Assembly: GCA_951406725.2 (NCBI GenBank) | Contig: OX597826.1 | Coordinates: forward strand, 66,464,001 to 66,528,000 | Length of the DNA: 64,000 nt | Direction of reading: 5' to 3' | From: Octopus vulgaris | Taxonomy: Eukaryota | Shown: in pieces, positions 1-64,000 of the stretch | Layout: each line of letters begins with the position of its first letter | Numbering within the stretch: position 1 is the first letter of the stretch | Position numbers and translations under genes: made by a program | Notes under the pieces: generated by a model | What the model saw: only the letters and a program-made list of their open reading frames with translations | Told to the model about the DNA's origin: nothing | Databases searched by the model: none

Positions 1-309
1 GTGTGAGTGTGTGCGTGTGTGAGTGTGTGTGTATGTGTGTGTATACATATGTATATACACATATGTGTATGTGTGTATGCATACACATACACATGAGTAG
101 TGTAGTTTGTAAGAAGCATTGTCTGATATACATATAATTATTTTTCATTTTTCTTATAACGCCAGAACAATGCAAGTTGTAAGAAATTATGAGTCGGTGG
201 TTTTTACTTCTAATTCGAATTTCCTGAAGAACGGGCCTTTAATGCCGAAATACTGAAGTACAAGCTAAAAGTAGAAACCAGCATCTTATATTATATCTTG
301 CAACGTGAG

Positions 310-530
310 GTACGTGTTGGCAGAATGGTTGCCGCGTCGGACAAAATGCTTAGCATGATTTCTTCCGGCTTTATGTTCTGAGTTCAAATATCACCGATGT
401 CGACTTTGCTTTCATCCCTTAGGGATCAATAAGAAAATAAGAATCAGACGAGTGCAGGGAGTCGATGTAATCGACTTGTCCCATCCTCTTAAAATTTCGG
501 GTCACGTGCCTTCTATAGCAGAATAGATTA
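310..530 (+). mobile_element. SINE family A, diverged
   Basis: Matches family A. Further copies or fragments at 4745-4900, 15300-15395, 18460-18560 and 51020-51218 (-). Confidence 0.75.
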
Positions 531-575
531 TTTCATATAACTTTGAATTGGTTTGGCTTCATAAAGAAAATTTAA

Positions 576-606
<31 letters not shown>

Positions 607-611
607 GATAC

Positions 612-1020
612 CACGCGTGGATGTGTGGTAAGAAGCTTGCTTCCCAACCATATGGTTTCGGGTTCAGTCCTTCTGCGTAGTAACTTGGGCAAGTGTCTTC
701 CACTATACCCTCGGGCCGGCCAAATTCTTTTGAGTGGATTTAGTAGACGGAAACTGAAAGAAATCCGTCGTTTATATATATGTGTGTGTGTGTGTATATG
801 TGTGTGCATTTTTGTTCGTTTGTCCCCACCACCATCGCTTGACAACCGATGCTAGTGTGTTTACGTCCCTGTAATTTAGCGGTTTGGTAAAACAGAACGA
901 TATAATAAGTACCACAGGCTTTCAAAGAATAAGTCCTGGGCTCATTTTCTCCAACTAAAAGGTGGTGCTCCAGTATGGCCACAGTCAAATGACTGAACCA
1001 AATAAGAGAATAAAAGAAAA
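612..1020 (+). mobile_element. SINE family B
   Basis: Colinear with 6315-6740. Confidence 0.85.
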
Positions 1021-1034
1021 TATATATATATATA

Positions 1035-1240
1035 TATATTTCGTTTTTGGATTTGGTTTGCAAGATTCTTTATATGGGTTCGTGTGTTGAAGCATATTCT
1101 ATTGTGTCTGGGGAGAGTCGTTTTCTTTTTGTGCCTTATAGTGTAACACACTCACTGGTAAAATTTCCACTTATTTCTTAATTTTATTTTCCTAAAATAT
1201 TCGTTGCGTCTTGCAACCTTTTCAGACGCAACCTTTTCAA
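1035..1240 (-). mobile_element. Family G short element in (TA)n with HHR-like motif
   Basis: Matches 43311-43625. Minus strand CTGAAAA-G-GTTGC-aagac-GCAAC-GAATATTTT, preceded by a duplicated TTGAAAAGGTTGC. Confidence 0.55.
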
Positions 1241-1419
1241 TATATATATATATGTCCATTCTGATGGTGTACATTCAGTTGTTTCAGCTGTATGAAATAC
1301 CTGTCCCTAAATTAATGTGCTAAGTAGCGGAGTATTACATGGACACGTGTAACCATAACATAATCCTCAGGCTAAACCAATGTGATATGAATGAACTTTT
1401 AAAGTACAAGTACAATTCA

Positions 1420-1488
<69 letters not shown>

Positions 1489-1661
1489 GCTCTAGTAGTA
1501 GACTTGCCATTTTATGTATCGACTCCGAAAAGATGAAAGATAAAATTGAGAGCACAGACTGCAAGAAAGAAAAACACAAGAAATACTATTCGAAGTTAAA
1601 ACGATTTTGGCAATCCTACATGAGCGCGTGTGAAGGGTTTTATATTTACATATCTACATAT

Positions 1662-1724
<63 letters not shown>

Positions 1725-1823
1725 GTCAGACACACATATATATATATGCACACATATAAACATATATATATACATATATATGTATACGCATATTCATACA
1801 TACATGTGTATATATACATATAC

Positions 1824-1858
<35 letters not shown>

Positions 1859-2349
1859 CATATATTATATATATGTATGTATGTATATATATATATGTGT
1901 ATAATTAAAAGAAATAACCTCTATTAAGCAATTCAATTAATAATGAAAGATATTATATATAATAAATCATATAGAAAGAATTTAAATATATTATAATAAA
2001 TATTATTCTAAAAATCACTATATATATATGCATGTCTATATGTATACATCTATCTAGACAAACATATATATACAGTCATATATGCATAGCGATACATAAA
2101 TATATCCATAAATTCATATATATATCAACGCTTATCCATCCATCCATCCATCCATCCATGCATCCATACATATATTTCTCAATACATATTTTGATATCAC
2201 AACATATGATAACCATAAAGTGCTCTGAAGTTGAGCAAAAGTAATGCTCTTATCTATATATGCAAGAATAGACAGGTAAAATGCACAACGGTGTATGAAT
2301 ATTAATGATAATATAAATATCGATTTTACCCGATGGAAATAAGTATCGT

Positions 2350-3050
2350 AACTCCTGGGAATGTCCATCCACAGACTACAGTTCGCACTTATTCCTCCAG
2401 GCTGTCCAGAATAGGCACCAGATCAAAGGCAGATGTTTACTGTTTACCCTCGTCGTAGTCCACAAGCATTTCGCATATACGTGGTTAAGTGTGGTATATA
2501 TAATGTACCCTACTATCTAGGAATGTCCAGCAACTCGCTACAGTCCAGCGACCAGTTCACCTAGCTGTCCACCATGTTAATAATATATACCTGACCAAAC
2601 CAGACCAGAGTTGACCAGGTCAGAGCAGACCAAACCAGATTAGAGCAGGCGTGACCACATGGAGGTGTTCAACTACGTAGCGTAGTCCACGTACTGTTTA
2701 CATATATGTCAGGTACCACATCTTCTGGGAATGTTCAGTTATAGATCACAGCTCCTCAAATAATCTACTAATAGTTCACGCGTAGTCAGCAGTACATAAA
2801 AGATCAATAGATCACGGATCATCTGGTAACGTTCAAACTCGTAGAAGTCCAAGCAGTAATTTATGTAAGCGTCGTATGTAGTAAGTATTAGATCTGCGAA
2901 TGTTCAGTCTTAGGAACTACAGTCCAGCAAGCTGTCAAAAGTAGGTATCAGACCGTCTGGGAATATTCAGGCTAAGGTCTTAGACCAGTCGAACCCAGCT
3001 AGACCTAACTAGACTTGTCCAGTCCGGTTGGTTTATTCCAGATCAGACCA
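2350..3050. repeat. Degenerate tandem repeat with recurring CTGGGAATGTYCAG...CTACAGTCC blocks and (CCAGA)n
   Basis: Blocks at ~2355, 2517, 2725, 2823, 2893 and 2957. Confidence 0.6.
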
Positions 3051-3136
3051 GATCAATCCAGAGCTCGTCTTGATTCATTTTCTTTGTCTCTGGGTCTGGA
3101 CCCTTAAAACTTTGCGATGACTGGCGTGTTGGTGAC

Positions 3137-3207
<71 letters not shown>

Positions 3208-3962
3208 AGTGTGTTCCTGTGTGATTAGTGGTGTGTGTGTGATGTTTCTTGTGTACGTATGCAATGTATATTTATGGATGCGCATATGTGATGAATAGTG
3301 TGTGTATGTAAATAAATGTGTATATGTGTGTGTGTGAGATGACGGATGTGTGTGTATGTATGTCACAACTGGTGTGTGGGCATGAGTGTGTTGGTGGAAG
3401 TGTGTGTATGCGTGTATTGAGTGGTGCGTGTGTGTAGGTTTTTTGATGACGGGTGTGTCCGTGTTATGCGTACATATGTCTATGTGTGTGTGCATGCGTG
3501 CGTGTGTCTCTGTGTGTATATGTACAAGTTAGTATGTATATGCATTAGCGTAAAGCTAGTACGTAGATGCATTGGTGTGTATATGTGTGTATACGTGCAA
3601 CAGATGGTTTATGTGTGTACTTATGAATATGTGTGTATACATGTACTAGCGAATATGTGTGTGTATGTGTGCGTATATATGTAAAACTGGTGTTTATGTG
3701 TGTAACAGCTAGAGTATGTGTGTATATATGTGATAACTTATGAATGTGCGTGTATGCATGCACACAGTGTGTGTGTGTTTGACTGGTGGTGTATATGTAT
3801 TATGTATGTGTGTATATGTATGTGATTTAAGTGTATAAGTGTGTGTCTCTAATGGCTATTGTATACGCAAACACACACATATCTATCTATCTATTGACCA
3901 CAATCGTAATGTGTATGTGATCACTTATGAACGTATGTATGTTTAACTATCTGTGCAAGCAG

Positions 3963-4455
<493 letters not shown>

Positions 4456-5112
4456 TGTATGTATGCATATATCGCAACTGGTATGTATATTTGTTTACAG
4501 CAATTTTTTTAACATTTAAATCTACACACACACACACACGCACACACACACACACACGCGCACACACACACACACATACATACACACACACACGCACACA
4601 CACATGCACCCACACAGAGGACAACGACTGCCAAATCGATATCTTTCGCGTCCCACGAGGGGATTCTTCCTAGAACTCGCATGTCAGATCACTACTTTTG
4701 GCAACGGTGAGGCCCAGATTTTGGTGCCAATGAATATATCGTCAACAACATTCTGAGTTCAAACTCTCACCGCGGAAAATTTTACGTTTTAGCTTTATTT
4801 CCTCTCAGATTTTCATCGAAATACCAGTAATATAATTAGGGTTATATTTAATTACCTATTTAATATACCCCTTCCATAATTCTGACCTTCCGCTATCCAA
4901 TGTAAGACATCCTTATTCTAATATTTCTGTGACAACCAGTTATCCTTTATTTTCATTGCTTCAGCCATTGGACTGCGGTCCATGCTGGGGCACCGCCTTA
5001 AATGGTTTTAGAACAAATCAACTCCAGTACTTTATTTTCCTATCGGTCATTATTGCCTAACCGTAAGGCGACCAGTCGCCAAGATGGTGGCGATTGGGAC
5101 AAACACCCCCAA

Positions 5113-5271
<159 letters not shown>

Positions 5272-5379
5272 TATCCTTAAAATCCTTTAAAATGTTTTAG
5301 CCCGAAGGCCGCGGCCATGCTGGGGCACCACCGCTGAGCTCTGTGGTCAGTAACTAGACCTTAGAAGGTCTGGAGTCAA

Positions 5380-5410
<31 letters not shown>

Positions 5411-5599
5411 ATGATGGCCTTCAGCGCAGTTTCTGGTTTCTGTTTACTAAAATCTCTCACATGGCGTTGGTGACCCAGTGGCTTTAGTAGAAAACATTTT
5501 TTGCCGAAGGTACTGCGCAGTAGGACTGAACCCCCAACCTACGTAATTGCCAAGCGACTTTCTCAACCACACACCCAAGCCCGCACCTAATATTTTTTT

Positions 5600-6015
5600 A
5601 CAAAAGCTCGGGCAGGCAGTGAGCGACATTTCTTCTGACTTTGTGTTCTGAGCTCAAATGCCGCCGGTATCAAGATTGCCTTTTATCTTTTTAGGGGTCA
5701 ATAAAATAAGGACCAGAAGAACACGGATCAATGTAATCAACTGAGACACTTCTCCCAAAATTCCAAGCCCTGTGCCAAAGTTTAAAATTAATATTTATTA
5801 CGAAAACTAAGGCGGCGGTGAGTAGGCGGAATCTTAACCACGCCGGACAAAATGCTTCAGAGAATTTCTTCCGACTTTGCTTTCATTATTTTCGGGGTCA
5901 ATAAAATGAGTACCGATTGCAACACTGGGGCCGATGCAATCGACTTATCGCCCTCCGCCCCGAAAATTACTGGGCTTGGGGTTAGGGTTAGGGTTAAACT
6001 TAAAGCTATTATTTA
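5600..6015 (+). mobile_element. Two tandem SINE A copies; the second contains a short TTAGGG run
   Basis: Family A motifs; GGGGTTAGGGTTAGGGTTAA at ~5978-5997. Confidence 0.7.
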
Positions 6016-6205
6016 TTGCAAAGACACAGATCTTCCTGCATTTTTATATGTTTTCAGAGGAAGTGCAGATTCAACCGAGATTCGAAACACAGACCTCGTA
6101 GTCAACGGTCCCTCATCGTAGTCCTCTCAGCCAATTTTCACTGCTTCATAAAAACAACGTAATATATACATACATACATACATATATAGATAGATAGATA
6201 TATAG

Positions 6206-6787
<582 letters not shown>

Positions 6788-6974
6788 GTATATATATATG
6801 TATATATATGTATATGTATGTATTGCACACGAATACGTTTTAAATAGTTAAATGCGTAATAGATGAGAAAAGAGAAAGTGAACATTGTAAGCCCTGGCTG
6901 GGATTTTAATCTAGAGTTAATCAGAATGTATTAAAAAAACATGCAAGTTGCATTGGTTGCATAGACTGAGTAGA

Positions 6975-7159
6975 GTGGTGGTGGTGGTGGTGGTGGTGGT
7001 GGTGGTGGTGGTGGTGGTGGGTTCAGAGGTGCAGGGTTATAGATCGGGATAAGTAAATAGAAATATGACTGCGCATATGTTGCAGCAAAGTGTTGCACAT
7101 GTGCAACATTGTGCAAGTATAACAAGTGATAGCGATAACGACCTAAAAAAACACAAAAA

Positions 7160-7203
<44 letters not shown>

Positions 7204-7332
7204 CCCCGCCTTCACCACCACCACCACCACCACCACCACCACCACCACCACCACCACCAACATCGCCACCGCCACCACCATCACCGTCGCCAGCATCAGT
7301 ACTACCACATCCACCACATCCACCACGACCAA

Positions 7333-7393
<61 letters not shown>

Positions 7394-7556
7394 GAGTCGT
7401 GGCCAAGAAGACCATAATCAATGCCGCCGCCCCACCGCCGCCGCCACAGCCGCCGCCGCCACCGCCACCCCCACCACCACCACTACCACCACCACAACCA
7501 CCACCACCACAACTACTACTAGCCGCTTATACCATTGTCGTCACCACGACAACGAT

Positions 7557-7594
<38 letters not shown>

Positions 7595-7855
7595 AATAAC
7601 AATGATGTCGACGACCGCTACCGGCGCCGTCACCGCCGCCCTCAAAACCACCACCACCACCACCACCACTACCAATACCAACACCACCACAACTACCACT
7701 ACTATCAATGCCACGCCACTATAGTCCCATCAACAACAACACAAATATTGACACTAACTTCACCACCACCTCCAATACCATCTGCAACTTACTATTACAC
7801 CACCACACCAACACCAAGATCAACACCAATACCATTAAAATTACCACCACCAGCT
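6975..7855. repeat. Compound trinucleotide repeats (GGT, CCA, CTA, CCG)n
   Basis: Seen directly; they explain the poly-P, poly-T and poly-L ORFs. Confidence 0.9.
7038..7143 (-). CDS. Candidate terminal exon of an unidentified gene
   Basis: Acceptor GTTTTTGTGTTTTTTTAG|GTCG. Unique sequence; one frame reads SLSLSLVILAQCCTCATLCCNICAVIFLFTYPDL*. No homology recognised. Confidence 0.25.
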
Positions 7856-7964
7856 GCGGGACCTGAAAACTTGAAATATAATTAGTCATCATACTTAATT
7901 ACATAAGCACACATACACACACACACGCACAAGACAAAAATACTTGGTGTTATATTCACACAAT

Positions 7965-8757
7965 TTTGGTGACACCTCCACAACATCTATAGACCTCCAT
8001 AACATGCACAATACCTTTACAATATATATAGACCCTCATAGCAGTCACAGTACCTCTACAACATATATAGACCCTCATAATAGTCACAGTACCTCTACAA
8101 CATATATAGACCCTCATAATAGTCACAGTACCTCTACAAGATATATAGGCCCTCATAGCAGTCACAATACCTTTACAACATATATAGACCCTCATAGTAG
8201 TCACAGTACCTCTACAACATATATAGACCCTTATAATAGTCACAGTACCTCTACAACATATATAGACCCTCGTAGCTGTCATAGTACATCTACAACATAC
8301 ATAGGCCATCATAGCAGTCACAGTACCTCTATAACATATATAGACCTTCGTAGCAATCAAAGTACCTCTACAACATATATAGACCCTCATAGCATCACAG
8401 TACCTCAACAAGATGTATAGAGCCTCGTAGCAGTCAAAGTACCTCTACAACATATATAGACCCTCATAGCAGCCAAAGTACCCCTATAACATATATAGAC
8501 CCTCATAACCATCACAGTACCTCTACAACATATATCGGCCCTCATAACAGTCACAGTACGTCTACAACACGTATAGACCACCATCTCATTCACAGTACCT
8601 CTACAACATATATAGAGCTCCATAGAAGTCACAGTGCCTCTATAGCATATATAGATATCCACAGCAATCCCAGGACCTCTACAGCATATATAGACCTGCA
8701 TTCCATTCATAGTACCTCTACAACATGTATAGAGCTCCATAGAAGTCACAGTACCTT
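7965..8757. repeat. 39-bp minisatellite, ~20 units
   Basis: Consensus CACAGTACCTCTACAACATATATAGACCCTCATAGCAGT. Confidence 0.95.
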
Positions 8758-8779
8758 GACATTGTTCACAGCATCCCCA

Positions 8780-9345
8780 GAAGTCATTGCAAAGGAAGCA
8801 AAATGGTGTACAAATCTACTTAAAGCAACCACAGCTTCTACATTTGCTCAAGAAAAAGAAACAACTAAATTAATGTACAGATAATATATGGTATATCTAT
8901 CCTTGTACTTTGCCAGTCCTGCTTAGGCCTCAATCACTCCGCAACAAATCACAATAAACTACAAGGATCGAAAAACAATGCCCTTCGAGTCATTAGAGGT
9001 TGCACACGGACCTCACTCACAGACTACCCATGAAATATACAGTGGGCTTTGATTTAAGCACAAGAGCAGCGGTTTTGAAAGGACTTGATCGGAACTTTAT
9101 TTTATCAAACTCGGATGCATGAAAGTAAGGTTGACTTCGGCAGGATTTGAACGTACATATGAAATATAGGATGAAAGCAAACGTAAACCAACTGCATATG
9201 GGAAGAGCCCAGTTTTTTTCCGGTTGCAAACTGCAATTCCCATTCTGCTCTACGACAGCATGAATAAATCAATTCCAAACACATAGAGCCATAGCCAATA
9301 CCTCAGAAGACTACTACATTGTTTCTAAAATCCTCTTTCCTTCAC
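8780..9345 (+). mobile_element. Decayed I/Jockey-group LINE RT C-terminal remnant, interrupted at ~9050-9200
   Basis: LKATTASTFAQEKETTKLMY, YFASPA and KLQGSKNNALRVIRGCTRTS. Confidence 0.6.
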
Positions 9346-9631
9346 TCAGCACGGATACGCATAAGGAACGTGTACACAGAAGCAGCTGCGACGGCAGTGG
9401 TATTGATATACTCTAATTTCCAAGTGTAATGCACACCATTAGCAAAAAAATAGAGGGAGAGCAACTGTCAGCGCGCTGATCGAGACTACTTTTACACGCC
9501 TCCGCTGTGCCAACCACAAAAATCTATGGACGAACAAAAATAGACACTGAACAGAATATAATATGGTGAGGTTGTTATACTGCACCCAATGTGATTCATA
9601 ATTGCATTTAGGAGTGTGCAGTATTTGTAGA

Positions 9632-9680
<49 letters not shown>

Positions 9681-9949
9681 ACATACAGAAACACATCTCT
9701 ATACAAAATAAGTTCAAGGAAGCTTTAAATAAAATGTCTAGGGAAACGGGTGGAGTGGTAACAGTGCCACAAAATAGCTTTGCATACATGTATAGTTAAG
9801 ACAGCGAATAAAAGTTAGTAATAAAATATAGAAACACGACAATAAGACGCTAATAAAATGAAACTCGATTGTTATAAAAAACTAATAAAATATTAAAATG
9901 AACGAAATAGTATTGAGCTACTCGGTACTTGTTAATACTTAATATTTAA

Positions 9950-10680
9950 AGAGACGAGGATCAGCCATGTTTGGTGGAAAAACAATGTCGAGAGAGTGTG
10001 TCCCCAAAATTCAGCTGTTTTGAAGGGAGAAAAACACAAAGGGTTTGTGGATGGAATATGCGATGCATATGTGAGATATTCGGGAGGCATGAATGCGATT
10101 CGCTAAATTTGGCAAACAGAGTTCGGATAGGAAATATCCGGAGTGGTGGGACCAAGGAATGGAAGCTCACCCGAACAGTTTCCATGGAAGTAACAGAAGG
10201 AAAAATCAGACGAATGATGCTCCATCGATGACTGAACAATTTCAGTGACGAAAAGAACTCATTTATGCAGTTATGTATTCAATTTTGCGGGTCATCAAGT
10301 GTAGACAACACATATTTGGAGATTCAAACCAAATGTGTGAGCAGCTTTGAACGGATATGGCTTTTGTAGATAATACAACAGAACTTCAAATACGAGGAGC
10401 TTTTGTAAGGAATAGGACAAGTCGACAATTCAAACCACCGCTCTGTTGAAAGACGTAATGTAGGAAAGATGATGCGAATATAAGACCATTGAGCCTATCC
10501 AAAGAGATTTCTTCAAAATAGTACTCTTCATCGAAATAAGAAATATGTGGAATATTAGGATGGGAGCAGATATATACTAAATTGGTCTTCGAAGCACCAA
10601 ATATAACAAAAGATTCGTTTTCTAATGGCATGGAGACCGGTAGGCCATTGAGAAAAATCTGGAATAAAGTTCAAGGGGTG
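9950..10680 (+). pseudogene. Highly decayed hAT (Charlie/GTF2IRD2-like) transposase
   Basis: Fragments TNDAPSMT (cf. TDGAPSMTG), TDMAFVDNTTELQIRG (cf. DLAFLVDIT..LQG) and WEQIYTKL (cf. CEQLFSKM). Confidence 0.4.
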
Positions 10681-11239
10681 GCGTCTTTTATAGGTGAAAT
10701 CTTAAAATTTGGCGCCATCAGAAGAAATGTCAGTAAAAGCTTTTATTATTTTGCTAGATAAAGCGGGGCAGTTTGCGCTGGGAAGGGGTGGAGTATGCCT
10801 GCATTACTTCAAAACTAGCGCAGGAATGAGGTGAAAGAAACAACAATCATATTAAATATTTAGTGCAGAATTAAGTAAATCTAAATTTAAACCAGGTCTG
10901 GAATTATAAACATGCGGTCATTTAATAAAAAAAAAACACACACACACACACTATCGCGCACGCTCAGGCACACACACACACGCGCGCGCGCAAAGATATA
11001 TGTACAAACAAGTTCATTATATCAAAAGTTGACAAGTCACTCGGAGTTTCGCCCCGAGCTCAGTTATTCACGACTGTGATATTTATGGGTTGACTCTCTA
11101 GGTCTAGAGGCGAAATTTGAAGCCATAATTAACCCGTATACACACACACACACACACACACGCGCACACTCATATACATTATGTATACATACATATATAT
11201 ATACATATGTATTTACATATATATACATATACACATATA

Positions 11240-12538
11240 CGAGGGGAAGTCAAAAATTATCCATACTTCCGCCATAACATATCTTCATTATTGTCACACT
11301 GCCTTCTGTGCATGCGTGCTTATAGTTGGTACTATTGTGGTCACGTGATCGAAATTTGAGCCTGATCGCGCCATTTTTCTTTCTGGCTTTACAGTGTAAA
11401 CATGGCCGCTCCACTAGCAATGTGCACCAAAGAAGAACAAAGTGCAGTGATCTGATTTCTATGGTCATAGGGTGTGTCAGGTACTGAAATTCATCGGAGG
11501 CTTTTGGCACAATACTGTCACAGTGCACTACCGCGTAGACGTGTGTATGAGTGGATCGAGAAGTTTAAAAGTGGCCGGACAAAGCGTGACGCACGAAGAG
11601 GGAATAGGACACCCGTCAATATCCACCACTGATGAGGAGATTCTGTAAGCTTGAAAGATGGCAATGGTTAACCGGCGAGTTATCATCGTTTTCTGCAGAT
11701 TTGTTATAGTTCTGCCCATCAAATGATCCACGATGAGCTCGGCTTTCATAAAGTTTGTGAAAGATGGTTGCCAAGAGAGCTTACTGTAGAGCACAAGTGC
11801 ATACATCTTGAGATCAGCCAACGTTTAATCGATCGTTACAACAATGAGGGCGAAGAATTTTAGAGTAGAATAGTCTCAGATGAAATGTGGGTCCATCATT
11901 ATGAGGGAGAATCCAAAAGACAGAGTATGGAGTAGAAATATCCTGGCTCGCTAGCAACGAAGAAATTCAAGACTCAGTCTTTCACGGGAAAGGTGATGCT
12001 AATCCTTTTTTGGGGACTCAAAAGGGTCTGTACTGGAAGACAAATCGGTAAAGGAGAGTACGATCAGCAGTGCAAGATACAGTGCTTTGCTGGCCAACAA
12101 ACTGAAGCCAGCAATTCGCACCAAACGCCGAAGCCTATTGTCGAAGAAACCTTTATTGTTGCATGACAATGCACGCCCACAAACGACTGCCCAGATCGTT
12201 GAAACCATTAACCAACTGGGTTTTGAGGTGCTGGAACATCTTGCCTACAGCCCAGATTTCACCACTTCCGACTTTTATATAGTTGGACCGCTCAAAGATG
12301 GTTTATGAGGTCGTCGATGACCTACGGATGAAGATGTGAAGGAAGCGGAGCATAAATGGTTGCACGCCCAAAAGAAAACCTTCATGGAAGGAATACGCAA
12401 GCTTGTGGATCGCTGGACCAAGTGCATCAAAAAGGCAGGAGACTATATAGAAAAACGACGTACTTGTTTATCCCTTTAATTTTGTGTAAATACATTGAAA
12501 AAAAAACAAGAGAACGCATAATTTATGACTCTCCCTTG
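11240..12538 (+). mobile_element. Full-length decayed mariner (DD34D-type) transposon
   Basis: Imperfect TIRs CGAGGGGAAGTCAAAAATTAT / ATAATTTATGACTCTCCCTTG, 5' TA. Broken transposase with VYEWIEKFKSGR, LLLHDNARP and YSPDFTTSDF. Confidence 0.9.
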
Positions 12539-12890
12539 TGTCTGTCTGTCTCTGTGTGTGTATCTTCTAGGATCTCGGGCATCCTCCATCCGATTGCACT
12601 CAAAGTTGATATGTAGATACCGACGGTATCAGGGCGTGTATAAGTCTTGAAAAAATTACAAAAATCGATTCCAGGTGAGAATGCGATCGATAAAGCCGTA
12701 GGAAAGTGCTCTTGTGCGCGCAAGTACATCAGTCGAAATCCGTTTTTTGATGGTGTCTGAAATTTAGGTTAAATCAGTGTTTCTCAAAGGGGAGGCCTAT
12801 GGGACGGTCGGACAAATTGTTTTGAGAAAATTTGGTTTAAATGTTTGACAACTCAGCACTGTCCATTGGACGGGGGAGTTTTGGTCGTAC
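12539..12890 (+). mobile_element. Non-autonomous Helitron-like element, copy 1
   Basis: Near-identical to 41905-42283; 3' hairpin CTGTCCATTGGACGG. Confidence 0.6.
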
Positions 12891-12892
12891 AC

Positions 12893-12983
<91 letters not shown>

Positions 12984-13577
12984 ATTAATCGCCAATATGC
13001 ATCTAAACATATACGTGCACATTGACTGATGAATCACACACACTTCAGTTGATACCGAAGCACTTCAGTCAGTATTTGTACGTTTTCTTCTCAACAATTT
13101 CGAAGGCCAAAGGTGACAAAATATTTACCAAAATAGAAATCATTCTTTTGATAATTGATAAAAACGAGCCGAATATAGATATGAAACGTGTGTGTGTGTA
13201 TGTTGCTATACGTATGTTAATAGGTAAGTGCGCTGCACGTGTGTGCACATGCATCTATGTGTAGGTGTGTAAGTGTGCAGTGAAATACAGGTAACGAAGT
13301 AGGTGGATGATAAATATATATATACAGGAGTTGTGTGTGTGTGGCGGGGGTGGCCTGGTTTGGTGGTGGTAGTGGAAGGGTCGGTGGTGCAGCTGGTGGT
13401 GAGTGGTTATTTTTCTTTGGGGTGGTGGTAGTGTTGTGTGTGTGTGTGTGTGTGTGTGTTTATGTGTGTGTAGGGGTGGAATGGAGAATTTGAACTTGAC
13501 GTGTAAACATAAGGATTCGGAGTATCGGTGATGATGTGTTCTGCTCCGTAGCTGTGCTGCTGCTGCTGCTGCTGCTG

Positions 13578-13635
<58 letters not shown>

Positions 13636-13689
13636 TACTACTACTACTACTACGTATATTCTGGGCTCTCCGTTCATAACTCTTCCGTC

Positions 13690-14130
13690 TTATTTTGATA
13701 CGCATCCTCACTTACGGTCATCAATGAAAGAGTAAGATCGCAAATACTAGCGGCCGCAATGGGGTACTTCCGAAAGATCTCTCGAATAACCTTGATCGAT
13801 AGGAAGCGTAGCTCGGAGATGAGAGAATCTCTCCTGATCGATTCATTGCTTCTCCGGATTGAGAGGTCACAACTCCGGTTCTACTGACATGTTATTAGAA
13901 TGTCGCAGGAAAGAAGAACGAAACGGATTCTTCAAGCTGAGGCATCCTTCACGAAACCTAGGGGATAGACCAAGAGTAAGGTGGCTGGATCATATCCACT
14001 GTTCCAGTCGGTCACGCTTGGAAAACAAGCCTGGAAATATAATGATGGTTGCTTCTGATAGGACTCTATGGAAGAAATGCCTGACGATTCTACCCCTACA
14101 GCTTGCAGGGGACATAGGGATAAGAACGTG
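13690..14130 (+). mobile_element. RTE-clade LINE 3' remnant
   Basis: Frameshifted ILTYGH, LLLRIERSQLRF..HVIRM and RGRPRVRWLD. Confidence 0.75.
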
Positions 14131-14222
14131 ATGATTGGATAGTATCTATAGCCTGCGTTGGTCACGCATGGGTATCCAGCCGAAAAATTTACTGTCGGTT
14201 GTGCCTGATAAGGCCCTAAGGT

Positions 14223-14370
14223 ATTGGTTCCCAACCTTTTCACTACCAAGAACCCCTTTTATTTAAATGAGTTTTCCCACGGACTCCAGGATATTGAAAG
14301 GTCAGTCAGCTTAACATGTTCACGGACCCTCAGTACAAGCTTTGCGGACTACAGATGGGGAACCACTGTT
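14223..14370. mobile_element. hAT-type MITE
   Basis: Ends TGGTTCCCAACC ... GGGGAACCACTG. Confidence 0.55.
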
Positions 14371-14614
14371 CTATGGAGAAGGTGTCTGAGCACTCTACCT
14401 CGACAACCCTCCCAGGAATAAAGGGTTGCGAACATAAACAGATGGATGACAGTAACAAAGACTTCTTTATTTAATGTCCTAAAAGTTTAAGATGGTGAAA
14501 TGTGTTTTGAGGTATATTTACTGCTATTTCAAACAGATCGTGTGGCTGCGTAGGGATGACTTATCTATTGGTTAGTTAGTGATGGTGGCGGTGTTGCTAG
14601 TGGTGGTGATTTGT

Positions 14615-14782
14615 TATTTCTTTATTGCCCACAAGGGGCTAAACATAGAGGGGACAAACAAGGACAGACAAAGGGATTAAGTCGATTACGTCGACTCCAG
14701 TGCGTAACTGGTACTTAATTTATCGACCCCGAAAGGATGAAAGTCAAAGTCGGCCTCGGCGGAATTTGAACTCAGAACGTAA
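14615..14782 (-). mobile_element. SINE family A, 5'-truncated with TSD
   Basis: GGTGGTGATTTGT on both sides. Confidence 0.85.
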
Positions 14783-14995
14783 GGTGGTGGTGATTTGTGT
14801 AGCAATGTTGACGACGTGTGTGTAGATGAATGCATGGTGTGTGTGGGTGTGGGTGTATCGGTGTATGATAATAGTGTCTGTTACCTTTACTGCTGTGATA
14901 ACATGACCCCTATCTATTAATGATAACGAAGGACCGAAAAAACAGTAAACAAGATATAGATTGCCGTCATTACCCTTATTTTGATTACGATGATA

Positions 14996-15036
<41 letters not shown>

Positions 15037-15058
15037 CATGATCATCATCATCATCATC

Positions 15059-15089
<31 letters not shown>

Positions 15090-15397
15090 CTTCTTCTTCT
15101 TCTTCTTCTTCTTCTTCTTCTTCTTCTTCTTCAAATTTTGTTTCCATTTCTTGCCGAGTGTCTTCTCGACATCTAAGGCAAAGAAACTCACTGTAAACAT
15201 TGGTGGGCCATTAAAATAAACATCCTAGATTGTTCACTTACAATCCATTACATAGAGGCAGAACCATCAAAGCTAATAAACCGGATATTGTTAAGGCTCG
15301 CAAATAATTTTGGCCTTTTCGATCACTTGCGGTCGATGTAATCGATGTGCCCATTCCACGTAAAATTCCAGGCTTTGTGCTTATAATGGAAATAATG

Positions 15398-15450
<53 letters not shown>

Positions 15451-15513
15451 TATCATTATTATTATTATTATTATTATTGTTATTATTATTATTGTTTTTA
15501 TTATTATTATTAT

Positions 15514-16058
15514 TGAGTGAGAGAGCAGTGCATGCCATCAAATTGACACTGGGGTAAAATATACGAAGCCCAGTTTACTCATCATAACTACCCGTCTGAT
15601 AAGGTTACACTAGTCACATGCATCACAGCCATATGTGCACGACATGGTTATCTCATATCAAGATAAACAGCGCATGATCTTCCGGGTGGGGCCTAGTTAG
15701 AATTTTCTTCAGGTCGAGTAGCCCATCCTGCTCAAAAGGTCCCTGAATAAGAGTTGTTTAAGGATGTTGAATGAAACAGCAATGTTTCCAAATGTGAATT
15801 ATCGAAACCCCAAAGAACTCCTCTCAACACATGGCTATGATGTTCGTTCACTACTTCTGCCCGTGATCAGAGATGCACATATCGTCAGCCATTAAGGGAC
15901 ATGCTCAACTGGTTAAGGTCAAACAACCGACAAGCAAATCTGTGGTATTGAGTAGAATATTTGATGTAGCCCATCTTTAATATAAAGACAAACAACGTAC
16001 ATGATGATACTGTTTATCATTTGAGATCAAAAGCCACGAGAGCCACTGCTTGGTATTG

Positions 16059-16060
<2 letters not shown>
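15514..16060 (-). mobile_element. Family F element
   Basis: Matches 51842-52388 along its length; (TTA)n on both sides. Confidence 0.8.
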
Positions 16061-16134
<74 letters not shown>

Positions 16135-16192
16135 ATTATAATTATAATTATTATTATTATTGTTATTGTTATTGTTGTTGTTGTTGTTGTTG

Positions 16193-16247
<55 letters not shown>

Positions 16248-16248
<1 letters not shown>

Positions 16249-17075
16249 TTGAAAGACTCTCGGATAGTTCTTAAATACCGGTTATTCTTTACTCGAAAGC
16301 AGGCAACAAGAAATCACCAAAGGTTCCAAGGAGTGCTTTCTCCTGTGACTCTAAGAGATAATGCTCTCCTCAGAATGCGTGCTGTACCCAAAAATGCTGT
16401 TTTCTGGATCATCTCGAGCCTGATAGACGCTCCAATATTCTTAATATGTCTTTCAAAGCCCTTGGAAACTGCTCCTAATGGTCCAGTTACATCGGGTATC
16501 ACCATTACTTTCCTCATGCCCCATAACCTTATTATCTTGTCCCCCAGTGGCTGGTATTTCTCAGTCTTTTCTGTTTCGTTACATTTCACCCTCGATCGCC
16601 TGATATTGCAATATCTATTGCCTTTACTTCTTTTCCCTCTTTTATGTATGATCACGTTATCAGGTCGTCTCGTCCCAATCACTTGGTCGCACTGCATGTT
16701 AAAATCCCAGAGTATTTTGTAATGTTCGTTTTCCATTACTCCCTCTGGCTTGTGTTCATACCATTGTTCAGCTCTCTCGAGGTTTGCTTTATCACACAAC
16801 AGATAGTGGGCATATCTGGCCATATTGTCGTGTCTCCTTTTATATTCGCGTTGTGCGAGTTTATATTACTCACTAACAATATGGCTTATACTTTCTCCCT
16901 TCTCAGAGCACATCCTACACTATGGCGAGTCAGTGTTTTTATCAATGTGATATTTGGAGTAGTTTGTTCTGAGAGCTTGTTCTTGAGCACTGCACACTGC
17001 GCTCTTTTATGTCTCCTTTCTGTAGTAATTGCCAGGTTTTTTTTCCAACCATTCTCACCTTTATTCTTCAAGAAC
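16248..17075 (-). mobile_element. R4/Dong-clade LINE 3' fragment (zinc knuckle + restriction-like endonuclease)
   Basis: ORF 16314-16823 with WYEHKPEGVMEN, KILWDFNMQCD, RRPD, EKTEKY and LGTARILRRAL. Upstream CRMCSEKGESISHIVSEC. Ends in (TAA)n. Confidence 0.85.
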
Positions 17076-17164
17076 TGACTGTGCGTATAACACCATCATC
17101 AACAACAAGAAGAAAAATAACAACAGCAACAACAACAATAACAACAGCTACAACAATTATTATT

Positions 17165-18355
17165 TTATACGAAAAGTCACAGCTTATTTTGCTGGGTATG
17201 ATGGAAAGTGCCACTTGTTTACTGGTCATGCTTCAAGAACCCTGCGAGGAATTCTTGCAGTTCCAAGCAATGCTGATTTTTGTAGGTGTTCTACCTTCAT
17301 ACTTGCACCCTTTTCACACTTGCAAACCTTTCCAGCCATGCTGGTAGTTGAGTGCTGATCTTCCAAGCGCACCAAATATTATTGTTATCGTGTCTACTCT
17401 CTTCATTGACCACAACTTTCGTATTTCTCACTTCAAATTGTCATAGTTATTTATTTTTTCTTCTTCTTTCACATTGATCCCGTTGTCACCGAGGCATGCT
17501 ATGTCGATTATCATACATGTTCTTTCTTCTTTATTTACCACATCAATGTCCAGTTTCCGATGTCTGGTCGAGTGAGTGCACTGGATCATTGTATCCCACA
17601 GGATTTTGTAATTCTCATTTTCGGCGACTGTTTTTGGAGTTTTCTCATACCACGTCTTTGCTCTTTGTAGGACGTGATTTCCACAGAGCTCCCAATTGAT
17701 CATTCTTGCCGCATAGTCATAGCGTCTTTTGTATTCGCGTTGTGCCAGATTCGGGCATTCATTAACGATGTGCTATACCGTTTCACCCCTCTCACCATAC
17801 GCTCTGCATTTGTCACTATCAGTACTGTTGTCTATTCAGCACTTCATATAGTTGGTCCTTAACGCTTGAACCTGGGCTGCGCATATGAGTGCTTCTGTCT
17901 CTGTCTTCAGGTCACTCCTCCTCATCCATAGCCATCGGTCCTCTTTATCTGTCTTAGCGTTCACGTATCTTGCAAACTGACCATACATTTTCCTTACATG
18001 ACTTTTCTGGTTTTTTTTTTCATTTCTTGTTTAAATTTTTCTTTAATTCCACAATTTCAGTTTTGATAAGGCCGGCCTTTGTGTTTTTCAACAGTGGCTC
18101 CACAGCATTTTTTATAAACCACCCTAAGCTGTTTTCCTCTGCCTCGATGCAGTCTTATTCCACCCTTTCTTCCGAACAAGTACTGCCTATTGGTGTCACT
18201 TTTAGGGTGGAAGGCTCCCTGTACTGTCAACATTTTTCTGGTCTTGGTATCCATTTCCTTCACTTCTCTCTTTTGCCATTTTAGAATTCCCGCTCCATAC
18301 CGAAGTGATGCTGTCGCCCACGTATTAACTGCTTGGATTTTATTCCATCCAGTCA
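17165..18355 (-). mobile_element. Second R4/Dong-clade LINE 3' fragment
   Basis: NKIQAVNTWA..LRYGAGILKW, DTKTRKML..HPKSD, KILWD and IIDIAC..EEKINNY. Flanked by (TAA)n-type repeats. Confidence 0.85.
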
Positions 18356-18429
<74 letters not shown>

Positions 18430-18557
18430 CATTATTATTATAATTATTATTTATATTTTTCCACCGAGGTCGACTTTATCTGTCATTGTTCGAGGTCGAT
18501 AAAAAAAGCACCATTCAAGTACTGGAGTCATTGTAATCGACTAATCTCCACCCCTTA

Positions 18558-18600
<43 letters not shown>

Positions 18601-18740
18601 GAGAGAGAGAGAGAGAGAGAAAGTGTGAGGGGAAAGAGAGAGAGAGAAAGTGTGAGGGGGAAAGAGAGAGAGAGTGGGAGAGTGAAAGAGATGCGTGTGT
18701 GTGTGCGCGCACCCGTGTATGGATGTGAGTGGTTAAACGG

Positions 18741-18937
<197 letters not shown>

Positions 18938-20057
18938 CAATCTAAGCATAGTGTCTTTTTCTTCGTGTAAGTGTGTGTCGGTGGGTGCCAGTGTATATAC
19001 GGACATTCAAGCCCAATCGCTCTCTTTATTTTGCGGGATGGTGCGGATCATATATCTGTTACGAATCTGCGTCTTTCATTTTAATAACGCAAGTGAATTA
19101 GGAATAAGGACTAAGGAATTTATCTACCAGCATACAATACATCCCACGTGCATATGCTAAGTATATAAATACATATACACAGTCACAGACACACATACAC
19201 ACACTCATACATATCCATATATATGTACGCACACACATATATATAGACGCGAAAAACATGTTTACTACACCAATGTAAGTATACTAGCAGACCGGTGTAT
19301 ATTTACTAACCTATATCTATTAACCTATATTTACTAACCTATGTTTGCTAACCTAAAGGATTGTAATTTCCATATATTTTCGCTTTTGCTTTCTGTTCGG
19401 TGGATGGTGGTTTTAAGGGCGGTATTTGACTTACACCGTGTTTACAAAACAATTTGATGGCAAGATGGTTAAGCATGTCGTATGTAGCAGCATTATACAG
19501 ATAGCTTTCTTCTGTAATCTTTTACTCGTTTAAGTCATTGGACTGCAGCCACGCTAGGGCACCCCTTTTCAATACACTCTACAGGCAATGAACACGAGAG
19601 TTTTAATAAACGAGGTTTTAATAAACTTCGTCTTAATTTAGCTCTTAAAAATAAATAAAAGAGTATTGACGCTTCAGATGCTCGTCATTCATCAGATGAA
19701 AAATTTTAGAGAAATGTAAAGGAAGAGAATGAATGAGAAAAAGTGGTTGGCGAGAAAAAATACGAGTGGGTTACGGACACCTGATGACGTTTGCAAATAA
19801 AACCGATCGAAAGATTATGTAAATGCAAATAGTAAAACATTTTTCAATTTTAATGATGATATTAACGGTCTGAAAAAGTATACATAATCTTATAAACAAT
19901 AAACCATCTCATATATTTTGATATTCAATTCTTGCGGTTTGTTTACGAATTCTTGTATTACATAATCTTTGCTTCTGAATTCGTTTGTTATATTACAGTT
20001 TTAAAATAACGTGTTCTCAAAGTATACAAATCTATATCTTCTTCTCCTTCTCTCACC

Positions 20058-20092
<35 letters not shown>

Positions 20093-20097
<5 letters not shown>

Positions 20098-20257
20098 CGC
20101 AGGCGTGGCTGTGTTGTAAGAAGATTGCTTCTCAATCATATGGTACTAGGTTCAATCCCACTGTGTGGCATCTTGTGCAAGTGTCTTCTACCATAGCCTT
20201 GAGCTGACCAAAGTCTTGTGAGTAGATTTGGAAGACGGAAACTGCAAGAAGCCCGTC

Positions 20258-20308
<51 letters not shown>

Positions 20309-20521
20309 AGTGCTTGTGTTTGCACCCACGCCATCACTTGACAACTGATGCTGGTGTGTTTATGTTCTCGTAAATTAGCGGTTCGGCAAAAGAAACCGAT
20401 AGATTAAGTACTAGGCTTACAACGAATAAGTCCTGGGATCGATTTCTTCGATTAAAACCGTTTAAGGTGGTGCTCCAGCATGACCGCATTCAAAATAAGT
20501 GAAACAAGTAAAAGAATAAAA

Positions 20522-20525
<4 letters not shown>
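20093..20525 (+). mobile_element. SINE family B
   Basis: Colinear with 6315-6740. Confidence 0.88.
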
Positions 20526-20579
<54 letters not shown>

Positions 20580-20580
<1 letters not shown>

Positions 20581-20932
20581 TTTATGTGGCACTCCGTCGG
20601 TTACGACAAAGTATGTTCCAGTTGATCCGATCAACGGAAGAGCCTGCTCCTGAAATTAGCGTGCAAGTGGCTGAGCACTCCACAGACACGTGTACCATTA
20701 ACGTAGTTCTCTGTGAGATTCAGTGAGACACAAAGTGTGAGAAGGCTGCCCCCTTGAAATACAAGTACAACAGAAACAGGAAGAAAGAGTGAGAGAAAGT
20801 TGTGGTGAAATAATACAGCAGGGTTCGCCACCAGCCCCTGCGAGAGCCTCGGGGAGCTTTAGGTGTTTTCGCTCAATAAACATTCACAACATCCGGTCTG
20901 AGAAACGAAACCATGACCCTATGACCGCGAGT
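20580..20932 (-). mobile_element. SINE family C2
   Basis: GAGCGAAAACACCTAAAGCTCC...CACCACAACTTTCTCTCACTC body shared with 32779-32955 and 36305-36590. Confidence 0.8.
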
Positions 20933-21130
20933 CAGTTCTATACTTAAGAGATGAGGAATTATGTACATTATTTACATTCGACGGATATTTGTCTTCATCT
21001 TATTTGTTGTTAACACAACGTTTCGGCTGATATATCCTCCAGCTTTCATCAGGTGTCTCGGGGAAATTTCGAACCTGGGTTCTCATTCCGAAGGTATTTT
21101 TTTTCGATGTTGTTATTATTATTATTATTA

Positions 21131-21198
<68 letters not shown>

Positions 21199-21277
21199 GC
21201 TATTCAGGTCACTGCTTGGAATCGAACTCGGAAAATTGGGGTTAGTAGCCCGCGTTCTTAACCACATAGCCCACGGG
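20933..21277 (-). mobile_element. Family E: tRNA-like head + (AAT)n + hammerhead + tail
   Basis: Minus-strand head GTGGTTAAGAACGCGGGCTACTAACCCC...GAGTTCGATTCC (A/B boxes, anticodon-like loop CT-ACT-AA). HHR at 21012-21057; second body copy at 56070-56305. Confidence 0.6.
21012..21057 (-). ncRNA. Minimal type I hammerhead ribozyme motif (family E, copy 1)
   Basis: Minus strand GACAC-CTGATGA-AA-GCTG-gaggatatat-CAGC-C-GAAA-CG-TT-GTGTT. Stem I GACAC/GTGTT, palindromic AACGTT at stem III. Confidence 0.75.
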
Positions 21278-21769
21278 CATATGGTGTAGTGAAATCCGAA
21301 CTCAGAAGAGAGGAGAGCTCAAGGCATCCACAAATTTTGGCTGTTACTCTACCAGTTCCACCACTTAACATTTATTCAAATAGACGCCATATCTTTGATT
21401 TAAAATTCAAATATGTAATCTTTTTTTACTATTCTTTCTCTGTTTCATTCATTCTTTCCTTTTTTATTCTTTCTTCCTCGTTATTATTTCTGTTTATTCT
21501 TCTTTTATTTTCCTCTTCAATCCAGACCTCGTTTATGACACTAAATGACGATGTTTTAAGTTTAAAGTCAAACTTGTGTCCTTTATAAACAACACGTTCA
21601 CTCCATCTTTCGACCGGTTGTTTTTTCTGTTTCCCACCAATTGAAAGTTCAGAAAAAAAACTCATCAATATAGATGGCGTTGCCCCAACATGGCCTCAAA
21701 TAACTGGTTGGAACCAGTCAAATATTCTTTTCTTTTTTTTTCTTTTTTTCTTTTTTACTTTCCTTTTTT

Positions 21770-22081
21770 TTTGTTCTTGCTATACGTTTGTTTAGCATGC
21801 CGGACAAACTGTTTATCAGCCTTCCTTCCGGCTTTACGTTCTGAGTTCAAATTCCGCCTAAGCCGACTTTGACTTTCATCTTTTCGGGGTTGAGTACTGG
21901 GACCTGTGTAATCAACTAGTTTAGCGGCATTTTGATCGTCTTTACGGTTTGTGTTCAAATTCCGCCGAAGTCGACTTTGTCTTTCGGAGTCGATAAAATT
22001 AGTAATAGCTGAGCATTGGGGTCGATGTAATCGACTTAGCCCTCCCCTGAAATTGCTGGCCCCGTGCCAAAATTTGAAAGC

Positions 22082-22152
<71 letters not shown>

Positions 22153-22228
22153 CATCATCATCATCTAAGGCAGCGAGCTGGCAGAATCATTGGCATGCTA
22201 GGCGAAATGCTAAGCGGTATTTCGTCTG
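21770..22228 (+). mobile_element. Cluster of SINE A copies and fragments
   Basis: GTTCAAATTCCGCC...CGACTTTG occurs twice; a new head starts at 22167. Confidence 0.75.
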
Positions 22229-22445
22229 ATGTGTGTTGATATGTAGTATGCGTCTGTGTGTATTTGTGCTTGCGCACACCATCTGTACGTGTGTGTGCGT
22301 ATGTGTTTGTGTTTCATATATGAGTATAGATTAGAACCTTCCATGATTGATATAGAAATAAAACATATAGGGTTTTAAATGAAGATATACTTAGATCTGT
22401 GTTGCTGTAGCTCTATATTATTTTAGCTCTCTCTCTCTCTCTTTG

Positions 22446-22513
<68 letters not shown>

Positions 22514-22516
<3 letters not shown>

Positions 22517-23670
22517 GAGTTGGACAAAATAATGGAAACACCTAGCATCATAGCATCATAATTTTGATTAATATTAGTGTTGCTTGATGTGTTGTGCTAA
22601 AATTGCTGTTTCTTTTCGTATATCATCAGCATAAAGTAATTAAAATTCATTAAGATGACAGTTCTATCGGACTTTCAAAGAGGTCAAATAGTTGGTGCTC
22701 GTATGGCAGGCGCTAGCGTTACGAAAACAGCCGAAATGGTTGGTGCGTCAAGAAGTACTGCCTCGAAAGTAATGACAGCCTTTGAGAAAGGGAAAAAACC
22801 TCCTCGTCGAAACAAAACTCCGGAAGAAAATCAAAACTTTCAGATAGAGACCATCGGACTCTTATGAGAATTGTTAGAAAGGATCACAAAAGTACAGCTC
22901 CCAAAATTACTGCAGAGCTTAATGACCACCTTGAGAACCCAGTTTCCAGAAAAAAATGTTCACGGGGAGCTGCACAAAACCGGATTTCACGGGAGGGCTG
23001 CAATTAGAAAACCACTACTTTCAAAAACAAATGTTGCAGAGCGTTTAGAGTGGAGTAAAAACCTACAGAATTGGTCCCTAGAGCAGTGGAAGAATGTTAT
23101 TTTCAAAAGAAGCATTTTACCCAGACTGCCTTCTTCCAACTGTTAAACATGGAGGAAGATCTGTGATGATCTAGTGGGCTATAGCTTGGAAATCCACCGG
23201 TCCAAGGGTTTTCCTTCATGGCAGAATTAATAGTCAAGAGTATTTAAGCAGTTTATCTGATCAAATTCATCCTATGGTTGCGGAAATGTCTCCGGATGGA
23301 AGCGCAATCTTTCAGGATGATAATGCACCAATTCACACTGCTAAAGTTGTTACTGAATGGCATGAGGAACATTCCAGTGAAACTGAACATCTTATCTGGT
23401 CACCGCTGTCCCCAGATCTCAATATTATTGAACATTTATGGTGCATTTTAAAAAAAAAGGAGTCGGTACCCTCCACCATCATCACTACAAGAACTGGAAA
23501 CTGTTTTAGCTGAAGAATGGACAAAAATTCCTTTGGAAATAATTCAAACTTCGTACGACTCCATACTTCATTGAATTCAAGCTGTAATTACTGCCAAAGC
23601 GGTCCTACCCCATATTAAAATAAATTCGTTTGAAATTTTAAGGTGTTTCCATTATTTTGTCCAACCCCTG
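22514..23670 (+). mobile_element. Tc1-family (DD34E) transposon, decayed
   Basis: ~30-bp TIRs CAGGAGTTGGACAAAATAATGGAAACACCT / AGGTGTTTCCATTATTTTGTCCAACCCCTG with TA flanks. Motifs LSDFQRGQIVG, IFQDDNAPIH and SPDLNIIEHLW; frameshifts and an internal deletion. Confidence 0.93.
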
Positions 23671-23976
23671 TATATATATATCAGCAGAATCGGCATTTGA
23701 TTTAGTTACATACCACATTAGGAACAATATTAATATAAGACAGTATGGCGTTATTTGTTAATAATATATTTGCTATTGCTAGCATGCAGAGCGACTGAAC
23801 AGATTCTTTCCTTCGTTGGCTTGAATGAAATTTAGTTGCTATTGTGCAAGGCCAGGTGAGTTATGTTTTTTAGAAAATTACAATGAAATATGATCTAGTC
23901 GTGACAATCTCGTCATTTTTTTAATACCAGGAGCTATGTTGTTAGATATAGTTTTAAGCCGATAGTATGTGGTCGT

Positions 23977-24306
23977 GAAGGCGCATGGCTCAGTGATTCG
24001 AGCATCGAGCTTACGATCGTGAAGTTTTGAGTTCGATTTCCGGACCGGACTGCGTGTTGTGTTAAGCAAGACACTTTATTTCACGTTGCTCCAGTTCACT
24101 CAGCTGTAGAAATAAGCCTCGACGTCACTGATGCCAAGCTGTATCAGCCTTTGCCTTTCCCTTGGGTAACATCGGTGGCGTGGAGAGGGGAGGCTGGTAT
24201 GCATGGGCGACTACTTCCCTTCCACAAACAACCTTTCCTAGACTTATACCTCGATGGGTAACTTTCTAGGTGCAATCCCATGGTTATTCATGACCAAAGG
24301 GGGTCA
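23977..24306 (+). mobile_element. tRNA-headed SINE family C
   Basis: GGCGCATGGCTCAGTG...GAGTTCGATTTCC head, GCAAGACACTTTATTTCACGTTGCTCCAG body. Copies at 31097-31260 and 40890-41215 (-). Confidence 0.8.
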
Positions 24307-24402
24307 TCCAGTAAGTGGTATGTGAGAGATCTTGCTACTATTTTTAGCAGACTAAGCGACCAGAAAGTATATTCTTCAATATAACCTTTATTTACGATTG
24401 TA

Positions 24403-24612
24403 CGAGGGAGTATTGAAAAGTTCCTGGATGTAAGGGTGTCGCGAAAGGCCTGGTTGGAGGCCCAACCTTCCAAGTTCTTCTACAGGGATTAGAAAAACTA
24501 AAGGACCGCTGCAATAAGTCTGTGAATCTGAGAAGGGAATATATTAAATAAAATCATAACTGATCCCCCTGCCTTTTCTTTTGCTCAAAGCCCCTTTTCA
24601 GCACCCCATCGT
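24403..24612 (+). mobile_element. Mariner-derived MITE
   Basis: Ends CGAGGGAGTATTGAAAAG / CTTTTCAGCACCCCATCG. Retains a transposase C-terminus (GLEKLKDRCNKSVNLRREYIK*). Confidence 0.7.
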
Positions 24613-25157
24613 GGGGTGTAATTTGTGAGAGATATTGTTGCTTTTTCCAGTATGTCTAGCTACGACGTTTAGATGTCTGTTGAAAGAGGTCTTATCGATA
24701 CTTTGTCTCCCTCGCTATCTACCTTAGCTTTTCTATTTCATGTATTGGTTGAACAAACACAGTTTCAGTGTGGATATTTCATCAACGAGGTTGTTACATT
24801 TAGGGCTTGGGTTATGAGCTTTAAGTTATGGAGGTTAATGGAAAGCGAAGTTGCTTTTCATTTTTTTTTTGTTACGTACATACATATTAATGCATTAAGA
24901 TTAAAATAAGAGACATGACTTGAGAAATACATAAAATGTCTCGTTTTTTGGAAACAAGAATTTTGGAAACACAACTTGGTAAACATGCAAAAGAGTGCCC
25001 AAGTTTAACAAGGAGACCCATGGTTGATGGAAATGTTCGACGTTGATGGTAATAGTTCAGCGAAAAACATGTTGATATTATATGTATTTCTCCTCCAAGT
25101 TTCTGTTCAAATCGCTAAGTTCAGCCATACTTGTGTCACATGAAACGGCTGTATACC

Positions 25158-25390
25158 TATTTCTTTACTACCCACAAGGGGCTAAACACAGAGAGGACAA
25201 ACAAGGACAGACAAACGGATTAAGTCGATTATATCGACCCCAGTGCGTAACTGGTATTTAATTTATCGACCCCGAAATGATGAAAGGCAAAGTCGACCTC
25301 GGCGGAATTTGAACTCAGAACGTAACGACAGACGAAATACCACTAAGCATTTCGCCCGGCGTGCTAACGTTTCTGCCAGCTCGCCGCCCT
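25158..25390 (-). mobile_element. SINE family A, full length with 15-bp TSD
   Basis: AAACGGCTGTATACC at 25143-25157 and 25391-25405. Confidence 0.9.
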
Positions 25391-26235
25391 AAACGGCTGT
25401 ATACCATGACTACCTACTTAAGAGTACTAATTCGTCATCTACTCGCAAAATATTTTTCGCCGCAGGTACATTTTGTAGTGTATTTATTTTTATTATCTTT
25501 ACATTACTGTAGGTTTTGTCTGAGCGATACGTCTCGGTCTTCAAAGAATGGTATGAACAGACCTTCTACATCTACTTCTCTCCCTTTCTAACCCTCATAG
25601 ATTCTATGTCCCTATTGAAACGGGATATACTTGTGGTGCTTAGTATATCTCTAGACCTGATGTCTGAAGAGCGGACCTCTTCAAGCAATCAGTCTTGTAT
25701 CACAAATGTTGCTGCTAACATTGTCACTGCAAAAGCATCGTAAGATACAGTCTGATTCAATGCAGACAGCTTTGACTTTCAGACCTCCAAAAGTCAGATA
25801 AACACTGAACATATTCTTTTGTCAATCTGACTTTATGCACGATAGCAACGTATGAAATATTTCTATTAGTTCCAGGATACTTATAAAATTTGACATAGGA
25901 TATAAAGGAGAAAGACTGGACGTTGATATCTTTGATTGGTCAACAATTTATTTTCTCGGTTATCTACTAAATGAGGGCGTTTATCCTGACCAGACTTCTT
26001 TCCTTTGTCTAGTGAGAATGTTGTGACCAGCTCCGGCTCATAAGCTGTGAATATCTCCGGAATGCATCGGCGGAAAAAAGGTGCGGGTGACATTAATTTT
26101 CCATGTAACAAAGCATATGCATATGTATGTATATGTCTGTATACATACATATACATACATACATACATACATACATACATACATACATAAATACATACAT
26201 GCGTACATACATACACACACATATGCATGTATATG

Positions 26236-26283
<48 letters not shown>

Positions 26284-26700
26284 TATGATATATATACACA
26301 CACACACATACAAACACACACACATACATACACACACACATACACACACACACACACACACATATATACATACATATATGTATGTACATATATGTATGGA
26401 GATATGTGTGTGTGTGTGTTTGTATGTGTGTGTGTACATGCGAGTGTGGATATATTTGAGTGAGTATGTATGCATGTAAATATGTATGGTTATGCCTGGT
26501 CGCTCATGTGTGCTACAGGTTAACATAATCTGTTACATGATCACATGCTTGTCGTTCTAAGCAGACATTCCACCAAACTTAACACGCTTGGTGAGGCGGA
26601 TGATTTGTGGACACGCTGCAGGATAAAAAAACACACGAAATAAAGGGTACATGTACTCATCAGAGTCAATGAACTCAACGTCTATCCAATAGTTTGATAG

Positions 26701-26781
<81 letters not shown>

Positions 26782-26807
26782 GTCTGTCTGTCTTGCTCTC
26801 TATATAT

Positions 26808-26856
<49 letters not shown>

Positions 26857-27330
26857 AATATTAAAGGAAATAGAGAAATACAACTAACATATTAAAAATT
26901 TATTTATACTATTATATAATGTAATATATTATAAAAAGATACAATATAAAATAACAAATAATTAAAACAAATATAAATCCAACAATTTGTTTCGATTCAT
27001 ATCCGCAAGTGAATTAATAAAAAAAATCCACATTTTTGCATACTAGTCTCAAAAATTCCATGCAAGGACTGCTAAATTATGAAATAGACTGATTTAAGAT
27101 ATGTCTATGTTTACAAGCATGGGCGTTTTTAATTCAAAAATATAATCAGTACAATAAAAACAACAACAAAATTCATAAAGTAACTAAGTAAAGAAAATTT
27201 ACGGCAGCCATAGAATTTTCTTATGGATCCCCAATAATATTAATCTAAATATATTTTAATCGAAAACAATCCCTGGTTATTCGTGTGTATCCTTTCAAAA
27301 AATATGTTAACCTTTGTACTAAAAGCTCAT

Positions 27331-27457
27331 AAAACCCTGATGAGATTCTTCCCGATATAGTTGAAAATGACGACCAATTTTTAGCATAAGACCTTACCCA
27401 AATGTTTAGAAATACTAATCAGCTAGTGGCACGAACGGAAACATATATGTAGGCTTT
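27331..27457 (+). ncRNA. Hammerhead motif with ~90-nt stem II insertion
   Basis: AAAACC-CTGATGA (27337-27343) ... GAAA (27438-27441)-C-atatat-G-TA-GGCTTT. Palindromic stem III ACATATATGT, stem I 5 of 6 bp. Confidence 0.5.
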
Positions 27458-27979
27458 GGACGTCTGCCATTTCTTTTTATAATATCTTTCTATAATTTTT
27501 ATAACAAACTTTCAACCACATTATATCATACAAATAAATTATTTATACATCCAAATTCTCCATTTTCTTTCTGTCATCATTATTAACAATATATATTACT
27601 ATGATACTCCCTAACATATTGCCGAGACTTTCTCCTTATATGATAGTGATTAACCAGTGCAAGTTTTGGATTATTTAAGGAAATAGTCAACAGGGGTAAG
27701 TAGAGGTTGCTACCGGAAGTCTTCAGCTTTGACCCCTGCACATAGGCAGCCATAAGGCGATTTTGGTTTCTTTGTGTTTCAGCTGTTTTGCTAAACCTTC
27801 ATTCGTCGAAGCCATGAAAGTCCACCGCCTTTAGTCGAACAAATCGACCCCAGGACGTATTCTTTGTAAGCCTAGTACTTATTGTATCGCTCTCTTTTGC
27901 CGAACCGCTAAGTTACATAAACACACCAGCATCGGTTGCAAGCGATGGTGAGGGACAAACACAGACACACAAAAACATA

Positions 27980-28185
27980 CACCGCGTGTGTACCGTTGGC
28001 GATTTTTTCCCGCCGTCTTCCCCTCTCTGGATCTTTCCTTTTCCTATGTTTCTGACGAAGAGCTCCGCTCGAAACGTAAAACCTTCCTTCTTCCCTTCCT
28101 TCCTGAGCGTCCAATAATACTACATTTGTTTCACGTCCTCGCGTTGTTGTGTTTTCTCTTGGTGTTTTCATGTTCGGATTAACTA
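27980..28185 (+). mobile_element. Family D short HHR-bearing element (~200-270 bp, Penelope pLTR/retrozyme-like) nested in SINE B
   Basis: Closely similar copies at 38470-38685 (+), 55635-55900 (+) and 57032-57250 (-). All run into (TA)n, mostly after GGATTAAC. No coding capacity. Confidence 0.7.
28048..28082 (+). ncRNA. Minimal type I hammerhead ribozyme motif (family D, copy 1)
   Basis: GTTT-CTGACGA-A-GAGC-tcc-GCTC-GAAA-CG-TA-AAAC. Stems I and II pair perfectly, core canonical, palindromic ACGT. Confidence 0.75.
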
Positions 28186-28945
28186 TATATATATATATAT
28201 ACGACGGGCTTCTTTCAGTTTCCGTCTACCAACTCCACTCACGAGGTTTTGGTCAGCTCAAGGCTAGAGTAGAAGATACTTGCCCAAGTTGCCACGCAGT
28301 GGGACTGAACCCGGAAACATGTGGTTGGGAAGCCAGCTTCTTACCATACAACCACGCCTGCGCCTATATATATATATATATATATACATATATATATACA
28401 CACACATACACACACGTATATATATATGCATATATGTATGTGTGTCTGTGTGTGCATATGTTTGGATAAGAATACGTACGAGTGGGTGAGTATATGCATG
28501 TATGATTGCATGTATATACGTACGTGTATATATGTAAGTACGCATACTGTTATATCATTATATACGCATGTATGAATGTATGAACGTATGTGTGTGTATA
28601 TGTGTGTAGACATGTATGCACGTGTGTGAATGTGTTTGTGTGTTTATGTATGTATGTATGTATAAGCTTGTATAAATGTGTATGTGTGTGTGCGCGTGTG
28701 TGTATGCGTATGTGTGTGTGTGTGTGTGTGCGTGTGAGTGTGTGTGTGTGTACGTGCGTGCGTGCGTGTCTGTGTGTTTGTCTACTTGGGTGTGTATGTT
28801 TGTACATAATTACCGAAGTGAACAAATTTGCGTCGTCGAATTTAAAACTGATTCTCTTGAAAATTGCTATTTAGGAGAGAGTTACCATTGTCTGGCTACG
28901 TGTGTGTGTGTGTGTCTGTGTATGTGTGTGTGTATGTGTGTGTTT

Positions 28946-28976
<31 letters not shown>

Positions 28977-29145
28977 CTCTTAGTATGCATGTGCAGCTTG
29001 TGCATTATATGTCTATGCGTGAATATTTCACTCACAATCGCCAATACAAACACACACGAGCACATACACACACACATACACCAAAAACACCACACATGTA
29101 TATATAAAAATGTAACTAATGAAGAATATATGTATACATACACAG

Positions 29146-29177
<32 letters not shown>

Positions 29178-29186
29178 GTATATATG

Positions 29187-29217
<31 letters not shown>

Positions 29218-29228
29218 GTACGCATATG

Positions 29229-29293
<65 letters not shown>

Positions 29294-29331
29294 ACATACA
29301 CACAAACATACACGGGCAAATATATATATAT

Positions 29332-29374
<43 letters not shown>

Positions 29375-29595
29375 TAGATAGGTAGATCGAGAGAGAGAAA
29401 CGTATATGACATGTGCAAGTAAGTCGTTTAAAACCCTGTGATAATAGCCATGTGTAAATATGCATAAACACACAGAGGAACACAGACATATACACATGCA
29501 TACATATACCTCCCTCCCTCCCTCCCTCCACTTATGTGTGTATGTATGTATATATATATATGTATATAGATGTATATATATATATATGTATATAC

Positions 29596-29654
<59 letters not shown>

Positions 29655-29656
29655 TG

Positions 29657-29701
<45 letters not shown>

Positions 29702-29730
29702 GTATATATATATATACATATGTATGTATG

Positions 29731-29792
<62 letters not shown>

Positions 29793-29932
29793 TATGGCGA
29801 AAGGGAGGACGAAATATTGTTTGTGCAAGTAAAACAAGCGTGTTGTATGTCTGTCTTTCTGTCTACTTGACTTGGTGTTTTTCTTTGTCCGTCTCGTTAT
29901 TTGTTTGATGTTGAACAGTTACTCCGTCTCCA

Positions 29933-29981
<49 letters not shown>

Positions 29982-30518
29982 ATTGTTATTATTATATATA
30001 TATGTAATGACATATATATATATATACAAACAAACATACATACATATACATATATATACATGTATGTATATAGATATATATATATACATACGTGCCTGCA
30101 TATATATGCACGGATGTGTTTTGTGTGTGTGTGTTTCTTTTGTGTTTGTGTCTGTCCTCGCCACTGCTGGACAGCCGGTTTGTTTAGATACCATTTGCCT
30201 AGTACGGCAAGCGCGAATGACAGAAAATGTGCCAGTTTTGAAAAATACGTACTAAACCTTTGAAGGCGGTGCTCCAGCATGGCCACAGTCCAGTATCTGA
30301 AACAAGTAACAGTTAGCGATAAAATATATGCACCCCACCACACACACAGGAAATTAGGCTACTGAAAAGGAAGAATCTGTTTTGAAGACTACAGATCCCA
30401 TCCGTTGCTGGAACTGTAAAAATCTGTAAAACTTTTCAGAAGTTTATCATTTAAGTATATATGAACAGCTTACTGTTTTTAAATCTCACAACGAAAGATA
30501 TTCAGTAACAGTACTTTG

Positions 30519-30869
30519 GAGCAAAAGATTTTTGCTAACATAACATGGCAGTCCTGGTTTAGAACGAATGTTTTCTGTAATTTAGCACCATAAGACATCG
30601 TCTCCAGCTGGCTATATGGCACGATCTGTGTACTTATATTTTTAAACAAGGAAATCTAGCACTCCCACTGATGAAGGGAAATAACCCGTAAATCGCGATA
30701 CACAGATATTGTCTTGAGCTGAGTGGGGGTGCTAGATTTCCTTGTTCGAAAATATAGGGACACAGATCGTGTCGTATAGCCAGCTGGAGACGATGTCTCC
30801 TGGGGCTAAATTACAGCAACATTCGTCCTAAACCAGGACTGCCATTTATGTTGGCAAAAATCTTTACTC
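30519..30869. repeat. ~150-bp imperfect inverted repeat with HHR-like spacer
   Basis: 30519-30669 pairs with 30722-30869. Spacer begins CTGATGA-A-GGG-aaataa-CCC-GTAAA-TCGCGATA. Confidence 0.75.
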
Positions 30870-31096
30870 TGTACATGAGCATGTCTAGATATGCAAATAT
30901 ATGCATAAAACAAAACATACAAATCTGCACATATGCATACATACATGCAAAGATACCCTGTTGATGTTGTTGAAATTTCAATGAAAGATCTTTGGATCTA
31001 TGTTGGAAACCGGCTCTATCTGTATTGGCAAGAAATCTTGAAACAAACTGAATTGTGACACGCATACATTCATACATACCTACATACATACATTGT

Positions 31097-31260
31097 GGAG
31101 GCGCGTGGCTTAGTGGTTAGGGTGTTGAACTCATGATCGTAAGGTTGTGGTTTCGATTCTGGACCGGGCGATGCATTGTGTTCTTCGGCAAAGCACTTCA
31201 TTTCACGTTGCTCCAGTCCACTCAGCTGGCAAAAATGAGTAATCCTACAACGGACCGGCG
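31097..31260 (+). mobile_element. SINE family C, 5' part
   Basis: Matches 23977-24110. Confidence 0.8.
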
Positions 31261-32205
31261 TCATACATACACAAATATATTCATATATACATGTGTGTGT
31301 ATGCTTGTATATACATGTGTATGAGTATGTATGTATATATATGTATGTATTTATGTTTGTATGAGTGTGTGTGTGTATGTATGTATGTATGTATGTATGT
31401 ATTCGGCAGTTGATGTCGTCGGCATCATTTATGTAATCGAGCAATTTTTAGTCAATAACCTGTTGTTATGGAACTAAAATCCATCGTTTTCTCTCTTTCT
31501 GTCTGCTCAGTCAATTCTAACCCAGAACAACCTAACATGAAATCTATTCTCAGACTTATTGAAAGAAACTAAGCACGTGACTTAGCTCTAGTTTACTTGC
31601 TATTATTTTACTGTTTATCTCTTGAGAATGTCCATCATGTGAAGCGAACTTCTTTTAACTGTAAAATAAACAAATCTCACTCTGTCCTCTGTAACTCACA
31701 ACATTTTATGGTACTCGCATGAAGCATCTTAATTATTGGTGTCTTAGCGCTTCGTCCGGCATAACACCTTTCTTTGATCTTTTGATTCCTTTAAAGGATC
31801 TCACTTCGTTGTAAGATTTTGGACAGGGTCTTTGCTCTCAGAGGATAACAAAGTGAAGGAAAACAAAATCCCTTGTGGAAGACAGTTTCATGTTAATGTA
31901 GAAAAACAAACATGAACGGTTGTGTGGTAAGAAATTTGCTTCCCAATCACACAGTTGCAGGTTCAGTCCCACGGCGCGACATCAAGGGCAAGTGTCTCCT
32001 AATATAGCCTCGGACCGATAGAGGCCTTTTGAGTGGATTTCGCGGATGGAAACTGATAGAAGCCTGTCATACATGTATGTATGTATGTATGTATGTATGT
32101 ATGTATGTATGTATGTATGTATGTATGTATGTATATATATATATATATTTATATTCTTTCTCTTTTCCGTTGACACTCTTTTCAGATACACAGGCACCCC
32201 CACGC

Positions 32206-32313
<108 letters not shown>

Positions 32314-32546
32314 GACAATGATAAAAGGAAAGCCAGACAATTTTTTGAGAAGTGACATTTTGCCCTCCTTGAAGTGACCAGCTGGGTTTACCATTTCTAA
32401 AAGCCAAGAATCATTTACTATTGAAAGACTGACCAACTGCAAAGTTGTCAACACATTTTCTTCTTCCTCTCCTCCTTCTTCCTTTCCTTCTCTTTTCCAT
32501 AGACACTCTTTTCAGATACAAAAGCACACACACACACAAACACACA

Positions 32547-32578
<32 letters not shown>

Positions 32579-32778
32579 CTCTCTCTCACTTTCTCCCCAT
32601 TCCTCACCCTCTTGTACTATCTTATATCTCTCTCTACCCCTATACACTCAATAATACTATAAAAAAAGACAAAATTCCTGAAAAAATTCAATCTCACGAC
32701 TCCGCTAGAGTGGATGCAAGCACTAATATATGACTTATAAAAACATGTGACATATTTCTGAGTACCTCATTTCTTCTA

Positions 32779-32955
32779 ATAGTGGTTAGGGCAGCGGACT
32801 CGCGGTCGTAAGAACGCGATTTCGATTCCCAGACCGAGCATTGTGAGTGTTATTGAGCAAAAAACACCTAAGCTCCAATTGGTTCCGGCGGAGGTGGTGG
32901 TAGTGAACCCCGCTGTACTCTTTCACCACAACTTTCTCTCACTCTTTCTTCCTAC
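32779..32955 (+). mobile_element. SINE family C2, 5' part
   Basis: Matches 20770-20932 in reverse. Confidence 0.75.
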
Positions 32956-33465
32956 TTCAGCCACAAAGCAGAGGAACCATGGTGTAACCCACTATGGTGT
33001 GGTAAACTTTCAGACCCTAGTCCTCTGTACCCCAGGATGGTTCAGCCCTCCATCCGCTAAAAGCCACCGTTTACGGAATGAGGATAACAACGTAGCTTTC
33101 GCGCCCGTACAACCGCCAGTCAATCGCGTCTGGTATGTGGATCTTCAAGTTGCCACACGCATTCTTAGTAGCTTAGAGTAGGCTCGAATTAGATATTATT
33201 CTTTGTGGCTAATGGCGTGAGTCCTGATAGGAAGAAGAAGAAGAAGAAGAAGAAGAAGAAGAAGAAGAAGAAGAAGAAGAAGAAGAAGAAGAAGAAGAAG
33301 AAGAAGAAGAAGAAGAAGAAGAAGAAAACAGCAGACCTCATTTGGAATAAAATCGTAAAAAGGAAAAAGGATAATAATTTTCTAAGCAATGTAAAGAATA
33401 ACAATTATTGGCGTTACTATCTGACTAAAGGATAAAAATATACCCTTTATTATTATTAGGGAATT

Positions 33466-33822
33466 AAGGCGGCGCACTGGCAGAATCGTTAGCAAGCCGG
33501 GCGATATGCTTAGCGGCATTTCGTCCGTCTTGACGTTTTGAGTTCAAATCCCGCCGAGATCGACTTTGCCTTTTATTCTTTCGGGGTCGATAAATTAAAT
33601 ACCAGTGAAACACTGGGGTCGATGTAATCGACTAGTCCTCTCTCACAAAATTCCAGGCTTGTATCTAGAGTAGAAAGGATTATTATTATTATTAGGGAAG
33701 CTTAATGGAATTTCCCTTTAGGGTTGGTAAAACAAGTACCAGTTGATCACTGGGGTCGATCTAGTGGATATACCCCCCTCTCACGAACTTGCTGGCCTTG
33801 TGCCAAAATTTGAAACCATTAT
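33466..33822 (+). mobile_element. SINE A full copy plus a 3' fragment
   Basis: Family A consensus motifs. Confidence 0.85.
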
Positions 33823-34384
33823 TATAAGGGAAGCAATTGGATGTGGACGAACCACGCGTGGATCAAAATATGGCTCGGCTTTTTGAGGAATCAGTGTAAT
33901 TCTATAATTCACACGTTACAGAGAATGTTCGCCATTTACGTTAGTTAATTCACCAGAGTCCGGATATGCATAACAATGATTAAAAAGAAAACAAAACAAA
34001 CAAAATGTTTATTTATATATCTATTTATTTTTAACAACCATTGTTCACCACCAAACAAAGGCAGCTGATCGAAATGAATAACAAAACACCAACGAAGAAT
34101 TAAACATATACATACATATGCACATACATACGCACATACATACATACATACATACATACATACATACATACATACATACATACATACATACATACATACA
34201 CACATACATACATACATACATACATACATACATACATACACATGTACATACTATATATATATATATATATATATACACATGCATACATACAAGCATACAT
34301 AGCATGCATACACGTATACACATTTACATACCGTATTACATACATGCATACATACATGTATACATACATATGTACAAACATACA

Positions 34385-34690
34385 TATATATATACACACA
34401 TAGATACCATACATACACACACATATGCATACCATATATACTTACATATATACACATATAGATACCATACATACGCACGCATATACATACTATATATACT
34501 TACATACATACATATATACATACATATGTCCAAATATACATATATACACATATAGATACCATACATACACACACATATGCATACCATATATACTTACATG
34601 CATACATACATATATACACATATAGATACCATACATACACACACATATGCATACTATATATACTTACATGCATACATATATATATATATA
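34385..34690. repeat. Higher-order ~58-70-bp repeat built from microsatellite
   Basis: TATACACATATAGATACCATACATACACACACATATGCAT recurs four times. Confidence 0.75.
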
Positions 34691-35072
34691 CAAACATACA
34701 CGTGTACAGACATGCATGCAAACATACATACCAGCACGCATACAGACATACATATGCAGAAACATACATACTTACAAATGAACGTATGTAACCACACGCA
34801 CACAGAGAAGTACACACGCATATATATTACATACATTCGTATACATACATAAACATATTCATAAATACATACATATATATATGCAACTACATCCATCAAT
34901 ACAAACATGCTTGTATATAGAAACACGTCCATAACAAAAAGTCGCCAACAAATATGGTTGTAAATAGACGTGTATGTATGTATGTATGCATGCATTTATG
35001 TATGTATATATGTATGCATTCATGTATACAAATAAGCAAATCAACAAACTTACATACATACATACATATCTA

Positions 35073-35231
<159 letters not shown>

Positions 35232-36304
35232 GAACATACATACATAATAGAGGTGTAGGTATAATGAACTGCTCAAAAAACATGTACGAAAGTTTTCCTC
35301 AACAATTATTCCGTCTTAACTTAGCCTAGTTCCATAAATGATTGGGTTTTTTTTCTTTATTTCCTATGCATAAAAGAAGCATTTCTCTTTCTTTTTACAT
35401 ACATAAAAGAAACAGCATTTTCTGAGCCAGGGGCTAAACAACAGCAACAGCAAGAAGAACAAGAGCAACAATGAGCACCACGATGATGACGACGGTAACT
35501 AAAATACAATCAAATCTGAATCAAGTCGGTCTAAATGTTCTATTTCACATGGTCTTTAAATTTGAATAATAGTTTAGCCAGACGCTAACAGAAAGTCAAT
35601 GAAGATCTTTCTATCGGCTTTTATTGAAAGTTAAAAATTTACTGGGATGAAATTCACCCTAAATAAAACACATAGGAGTTTTGAAAACAGGTACATTCAG
35701 TTTACTGAAAAAGAAAAAAAAAAATGTCTGTCAGAGAGAAATTGTTAATACAACTCTTACATAATCAAGCGATTTTTTTTGTAGACTTAAAATCCAAAGA
35801 AAATATTCCATTGAAAAGACTTATAGATATGAGAACATAACACCGATTTCAACGACTTCACAATTTCCACCATTCAAGACAGTAAACACTCGTCTCTGTA
35901 TAAAATCAATTTGACAAAGATTGCTATCTTACATAACCAACAGCATCGAAAGCTATAAATCTTCTGTACGTATGTTTTCATAGTAACCACTAAGTATATT
36001 TATGGTAAATATCAGTCTGGGAAAATTGGGTTATGGTGGTGATTGGGTGGGGATCAGACATACAAGGACCTCGTCTTTGCAACAACTTTTCTAACCAGAT
36101 TATAAATTCATATTTGTATCCAAAACTAACAGTACGTTTAGTCATGTTAAACATCAATGTCGAAAAACTGGTGGGGCTTCAGGCTAAGAAAACAAATCGT
36201 CTAACTCGTATTCGAAAATTTCACTTTCTTTAATCCAGCAGTGAAACTATGCAAGTGAAACAAAGATCGAACATTAGAAATTTAGATAACCACAGTATAG
36301 TGGT

Positions 36305-36590
36305 GGAGGCACATGGCCTATTGGGTAGAGCTGCAGACTCGCGGGTTCGAATCTCAGACCGGGCGATGTGTGTGTTTATGAGCGAAACACCTAAACTCCA
36401 CGTGGCTCCGGCAGAGGGTAATGGCGAACTTCTGCTGACTATTTCGTCACAACTTTCTCTCATTCTTTTCTCCTGCATCTAGCAGCTCACCTGCGACAGA
36501 CCGGCGTCCCGTCTAGGTGGGGAACTTATACGCCAAGGAAACTGGGAAACCGGCCTTAATGAGCCAGGCGTGGCTCGAGAAGGAACAAAC
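36305..36590 (+). mobile_element. SINE family C2
   Basis: tRNA-like head (GGTTCGAATCTC) and C2 body. Confidence 0.75.
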
Positions 36591-36921
36591 AGTATAGTGG
36601 CCTATATTGCTGTGCTCATCTGAATTCTAGTTAATATATTACATAAATATACATGCATGCATACATACATACATACATACATACATAAATATACATATAA
36701 ATATGTAACTGATGTCCCCCCCTCCCCCCAAAAAGAAAAGAATACAGGAGTGGCTGTGTGGTTAGAAGCTTGCTTACCAACCACATGGTTCCGGGTTCAG
36801 TTTCACTGCGTGGGACTTTGGATAAGTATTTTATACTATACTCTCAGGCCGACCAAAGCCTTGTAAGTGAATTTGGTAGACGGAAACTGAAAGAAGCTCA
36901 TCGTACATATATATATATATA

Positions 36922-37266
36922 TATAAAATATTATTAGAGACAAAACCACTATTTTGCAAAACAAACAAGGAAAGACTTAATCAATACATAAAATTTTAAT
37001 AAATAGTCAAAATAATTTGTAACTGACTTGTAAATTGGAAGTCCACCTGAAGATTGTCGATCAAGACAAGAAACGATTGTAGTGGCGGTTTTTTTGACTA
37101 TTTATTAAAATTTTATGTATTGATTAAGTCTTTCCTTGTTTGTTTTGCAAAATAGTGGTTTTGTCTCTAATAATATTTTATAATATTTTACTATAAAATT
37201 GGATTTAATCCTAAATCTGATTTTTTTTCCCTGTAAATTTGGATTTATTCCCTAATATTTATTATT

Positions 37267-37268
<2 letters not shown>
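36922..37268 (+). mobile_element. Fold-back HHR element inserted in the internal (TA)n of SINE B
   Basis: 36922-37011 is the reverse complement of 37092-37181; HHR in the spacer. AT-rich tail related to 52577-52650 (-). Confidence 0.7.
37043..37085 (+). ncRNA. Type I hammerhead ribozyme motif with complete core, in the loop of an ~89-bp inverted repeat
   Basis: CCAC-CTGAAGA-TTGTC-gatcaa-GACAA-GAAA-C-gatt-G-TA-GTGG. Stem I CCAC/GTGG, stem II 5 bp, core intact, predicted cleavage after GUA at 37081. Confidence 0.8.
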
Positions 37269-37343
<75 letters not shown>

Positions 37344-38348
37344 TGTTTGTATGTATGTATGTATGTATGTATGTATGTATGTATTTGTGTGTCTATGTTT
37401 GTCCCCACCACCATCACCGATATTGTTAACGTCCCCGTAACTTAGCGGTTCGGAAAAAGAGACGGATAAAACAAGTACTGGGCTTACAAAAGAATAAGTC
37501 CCAGGCTCTATTTGTTCGACAAAAGGCGGTGCTCCAGCATGGCCGCAGTCAACTGACTGAAACATGAAACAAGTAAAAGAATAAAAGAATAATAGAACAT
37601 ACATATACTGTATGTTCTATTATTCTTATTTATATTATACTGGGGGTGAGAGCAGCAGAGAATATTTATAATTATACTGGGGATGAGGGCAGCAGAGAAA
37701 CCCCCAAAAGGTTTTTCGCCTCATCCTGTATTACGTTTACAGAAACCTATGTAGTTGTTATATAGAGTTAACTATGCTAACAACCATAAGAAAATTGTGT
37801 TCTTTCACTTTATCTGCACCAAGTTTTGTGTTGTCTCTTACTCGTAGCAACTAGCATCTTTTTCCTCTTTTACGTACCTTAACCATGATATATTATAGTT
37901 TTAAAAATTTGGTCGAAACGAGGCTTAGCAAAAGTAATATCTGGAAAATTAAGTTGGGACATAAACCTGACGGTTGAACGAATTATCTTTACATAAATTA
38001 GAGATAGAGGGGAAAAAAAATAATGAGTGTAGGGAAAGAATGTTAAGATGGGAATGAAAAAAAAATCGATAAAGAAGAAAATGAAGAGATATAAAGAAAT
38101 CTGCTGCTCTTTACTGTATCATAAATATCGTAAGAGATGCAATAAGATTTACGTATAAGGAATATATATATATTTGCTAGAGAGGGTGCGTGAAAGAAAA
38201 ATGACGATAAAGAATGCAGAAGATATTGCGGTTATAAACCTGAACGGAAGCAAGGAGAGAAGAGAAAGAGGGAGAGAAACTAGTGTTGGAAGTAGAGGGA
38301 ACTGCAAGCAGAGATAAAGAGTGTTTATGGGAGAGAGGTGCTAAATGC

Positions 38349-38421
<73 letters not shown>

Positions 38422-38469
38422 ACGCGCAATAGCCCAGTGGTTAGGGCAGCGGTTACGATTCCCAGACCT

Positions 38470-38685
38470 TTCAACATGTGACCTCGTGAGCACCGCCAGC
38501 AATTTTTTTTCCTCTGTCTTCCCTTCTTGAGATCTTTCATTCTCCTTTGTTTCCGACGAAGAGCTCCGATCGAAACGTTAAACCCTCCTTCTTCCCTTCT
38601 TTCCTGAGCGCCCAATAATACTTTATTTGTTCCACGTCCTCGCGTTGCTGTGTTTTTTTTGTGTTTTCATGTTTGGATTAACTAT
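38470..38685 (+). mobile_element. Family D HHR-bearing element
   Basis: Aligns by eye with 27980-28185. Preceded by a truncated tRNA-like head (38420-38468) and bounded by (TA)n. Confidence 0.7.
38549..38583 (+). ncRNA. Hammerhead motif variant (family D, copy 2)
   Basis: GTTT-CCGACGA-A-GAGCtccGATC-GAAACGTT-AAAC. U4C core change and one stem II mismatch. Confidence 0.55.
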
Positions 38686-39595
38686 ATATATATATATATA
38701 TATCTTTGTAAGGAAGAGATATATTGAAGAAAACTAAGTGTTTTAAGGAAGAGGTGCATAAAATCTAGAAAGACAATCAAGTGCTTTATTTCTGCCTTTT
38801 GTAGGACAGTATTCGCTTTTGTTTTTCTACTATTGAGTCATCTTCGCTGGTGTAGTTGTGAAGTGCTTCTGTGAGGCGCAATTTTCAGTAAAAATCCATA
38901 GTATTATCCTTGATTTCATTCCGTATATATTAATCCAGAAGCTAAACTCATCAAGGGTTGAGAGAGTCTTTCCAGCGCACTTAGCAACAGGTGTGTGGGT
39001 GCGCGCGCGCTCATTTGTTTCTGTATATATCTGTACGCTTTTATGTATGTCCGTGTTTGTGTGTTTTTATGTATATGTGTGCGTGTGTTTTTATTGTGTT
39101 TTTATGTGTTTTTGTGTTTTTATGTTTTTATGTATATGTGTGTATTAATGTATGTTTGTATGTATGTATGTGTATAAATTAAATGTGTGTGTGTGTGTGT
39201 GTGTAAGTGCGCGTGTACTTTGCTTTTTATGAATGTATATACTGACCGTTGAACAGACATACGGTGTTCATGTTGCAGCGGGGATGGGCACGGTAGTGAA
39301 GAGATGGAACAGATGGGTGGGTTACGCGTGGGAAATAGGAACTCACTTGAGTGCATGTGTACTGAAAATATTCTTTATACCAAATAAAACATATACGCAT
39401 ATATACATATACAAACAATGATTTTCAAAATCACGGCAATGAATTTGGGAAAATATCAAATATAAATGAGAACAAAGGTTAATTTTTTTTTACCGTACAA
39501 CATTTAATATTTCGAAATTTCGGGTTAAAATACCTTTTGTCGAAGGAAATGGGAAACGGGGTACTTGTCTAGATTCCAAGTAATTTCAAGTCTTA

Positions 39596-39980
39596 TAGTA
39601 CTTACTTGTACTTGTACTTGTGGCGACATTCACCCTGGCCGGGTTGAGTCGGCTTCTTCCTTGGAAGAAGTTTCGTGGAAATTTGTGGATTTCACAAGCG
39701 GTCCCCAACAATCCTGCATGTAGAGACATCCTGTTTGCCGCAGATTGTCCGCAGACGCAGGGACAGAACGACCGAGAAGCCGCCGGTTGCCGAAACAGAC
39801 ACTCCGAGGATTTTCACCAGAGCTCCGTCTGCCGGGTTGTGGCCCTAATACCACTCGGTGTCAGACCAATCCGCCTTGGGTGGCCCTACCAGGAACCGAA
39901 GTTCCCGACGGCATAGCTCTGACACTACCCGTTGCCAGCGTCCCCACCACGGTGAGGAGAGAATGGACTTTGGGGACGCA
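39596..39980 (-). mobile_element. RTE-derived short non-autonomous element (5' UTR + 3' tail)
   Basis: Minus strand GAGCTATGCCG...GGTAGGGCCACCCAAGGCGGA resembles recalled RTE/BovB 5' UTRs. (CAAGTA)n tail; GC-rich. Confidence 0.6.
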
Positions 39981-40889
39981 AGTCTTATAGAGTGTTTTAA
40001 AGTAAAACTAAGATTTCGTCCTCTTTATATATTTTTTTCTGAACGGAATTAGTAAATAAAAGTGTTCGACAGCAAATCTACTTTTGAATGACGAGTAGAG
40101 AGCAACTCCTAGGTTAAGCTGAGATGTTCGATGAAGATAGGGGAGCCTTTGGCCAGGTTTAGACATTTAAACACTTTTCTTAGTTCATGAAAGTGTTGTA
40201 TAATCGATGTATGACTTGAAATTAACTGTTTTTCTAATCCTCGCGCAGTTTCCTTTGGATTTTCCTCAAATACAGTTTTCGGAATTTCAATATTGATAGG
40301 ATTTGGTCACCCAGATTGGGTGGAATCTACGAGAGAAAAATTTCTCGAACGAAACTGGTTAAACTCCTGTTGGTCTGTCTGGACGTTTAAAGTTTCATTA
40401 CCATAGACAAAACGAATGTTTTTTTTTTTTTTTGCTATTTCCATTGCTGACGAATTCTTTTTGAATTCGTACGGTTTGCAGTGTCTGCTGTGAGTCTTTA
40501 GAAACTAATTTTAAAAGGGGAAAATCAATAGGAATTTAAGGCACAATGGCAGGAAATGATATGAAAAGTAAGAAATAAAGTATTCAGATATTAATGTTAA
40601 TATTTAATTTACCGTAAATATTCAAAAAGTATTTATCAAAGTGATCACGTAAAACATGAGACAAGACCATCTTTCCAACTTAATACACATACACACGCAT
40701 ACATACATACATACATACATACATACATACATACATACATACATACATACATACATACATACATACATACATACATACATACATACATACATACATACAT
40801 ACATACATACATACATACATACATACATACATACATACATACATGCTACCTGCAACTACATTTCTAAACATGACACCGCTTAAAGTTAA

Positions 40890-41215
40890 AACTGGTACTC
40901 CTTCGGTTACGATGACGAGAGTTCCAGCTGATCCAATCAACGGAACAGCCTACTCGTGGTTTTAACGTGCAAGTGGCTGAGCATTCCACAGACACGCGAA
41001 CACTTAACGTAGTTCTGAGGGAGATTCAGCGTGACACAGACTGTGACAAGGCTGGCCCTTTTAATTACAGGTTCTACTCATTTTTGCCAGCTGAGTGGAC
41101 TGAAGCAGCGTGAAATAAAGTGTCTTGCTCAAGGACACAACACGTCACCGGGAATTGATCTTACAACCTTATGATCGTGAGTCGAACACCTTAACTACTA
41201 AGCCACGCGCCTTCA
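40890..41215 (-). mobile_element. SINE family C head with the tail type of 20580-20760
   Basis: Head and body match 31097-31240; tail matches 20588-20760. Confidence 0.8.
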
Positions 41216-41436
41216 CCACATCGTTTAATTGTGAATATTGGTAGCACTGATACGGATTTTTAGTCCTGCTAAGGACCTCAACTCTTTCGCACAGATGCGG
41301 CAGTGATGGGCACCTCTTACAGTAGGTGTTCAGAAAGCTTACCACACGCACCATCACATGTCTCCATTCCTTCGTGGAATTTTTTATGAAGTGTTTTCGG
41401 CTACAAAGATGTTAAAAAAAATCAGACATACATCCT

Positions 41437-41611
41437 TTTCTATTCTAGGCACAAGACCCGAAGTACCTAACTGGTACTTAATTTAATCGACCTCGAAAGG
41501 ATGAAAGGTAAAGTCGACCTCGGCGGAATTTCAACTCAGAGCGTAAAGACAGACGAAATACTGCAAAGTTTTTCGCCCGGCGTGCTAACGTTTCTGCCAG
41601 CTCGCCGCCTT
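41437..41611 (-). mobile_element. SINE family A
   Basis: Family A reverse complement; AAATCAGA-ATA repeated on the flanks. Confidence 0.85.
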
Positions 41612-41859
41612 AAATCAGATATATATATATCAATGGCTCTCTGATGCGCCGAAACTAGTAGCTAAATGTGCTACAGATTTATAAAACAAGTTGAATTCAA
41701 GACTTTCAGAAATTTATACAAAATGCTTGAGCGTCTTAAGAAACGTCGTATTCATAATTTTCTTATATTTATAACGCCTAGTAAAGTTTAACTGAAATTG
41801 CCTTTCTAGATTTTATGTACTTCTTTCTTAAAACACTAATTTTCTTCAATATCTCTTCC

Positions 41860-41904
<45 letters not shown>

Positions 41905-41906
<2 letters not shown>

Positions 41907-42283
41907 TTATATAAAATCCGTTCTGTCGATCTGTGTGTGTGTGTGTGTCTTCTAGGATCTCTGGCATCCTCCATCCGATTGCGCTCAAATTTGATATGTA
42001 GATACCAACGGTATCAGGGCGTGTATAAGTCTTGAAAAAATTACAAAAATCGATTCCAGGTTGAGAATGCGATCGATAAAGCCATGGGAATGTGCATTTG
42101 TACGCGCAAGAACATCAGGTGTTGCGATCGCTACTACGCGTACGCGAGAAAAATGCACGTGCAGTTTGCGCATGAAAAGCCGGCTGGCTTGAAATAATGC
42201 CACAAAATGGGACGGTCGGACAAGTTGTTTTGAGAAAATTTGGTTTAAATGTTTGACAACTCAGCACCGTCCTTTTGCTCGTA
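41905..42283 (+). mobile_element. Non-autonomous Helitron-like element, copy 2
   Basis: Starts TATATAAAATCCGTTCTGTC; matches 12539-12890 except for a differing middle segment. Confidence 0.6.
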
Positions 42284-42679
42284 TATATATATATATATAT
42301 ATGTACACATATCTTTAGCATTTAACACCCCTCTCCCATAAATACTCTTTTTTTCTTTTTGAAGTTCCCTCTGCTTCCAACTCTAGTTTCTCTCCCTTTC
42401 TCTTCTCTCACTGCTTTCGTTCAGTTTTATAACTGCAATATCTTCTGTATTCTTTATCGTAATTTCTTATCGAGTAACCAACCCTAAAACCCCTAGAAGT
42501 CGAGATACTAATGTAAAAAGCATGTAATATAGGCCCAACTTCATATATAGGACATTTGGTGACATTTTTGGAGGGGAGGGGAAATTCTAGTCGCGTTTGC
42601 TCGTACATTTTTAACCTGTTTACGCCATCTATCTTCGAGGAGATATGCAGTTTCTCTTGTGAATTGATCTACATAAGAT

Positions 42680-43130
42680 GTGTTCGGATGACCTGGTCAA
42701 GTACGGCCATACTATGACATTCATAGCAGTAGGATTCTTGTCAGCTCTTGCTTAGCGCACCAGCAATGTCTAGCAAAGTGCAAGCGGCGTTCCCTTATAA
42801 TAGTGGAAATAGGCGGGAGATCTTCATACAGCTGTTTCTTGGTGGGATGAGTTCTCCAAGACATATTTAACATTTGTGTGTAAGTTTCATCTAGCTTGGA
42901 TTCTAGTTTTTTAGTAAGCGTCCAGGCTTTTGCTCCATATAAAAGGACTGGCTCTACTGTTGCACAGAAAAATTCCTCTTATGGTTGTCTGACAGGTTTG
43001 GTTTTCAGACAATATCGTGTTTGTTTAGGGCTGACCATGCTTTGGTCATTTTAACATTCTTTTCGGTTGAGGCTATTTCAGAACCGAAGTACATCAGCTT
43101 TCTTTGTTAATGGGGTCTCCACCGCTGATG
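42680..43130 (-). mobile_element. RTE-clade LINE remnant
   Basis: YFGSEIAST, KAWSALNK and ATVEPVLLYGAKAWTLTKKLESKLD. Confidence 0.75.
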
Positions 43131-43310
43131 TTGGCAATGGACCCTTGTTGATAGTGGAGCGAGTGCGTCTTAAATGCCATCAAATATGCTATATACCAAT
43201 GCTTCTCAAACTATCTGATATGGTGTACCGGCAGTTTTTTTTTTCAAATGTACCAGGGACCGGTAATATTTCTTAGTAATATTAATTTATACCGGAAACA
43301 ATATATATAA

Positions 43311-43625
43311 TTCTGTTGTGTCTGGGGAGAGTCATTTTCTTTTTGTGCCTTATAATATAACACACTTATCGATAAAATTTCCACTTTTTTCTTATTTTTA
43401 TTTTTCTAAAATTTTCGTTGCGTCTTGCGTCTTTTTCTTAAAAATTTTCGTTGCGTCTTGCGTCTTTTTCTTAAAAATAAGAAAAAAGTGGAAATTTTAT
43501 CGGTGAGTGTGTTATATTATAAGGCACAAAAAGAAAATGACTCTCCCCAGACACAACAGAATATGCTTCAACACACGAACTCATATAAAGAATCTTGCAA
43601 ACCAAATCCAAAAACGAAATATATA
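43311..43625. mobile_element. Family G fold-back copy
   Basis: 43311-43397 is inverted against 43473-43562. A 33-bp tandem duplication lies in the spacer. Same family as 1035-1240. Confidence 0.7.
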
Positions 43626-43627
43626 TC

Positions 43628-44008
43628 TCTCTATATATAAACGGCAGTTTGTCTGTGCGTGTTTCCGTGTGTCTGTTTGCTTGTACCCTCACCCTGACCA
43701 CGGCTTTCAACCGATTCTGATGAAACTTGACACACACATAGCCCAATGTCATAATTCAAAACTAACGCAGCGAAACTTTTGAAATGTTCCCCCAGTTCTG
43801 AAAAAAATTGATAAATTCGACATGGGGTCGAGAATCAGAAACACAAACCGCAAACTGTCTAGGGGACGCAACTCCACCTTTTTTAACTAAAAAAATTTTT
43901 ACCATCATTTTTTTTCCATTTTTTGGCTCTTTTTTTGCTATAACTCTCTAAAAATGCTTTATAGTTATTTCCCTTACAAACCTGAGCAACGCCGGGCGAT
44001 ACTGCTAG
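43628..44008 (+). mobile_element. Non-autonomous Helitron
   Basis: 5' TCTATATATAAA, a TGTC-rich stretch, 3' hairpin CCTGAGCAACGCCGGG, then CTAG followed by T. Confidence 0.75.
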
Positions 44009-44009
44009 T

Positions 44010-44230
44010 AATGAATATAATAATAGTTGACAATTTTTTTTTACCGTATATTTACTTTGTGAACAAATAATACAATATTACATCAGCATTTTATAATGTT
44101 TCTTTCTTTTCTGGAAATTCGTCGAGCACTGATGGCTCGCGGACCAGTGGCTGATGGCTCGCGGACCAGTGGCTGATGGCTCGCGGACCGGCATCGGTCC
44201 GCGGACCACCACACTGAATAACACTAGTCT
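44010..44230 (+). mobile_element. hAT-type MITE end; second diverged copy at 44714-44862
   Basis: GGTCCGCGGACCACCACACTGAATAACACT terminus. Internal ~21-bp tandem CTGATGGCTCGCGGACCAGTGG x3. Confidence 0.55.
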
Positions 44231-44304
44231 AAGCTTAGAGAGTATACGACCAATGTGTCCAGACAAATTATTTACAATTTTAAAAATCTTATCTTTCTCT
44301 CTTT

Positions 44305-44517
44305 CTCTTTTTACTTATTTCAGTCATTTGACTGCGGCCATGCTGGAGCACCGCCTTTAGTCGAGCAAATCGACCCCGGGACTTATTCTTTTTTGTAAGC
44401 CCAGTACTTATTCTATCGGTCTCTTTTGCCGAACCGCTAAGTGACGGGGACGTAAACACACCAGCATCGGTTGTCAAGCAATGCTAGGGGGACAAACACA
44501 GACACACAAACACATAT

Positions 44518-44550
<33 letters not shown>

Positions 44551-44713
44551 CGACAGGCTTCTTTCAGTTTCCCTCTACCAAATCCACTCACAAGGCATTG
44601 GTCGGCCCGGGGCTATAGCAGAAGACACTTGCCCAAGATGCCACGCAGTGGGACTGAACCCGGAACCATGTGGTTGGTTAGCAAGCTACTTACCACACAG
44701 CCACTCCTGCGCC
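44305..44713 (-). mobile_element. SINE family B, young full copy
   Basis: Near-identical reverse complement of 6315-6740. Confidence 0.9.
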
Positions 44714-45243
44714 TTATATTTATTTTGTAAACAAATATTACAATATTTCATAAGCATTTTATAAGCGTTTTATGTTTCTTTTCTGGAAACTCACCACGTA
44801 CCGGCAGTTGGTGGCTCGCGGACCGGCACCGGTCCGTGAACCACCACTTTAAGTAACATTGCTATATACCATCTTTATCGTTTTTTTTTTTTTGGAGTTA
44901 TTTTTTTCCACAAATTACTTTTCCATGCTCTTTCTCTCCATTGCATAGACTGCCATGAGCGGACGTGATTATTAGCACTTTTCACTTCGTATTATTTCTA
45001 TTTCTCTTACATTCATATTCTCTTTTTTTTTTTGTGTATTTCCAGTGCGATTTCAAAGGCTTTGTTCATATCCTTCTTACCGTTCGACTTTGATCATAAT
45101 GTCTGGGTTATTAAACATTTTCTTTTCTTTTTATGGGCTTTTCATTTTTGTTCACACAATGTTTCTCTATTTCTCATGCTAGACTAGTCAATTGTTTTCC
45201 AGCAGACAGTTTCTTACGTAATTATTATTGTTGTTGTTGTTGT

Positions 45244-45279
<36 letters not shown>

Positions 45280-45408
45280 TATTGTTGTTGTTGTTGTTGT
45301 TGTTATTATTATTATTATCATTATTATTATCATTACTATTATTATTATTACTACTATTATTATTATTATTATTATTATGATTATTATTATTATGATTATT
45401 ACTATTAC

Positions 45409-45457
<49 letters not shown>

Positions 45458-45529
45458 GAGTGAGAGAACAGTGCATGCCATCAAAGTGACACTGGGGTAA
45501 AATATACGAAGCCCAGTATACCCATCATG

Positions 45530-45572
<43 letters not shown>

Positions 45573-45782
45573 TTGTTGTTGTTGTTGTTCGTCTACTTCG
45601 TCTGTGTTATTCGTTTCAAGTTGTTACAAAAGTGCAGAAGCACACATTATCAACATTTCAAGCAGTTCAGGACTTTCGAACCAGATCTCATTAGACTTAT
45701 TAATTTTCATTATTTTTCACTATCTTTCCGTCTGTTAAAAAAAAAAAAATAAAGGCCTTGTACGACTGTTTACGTAGTCTCC

Positions 45783-45878
45783 ATCTCTCCACCTATACAC
45801 CTCTTTCTTTCTTTCTTTCTTTCTTCATTCCTTTCTTTCTTTCATCCTTTCTTTCTTTCTTTCTTTCTTTCTTTCGTC

Positions 45879-45949
<71 letters not shown>

Positions 45950-45983
45950 TCATTCTTTCTTCCTTTCTTTCTTTCCTTCCTTC

Positions 45984-46069
<86 letters not shown>

Positions 46070-46070
46070 C
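45783..46070. repeat. (TTTC)n microsatellite
   Basis: Seen directly. Many other (TA)n, (CA)n, (TATC)n, (TACA)n, (AAT)n, (AAG)n and (GA)n tracts occur throughout. Confidence 0.95.
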
Positions 46071-47046
46071 ATCACTTGATTAATTCACATTAAGAAGATA
46101 GATTCTCTCTGATATTTGATCCTTTTTTTTTTTTGGTTTTGTCCCCACCACTTAGAATTCTATATTCATAATTAATATTCATTATTTTCTCTTCTGCCTA
46201 ACTTCTCGGTTTAAAAAAAAAAAATACTACTACATTATCTCCGCCACTACTTTCCACAATGCCTATTACGTTACGCTCCCCCTTTGCAACTAGCACCGTG
46301 ACGTCAGATTTACTACAAGGTTGTCCCTACAAGACTATCATATCCATCCACAAAACTTACAAAGAGTATTGTTTATCTTTGCCCATGACTCCAAACATAA
46401 ATTAGGTGAAGGGCACTCGTAATTATCTCGATTTCAGATACACAAACATACTCTATAACTTTATAACTCCTTCAGATTAGCTGAAGAAAAAGTGAGAAAA
46501 ATTCGTGTGCACATCAGATTCTTTCTCTCCTTCTTACACGATATTCCTAGCGGCGAGAGATAAAGTCAGCACCACATAATAACGTGATAAAGTCAGGACC
46601 AACTCAATAATACGCTCCTCGTCCACATCTGGTCTATCATCTATCAACCAATCCTGTCTGGGTTTCTGTAAGGAAACCTTGAGTGCACTAACAGTACGTT
46701 TCTATATCGCGTTGTGGAAGTAAGCCACCTAATGTTCTTAAAGAACTTTAACTACTCAGTACTCCACTTCTCATCAAGGTCTAGTCTGTGACGGGAAGTT
46801 CGTTTCCCTTCAGAATTCCAGTAGACATGGATGGAACAAAGTTTGGGCTACGTTTGTAGACAGTTACCTCCCTTGAAACTAGTTGTCTCATCCATTGGCC
46901 ACTGGATGGCGCACGTCGTGGTGTTACATTATAGGAGAATTACATCTATAGCTTTTGGACGGCGCAACCAAAGCGATTCGACGTATTTTCTTCCTACTGT
47001 GATTCCAAGTGATGTAACGGATAAAAACATAACCACCTCTTATGTA

Positions 47047-47569
47047 CCGTAAATCTTCCAGTGTAGTCCGCCCTTGAATATAATACGCAGGGGATTTTTA
47101 TGGGTCTGTACCTCTGAAAAATCTAAACCTTGTGTATAATACGCACCCCTTCTCTAACTTGAGGCGTGCGTAATTAAGCCAGCAGCACCAAGTCGAACAA
47201 ACACTTCCGCGCATGCGTAATACAATAATGGTGATGTTCTTAACTGTTATATGGGAATGTAAATATGTTTGCAAATTGTTTTTGTTACATGTTATTCTGT
47301 GTTCTGAATACTTTTATTCTAATAAATGTTGCTTACTGCAAGTTATGGACGATTCTTTTATGACTTCATTGCTTTCAGGCTTAGCTTAAGGTATTTTTGC
47401 GCCCGACATCACAAAATGCGTCTGAATAAACATTGCCGGACAGCAAATAGAGACTCAGACATTGCTTAGAAAATAATTTTCATTTTTAAACCTCTTATAT
47501 AGTACGCACTAGGGATTTTGACCTTTAAATTTTGGGAAAAAAGTGCGGATTATACTCGAGGATTTACGA
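47047..47569. mobile_element. Tc1/mariner-superfamily (pogo/Tigger-like) MITE
   Basis: TA-CCGTAAATCTTCCAGTGTAGTCCGC ... GCGGATTATACTCGAGGATTTACGA-TA imperfect TIRs with subterminal repeats. Confidence 0.7.
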
Positions 47570-47722
47570 TACTTTAATAGAGTGCTTTTAACTCGTTATT
47601 CAATTTTCTTTCCCGTGTGCTACGCCGCAGCACATCAGCAAATATGATGCTTTCACTTTGCATATAAGTTGCTGTCCTGCGACTCTCTTCTTTCCGAGAT
47701 GATCCGAGTACATGGTATTGAT

Positions 47723-47954
47723 AAGGCGGCGAGCTGGCAGAAACGTTAGCACGCCGGGCGAAATGCTTAGCGGTATTTCGTCTGCGTTACGTTGTGAGTT
47801 CAAATTCCGCCGAGGTCGACTTTGCCTTTCATCCTTTCGGGGTCGATAAATTAAGTACCAGTTACGCACTGGGGTCGATGTAATCGACTTAATACCTATG
47901 TCTGTCCTTGTTTGTCCCCTCTGTGTTTAGCCCCTTGTGGGTAATAAAGAAATA
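47723..47954 (+). mobile_element. tRNA-headed SINE family A, full length with target-site duplication
   Basis: A box TGGCAGAAACG, B box GAGTTCAAATTCC, central GCCTTTCATCCTTTCGGGGTCGATAAA. GGTATTGATAAG duplicated at 47714 and 47955. Confidence 0.9.
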
Positions 47955-48927
47955 GGTATTGATAAGCTACGATAATGACAAAATATAGGTATCTACCATT
48001 CACAGTGATTCTGAGGTGAGCTGTCTCATGGTCTGTGACATGTAGCATCATGTAGGAAGTTTTACCCGGAGCACCATGTAGTATCATGTAAGGAGGTTTA
48101 CCCAGACGCTATAACGCAGCAAATTTGGCGTATAAACAAAATACATACATTATGTATGTGCGACCTATAATTTTTGCATAATGGATATGATATGAGGTGG
48201 ATCTTTACCTTTTGACCTACAGATTTAAAAAATATTTTTTTGTAACTAAACACTTTCAAACCTCGGACATTGGTAGAATGTGTCATATAAAACACCTTTT
48301 ACTCTCAGCATTTTTGAGAAAAACTTATATTTACGAAGTAATTTCACGTGAAAGTAGTTCTATTTGGATAATTTCAACTAATCAATGACGTGTATTCAGC
48401 TGAATAAAATTACTGCCGTTGTTTGTCAACAAGAACTTCTGGCGGTGTATTTTTCGTTTGTCACCCTAGCCCTAAAGCCCTAACCCTAAAACCCTAACTC
48501 TAAAACCTTAAAGCTAAAACCAGTACAAACGCACGAACGATGTCATTTTTTTTCATAACAGGTCAAGCGACCTCATAAAGGCTGTGTTGTTGTAGATGAG
48601 GCTGGCGTAGAGACATGTGAAATAGTCAGGAATAGAAAACTACGAGTTTCGGTCTGGTTAAGAGCAGTGGCATATAATGGTTGCTGTCACTGTGAGATGT
48701 CGTACTGATTCTAAATGTTCTGGTATAATTATCAACATACAAACGTAGGGCTGTTTCTATATATAATACGACTTCAGTATGTGCTAATCTTTGTTTCGAT
48801 AAGATTTCAGCCTGATTTAGTTTGTGTATTAATAGATTTGAGAATAAATCATGATCAGATTAGGTCATGATACTACCAAAACAGAATTATTATTATTATT
48901 ATTATTGTTATTGTTATTATTATTATT

Positions 48928-49249
48928 ATTCTATGTTTGACTTTTGCTTTATGTCTGTACAAGTTGGCTCCAAGTCTCACCGAGAGACTTCAAGAGACAA
49001 CAGGTTAGAAGTTCTATGCCATATATTTGGGTTTTTTTTTGTGTTGTACTAGTGAATGTCTAATACATAAAAATAAAAAATAAACAAAAAAATAAATAAA
49101 TAAACAAAAAAAGTTTGTTTTAAACCTTGGGATTACATAGAGAGTATTTTGCGTAGGATATGAGCAGTCCCCATCAGCACTATCTTTTGAATTTCTGCCA
49201 TTTTGGGGTTTCCTGGTATCTGAGTTAGGTAGCAATCAGTCCCTTTCGC

Positions 49250-49250
<1 letters not shown>
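48928..49250 (-). mobile_element. R4/Dong-type extreme 3' end
   Basis: Minus strand EIQKIVLMGTAHILRKILSM*. 3' UTR shared with 54950-55065; lies in (TAA)n. Confidence 0.7.
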
Positions 49251-49292
<42 letters not shown>

Positions 49293-49293
49293 T

Positions 49294-49510
49294 AAGGCGG
49301 CGAGCTGGCAGAATCATTAGCACGCTAGATGAAATGCTTAGCGGTATTTCGCCCGTCGCTGCGTTCTGAGGTCAATTTCCGCCGAGCTCGACTTTGCCTT
49401 TCATCCTTTCGGGTCGATAAATTATGTACCAGTTGCGTACTGCGGTCGATGTAATCGATTAGTCCTCTCCCATAAAATTTAGTCCTTGTGCCTTTAGTAG
49501 AAAAGGATTA
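49294..49510 (+). mobile_element. SINE family A
   Basis: Family A consensus motifs. Confidence 0.85.
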
Positions 49511-49539
49511 TAACAAAATATAACATCTTTTGTGTTTTT

Positions 49540-49870
49540 GCAGCACTCCCCGTGTACATATAGTGCATACGCCCTTGGTTAAGAGAGTTCTTAGGGAGAT
49601 AAAGGTACGAGATCAGGGCATCTTAGGCAACGTCTAACTAGGGATAAGAGGAGTTTCTTGTCAAAGGGTCATATAAATTTGTGTTCGTTCTGGAAGAGAG
49701 TGGGGAAAATTGTGTAACGATTGATAATGCATTAGGATCGGCAATTTTAAACAAAATTGCGGAAGCTGAGGGAAATAGTTCGTTTGATAGAAGGGCAGCC
49801 GGGTGGAAAATGAAGAACAATGGGGGATTCGGTCCTTAGGTGTGGGAGTATGTTTGGTAAGAATCTATCA
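49540..49870 (-). pseudogene. Penelope-like element ORF remnant (RT to GIY-YIG linker)
   Basis: Frameshifted peptides KDRIP..FHPAAL and FSPLSSRTNTNLYDPLTRN resemble the recalled PLE motifs RIPLVLTYHP and PLxSFRRNKNLRDxLVRS. Confidence 0.45.
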
Positions 49871-50518
49871 GGAGTACAAGGGTACTGATGATAGGTCAGG
49901 CATGGTACAGTTCAAGATCAACGACTAATAGATAATGCGTTCGATTAGAGTAAACAAATTGCCGTAGTTGTTTGATCCAATTAAGTCTCAATCGAGAAGT
50001 CGTACGATTGATCAACAGTAATCCAGCCACGACCATCTCTTCTTGTTATTTATCAAAAATTACACTGTCCGATGTAACTCCTCTCCCTCCCTCCCCCCAA
50101 GACAATGGGGCTGTGATCTGAGTGAGTTTTGCCTGCTATTTCTAGCAAGTCTTGAGACAGCCTACAGCTGTGTTTACATACTTATGTCACTAATACTGTA
50201 ATGTGCATACACATATCAGTATAACTGTCTATGTATTTATGTGTGCGTATTTATATGTCAGTGGTACTGCTTCTATACAAGCATGTGTCAGTAAACTATG
50301 TGTATCTATGTGTCATTAGTACGGTGTTCATATACTTATGTCAGTAGTACTGTATGAATGTTTGTGTTACTTTCGGTACTCATGCACCTAGCTTACATAT
50401 ATCAGATCTGGTTCTCATTAGGTTTTCACTTACACAATCATAGAAATACTAAATCACTTACTCACTCTTACACAACACTCGATAACTCTTTCTCTCTCTT
50501 TCTCTTTCTGTTTCGCTT

Positions 50519-50555
<37 letters not shown>

Positions 50556-50674
50556 TGCACACGCACACGCACACACTCATTAACATTTCCTCTTAGTCAC
50601 ACACACTTGCACATACAATCTTCACCCCCTCTCACTTTCTCTCTCAGCTCTTCCCCGGATGTACGAGAAAAATC

Positions 50675-50712
50675 TTGTACTACAACATTGGCTGATGCGA
50701 TTGGCGCCGCCC
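50675..50712 (-). promoter_or_regulatory. Possible GC-box plus two CCAAT boxes
   Basis: Minus strand GGGCGGCGCCAATCGCATCAGCCAATG in a short unique GC-rich island. Confidence 0.25.
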
Positions 50713-50754
50713 ATTCACGCCTCCTGTGACACACACATACACACACACACACGC

Positions 50755-50804
<50 letters not shown>

Positions 50805-51420
50805 ACGCACACACACACACACACATGTGCGCATATATGAAGAACATCCTTTCTTTTCAACATGTATTGAAAGTGCGTTTTTTTTCTAGTTTTTTTTTTA
50901 GTCTTCCTTGTTTTATCGAAAAAGAAAGTTTTATAAATTTTCAAATTGAATTTCTTACGATTTAAAAAATTTGATTGCAACTATTAATTCTGTAAACTTT
51001 GCGATTTTAAGTAATTACATTGGTTTCAAATTTTGTCACAAGGCCAGCTATTTCAGGAGACACCTCAGGGCTCAACTGGTACATTTTTCGTCGTCCCTGA
51101 AAAGATAAAAGACAAACTCGAATTCGAGGGAAATGTGAACTCAGAAAGAAAAGACAGACGAAACGCCACTATGCGCTTTGCCTGATCTGTTAACGATTCA
51201 GGCCAGCTTGCTGCTTTAATTTAAGCATTTTTATTGCTCAAACATGGGATCCGGGGACCCCATGGGTCTAGGGTGCCAATTCTGATCTATGTGTGTTGTA
51301 TATTGCTGTCAATAAGTAAATACTATAGGATCCAGTGCACCAACTTGCTCGGTGGTTATGATGCTACTAAGACGGCTCTGATGCCAACTCTTTTCTGACT
51401 TATGAAAATGAATTGGGCAA

Positions 51421-51470
<50 letters not shown>

Positions 51471-51544
51471 ACACACACACACACATACACAAACACACAC
51501 AGAGGCACACACAGTCACTCACACATGCGCGCGCGCAAATATAT

Positions 51545-51750
51545 TCCAAATTTGCAGAAGACAAAAAAAAAACGAAGACAGTGAAGGAACAACAAGCAGG
51601 TATATAAGTTTAACGCTCAGGAAGAATGGAAAAGTCATTGACGTTTCGAGCCTACGTTTTTCAACAGATAGGAATGAAAGGGGGAAAAAACTTAGAGAGC
51701 AAAAAAACAATATGGCGAGAGAAAAAATCTGTAGGGATTAACGGTTCAAC
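51545..51750 (-). mobile_element. Family D-related older element with HHR variant
   Basis: Minus strand CTGTTGA-AAAACgtagGCTC-GAAACGTC, then CCTGAGCGTT as in family D. Related to 62620-62805. Confidence 0.5.
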
Positions 51751-51767
51751 ATGATGTATATAATAAT

Positions 51768-51841
<74 letters not shown>

Positions 51842-51843
<2 letters not shown>

Positions 51844-52388
51844 GCCCTGATGCAGTACCAGGCAGTGGCTCTCATGGCTTCTGATCTTAACTGATTGGAA
51901 GTGTTATCATGTACATTGTTTTGTCTTTGTATAAAAGATGGGCTACAGCAAATATTCTGCTCAATACCACAGATTTGCTTGTCAGTTGTTTGACCTTAAC
52001 CAGTTGAGCATGCCCCTTAGTGGCTGACGATATGTGCATCTCTGATCACGAGCAGAAGTAGTGGGGGAGCATGTGTTGAGAAGAATTCTTTGGGGTTTGA
52101 ATAATTCACCTCTAGAAACATAGGTGTTTCGTTCAACGTCCTTAAACAACCCTTATTCAGGGACCTTTTGAGCGGGATGGGTTACTCGATCTGAAGAAAA
52201 TTCTAACTGGGCTCCACCTGCAAGGTCATGTGCTGTTTATCTTGATATGAGATCACCATGTCGCGCACATATGGTTGTGATGCATGTGCCTGGTGTACCC
52301 TTATCAGACGGGTAGTCATGATGGGTATACTGGGCTTCGTATATTTTACCCCAGTGTCACTTTGATGGCATGCTCTGCTCGCTCACTC
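51842..52388 (+). mobile_element. Family F ~550-bp non-coding element in (AAT)n
   Basis: Reverse complement of 15514-16060. A one-end-only copy is at 45458-45532. Confidence 0.8.
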
Positions 52389-52409
52389 AATAATAATAAT
52401 AATAATAAT

Positions 52410-52560
52410 ACACTACTAGGCACTGCACACATGCTACGCAGAACACTTTCCATACAATAACCATCAGAGCATCACAACAAATCACAGCACATACCCAAGA
52501 CACACAGAGCTGCGCTCGGTAGTGAAGTGAAAGCACACTATAAAAAAATAAAACTACTGA
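52410..52560 (+). mobile_element. R4/Dong-type extreme 3' end
   Basis: LLGTAHMLRRTLSIQ* plus 3' UTR, between (AAT)n tracts. Confidence 0.65.
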
Positions 52561-52757
52561 ATAATAATAATAATAATATGAGGGAACATTATTCCAAACT
52601 TACAGGGAAAAATTCAATTTAGAAATACTAAATCAAATTTCACAAAATATAATATATATATGTATAAATTAGAAAAAAACACCTTTTATCAATTCAACAA
52701 TGAAAAAATGGAATTGTATCAAATTTAATTTTTTCATTGTTGAATTGATATGTGTTT

Positions 52758-52815
<58 letters not shown>

Positions 52816-52821
52816 TGTACG

Positions 52822-52857
<36 letters not shown>

Positions 52858-52873
52858 TGTATGTATCTCTCTG

Positions 52874-52939
<66 letters not shown>

Positions 52940-52988
52940 AATCTATCTACCTTATATAATTCTTGTACGAATTCCCTGTAAGGAGAAA

Positions 52989-53032
52989 CTGCACTGATGA
53001 TGACCTTACGGATTCAAAGCGTACGTGTGCAG
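52989..53032 (+). ncRNA. Degenerate hammerhead motif
   Basis: CTGCA-CTGATGA-tgaccttacggattc-AAAG-CGTACG-TG-TGCAG. Stem I CTGCA/TGCAG perfect, palindromic stem III, GAAA and GUH mutated. Confidence 0.5.
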
Positions 53033-53534
53033 ATCAATAGAACTTCAAGTAGGTTAATCGAGTCAGCTTTTGAATTTATTTTTCTCACCTTTTGAATTTA
53101 TTTTCAAATTTTCTAAAAAAAAAAAAAAAAAGAAAAGAAAAAGAGAAGCTAGCTTTAAAATGTTAACAAAATAAATTTATTGCTTTAGTAAAGAAGTGAA
53201 TAAAAAAACAGCAGAATGTATTGTGTGCAAAAGAATTTCAGTCTCAATCTGAAGTCCTTCGTGTTTCGCTATATCTGGCGGACATCATTAATCACAAACG
53301 ATTTGTGTCTTCCAGTGTAAGGGTAAAAACGTTGATATTCTATATATTTCTGTATAAGCATTAATTCGGAACTGCGTATTCGTTCTGTCGCAACTCTTAT
53401 TCATCTTCTTGATACCGCAGAAATAGTGAATAAAGTCTTAGTTCTGAGAATTTAATTATACTCTGCTACATGTTATTGTCTTTATTCATTCCTTTCCTAT
53501 ACAAAACGTATGTGTGTATGTACATATGTTCGTA

Positions 53535-53616
<82 letters not shown>

Positions 53617-53620
53617 TGTG

Positions 53621-53658
<38 letters not shown>

Positions 53659-53669
53659 TATGTATGTGT

Positions 53670-53850
53670 ATACCAATGAGCACGGAAAGAAGACAATGTC
53701 GGAGAAACAAATTTTAACAAACGCATTTGTTTAACGCTTAAAATGGGGTAAAAGGTCTTGATGTTTCGGATACTAGTCCTTCATTCAAAGAAAGCTGGAA
53801 AAGAGAAATCAAAAGGATGAGAAAAGGTAGTTGGAAAATGTATACAAGTA
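53670..53850 (-). mobile_element. Old family D-related element with decayed HHR
   Basis: Minus strand TCTT-TGAATGA-A-GGActagtaTCC-GAAACATC-AAGA (53756-53792). Flanks resemble 51545-51750. Confidence 0.4.
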
Positions 53851-54169
53851 TGTTTATTTATGTATATGTCTGTGTGTGTGTGTGTGTGTGTGTATGTGTG
53901 TCTGTGTGAGTGTGTGTGTCTGTATGCGTGTATGTGTGTGTGTATATATTTTATGTGTTTGTGTATATATATGTATATTTGTGTGTGTGTTTATGTGTAT
54001 GTAAGTATGTATCGTTTAGGGATAGTCTACAAATCTAGACGAGAATTTTCTTCTATCTCTTCCAGTGTCTGAAAATGGTAATCGTCCAGAGTAAATTTCG
54101 GTTAGAAAACTGGATTCATCTCCTAATTTGACAAAAAGCCATGAATAAGCAATGACACCTAAGAAGTGG

Positions 54170-54660
54170 CGGTGTTATGGTGCTGCACCGAAATTTTAAA
54201 TTCTCACACCTCAAATCATCCTTTTCTCTCAGCTTCTCTTTGAAAAATCTGAAGACAACTAAGCAAGATTCTTTGTTAAGCATCTGACCACGCAATGCTA
54301 ACTCGTAATAAACAACGTCCCTTCTATGAAAAGAGACTCAAAATCACCTTCACCTTTGAATGTTGCCAGCGTTCTGTTTAGGTAGAAGCGACGATAAACT
54401 AACCAACTGCGACGACCGCCATTTTGTGTTTCGATATCGTAGACGTACATCCAGGTTTCATGACCTGCAACAACACTTTCCAAGAAGATTTCATCAACAT
54501 TCGAACGGCCAAAAACCTTCTAGTTGACTTTGATTTGTTTCTCTGTTTCCTCATTATAGTTTGTCTGCAAAAGAAGCAGAAATTCTGCGGCAAAAAGATG
54601 ACATCTTCAATTTTTCTTTAACAATCATGCAACACAAAATTTTACAAATACCTACCTTCT
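54170..54660 (-). pseudogene. Mariner transposase remnant
   Basis: LESVVAGHETWMYVYDIET resembles the IVTGDETWVYxYDPET motif. Confidence 0.65.
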
Positions 54661-54882
54661 TTTTTTTTTTTTTTTTTTTAGAAATATCAGTGAAACAGCG
54701 ATCGTTCATCTTATATTTGTATCAGTCAAGCTGGGGCACCACATTAGAGAGTTTTTAGTGGTACCTTTTGCCGAACAGCTAGCTTACGAGAACGTAAACC
54801 GGTTGCCAAATGGTGGCGGTGGACAAACATCGACACAAGCACACACTTACATATACATACATACATACATACATACACACAC

Positions 54883-55387
<505 letters not shown>

Positions 55388-55475
55388 GGGTAAAAATTGA
55401 TATTAATTTGATCAATATCAATTTAAACCAGTGGCCTAGGATATTGAAAAAATCTGAATATTCAGAAAAATTATA

Positions 55476-55590
55476 TTATATACACATAAGAAGGATGACC
55501 ACTAGGTGGACATCCAATATGCTAAATGTAGGCCACATTTAGCATATTAGATGTCCACCTAATTGTCCACCCTCTTATATGTATATCTAT
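55476..55590. repeat. ~55-bp-arm palindrome
   Basis: AGGTGGACATCCAATATGCTAAATGT-aggcc-ACATTTAGCATATTAGATGTCCACCT, with weaker outer pairing. Confidence 0.85.
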
Positions 55591-55591
55591 A

Positions 55592-55634
<43 letters not shown>

Positions 55635-55636
<2 letters not shown>

Positions 55637-55896
55637 CCACTCTCCTGTCTTTGAAAAACCTTTCTTCACCCATTTCCTTCCGGTCTTTCAGAATGTGACC
55701 GCGTGTGTACCGTTGGCAATTTTTTTTCCTCTGTCTTCCCTTCTCTGGATCTTTCCTTCTCCTATGTTTCCGACGAAGAGCTCCGCTCGAAACGTTAAAC
55801 CCTCCTTCTTTCCTTCTTTCCTGAGCGTCCAATAATACTATATTTGTTCCACGTCCTCGCGTTGTTGTGTCTTTTTGTGCTTTCTTGTTTGGATTA

Positions 55897-55900
<4 letters not shown>
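55635..55900 (+). mobile_element. Family D HHR-bearing element (longest copy)
   Basis: Aligns with 27980-28185; (TA)n on both sides. Confidence 0.7.
55766..55800 (+). ncRNA. Hammerhead motif variant (family D, copy 3)
   Basis: GTTT-CCGACGA-A-GAGCtccGCTC-GAAACGTT-AAAC. Confidence 0.6.
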
Positions 55901-55950
<50 letters not shown>

Positions 55951-56069
55951 AGCATGACAGAACTCTTGTGTCACATACCCAACTGGAAACGGTGTTTCCT
56001 GGGGCTAAATAGCAGTAGTATTCTTCTCTTTCCTGGAACTGCCGCATTAAGTTGGCAACAAACCATCGC

Positions 56070-56257
56070 TATACATTATTTACATTATTTAGATTTGACA
56101 GATATTTAACCTCATCTTGTTTGTTGTTAACACAAAGTTTCGGCTGATCTATCCTCCAGCCTTCATCAGGTGTCTTGGGGAAATTTTTGAACCTGGGTTC
56201 TCATTACTAAGGTATTTTTCGATGTTATTATTATTATCATTATTATTATTATCATTA

Positions 56258-56305
<48 letters not shown>
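56070..56305 (-). mobile_element. Family E HHR element, headless copy
   Basis: Matches 20960-21130, followed by (ATT)n. Confidence 0.65.
56129..56174 (-). ncRNA. Minimal type I hammerhead ribozyme motif (family E, copy 2)
   Basis: Minus strand GACAC-CTGATGA-A-GGCTG-gaggatagat-CAGCC-GAAA-CTTT-GTGTT. Same family as 21012-21057, with the stem III G mutated. Confidence 0.7.
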
Positions 56306-56966
56306 CAACATATCCTTTGACTGACACGCTCTCTCTCTCTAACACATACATAAATGTATACAAACGTACATCAAAAACACACGTGTGTGTGCGCGTGCAC
56401 GTGAGAGAGAGAGAAAGAGAGAGGGAGAAAGAGAGAGAGAGAAAGTGGCGAAGAGAGAACATTGCAAATAATGAATGAAATAAAAATGAAATGAAAAAAT
56501 ATAAGCTCGTTAAAAACTATCTTGTACCGAATATTTGAATTTGTGAACTTAGTAAATATTTCTTTCAGTAACGTATTGTAGTTGTTTTCAAATGTTTAAT
56601 GTACGTTTGTATGCGTTTGTAAACCATCACTATATATATATATATCTTCTTATGTTAAATAGACATGTGTGTGTGTGTATTCGCTTTTCACGCTAAAACG
56701 GCTGCGCAAATTGCTTCCGTATTTGGGATTGCATGATTAATTTGACCTCGGATACATCATAGGGTCTTCAGTTTATTTTTTTAATTAAAAATAAATAATA
56801 TTGTTTTATATTTATGATTCACTTCTTTAAAAAGGTTTCTCAATGTCAGCTTCCGATATTGACGTAGCAGAGGCGAAATTTTCCATTTTCATTTTTCAAG
56901 TTTCTCACTCTTTATTTTAATGTTTTCAAGTTTTAACTCGCTATTTGCAAACATACATACATACAT

Positions 56967-57031
<65 letters not shown>

Positions 57032-57035
<4 letters not shown>

Positions 57036-57250
57036 AACAAGAAAACACAAAAAACACAACAACGCGAGGACGTGGAACAAATATAGTATTATTGCACGCT
57101 CAGGAAAGAAGGAAAGAAGGAGGGTTTAACGTTATATATATATATATAACGTTTCGAGCGGAGCTCTTCGTCGGAAACATAGGAGAAGGAAAGATCCAGA
57201 GAAAGGAAGACAGAGGAAAAAAATCGCCAACGGTACACACGAGGTCACAT
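57032..57250 (-). mobile_element. Family D HHR-bearing element
   Basis: Reverse complement of family D; (TA)n on both sides. Confidence 0.7.
57148..57178 (-). ncRNA. Hammerhead motif variant (family D, copy 4), interrupted at the cleavage site
   Basis: Minus strand GTTT-CCGACGA-A-GAGCtccGCTC-GAAACGTT, followed by (AT)n and a second AACGTTAAAC. Confidence 0.55.
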
Positions 57251-57260
57251 ATATATATAT

Positions 57261-57391
<131 letters not shown>

Positions 57392-57407
57392 CATACATAT
57401 ACATACA

Positions 57408-57437
<30 letters not shown>

Positions 57438-57439
<2 letters not shown>

Positions 57440-57775
57440 CGACGGGCTTCTTTCAGTTTCCGTCTACCAAATTCACTCACACGGCTTTGGTTGGCTCAAG
57501 GCTATAGTAGAAGACACTTGTCCAAGGTGTCACGTAGTGGGACTGAAACCGGAGCCATCTGGTTGGTAAGCAAGCTTCTAACCACATAGCTTGTTTCAGT
57601 CATTGGACGGCGCTCCTGAGAAATCACCTCCTTCGAATGTTTTAGTCGAATTAATCGGTCCAGTACATATTTTCTTAAGTCTGGTGTTCATTCGACCAGT
57701 CTCTTTTGACGAACCTGTCAGGTTACAGAGACGTAACCAAACCAAAACAATTTGCCAAGCAAACAAAATTACACA

Positions 57776-57837
<62 letters not shown>

Positions 57838-58290
57838 GTAAGCTTCCACACAGTTTCCATGTACCAAATTCACGCACATGGTATTACTCGGTCGGGGATT
57901 GTAGTAGAAGCCCAAGGAGCCGTGCAGTGGAATAGAATTGAAAACTACATGGTTACAAATTGAACTTCTTAACAACACGTCTAAGCCTACACACACACAC
58001 ACACACACACAAGCAATGCACCCCGGCGTCGCACGGGCATTATGACCTACAGCCATATTGTATTATTTGTTCCTTTGCTATGGACAGAAATCGGCACACG
58101 AGGAATATGAAACAAACAGCTCTTTATAAACATATTTTTCGGTCAGTTTCTGATGAACGACGCTGCAGTTTCCGTCTACCAAATTCAGTCACAAGTGTGT
58201 GGTTGGCTTAGGTACCATGCAGAGGGTCTGAATGTGGAACCATGTGGTCGGGAAGCAAACTTCTCAACCTCACAGTCATTCTTGCACCTA
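57438..58290 (-). mobile_element. Cluster of SINE B copies and fragments
   Basis: Pieces at 57438-57590, 57590-57985 and 58165-58290. Other partials at 30120-30310, 31915-32070 and 54735-54860. Confidence 0.7.
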
Positions 58291-58724
58291 ATGTGTGTGT
58301 GTTTACGTTTGTTGTTAAATCTGGTATTGTGTCCCACTACGTCTCAAAGTTGGTAGTTCATCAAGTAGACTTCTATGAAATAAATGCCAGATTGAAATAC
58401 GTACTGAGGTCAGTATAACCAATTAAATTTTTGAAGGTGATACACCATCATGGCGACAGACTTAACACAGGAAAATGATATTTAAAGACTTAATGGCTTC
58501 AAATTTAAGGTAATGGGTTACTAACCACAAGATAATGAATTCAAAACGCCTTATTGAACTCCCATTCTATACGATAACACTCTATGTACATCTAAGTCAA
58601 CTTGACTTCAAACAATTAACAATGGTAATTTGAAGTTGAATGGTTAACCATAAGAAAGATATCCAAATTTCTGAAAAAATTATTGTGGAAAATATTCTGA
58701 CAAAAAGTTTGTTTCACCACACCG

Positions 58725-58794
<70 letters not shown>

Positions 58795-59364
58795 ACACAC
58801 AAACACACACACACACACAAACACACACTTACTACACACTTACACATCTTACTACAAATAGTAGCCAAATCTCTCTTAAAAGACACCCATTCATCAAAAG
58901 AAAGACACAGAATTACAGTATTTCGGGAAGAATAAAACCCCCCCCCTCAGAAATTATGCGATGTGTTTGCTACATCAGAAGCAACTCTGGGCTAAACAAA
59001 ACACGGACAAAAATACTTCACATTAAAAGATTATCTTCTAAATAATACTAAATAAGTTGGCGGTATTTCTTCAAAGTTTCATTTCCTGGTAAAACTCCAT
59101 GTATTTTAAACATTTTCTCATTGACACATAAAGGATTTTCTGGCAGAATTGCTTCCTTTAGCTAAAGACCTCAAAATTGTCGACCCAACCTCATCGTAAA
59201 AAAAATGAGTTGCTGTGCAAAAAAAAACAAAGTTTATTTGGAAGCCAAAAGATTACTGAATCTTTTGATACATCATACGTCAAAATCGGCAATTCAGTTT
59301 TCAAATCCATAATGAACATACACACACACACACACACACACAAAAGCACACACATACACGCACA

Positions 59365-59420
<56 letters not shown>

Positions 59421-59443
59421 AAAGCACACACATACACGCACAG

Positions 59444-59496
<53 letters not shown>

Positions 59497-59562
59497 CTGT
59501 TTTATATACATACGCATGCATATATATATATACATATATTGATGTCTATATAATGTAAGTAC

Positions 59563-59595
<33 letters not shown>

Positions 59596-59665
59596 TACAT
59601 GTATGTATGTATATATATATATATATATATCTACATACATGTACATATACATATATATGTTTATA

Positions 59666-59729
<64 letters not shown>

Positions 59730-59730
<1 letters not shown>

Positions 59731-60480
59731 TTAACTTATAACTTAGAAAGGTTTTGGCCAGTATTGGCCCAGGCCATGTCTAACTTAATAGCACCACCTG
59801 GCGAAGTCTTTCAGTTCAGGATTTGGGCACCAAGGCCCATTCGAGCAGAGAGTTATTGTTTGCGGAGACATATCCGGGTGTGGGTGGTTTGTCCGGTACT
59901 GTTTGAAGGAATTTGTCCAAAGACTTCTTGAATTTTGTGTGGTCAGTTTCTTTTTTGACGTGCCCTGGTGTAATGTTGAAGAGAGCAGGTCCAATTGAGG
60001 TGAAATAGTTGTGCCGTATTGTCGTTATGTGATGCGATTTAGATTTTTGTTGTGGACGGATGGCACGTGGTCCAAGCCTTGGATGCATTTTGAAGGTGAT
60101 GCCAACATCATTCGGACAGTGCTGGTGGAATATTTTCCACATCATACAGATAATGTAGCGTTCACGGCGTCGTTGGAGTGAATACAATTTCAGCTTCTCT
60201 AGTCTACCCCAGTAGTCAAGGTCTGACATGCCATCTATCTTTTTTGTGATTGACCTTTGGGGAGCTTCAATTCTCATAATATTTTGTTTTGTGTAGGGAG
60301 ACCACAGTGGACAGCAGTATTCAAGGTGGGGTCGGGCAAAAGTGGAGAAGAGAAGGATAATAGCGTGGGAATCTCTCGACTGGAAGGTTCTGAGAATCCA
60401 GGAACACATTCTGCGGGCCATGTCAACTTTGCTGCTTATATGTGTAGCCCAGCTTATGTTGTTGTCCACTGTTACTCCCA
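59730..60480 (-). mobile_element. CR1-group LINE 5'-truncated copy with uninterrupted RT C-terminus
   Basis: ORF 59816-60547 with RPHLEYCCPLWSPY and DYWGRLEKLKLYSLQRRRER. 3' UTR with a TAAGT-repeat tail; sits in (TA)n. Confidence 0.88.
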
Positions 60481-61491
60481 TATATATACGTATGTATATA
60501 TATATACATACGTATATATGTATACGTACATAAACATACGCACACATTCATACACACACACATATGTATACTAAAAAATATCAAAGAAAATGTAATTCCT
60601 GCGTCCTGTACAATTATAACGTTATTATAACAATTATATTGTAATTGTTTGTGTTATGATGACATGTAAGAATTATTGAAACAATTGTAGGAAGTGAATA
60701 TTTGAAATATCAACTGATATTGTTTGTTATTTTTTGATGCACACACACACTTACACTATCCCTCTCTCTCTCTCTCACATACAGATGCATATGTACGTGT
60801 GTGTGTGTGTTTTTATGTGTGAGAGTGTTTCAAAAATCCCCGCACGCCATCCTACGCTCTCGTCATTTATTCCTTTTGCCCATCGTCTTTTTTCCTCTCC
60901 TCTCTTCTTATTTTTTTCTCTTTCCGATTTTTCTTACGAGAACCAAAAACCCATCTTCAATATCACTTCTCTCTATTGCGCACTTCTAATGGCCTGGCCT
61001 TAACCTTCATCGCATCGCCCCTCTTAAGAGTCCCGTGACCAAGAGACTCACTGCCTGTTTCCATGTGTATGTCTACGAGCGCGTAAATGCAATTCTGTGT
61101 TGATGAACCTTGCTTCTTTCCGCACGTTTCCATTACTCTCTTTTCCTCTTCTTTCAAGCCTAAGTTAACGGTTAGTTTGTTGTGCATATGTGTGATGTGC
61201 CTGAGCATGTGTGTGTTGCGTGTCTCTGAATATGTGCACCTGCTAACCTTTATCGCCCTCATTATGTGCAGTTTTTCCTCCTTCTGAAGAGATCCCGGTC
61301 AAAATCCGGCATGTGAGTTCAACCAATCATGTGTCCTTATCACATGATTGGTTGTCTTATGCATCCAGGATCTAGTGTTTTCCGGTGAGAGAAAGGAGCA
61401 ATGCGGTGGAGAAACTTTGCAGTGACAGCTGACTGGCTCAGCCGTAATAAACAATACATACACATACGCATGCACGCATATATAAATCATA

Positions 61492-61532
<41 letters not shown>

Positions 61533-61584
61533 GCGTAAACATACGCATTTGTATATATTTATGTATCCGTATAATTTATGCGTG

Positions 61585-61662
<78 letters not shown>

Positions 61663-61821
61663 CACACGCACATACATACACACAACTTTCACTTTTTCAA
61701 TCACTCGCCATTTCCCTCAATATCTTTCTCCCTCTGTAATATATATATGTGTATATATATATATTCACATACAGACATGCGTGCATTCATATCTGTATGT
61801 ATGTGTATATGTCTGTATACC

Positions 61822-61925
<104 letters not shown>

Positions 61926-62262
61926 TACGGACATCGACACACATGCAAACACATATACGTTGAAAATTATTCTAAAGTGACATGCCTCGACTTTTAGTTG
62001 CTCTGACACTCATCGGAAAGTGGTATGTTGTTGTGACATTTCTGTTCCATCTCTCCGTCGCTGCCCTCCACTTCACCCTTGATCTTTCTTTACCATCTCC
62101 CCATGTAGACATGCACATACATACATAGATGCATATACATGCTTACTTGCACATATATGCACGAACATACAGACGCACCTGCGTATGTAAATACATACAT
62201 ACATACGTACATACACATATGCATATATGTCTACATATGCGCATATGTATATGTGCATCTAA

Positions 62263-62303
<41 letters not shown>

Positions 62304-62373
62304 ATCTGTCTGTCTGTCTATCTGTCTGTGTATGTTCATATGTTTGTATACATATATACACATACATATACGA

Positions 62374-62420
<47 letters not shown>

Positions 62421-62559
62421 TATTCAATTTTTGTACATCACACCTAATACTCTAAACATATATATGTATATGTATATATATACACACTCACATATATATA
62501 TATAATTATACGAATACAGATACACCCAATTGAAGGAATATTTTTCTTTCGTTTGTTGC

Positions 62560-62619
<60 letters not shown>

Positions 62620-62621
<2 letters not shown>

Positions 62622-62805
62622 ACGGTAGCCACTACACACATTTTTTCTCTCCTTGTTTCTTTCTGTGTCCCTTTCTGTAGAAGAGCGTAGGCTGGAAATA
62701 TAAAAGACTTTTTAATATTACTGAGCGTTATACTAATACATCTGTTTGCTTTGTACACCACCTGTCTTCCTCTTTTGTTTGTTTTTTTTCGTAAAATCTC
62801 ACTAT
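62620..62805 (+). mobile_element. Family D-related element with HHR variant
   Basis: CTTT-CTGTAGA-A-GAGCgtagGCTG-GAAATATA-AAAG (62671-62706), downstream CTGAGCGTT, flanked by (TA)n. Confidence 0.5.
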
Positions 62806-63039
62806 ATATATATGTGTGTGGGGGGGGGGGGGACTGATAAGATTGATGTTACATGTAAGTCAAAATTTCATCCCTGCAACACACTATGCAATGTTGATTC
62901 CGCCTTAGAATTACATTAAAGGTAATTATGTTTCCGGAATACCCAACAAATTCATGAAATAACTCGCAAAGCAGTTGAACACCGATTTCCTAATCAATGA
63001 AAATCCATTCACTTCTATACACACGCATGTCTACGTTAT

Positions 63040-63195
<156 letters not shown>

Positions 63196-63240
63196 GTATC
63201 TATCTATCTATCTATCTATGTATGTATCTATGTATCTATG

Positions 63241-63295
<55 letters not shown>

Positions 63296-63371
63296 ATGCA
63301 TACGTTATATATATGTATATGTATGTATATATGTATGTATGTATGTATAGTATGTATGTATGTATGTATTA

Positions 63372-63490
<119 letters not shown>

Positions 63491-63569
63491 ATATGCGCAG
63501 TATGCCAATTCACTGTTATATAAGCAAATTTTCTACGCTTACATTTGGAGAGAAAAGGCAAGCACTCCG

Positions 63570-63960
63570 TCTTCTCGGATGATCAATCAACTGTTTACGT
63601 AACGTCTGTTCCCCAGTTCCTCTTACGAGACACGACTTTGTTTATTCTAATGTGTGAGCCATCTCTGCTTTCCATGCAATATTCTACACCGAATTTTCAC
63701 TTTGGAAGATACAGGTCTGCGCTTATTTACGTCCCACAGTGATTGATACTCATGTCTTATCGGTGACAAAAATCTCCAGCTGTTCTGATTCAAAATCTGC
63801 CTTCTTAACCCTCCCCACCATAAATACAGTTAGTTCATCTATCTTTTTACGAACTCCTCCGACCATCAACTCTTCCCTTCTTTCTGTTGCTTCTTCGAGG
63901 ACATCTATCTCATTTTAGCTCTTCTCTGGAGTGACGTTTCTCTAATATGACTTTAATGTT
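63570..63960 (-). mobile_element. Possible decayed LINE endonuclease remnant
   Basis: Weak motif traces (LMVGG, YGGEG) with many stops. Confidence 0.25.
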
Positions 63961-64000
63961 TGTAACCCTTCTTACCCCTTAAACCCTCTCTTTACAGATA

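Follow-up and report, generated by a model that had tools for sequence, protein, structure and literature searches.

The hammerhead-bearing repeat described here exists as two amplified subfamilies that differ at position 4 of the ribozyme core, U4 and C4, and C4, the U4C core variant, is the majority form. The dispersed copies belong to one abundant repeat, and on balance we regard them as 3' ends of a Penelope-like element (PLE) that were truncated at 5', or as a short non-autonomous derivative of one, in which a U4C change predicted to weaken cleavage probably multiplied passively from master copies. No earlier description of a retroelement family with U4C as its majority allele came to light, and this appears to be what is new here, as U4C itself is already known from a viroid; the survey of Lunse et al. 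(2017), the Terminon paper and some supplements could already contain the family.

The window, the whole stretch of 64 kb that was analysed, has about 36% G+C and is dense in microsatellites and in SINE-, LINE- and mariner-like fragments. A blastn search of it with copies 1 and 3 returned four related copies and no fifth, with E values of 1e-73 to 3e-80 for the other copies when the 55635 copy was the query:

27981..28183, forward strand: copy 1, 203 nt, U4 subfamily
38468..38682, forward strand: copy 2, 215 nt, divergent C4 subfamily
55635..55898, forward strand: copy 3, 264 nt, C4, longest 5' extent
57033..57250, reverse strand: copy 4, C4, about 7 nt short at the 3' end

The initial annotation had placed four related copies at 27980, 38470, 55635 and 57032, and these were found again, 85 to 97.5% alike. 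It had also called them young, which suits copies 3 and 4 (97.5% identity, the insertion not counted) but not the other five pairs, at 85-91% with a lowest value of 85.1%. Copy 2 forms a C4 lineage of its own, 10% apart from copies 3 and 4. Three of the four copies end at the identical base (...GGATTAAC), and the remaining one is about 7 nt shorter. A (TA)n tract directly abuts this common 3' end in two copies and follows an extra TT in a third, and (TA)n lies on either side of copies 3 and 4. The 5' ends correspond to reference positions 55635, 55685, 55693 and 55698, a spread of up to 63 nt. Both halves of the earlier description, 3' ends at or near one position beside (TA)n and variable 5' extents, are therefore seen across the four copies, and this combination fits retrotransposition, as had been proposed. 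All four copies are single, and none is preceded by its own 3' end. Copy 1 lies inside a different abundant repeat (27823-27980 and 28184-28365), in the CA/TA tract within it; the uninterrupted form of that repeat is seen at 44349-44714, and the window holds several such uninterrupted copies. The 5' end of copy 2 is fused to a piece of a further repeat:

38420..38467, forward strand: head of another repeat, cut short and lacking 22 internal nt that the copy near 32781 has

We take this head to resemble that of a tRNA-derived SINE; ARAGORN found no tRNA. Together with copy 2, the whole being flanked by (TA)n, it is possibly a template-switch chimera. Just upstream of copy 3 lies an imperfect, MITE-like inverted repeat of about 109 nt (84%; 55478-55586). 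The window also contains a Tc1/mariner transposase remnant on the forward strand at 22868-23510, in two frames (Pfam HTH_Tnp_Tc3_2 and DDE_3), and a tandem array with a 39-nt period at 7851-8851.

The motif lies about 100 nt from the 3' end of the element. It comprises 35 nt, namely stem I GUUU, the core C(U/C)GACGA, a bulged A, stem II GAGC-UCC-GCUC, GAAA, CG, U, H17 and stem I AAAC, and its positions were numbered by analogy to PMC4209133. The features are as follows:

28048..28082, forward strand: copy 1 motif, intact, CUGACGA core, A17; predicted cleavage after 28078
38549..38583, forward strand: copy 2 motif, C4; stem II mismatch, C>A at 38569
55766..55800, forward strand: copy 3 motif, C4, stems intact
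55766-69/55797-800, 55770-76 and 55777, forward strand: stem I, core and bulged A of copy 3
55778-81/55785-88, 55789-92 and 55793-94, forward strand: stem II, GAAA and CG palindrome of copy 3
55795 and 55796, forward strand: U16.1 and U17 of copy 3
57124..57178, reverse strand: copy 4 motif, C4; 55 nt owing to a 20-nt insertion in stem III

At position 4, copy 1 has T (28053) and the three other copies have C (38554, 55771 and 57173), which agrees with the one canonical CUGACGA copy and three CCGACGA copies reported earlier. Position 17 is A in the U4 copy and U in the others. The conserved boxes CUGANGA, GAAA and UH are all present in the U4 copy (28048-28082), so that by sequence it can be classed with the minimal hammerheads (min-HHRs), and the C4 copies are to be classed as variants, not as canonical members. 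All four copies have the unpaired nucleotide between A9 and 10.1 and the G10.1-C11.1 pair. In three copies positions 15.2-16.2 are the palindromic CG, with next to no stem III; in copy 4 the palindrome is expanded. Pairing over 4 bp is possible in each of helices I and II in three of the four copies, and copy 2 has one mismatch, a change that makes up less than 5% of contig depth in the family. This anatomy is that of a minimal hammerhead of the Penelope type and supports the original reading of the motif. The statement that all copies share a 35-nt motif with 4-bp stems applies to two of them, but not to copy 2, with its stem II mismatch, or to copy 4, with its motif of 55 nt. A min-HHR descriptor matched twice in the window and never in 40 Markov-1 resamples; it does not match copies 2 and 4 because of the stem II C>A change and the 20-nt insertion, respectively. 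Rfam run over the whole window at the gathering score gave 0 matches, so that it missed all four copies, and in E-value mode over 55600-57300 it gave 42 weak matches with no hammerhead among them. The opposite strand of the element holds no hammerhead core. The window contains a second minimal-hammerhead family, in which position 4 is U:

21010-21058 and 56127-56175, reverse strand: CUGAUGA core, 5-6-bp stem II, 88% alike, beside (ATT)n

The copy of this second family at 56169 lacks the CG palindrome. Two weaker single hammerhead-like cores, both on the forward strand (224-266 and 19781-19835), are probably decayed members of other families.

The initial annotation had argued from three copies out of four that the C4 variant was amplified and did not arise by random decay. 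This argument was weak, as it overlooked that C4-G5 is a CpG: the T could derive from C, and the four window copies by themselves cannot settle the matter. The conclusion holds nevertheless, based on family-level data. Of 24 public runs listed as candidates, 18 contained half or more of 21 words, under four organism labels. Logan contigs of runs X2, X9 and X8 were aligned to copy 3 (55636-55892) at 80% likeness, giving 14,037, 6,416 and 5,719 contig pieces, respectively, of which 54-60% were at least 95% alike the reference. From the four copies within 64 kb and the thousands of different contig pieces we infer that the family is very large. T at position 4 made up 32.0, 24.0 and 26.9% of the summed word depth in X2, X9 and X8, in more than 100 contigs each, and A and G were each below 5%, which leaves C with about 60-76% of contig depth; these percentages are contig depth and not copy counts, and the reference was a C4 copy. 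The wider count of U4 against C4 that the annotation had proposed thus gives C4 as the majority in all three contig sets, which come from three studies and carry three organism labels. Six changes at other CpG sites reached only 2.0-7.1%, and all other CpG sites stayed below 5%, as did the G of the C4-G5 CpG. Moreover, the U4 copy carries five further family-level alleles, at 55727, 55732, 55759, 55811 and 55817. A T level of 24-32%, against at most 7.1% at other CpG sites, together with these linked alleles indicates that both forms are subfamilies and that C4 is the larger one. Run X24, a raw-read run, gave 2 reads on 55636-55892 among 12.9 million (1,934 million letters), neither of them informative for the U4/C4 ratio; it appears poor in this family although its species label matches that of run X1, one of the runs richest in the words. 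Run X8 was discarded as evidence of transcription, as its RNA nature is only a guess and its variant profile equals that of X9. The direction of change, from U to C, would follow from the outgroups, which are the published min-HHRs, 56 of 56 with U4, and the second family in the window. The U4 form could be a reverted master.

Conservation of the motif relative to its flanks was examined with site 55718 excluded from all three variability counts, since the reference is private there. In X2, sites varying by at least 5% numbered 5 of 35 in the motif and 16 of 129 in the flanks (p=0.78), and sites varying by at least 10% numbered 2 of 35 and 10 of 129 (p=1.0). Without CpG changes, which also drops position 4, the counts were 1 of 35 and 13 of 129 (p=0.31). 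The initial annotation would have given up its proposal if neither variant cleaved and the stems were no more conserved than the flanks; on the conservation half of this the outcome is neutral, with p values of 0.3-1.0 at low power. No compensatory double changes in the stems were seen in the contigs of the three runs or in the four window copies. Fixed core positions other than 4 varied by less than 5%, and the common stem I change, 55800 C>T at 9-16%, retains a G.U pair. The depth peak on the motif was 1.04, 1.30 and 1.56 times the 3' plateau in the three contig sets, and indels in the pyrimidine-rich flanks could be another source of it. Taken together, the low variation of these core positions, the retained G.U pair and the depth peak hint at constraint.

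In the predicted folds, the monomer prefers an off-state, at -7.1 or -7.4 kcal/mol compared to -4.6 kcal/mol for stems I and II, in which the 5' strand of stem I pairs with GAAAC; in none of the four whole copies does the pair probability of stem I exceed 0.06. As the motif lacks a stem III, it would need a partner through the ACGU palindrome for cleavage, in line with the dimer model of minimal hammerheads summarised in PMC6765202. When dimers were folded by a method that scores no crossed double-hammerhead, a non-catalytic duplex came out as the minimum. The U4C change is expected to impair cleavage. When all mutants of a type III hammerhead were scanned, activity was low for every single change in the CUGA turn (PMC9901934). 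In the viroid, U4C is stated to lower the activity in vitro considerably, yet the activity in vivo was sufficient for infectivity (PMC3088659, citing Ambros and Flores 1998). The available parts of PMC3884650, PMC3907566, PMC6155905 and PMC10085705 add nothing more on U4C. All four copies include both sides of the predicted cleavage site, and the family depth is high on both sides, so the templates were likely uncut and amplification is no proof of ribozyme activity. The function that the initial annotation implied for the C4 variant therefore does not follow from its amplification. Just 3' of the cleavage site the depth drops by 16-28% and recovers by 55834. Loose ends at 55816 point to indels behind this dip, and some copies may end at the cut.

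Copy 4 differs from the others in its stem III, where its 20-nt insertion consists of (AT)7 with a duplicated AACGTT:

57128..57153: perfect palindrome of 26 nt, AACGTT (AT)7 AACGTT, within the copy 4 motif

Its stem III is predicted to have 10-11 bp with a probability of 0.98-1.0, and such a long stem III is predicted to mimic the dimer in cis. In the predicted fold of copy 4, A14 pairs with U17 and stem I is open, and the full hammerhead fold has a probability of 0.002. No insertion of this type reached 5% in the contigs, and among the rows listed no contig insertion or loose end resembles it, so the insertion looks like a one-off. The 5' piece of copy 4 ends at the predicted cut or one base past it; we did not keep this as a trace of cleavage, since a 6-7-nt duplication around the (AT)n insertion explains it equally well.

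How such copies could have arisen from a PLE can be outlined. A parent transcript, itself postulated, would carry the motif at its observed place about 100 nt from the 3' end, and the reverse transcriptase (RT) and endonuclease of the parent would prime at (TA)n from the fixed 3' end and mostly stop some 200 nt in. The motif, predicted to be off as a monomer, would have to dimerise via the ACGU palindrome in order to cut, a requirement taken from the literature. If the template was uncut when it was copied, the copies would retain both sides of the cleavage site, as they are observed to do. Since the production of such stubs needs no cleavage, U4C in masters could spread unselected to most of the family, the majority being observed and the neutrality presumed. 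Summed depth at 55663-71 lies 224-411 times below that of the motif, and the steepest 5' fall is at 55672-55707, although contig edges exaggerate such ramps. This 5' fall and the fixed 3' end at (TA)n fit target-primed reverse transcription with 5' truncation. Microsatellite targeting and a hammerhead near the 3' end are PLE traits (PMC8557442), and the fixed 3' end, the 5' truncation and the microsatellite target are all found here.

The initial annotation had also suggested a search for tandem arrays or a parent PLE, and this gave a mixed result. A head-to-tail joint, from the 3' end to the common 5' start, occurs directly in one X2 contig and in similar form in one X8 contig (55692-55892), implying units of about 204 nt; these are one each among the 14,037 and 5,719 pieces listed, and tandems spaced by (TA)n would escape this listing. 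The window copies are single, as described above, and no parent frame was found: none of the 15 window frames scanned against Pfam (168 frames listed) is an RT or GIY-YIG frame linked to the element, degenerate motif scans gave 0 matches in viral, 0 in genome and 0 in metagenome contigs, and two protein searches for a parent were empty or gave chance matches. With no parent RT/GIY-YIG element found, the PLE origin rests on the motif and the end structure. Two other candidates were rejected. The 25 metagenome loci that match a 19-base pattern are due to chance, as in none of them does the likeness run on into the motif, and no match exceeds 24 nt. For an open frame of 66 codons that crosses the element, neither a Pfam family nor a homologue was found, and the differing poly-T lengths of the copies likewise speak against coding.

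Passive spread of U4C is to be weighed against readings in which the ribozyme matters. It is conceivable, if rather unlikely, that C4 is a tolerated working core that cleaves fast enough in tandem transcripts or dimers and is under purifying selection in both subfamilies. The viroid U4C variant remained infectious (PMC3088659), C4 is present in two subfamilies 10% apart, and the low variation of the other core positions, the wobble pair at 55800, the depth peak and the 1 of 35 against 13 of 129 non-CpG variable sites all point in this direction. The last difference is, however, not significant (p=0.31), compensatory changes were not seen, min-HHRs have none of the loop-loop contacts thought to rescue variant cores, and even min-HHR dimers with a canonical core cleave weakly (PMC4209133). 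The opposite idea, that U4C was favoured because it turned the ribozyme down, uncut RNA being the better template, would explain how attenuated masters out-replicated U4 and came to supply about 70% of the family. The C4 majority in the three contig sets, the copies that span the cleavage site and the fact that the closest window pair (97.5%) is C4 are in keeping with it, and Naiad PLEs without a hammerhead proliferate well, so that the absence of the ribozyme may even help (PMC8557442). We nevertheless consider it distinctly unlikely: one or two lucky masters would leave the same pattern, a U4 monomer is already predicted to be off, so that little would be gained, and U4 could be a reversion, as the family tree is unrooted.

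The element could also be a non-LTR retrozyme, a unit of about 204 nt that spread through circular RNA from cleaved tandems and of which the dispersed copies are monomers. The joints in one X2 and one X8 contig and the steepest 5' depth fall at 55672-55707 would suit such a unit, and monomer-rich families derived from pLTRs have been described (bioRxiv 10.64898/2026.07.22.740005). This is highly improbable, as no window copy stands in a tandem or follows a 3' end of its own, two copies reach 5' beyond the unit into further family sequence, the joint contigs are one each among the thousands of pieces listed, and classical retrozymes carry canonical type I hammerheads (PMC7229834). We give very little credence to an ancestral C4, with U4 arising by CpG decay or from a reverted master, or to a SINE of non-PLE origin with a vestigial likeness to a hammerhead. 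C4-G5 is indeed a CpG, C4 occurs in two divergent subfamilies, and the searches made did not find the parent element. Copy-by-copy decay is excluded, though, by a T level far over the CpG background and by the alleles linked to U4, and U4 is found in all 56 published min-HHRs and in the second window family.

The role of the hammerhead in endonuclease-bearing PLEs has been called unclear (PMC8557442). A large family in which some copies have a canonical and others a core-mutant ribozyme provides matched variants for assays of cleavage and mobility, and searches that demand CUGANGA would overlook most copies of this octopus family. If C4 is merely a passenger, as in the truncated-PLE origin that we prefer, this is an ordinary instance of motif decay in a stub that spread successfully. 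If turned-down U4C masters did win, the presence of U4 and C4 in one genome would amount to a controlled experiment of nature on whether Penelope-type retrotransposition is helped or hindered by cleavage, and a microsatellite insertion would have made the copy at 57124-57178 a natural version competent as a monomer.

The octopus motif shares with the min-HHRs of metazoan PLEs (PMC4209133) the bulge after A9, the G10.1-C11.1 pair, the CG palindrome in place of stem III, the short helix I, the U-rich 5' flank and the common U17; those min-HHRs too are mostly dispersed single motifs, thought to derive from truncated PLEs. By eye, the most similar of the 56 published motifs is that of Acropora digitifera, from a Neptune PLE, with which it has in common the CUGACGAA core, a 4-bp stem II and the GCUC 3' strand (PMC4209133). 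All 56 have U4, in a search whose descriptor was biased to the conserved boxes, whereas C4 is the majority here; the core variant described in that paper, which also reports the weak dimer cleavage of min-HHRs, is U3-A8 (PMC4209133). In the Schistosoma families helix II has 7-8 bp instead of 4 bp (PMC4209133). For the octopus family no linked RT-endonuclease ORF was found among the window frames scanned. Hydra-clade PLEs, including Hydra-1_Obim, likewise insert at (TA)n, and Hydra-1_Obim has its hammerhead about 100 nt short of the fixed 3' end, being listed at position 2403 in a length of 2507 nt (PMC8557442). Its hammerhead is a different sequence, and Hydra hammerheads have a 3-4-bp stem III and ctga cores, whereas the octopus motif has the ACGU palindrome alone (PMC8557442). 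The same paper lists cephalopod Naiad and Hydra elements that target (TA)n, and its hammerhead table has ctga cores in all 34 rows, none matching the octopus motif; seven short words of the octopus element had no match in the supplement, and a broader 8-letter word matched two unrelated places (PMC8557442). Penelope families were recently active in Octopus vulgaris, according to a paper whose main text, as far as available, does not mention ribozymes (PMC13282606). Non-LTR retrozymes resemble the octopus element as PLE-related, non-coding, hammerhead-bearing units of 200-300 nt in which monomers can dominate (PMC7229834; 10.64898/2026.07.22.740005). They are defined by tandem units, with canonical hammerheads and circular RNA in PMC7229834, whereas the octopus copies are single and their motif is minimal. 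The viroid U4C variant carries the same core substitution as the octopus C4 copies; in the viroid it is a rare natural variant thought to be rescued by tertiary contacts (PMC3088659), whereas in the octopus it is the majority allele, in a minimal motif without such contacts.

Follow-up and report, generated by a model that had tools for sequence, protein, structure and literature searches.

The hairpin at 36922-37268 of the window, the 64-kb stretch of Octopus vulgaris DNA analysed here, is with a probability of roughly 0.7 a head-to-head copy, without intron or ORF, of a Penelope-like element (PLE) of the Hydra clade, limited to the element's 5′ end, for which both cut ends of a (TA)n target were primed on one spliced, uncleaved sense RNA. 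Direct observations are the family identity, the absence of the GT-AG intron, a pair of fixed 3′ ends, inner ends that vary and a splice form matched in both arms. The hairpin is ordinary PLE debris; the functional story attached to it in the initial annotation is without support.

The inverted repeat consists of two arms of 94 nt each (36922-37015 and 37089-37182) with 99% complementarity. The sole mismatch, at 37013, leaves a perfect stem of 91 bp (36922-37012 / 37092-37182), described earlier as a near-perfect repeat of ~89 bp. Its fold has a z of -22, and none of 100 shuffles was equally stable. A complete hammerhead of the minimal type I lies in the loop on the + strand (37043-37085), as read from the sequence. 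Stem I is formed by CCAC (37043-46) and GUGG (37082-85), the 5-bp stem II by UUGUC (37054-58) and GACAA (37065-69). The core segments are CUGAAGA (37047-53) and GAAA (37070-73). Stem III comprises 2 bp capped by a GAUU loop and is self-complementary, a dimer-type feature. The cleavage triplet GUA ends at 37081, with a predicted cut after A37081. The core CUGANGA / GAAA / NUH, stems I-III and the palindromic stem III are all present. The base of stem II is U10.1-A11.1 in place of G10.1-C11.1, a pair termed highly conserved in PLE hammerheads (PMC4209133); the initial annotation had correctly recognized both the complete core and this U-A pair. No other motif in the window satisfies the core-plus-stems filter. 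Rfam gave no hammerhead match at E<=10 over 36900-37270, and of its 274 matches to the whole window, the 150 listed were nearly all microsatellite-driven miRNA. The hammerhead is accordingly identified by its motif and by its conservation in the family rather than by a covariance model. Four hammerhead-core-like motifs at 21011-21052 (-), 56128-56169 (-), 28052-28086 (+) and 38553-38590 (+) belong to two other repeat families. They fail the stem I filter, and the core of the last is altered. ORF fragments at 16314-16865 (-) and 59816-60547 (-) resemble, by eye, the ends of non-LTR retrotransposons. No host exon is evident among window ORFs of at least 130 aa.

The PLE copy interrupts a host repeat that is SINE-like and made of two parts, and lies in the microsatellite inside it. 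The head of this repeat lies at 36745..36903 (+) and its 3′ part at 37399..37590 (+). A 3′ part follows less than 600 nt downstream of 38 out of 75 heads, mostly after a gap of 60-130 nt; the gap is 496 nt here. Remnants of the (TA)n target flank the copy on the left (36907..36925) and on the right (37270..37328), and a target-site duplication is indiscernible within the (TA)n. Throughout the family, 223 of 229 arm ends abut (TA)4+. The inverted short arm (36922..37012, -) begins at a fixed end, T2 (equivalent to 37182), and is truncated in a U7 run immediately 3′ of the ribozyme. The + arm comprises an exon 1 remnant lacking its first 5 nt (37012..37033) and, from 37034 to 37270, exon 2 of the pLTR and 5′ UTR up to a second fixed end, T1. 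The ~85 nt between T1 and T2 (37183..37270, +) are carried by this arm only and constitute a tail. A 13-bp hairpin is predicted at 37195-37224; the fold of the tail is not beyond chance (z = -1.3). In the contig cover of the unique left flank, no empty-site allele was seen. That cover is absent or at trace level in two putative RNA runs and present in two others, consists of contigs only and is silent on transcription and editing.

The two exons are contiguous in the window at 37033/37034, a junction absent from the initial annotation. Positions 37013-37033 correspond to 5878-5898 of the family locus L148 at 20 of 21 nt, where L148 continues with GTATGT. Positions 37034-37266 match L148 7711-7942 at 99.6%, immediately after TTTTAG. 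The exons are 1.8 kb apart in L148, separated by a GT-AG intron (GTATGT...TTTTAG). The + arm, being devoid of this intron, therefore came from a spliced sense RNA. The main donor, GTAAGT, lies 4 nt upstream of the minor donor GTATGT that is used by the window copy. Counted genome-wide by exact match, junctions of the main donor number 328, those of the minor donor 34 and unspliced ones 307. The A of ACTTC is the exact stop of 19 among 113 spliced arms; 2 extend past it. The initiator consensus is YYANWYY. Since ACTTC lies in TCACTTC, which fits this consensus, its A is likely the transcription start, judging from DNA ends alone. An extra G before ACTTC could derive equally from a cap or from partner-arm sequence. 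None of 21 loci with an ORF start has a spliced upstream exon, and the downstream pLTRs seen at such loci are unspliced (9 of 9). ORF-bearing copies thus retain the intron, whereas the window copy and the other copies behind the 362 counted spliced junctions do not. It thus appears that short copies without start-site context are all that spliced RNA gives rise to, the long copies stemming from unspliced RNA. The window copy has neither start site nor intron, and is for this reason a probable dead end.

The repeat is young. The 32-nt ribozyme core has 978 exact copies genome-wide and a 29-nt arm word 3,041, both with a count of 0 for the reversed control. The best 40 of 1,379 candidates are 97-100% identical, in line with the recent insertion suggested earlier; older subfamilies show 87-92% identity. 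Long copies were reached via divergent ribozyme pairs 1-15 kb apart. In these, an ORF for a reverse transcriptase (RT) and a GIY-YIG endonuclease follows the pLTR directly, starting ~50 nt past the point at which the window copy ends. It is intact (837-840 aa) at 5 of the 21 ORF-start loci. The protein contains YRDD, VVY...YIG, DKT and KWK motifs, a CxCx5C linker and, at the C terminus, a GIY-YIG domain, with CxxC and CxH flanking the E/N of the endonuclease. Pfam searches with three ORF fragments gave neither RT nor GIY-YIG matches and nothing relevant. Forty homologues were found, many with PF26215, and the named ones come from Argonauta and Octopus. Residues ~500-600 of the ORF protein P0041 form an Asn-rich insert between RT and endonuclease; N-rich inserts have been described in rotifer Penelope elements (PMC3846280).

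Two features of endonuclease-bearing PLEs (EN+) are found, namely a single linked ORF with RT and C-terminal GIY-YIG endonuclease, and a pLTR with a type I hammerhead, a tandem or inverted arrangement and a one-sided tail. Inverted truncated copies, tails, (TA)n targets and hammerheads are known PLE traits (PMC8557442), and the inverted partial copy next to the pLTR that the initial annotation ascribed to Penelope is borne out. By its motifs the parent element is placed in the Hydra clade: DKT, the CxCx5C linker, CxxC/CxH and the (TA)n target are present and CCHH is absent. The clade, including Hydra-1_Obim, shares the single RT and GIY-YIG ORF (motifs compared by eye), the (TA)n target, the pLTR hammerhead, the inverted 5′-truncated copy and the one-sided tail (Craig et al., 2021, PMC8557442). 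The hammerhead of Hydra-1_oBim likewise has a non-G-C (A-U) base of stem II, but Hydra-1_Obim is, judged by eye, a different family. The present PLE differs from the clade as described there in reading KWK instead of RWK, in a unit of ~6 kb instead of <3 kb, in the Asn-rich insert, in the 1.8-kb 5′ UTR intron and in a tail of ~85 nt instead of 30-40 (PMC8557442). Penelope of Drosophila virilis is similar in its start site within the pLTR, its short first exon, an intron in the 5′ UTR whose end directly precedes the hammerhead and flanking inverted copies of variable size (PMC2377424; PMC4209133). Its intron measures 75 bp and is described as retained in transposed copies, whereas spliced junctions (362) outnumber unspliced ones (307) here.

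Head-to-head pairs of this PLE were found 111 times. Four duplicate loci and three pairs below 84% identity were dropped, leaving 104. In 95 of these, T2 (the position matching 37182) closes one arm and T1 (near 37268) the other; nine deviate. How far the arms extend inward differs, from tens of bases to >4 kb; a comparison of arm lengths had been proposed in the initial annotation. Among 71 short pairs, the further 5′ reach belongs to one arm in 11 and to the other in 12. Solo spliced arms end at T2 in 10 cases and at T1 in 9, and no inverted element lies upstream of them, although in short loci a partner >1.5 kb away could escape.

The fixed ends fit in vitro results on an Anolis PLE, Poseidon, in which two internal start sites bound the tail, both target strands are extended and uncleaved RNA can serve as template, likewise at an AT-rich target (PMC11167929). 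Poseidon belongs to a different clade, and its start sites are located inside the ORF instead of upstream of it. The origin of both arms from one RNA is not raised in the available part of that report (PMC11167929).

Splice forms provide a marker for this origin. They are informative in 52 of the 104 pairs, a sample enriched for window-like and minor-donor arms, and agree in 51: 21 pairs with the main donor, 14 with the downstream donor and 16 unspliced. One pair is mixed, and no pair combines a spliced with an unspliced arm (0/52). Young minor-donor arms have a minor-donor partner in 11 of 12 cases against a background of 9% (p ~6e-11). A common G/A variant agrees across the arms in 63 of 63 pairs, and over 124 positions arms differ by 1.1 within insertions and 3.7 between them (0 of 2000 permutations). 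Several haplotypes are common to the two donor forms, so the match of splice forms is not merely an effect of the source locus. As the arms share their splice form, they point to a single sense RNA, on which both cut ends of the target were likely primed. Palindromes tend to lose their centre, and their arms can undergo mutual conversion. Such processes could mimic both the asymmetry and the concordance.

Head-to-head PLE copies have been read as products of antisense self-priming, which would also explain intron retention, with unspliced sense RNA left open (Arkhipova et al., 2013, PMC3846280). The significance of intron retention has been called unknown (Craig et al., 2021, PMC8557442). Sense-spliced arms argue against the antisense model for the present family, and its fold-back in that form is incompatible with the 362 sense-spliced junctions. 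A modified version, in which a single cDNA is primed once on sense RNA, folds back and copies itself while deletions of the centre vary the arms, is improbable but the most serious competitor. It would account for the concordance of the arms and for the small hairpins at many junctions. The fixed T2 end and the solo T2 arms flush with (TA)n remain unexplained by it unless deletions are added each time. Added deletions are also needed for L076, L116 and L161, where the tail arm never reaches the sequence held by its partner. A single fold-back is likewise a poor fit to the further 5′ reach of either arm and to the solo spliced arms at both T2 and T1.

It is quite unlikely that two RNAs of the same active locus templated the arms and that gene conversion homogenized them later. 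L205 (G000:C13:8324000-8325700) is the sole pair that differs in splice form and exon-1 variant. Its arms derive from two source variants, so two RNAs can template one insertion, and a few source loci could account for shared SNPs. The minor-donor partnering and the lack of spliced/unspliced pairs speak against this reading, and arms of one insertion still carry up to 8 private changes, contrary to homogenization.

In the preferred course, overlapping priming of both target ends on one RNA, transcription would set out from the A of the pLTR's ACTTC, and the intron would be removed. The GIY-YIG endonuclease would cut (TA)n. Reverse transcription would then start internally at two sites ~85 nt apart, 37182 and ~37268. 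Two cDNAs would copy the overlapping 5′ RNA, halt at the RNA start or before it, and be fused by microhomology. In the window copy, the short cDNA would have halted just before the ribozyme and left it in the loop.

For PLE insertion as a whole, it is reasonably probable that a dimeric enzyme extends both cut ends from two fixed internal sites on one sense RNA, an overlapping twin priming which would generate head-to-head repeats with a one-sided tail. Spliced mRNA would be used as often as unspliced RNA but give only short, promoter-less palindromes. Intron retention would then reflect the survival of unspliced copies and not an antisense template, and hundreds of splice-marked palindromes in the genome would record the process. 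One-RNA sense priming thereby suggests a reason why active PLEs retain their intron. In L1 twin priming, two primers on one RNA yield an inverted 5′ segment joined by microhomology, and each cDNA copies a largely different portion of the RNA. The cDNAs of the present PLE would begin at set positions and cover nearly the same stretch, which would result in a palindrome. The literature search, with the 2003-2006 work of Arkhipova and Evgen'ev outside its range, found no report of spliced or intronless PLE copies or of twin priming in PLEs, and the novelty of both is provisional.

The interest of the family lies in its alternative splice donors, which label individual RNA molecules. That the template was sense is shown by the spliced arms, and the agreement between arms suggests that each insertion drew on one RNA, so that the origin of PLE inverted repeats and of intron retention becomes directly testable. 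Since intact ORFs exist, this is feasible in the published in vitro system.

The initial annotation regarded the ribozyme as displayed in the loop of the hairpin, with cleavage possibly feeding ADAR editing or siRNA production. A functional RNA of this kind is very improbable. In an unbiased set of 44 T1/T2 insertions, derived from the first 100 arm matches on contig C1, 21 carry an entire ribozyme in each arm, 15 in a single arm and 8 in none. Both-arm ribozymes would be buried in the duplex. The partner stops short of the ribozyme, as in the window, in ~10 of the 15 one-arm cases (~10/44), and the loop position is not favoured. A hotspot for short-arm stops at the ribozyme foot, indicated by 12 of 33 stops at exon-2 positions 56-61 in the sample, was rejected genome-wide, where window-type junctions number 9 versus 7 at a control junction. 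Its position in the loop of the window copy is due to the early stop of the short arm, likely a chance by-product of truncation. Of the 33 truncations, 5 fall within the 39 nt of the ribozyme and 28 within the 47 nt downstream. They are thus rarer inside it, as would be expected if templates had been cleaved, or simply from microhomology in AT-rich sequence.

A read-through transcript would indeed give a 91-bp duplex, and PLE copies in rotifers produce small RNAs (PMC3846280). The many near-perfect palindromes in the genome may be a source of dsRNA where a host gene reads through. The window copy itself lacks a start site. Its ribozyme core is conserved across subfamilies and in all 172 motifs compared; the base pair of stem II is U-A in 146, A-U in 16, U.U in 7 and other in 3, and stem III is self-complementary in both common forms. 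The A-U/U-A swap counts as one compensatory event and is suggestive of selection in the parent element, not at the locus. The active monomer fold has a predicted share below 0.01% in the window hairpin (0.008%), of 0.16% in 37035-37095 and of nil in the full palindrome. Two ribozyme copies are predicted to pair via stem III, with a self-duplex of -5.8 kcal/mol. Cleavage of the monomer at the locus is accordingly predicted by these folds to be poor. Among PLE hammerheads of the minimal kind, monomers failed to cleave and dimers did so at a low level (PMC4209133), and cleavage of the Anolis ribozyme is protein-dependent (PMC11167929). The + arm spans the cut site, which means that its template RNA was uncleaved. 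Copies starting at the cut site are L067, L165, L221 and four independent solo insertions, the latter compared with 3 uninspected places at a control position; two further matches that are point variants and one duplicate are excluded from this count. One two-armed start at the cut site could also be a 3-nt deletion. In the giant squid, 235 hammerhead loci have been listed (PMC6962438).

The reading as a MITE, with terminal inverted repeats of fixed extent around a random spacer, suggested by the short, high-copy, non-coding sequence with inverted ends, is refuted by arms of tens of bases to >4 kb with a tail on only one of them, by spliced junctions and by the same sequence directly upstream of an RT ORF; fixed terminal repeats with a target-site duplication were not found.

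Non-LTR retrozymes resemble the window copy as short non-coding pLTR-related sequences with a type I hammerhead (PMC7229834; bioRxiv 10.64898/2026.07.22.740005). They form head-to-tail tandems with a ribozyme per unit, of which at least two are required, whereas the window holds a single head-to-head copy with one unit. At L002 (G000:C5:64451438-64452076), three same-strand hammerhead units are spaced 107 nt apart, each preceded by a small exon 1 fold-back. These tandem units are retrozyme-like, and dimeric ribozymes could form there. L145 (G000:C9:50396493-50399180) is a head-to-head array of a 250-nt unit with 3 + 8 ATG-bearing copies. The unit spans exon 2 into the first ~18 codons and is without a ribozyme, and the array may have arisen by successive jumps between templates or from a template that was circular. 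L017 and L029 (G000:C14:74.54 Mb and 73.81 Mb) are one insertion, duplicated, whose arms have trapped ~190 nt of foreign sequence between them. L061 (1004-4484) and L070 contain, in the region of the 5′ UTR intron, a tandemly duplicated stretch of ~1.74 kb, variable in copy number, which recurs in both arms of one insertion.
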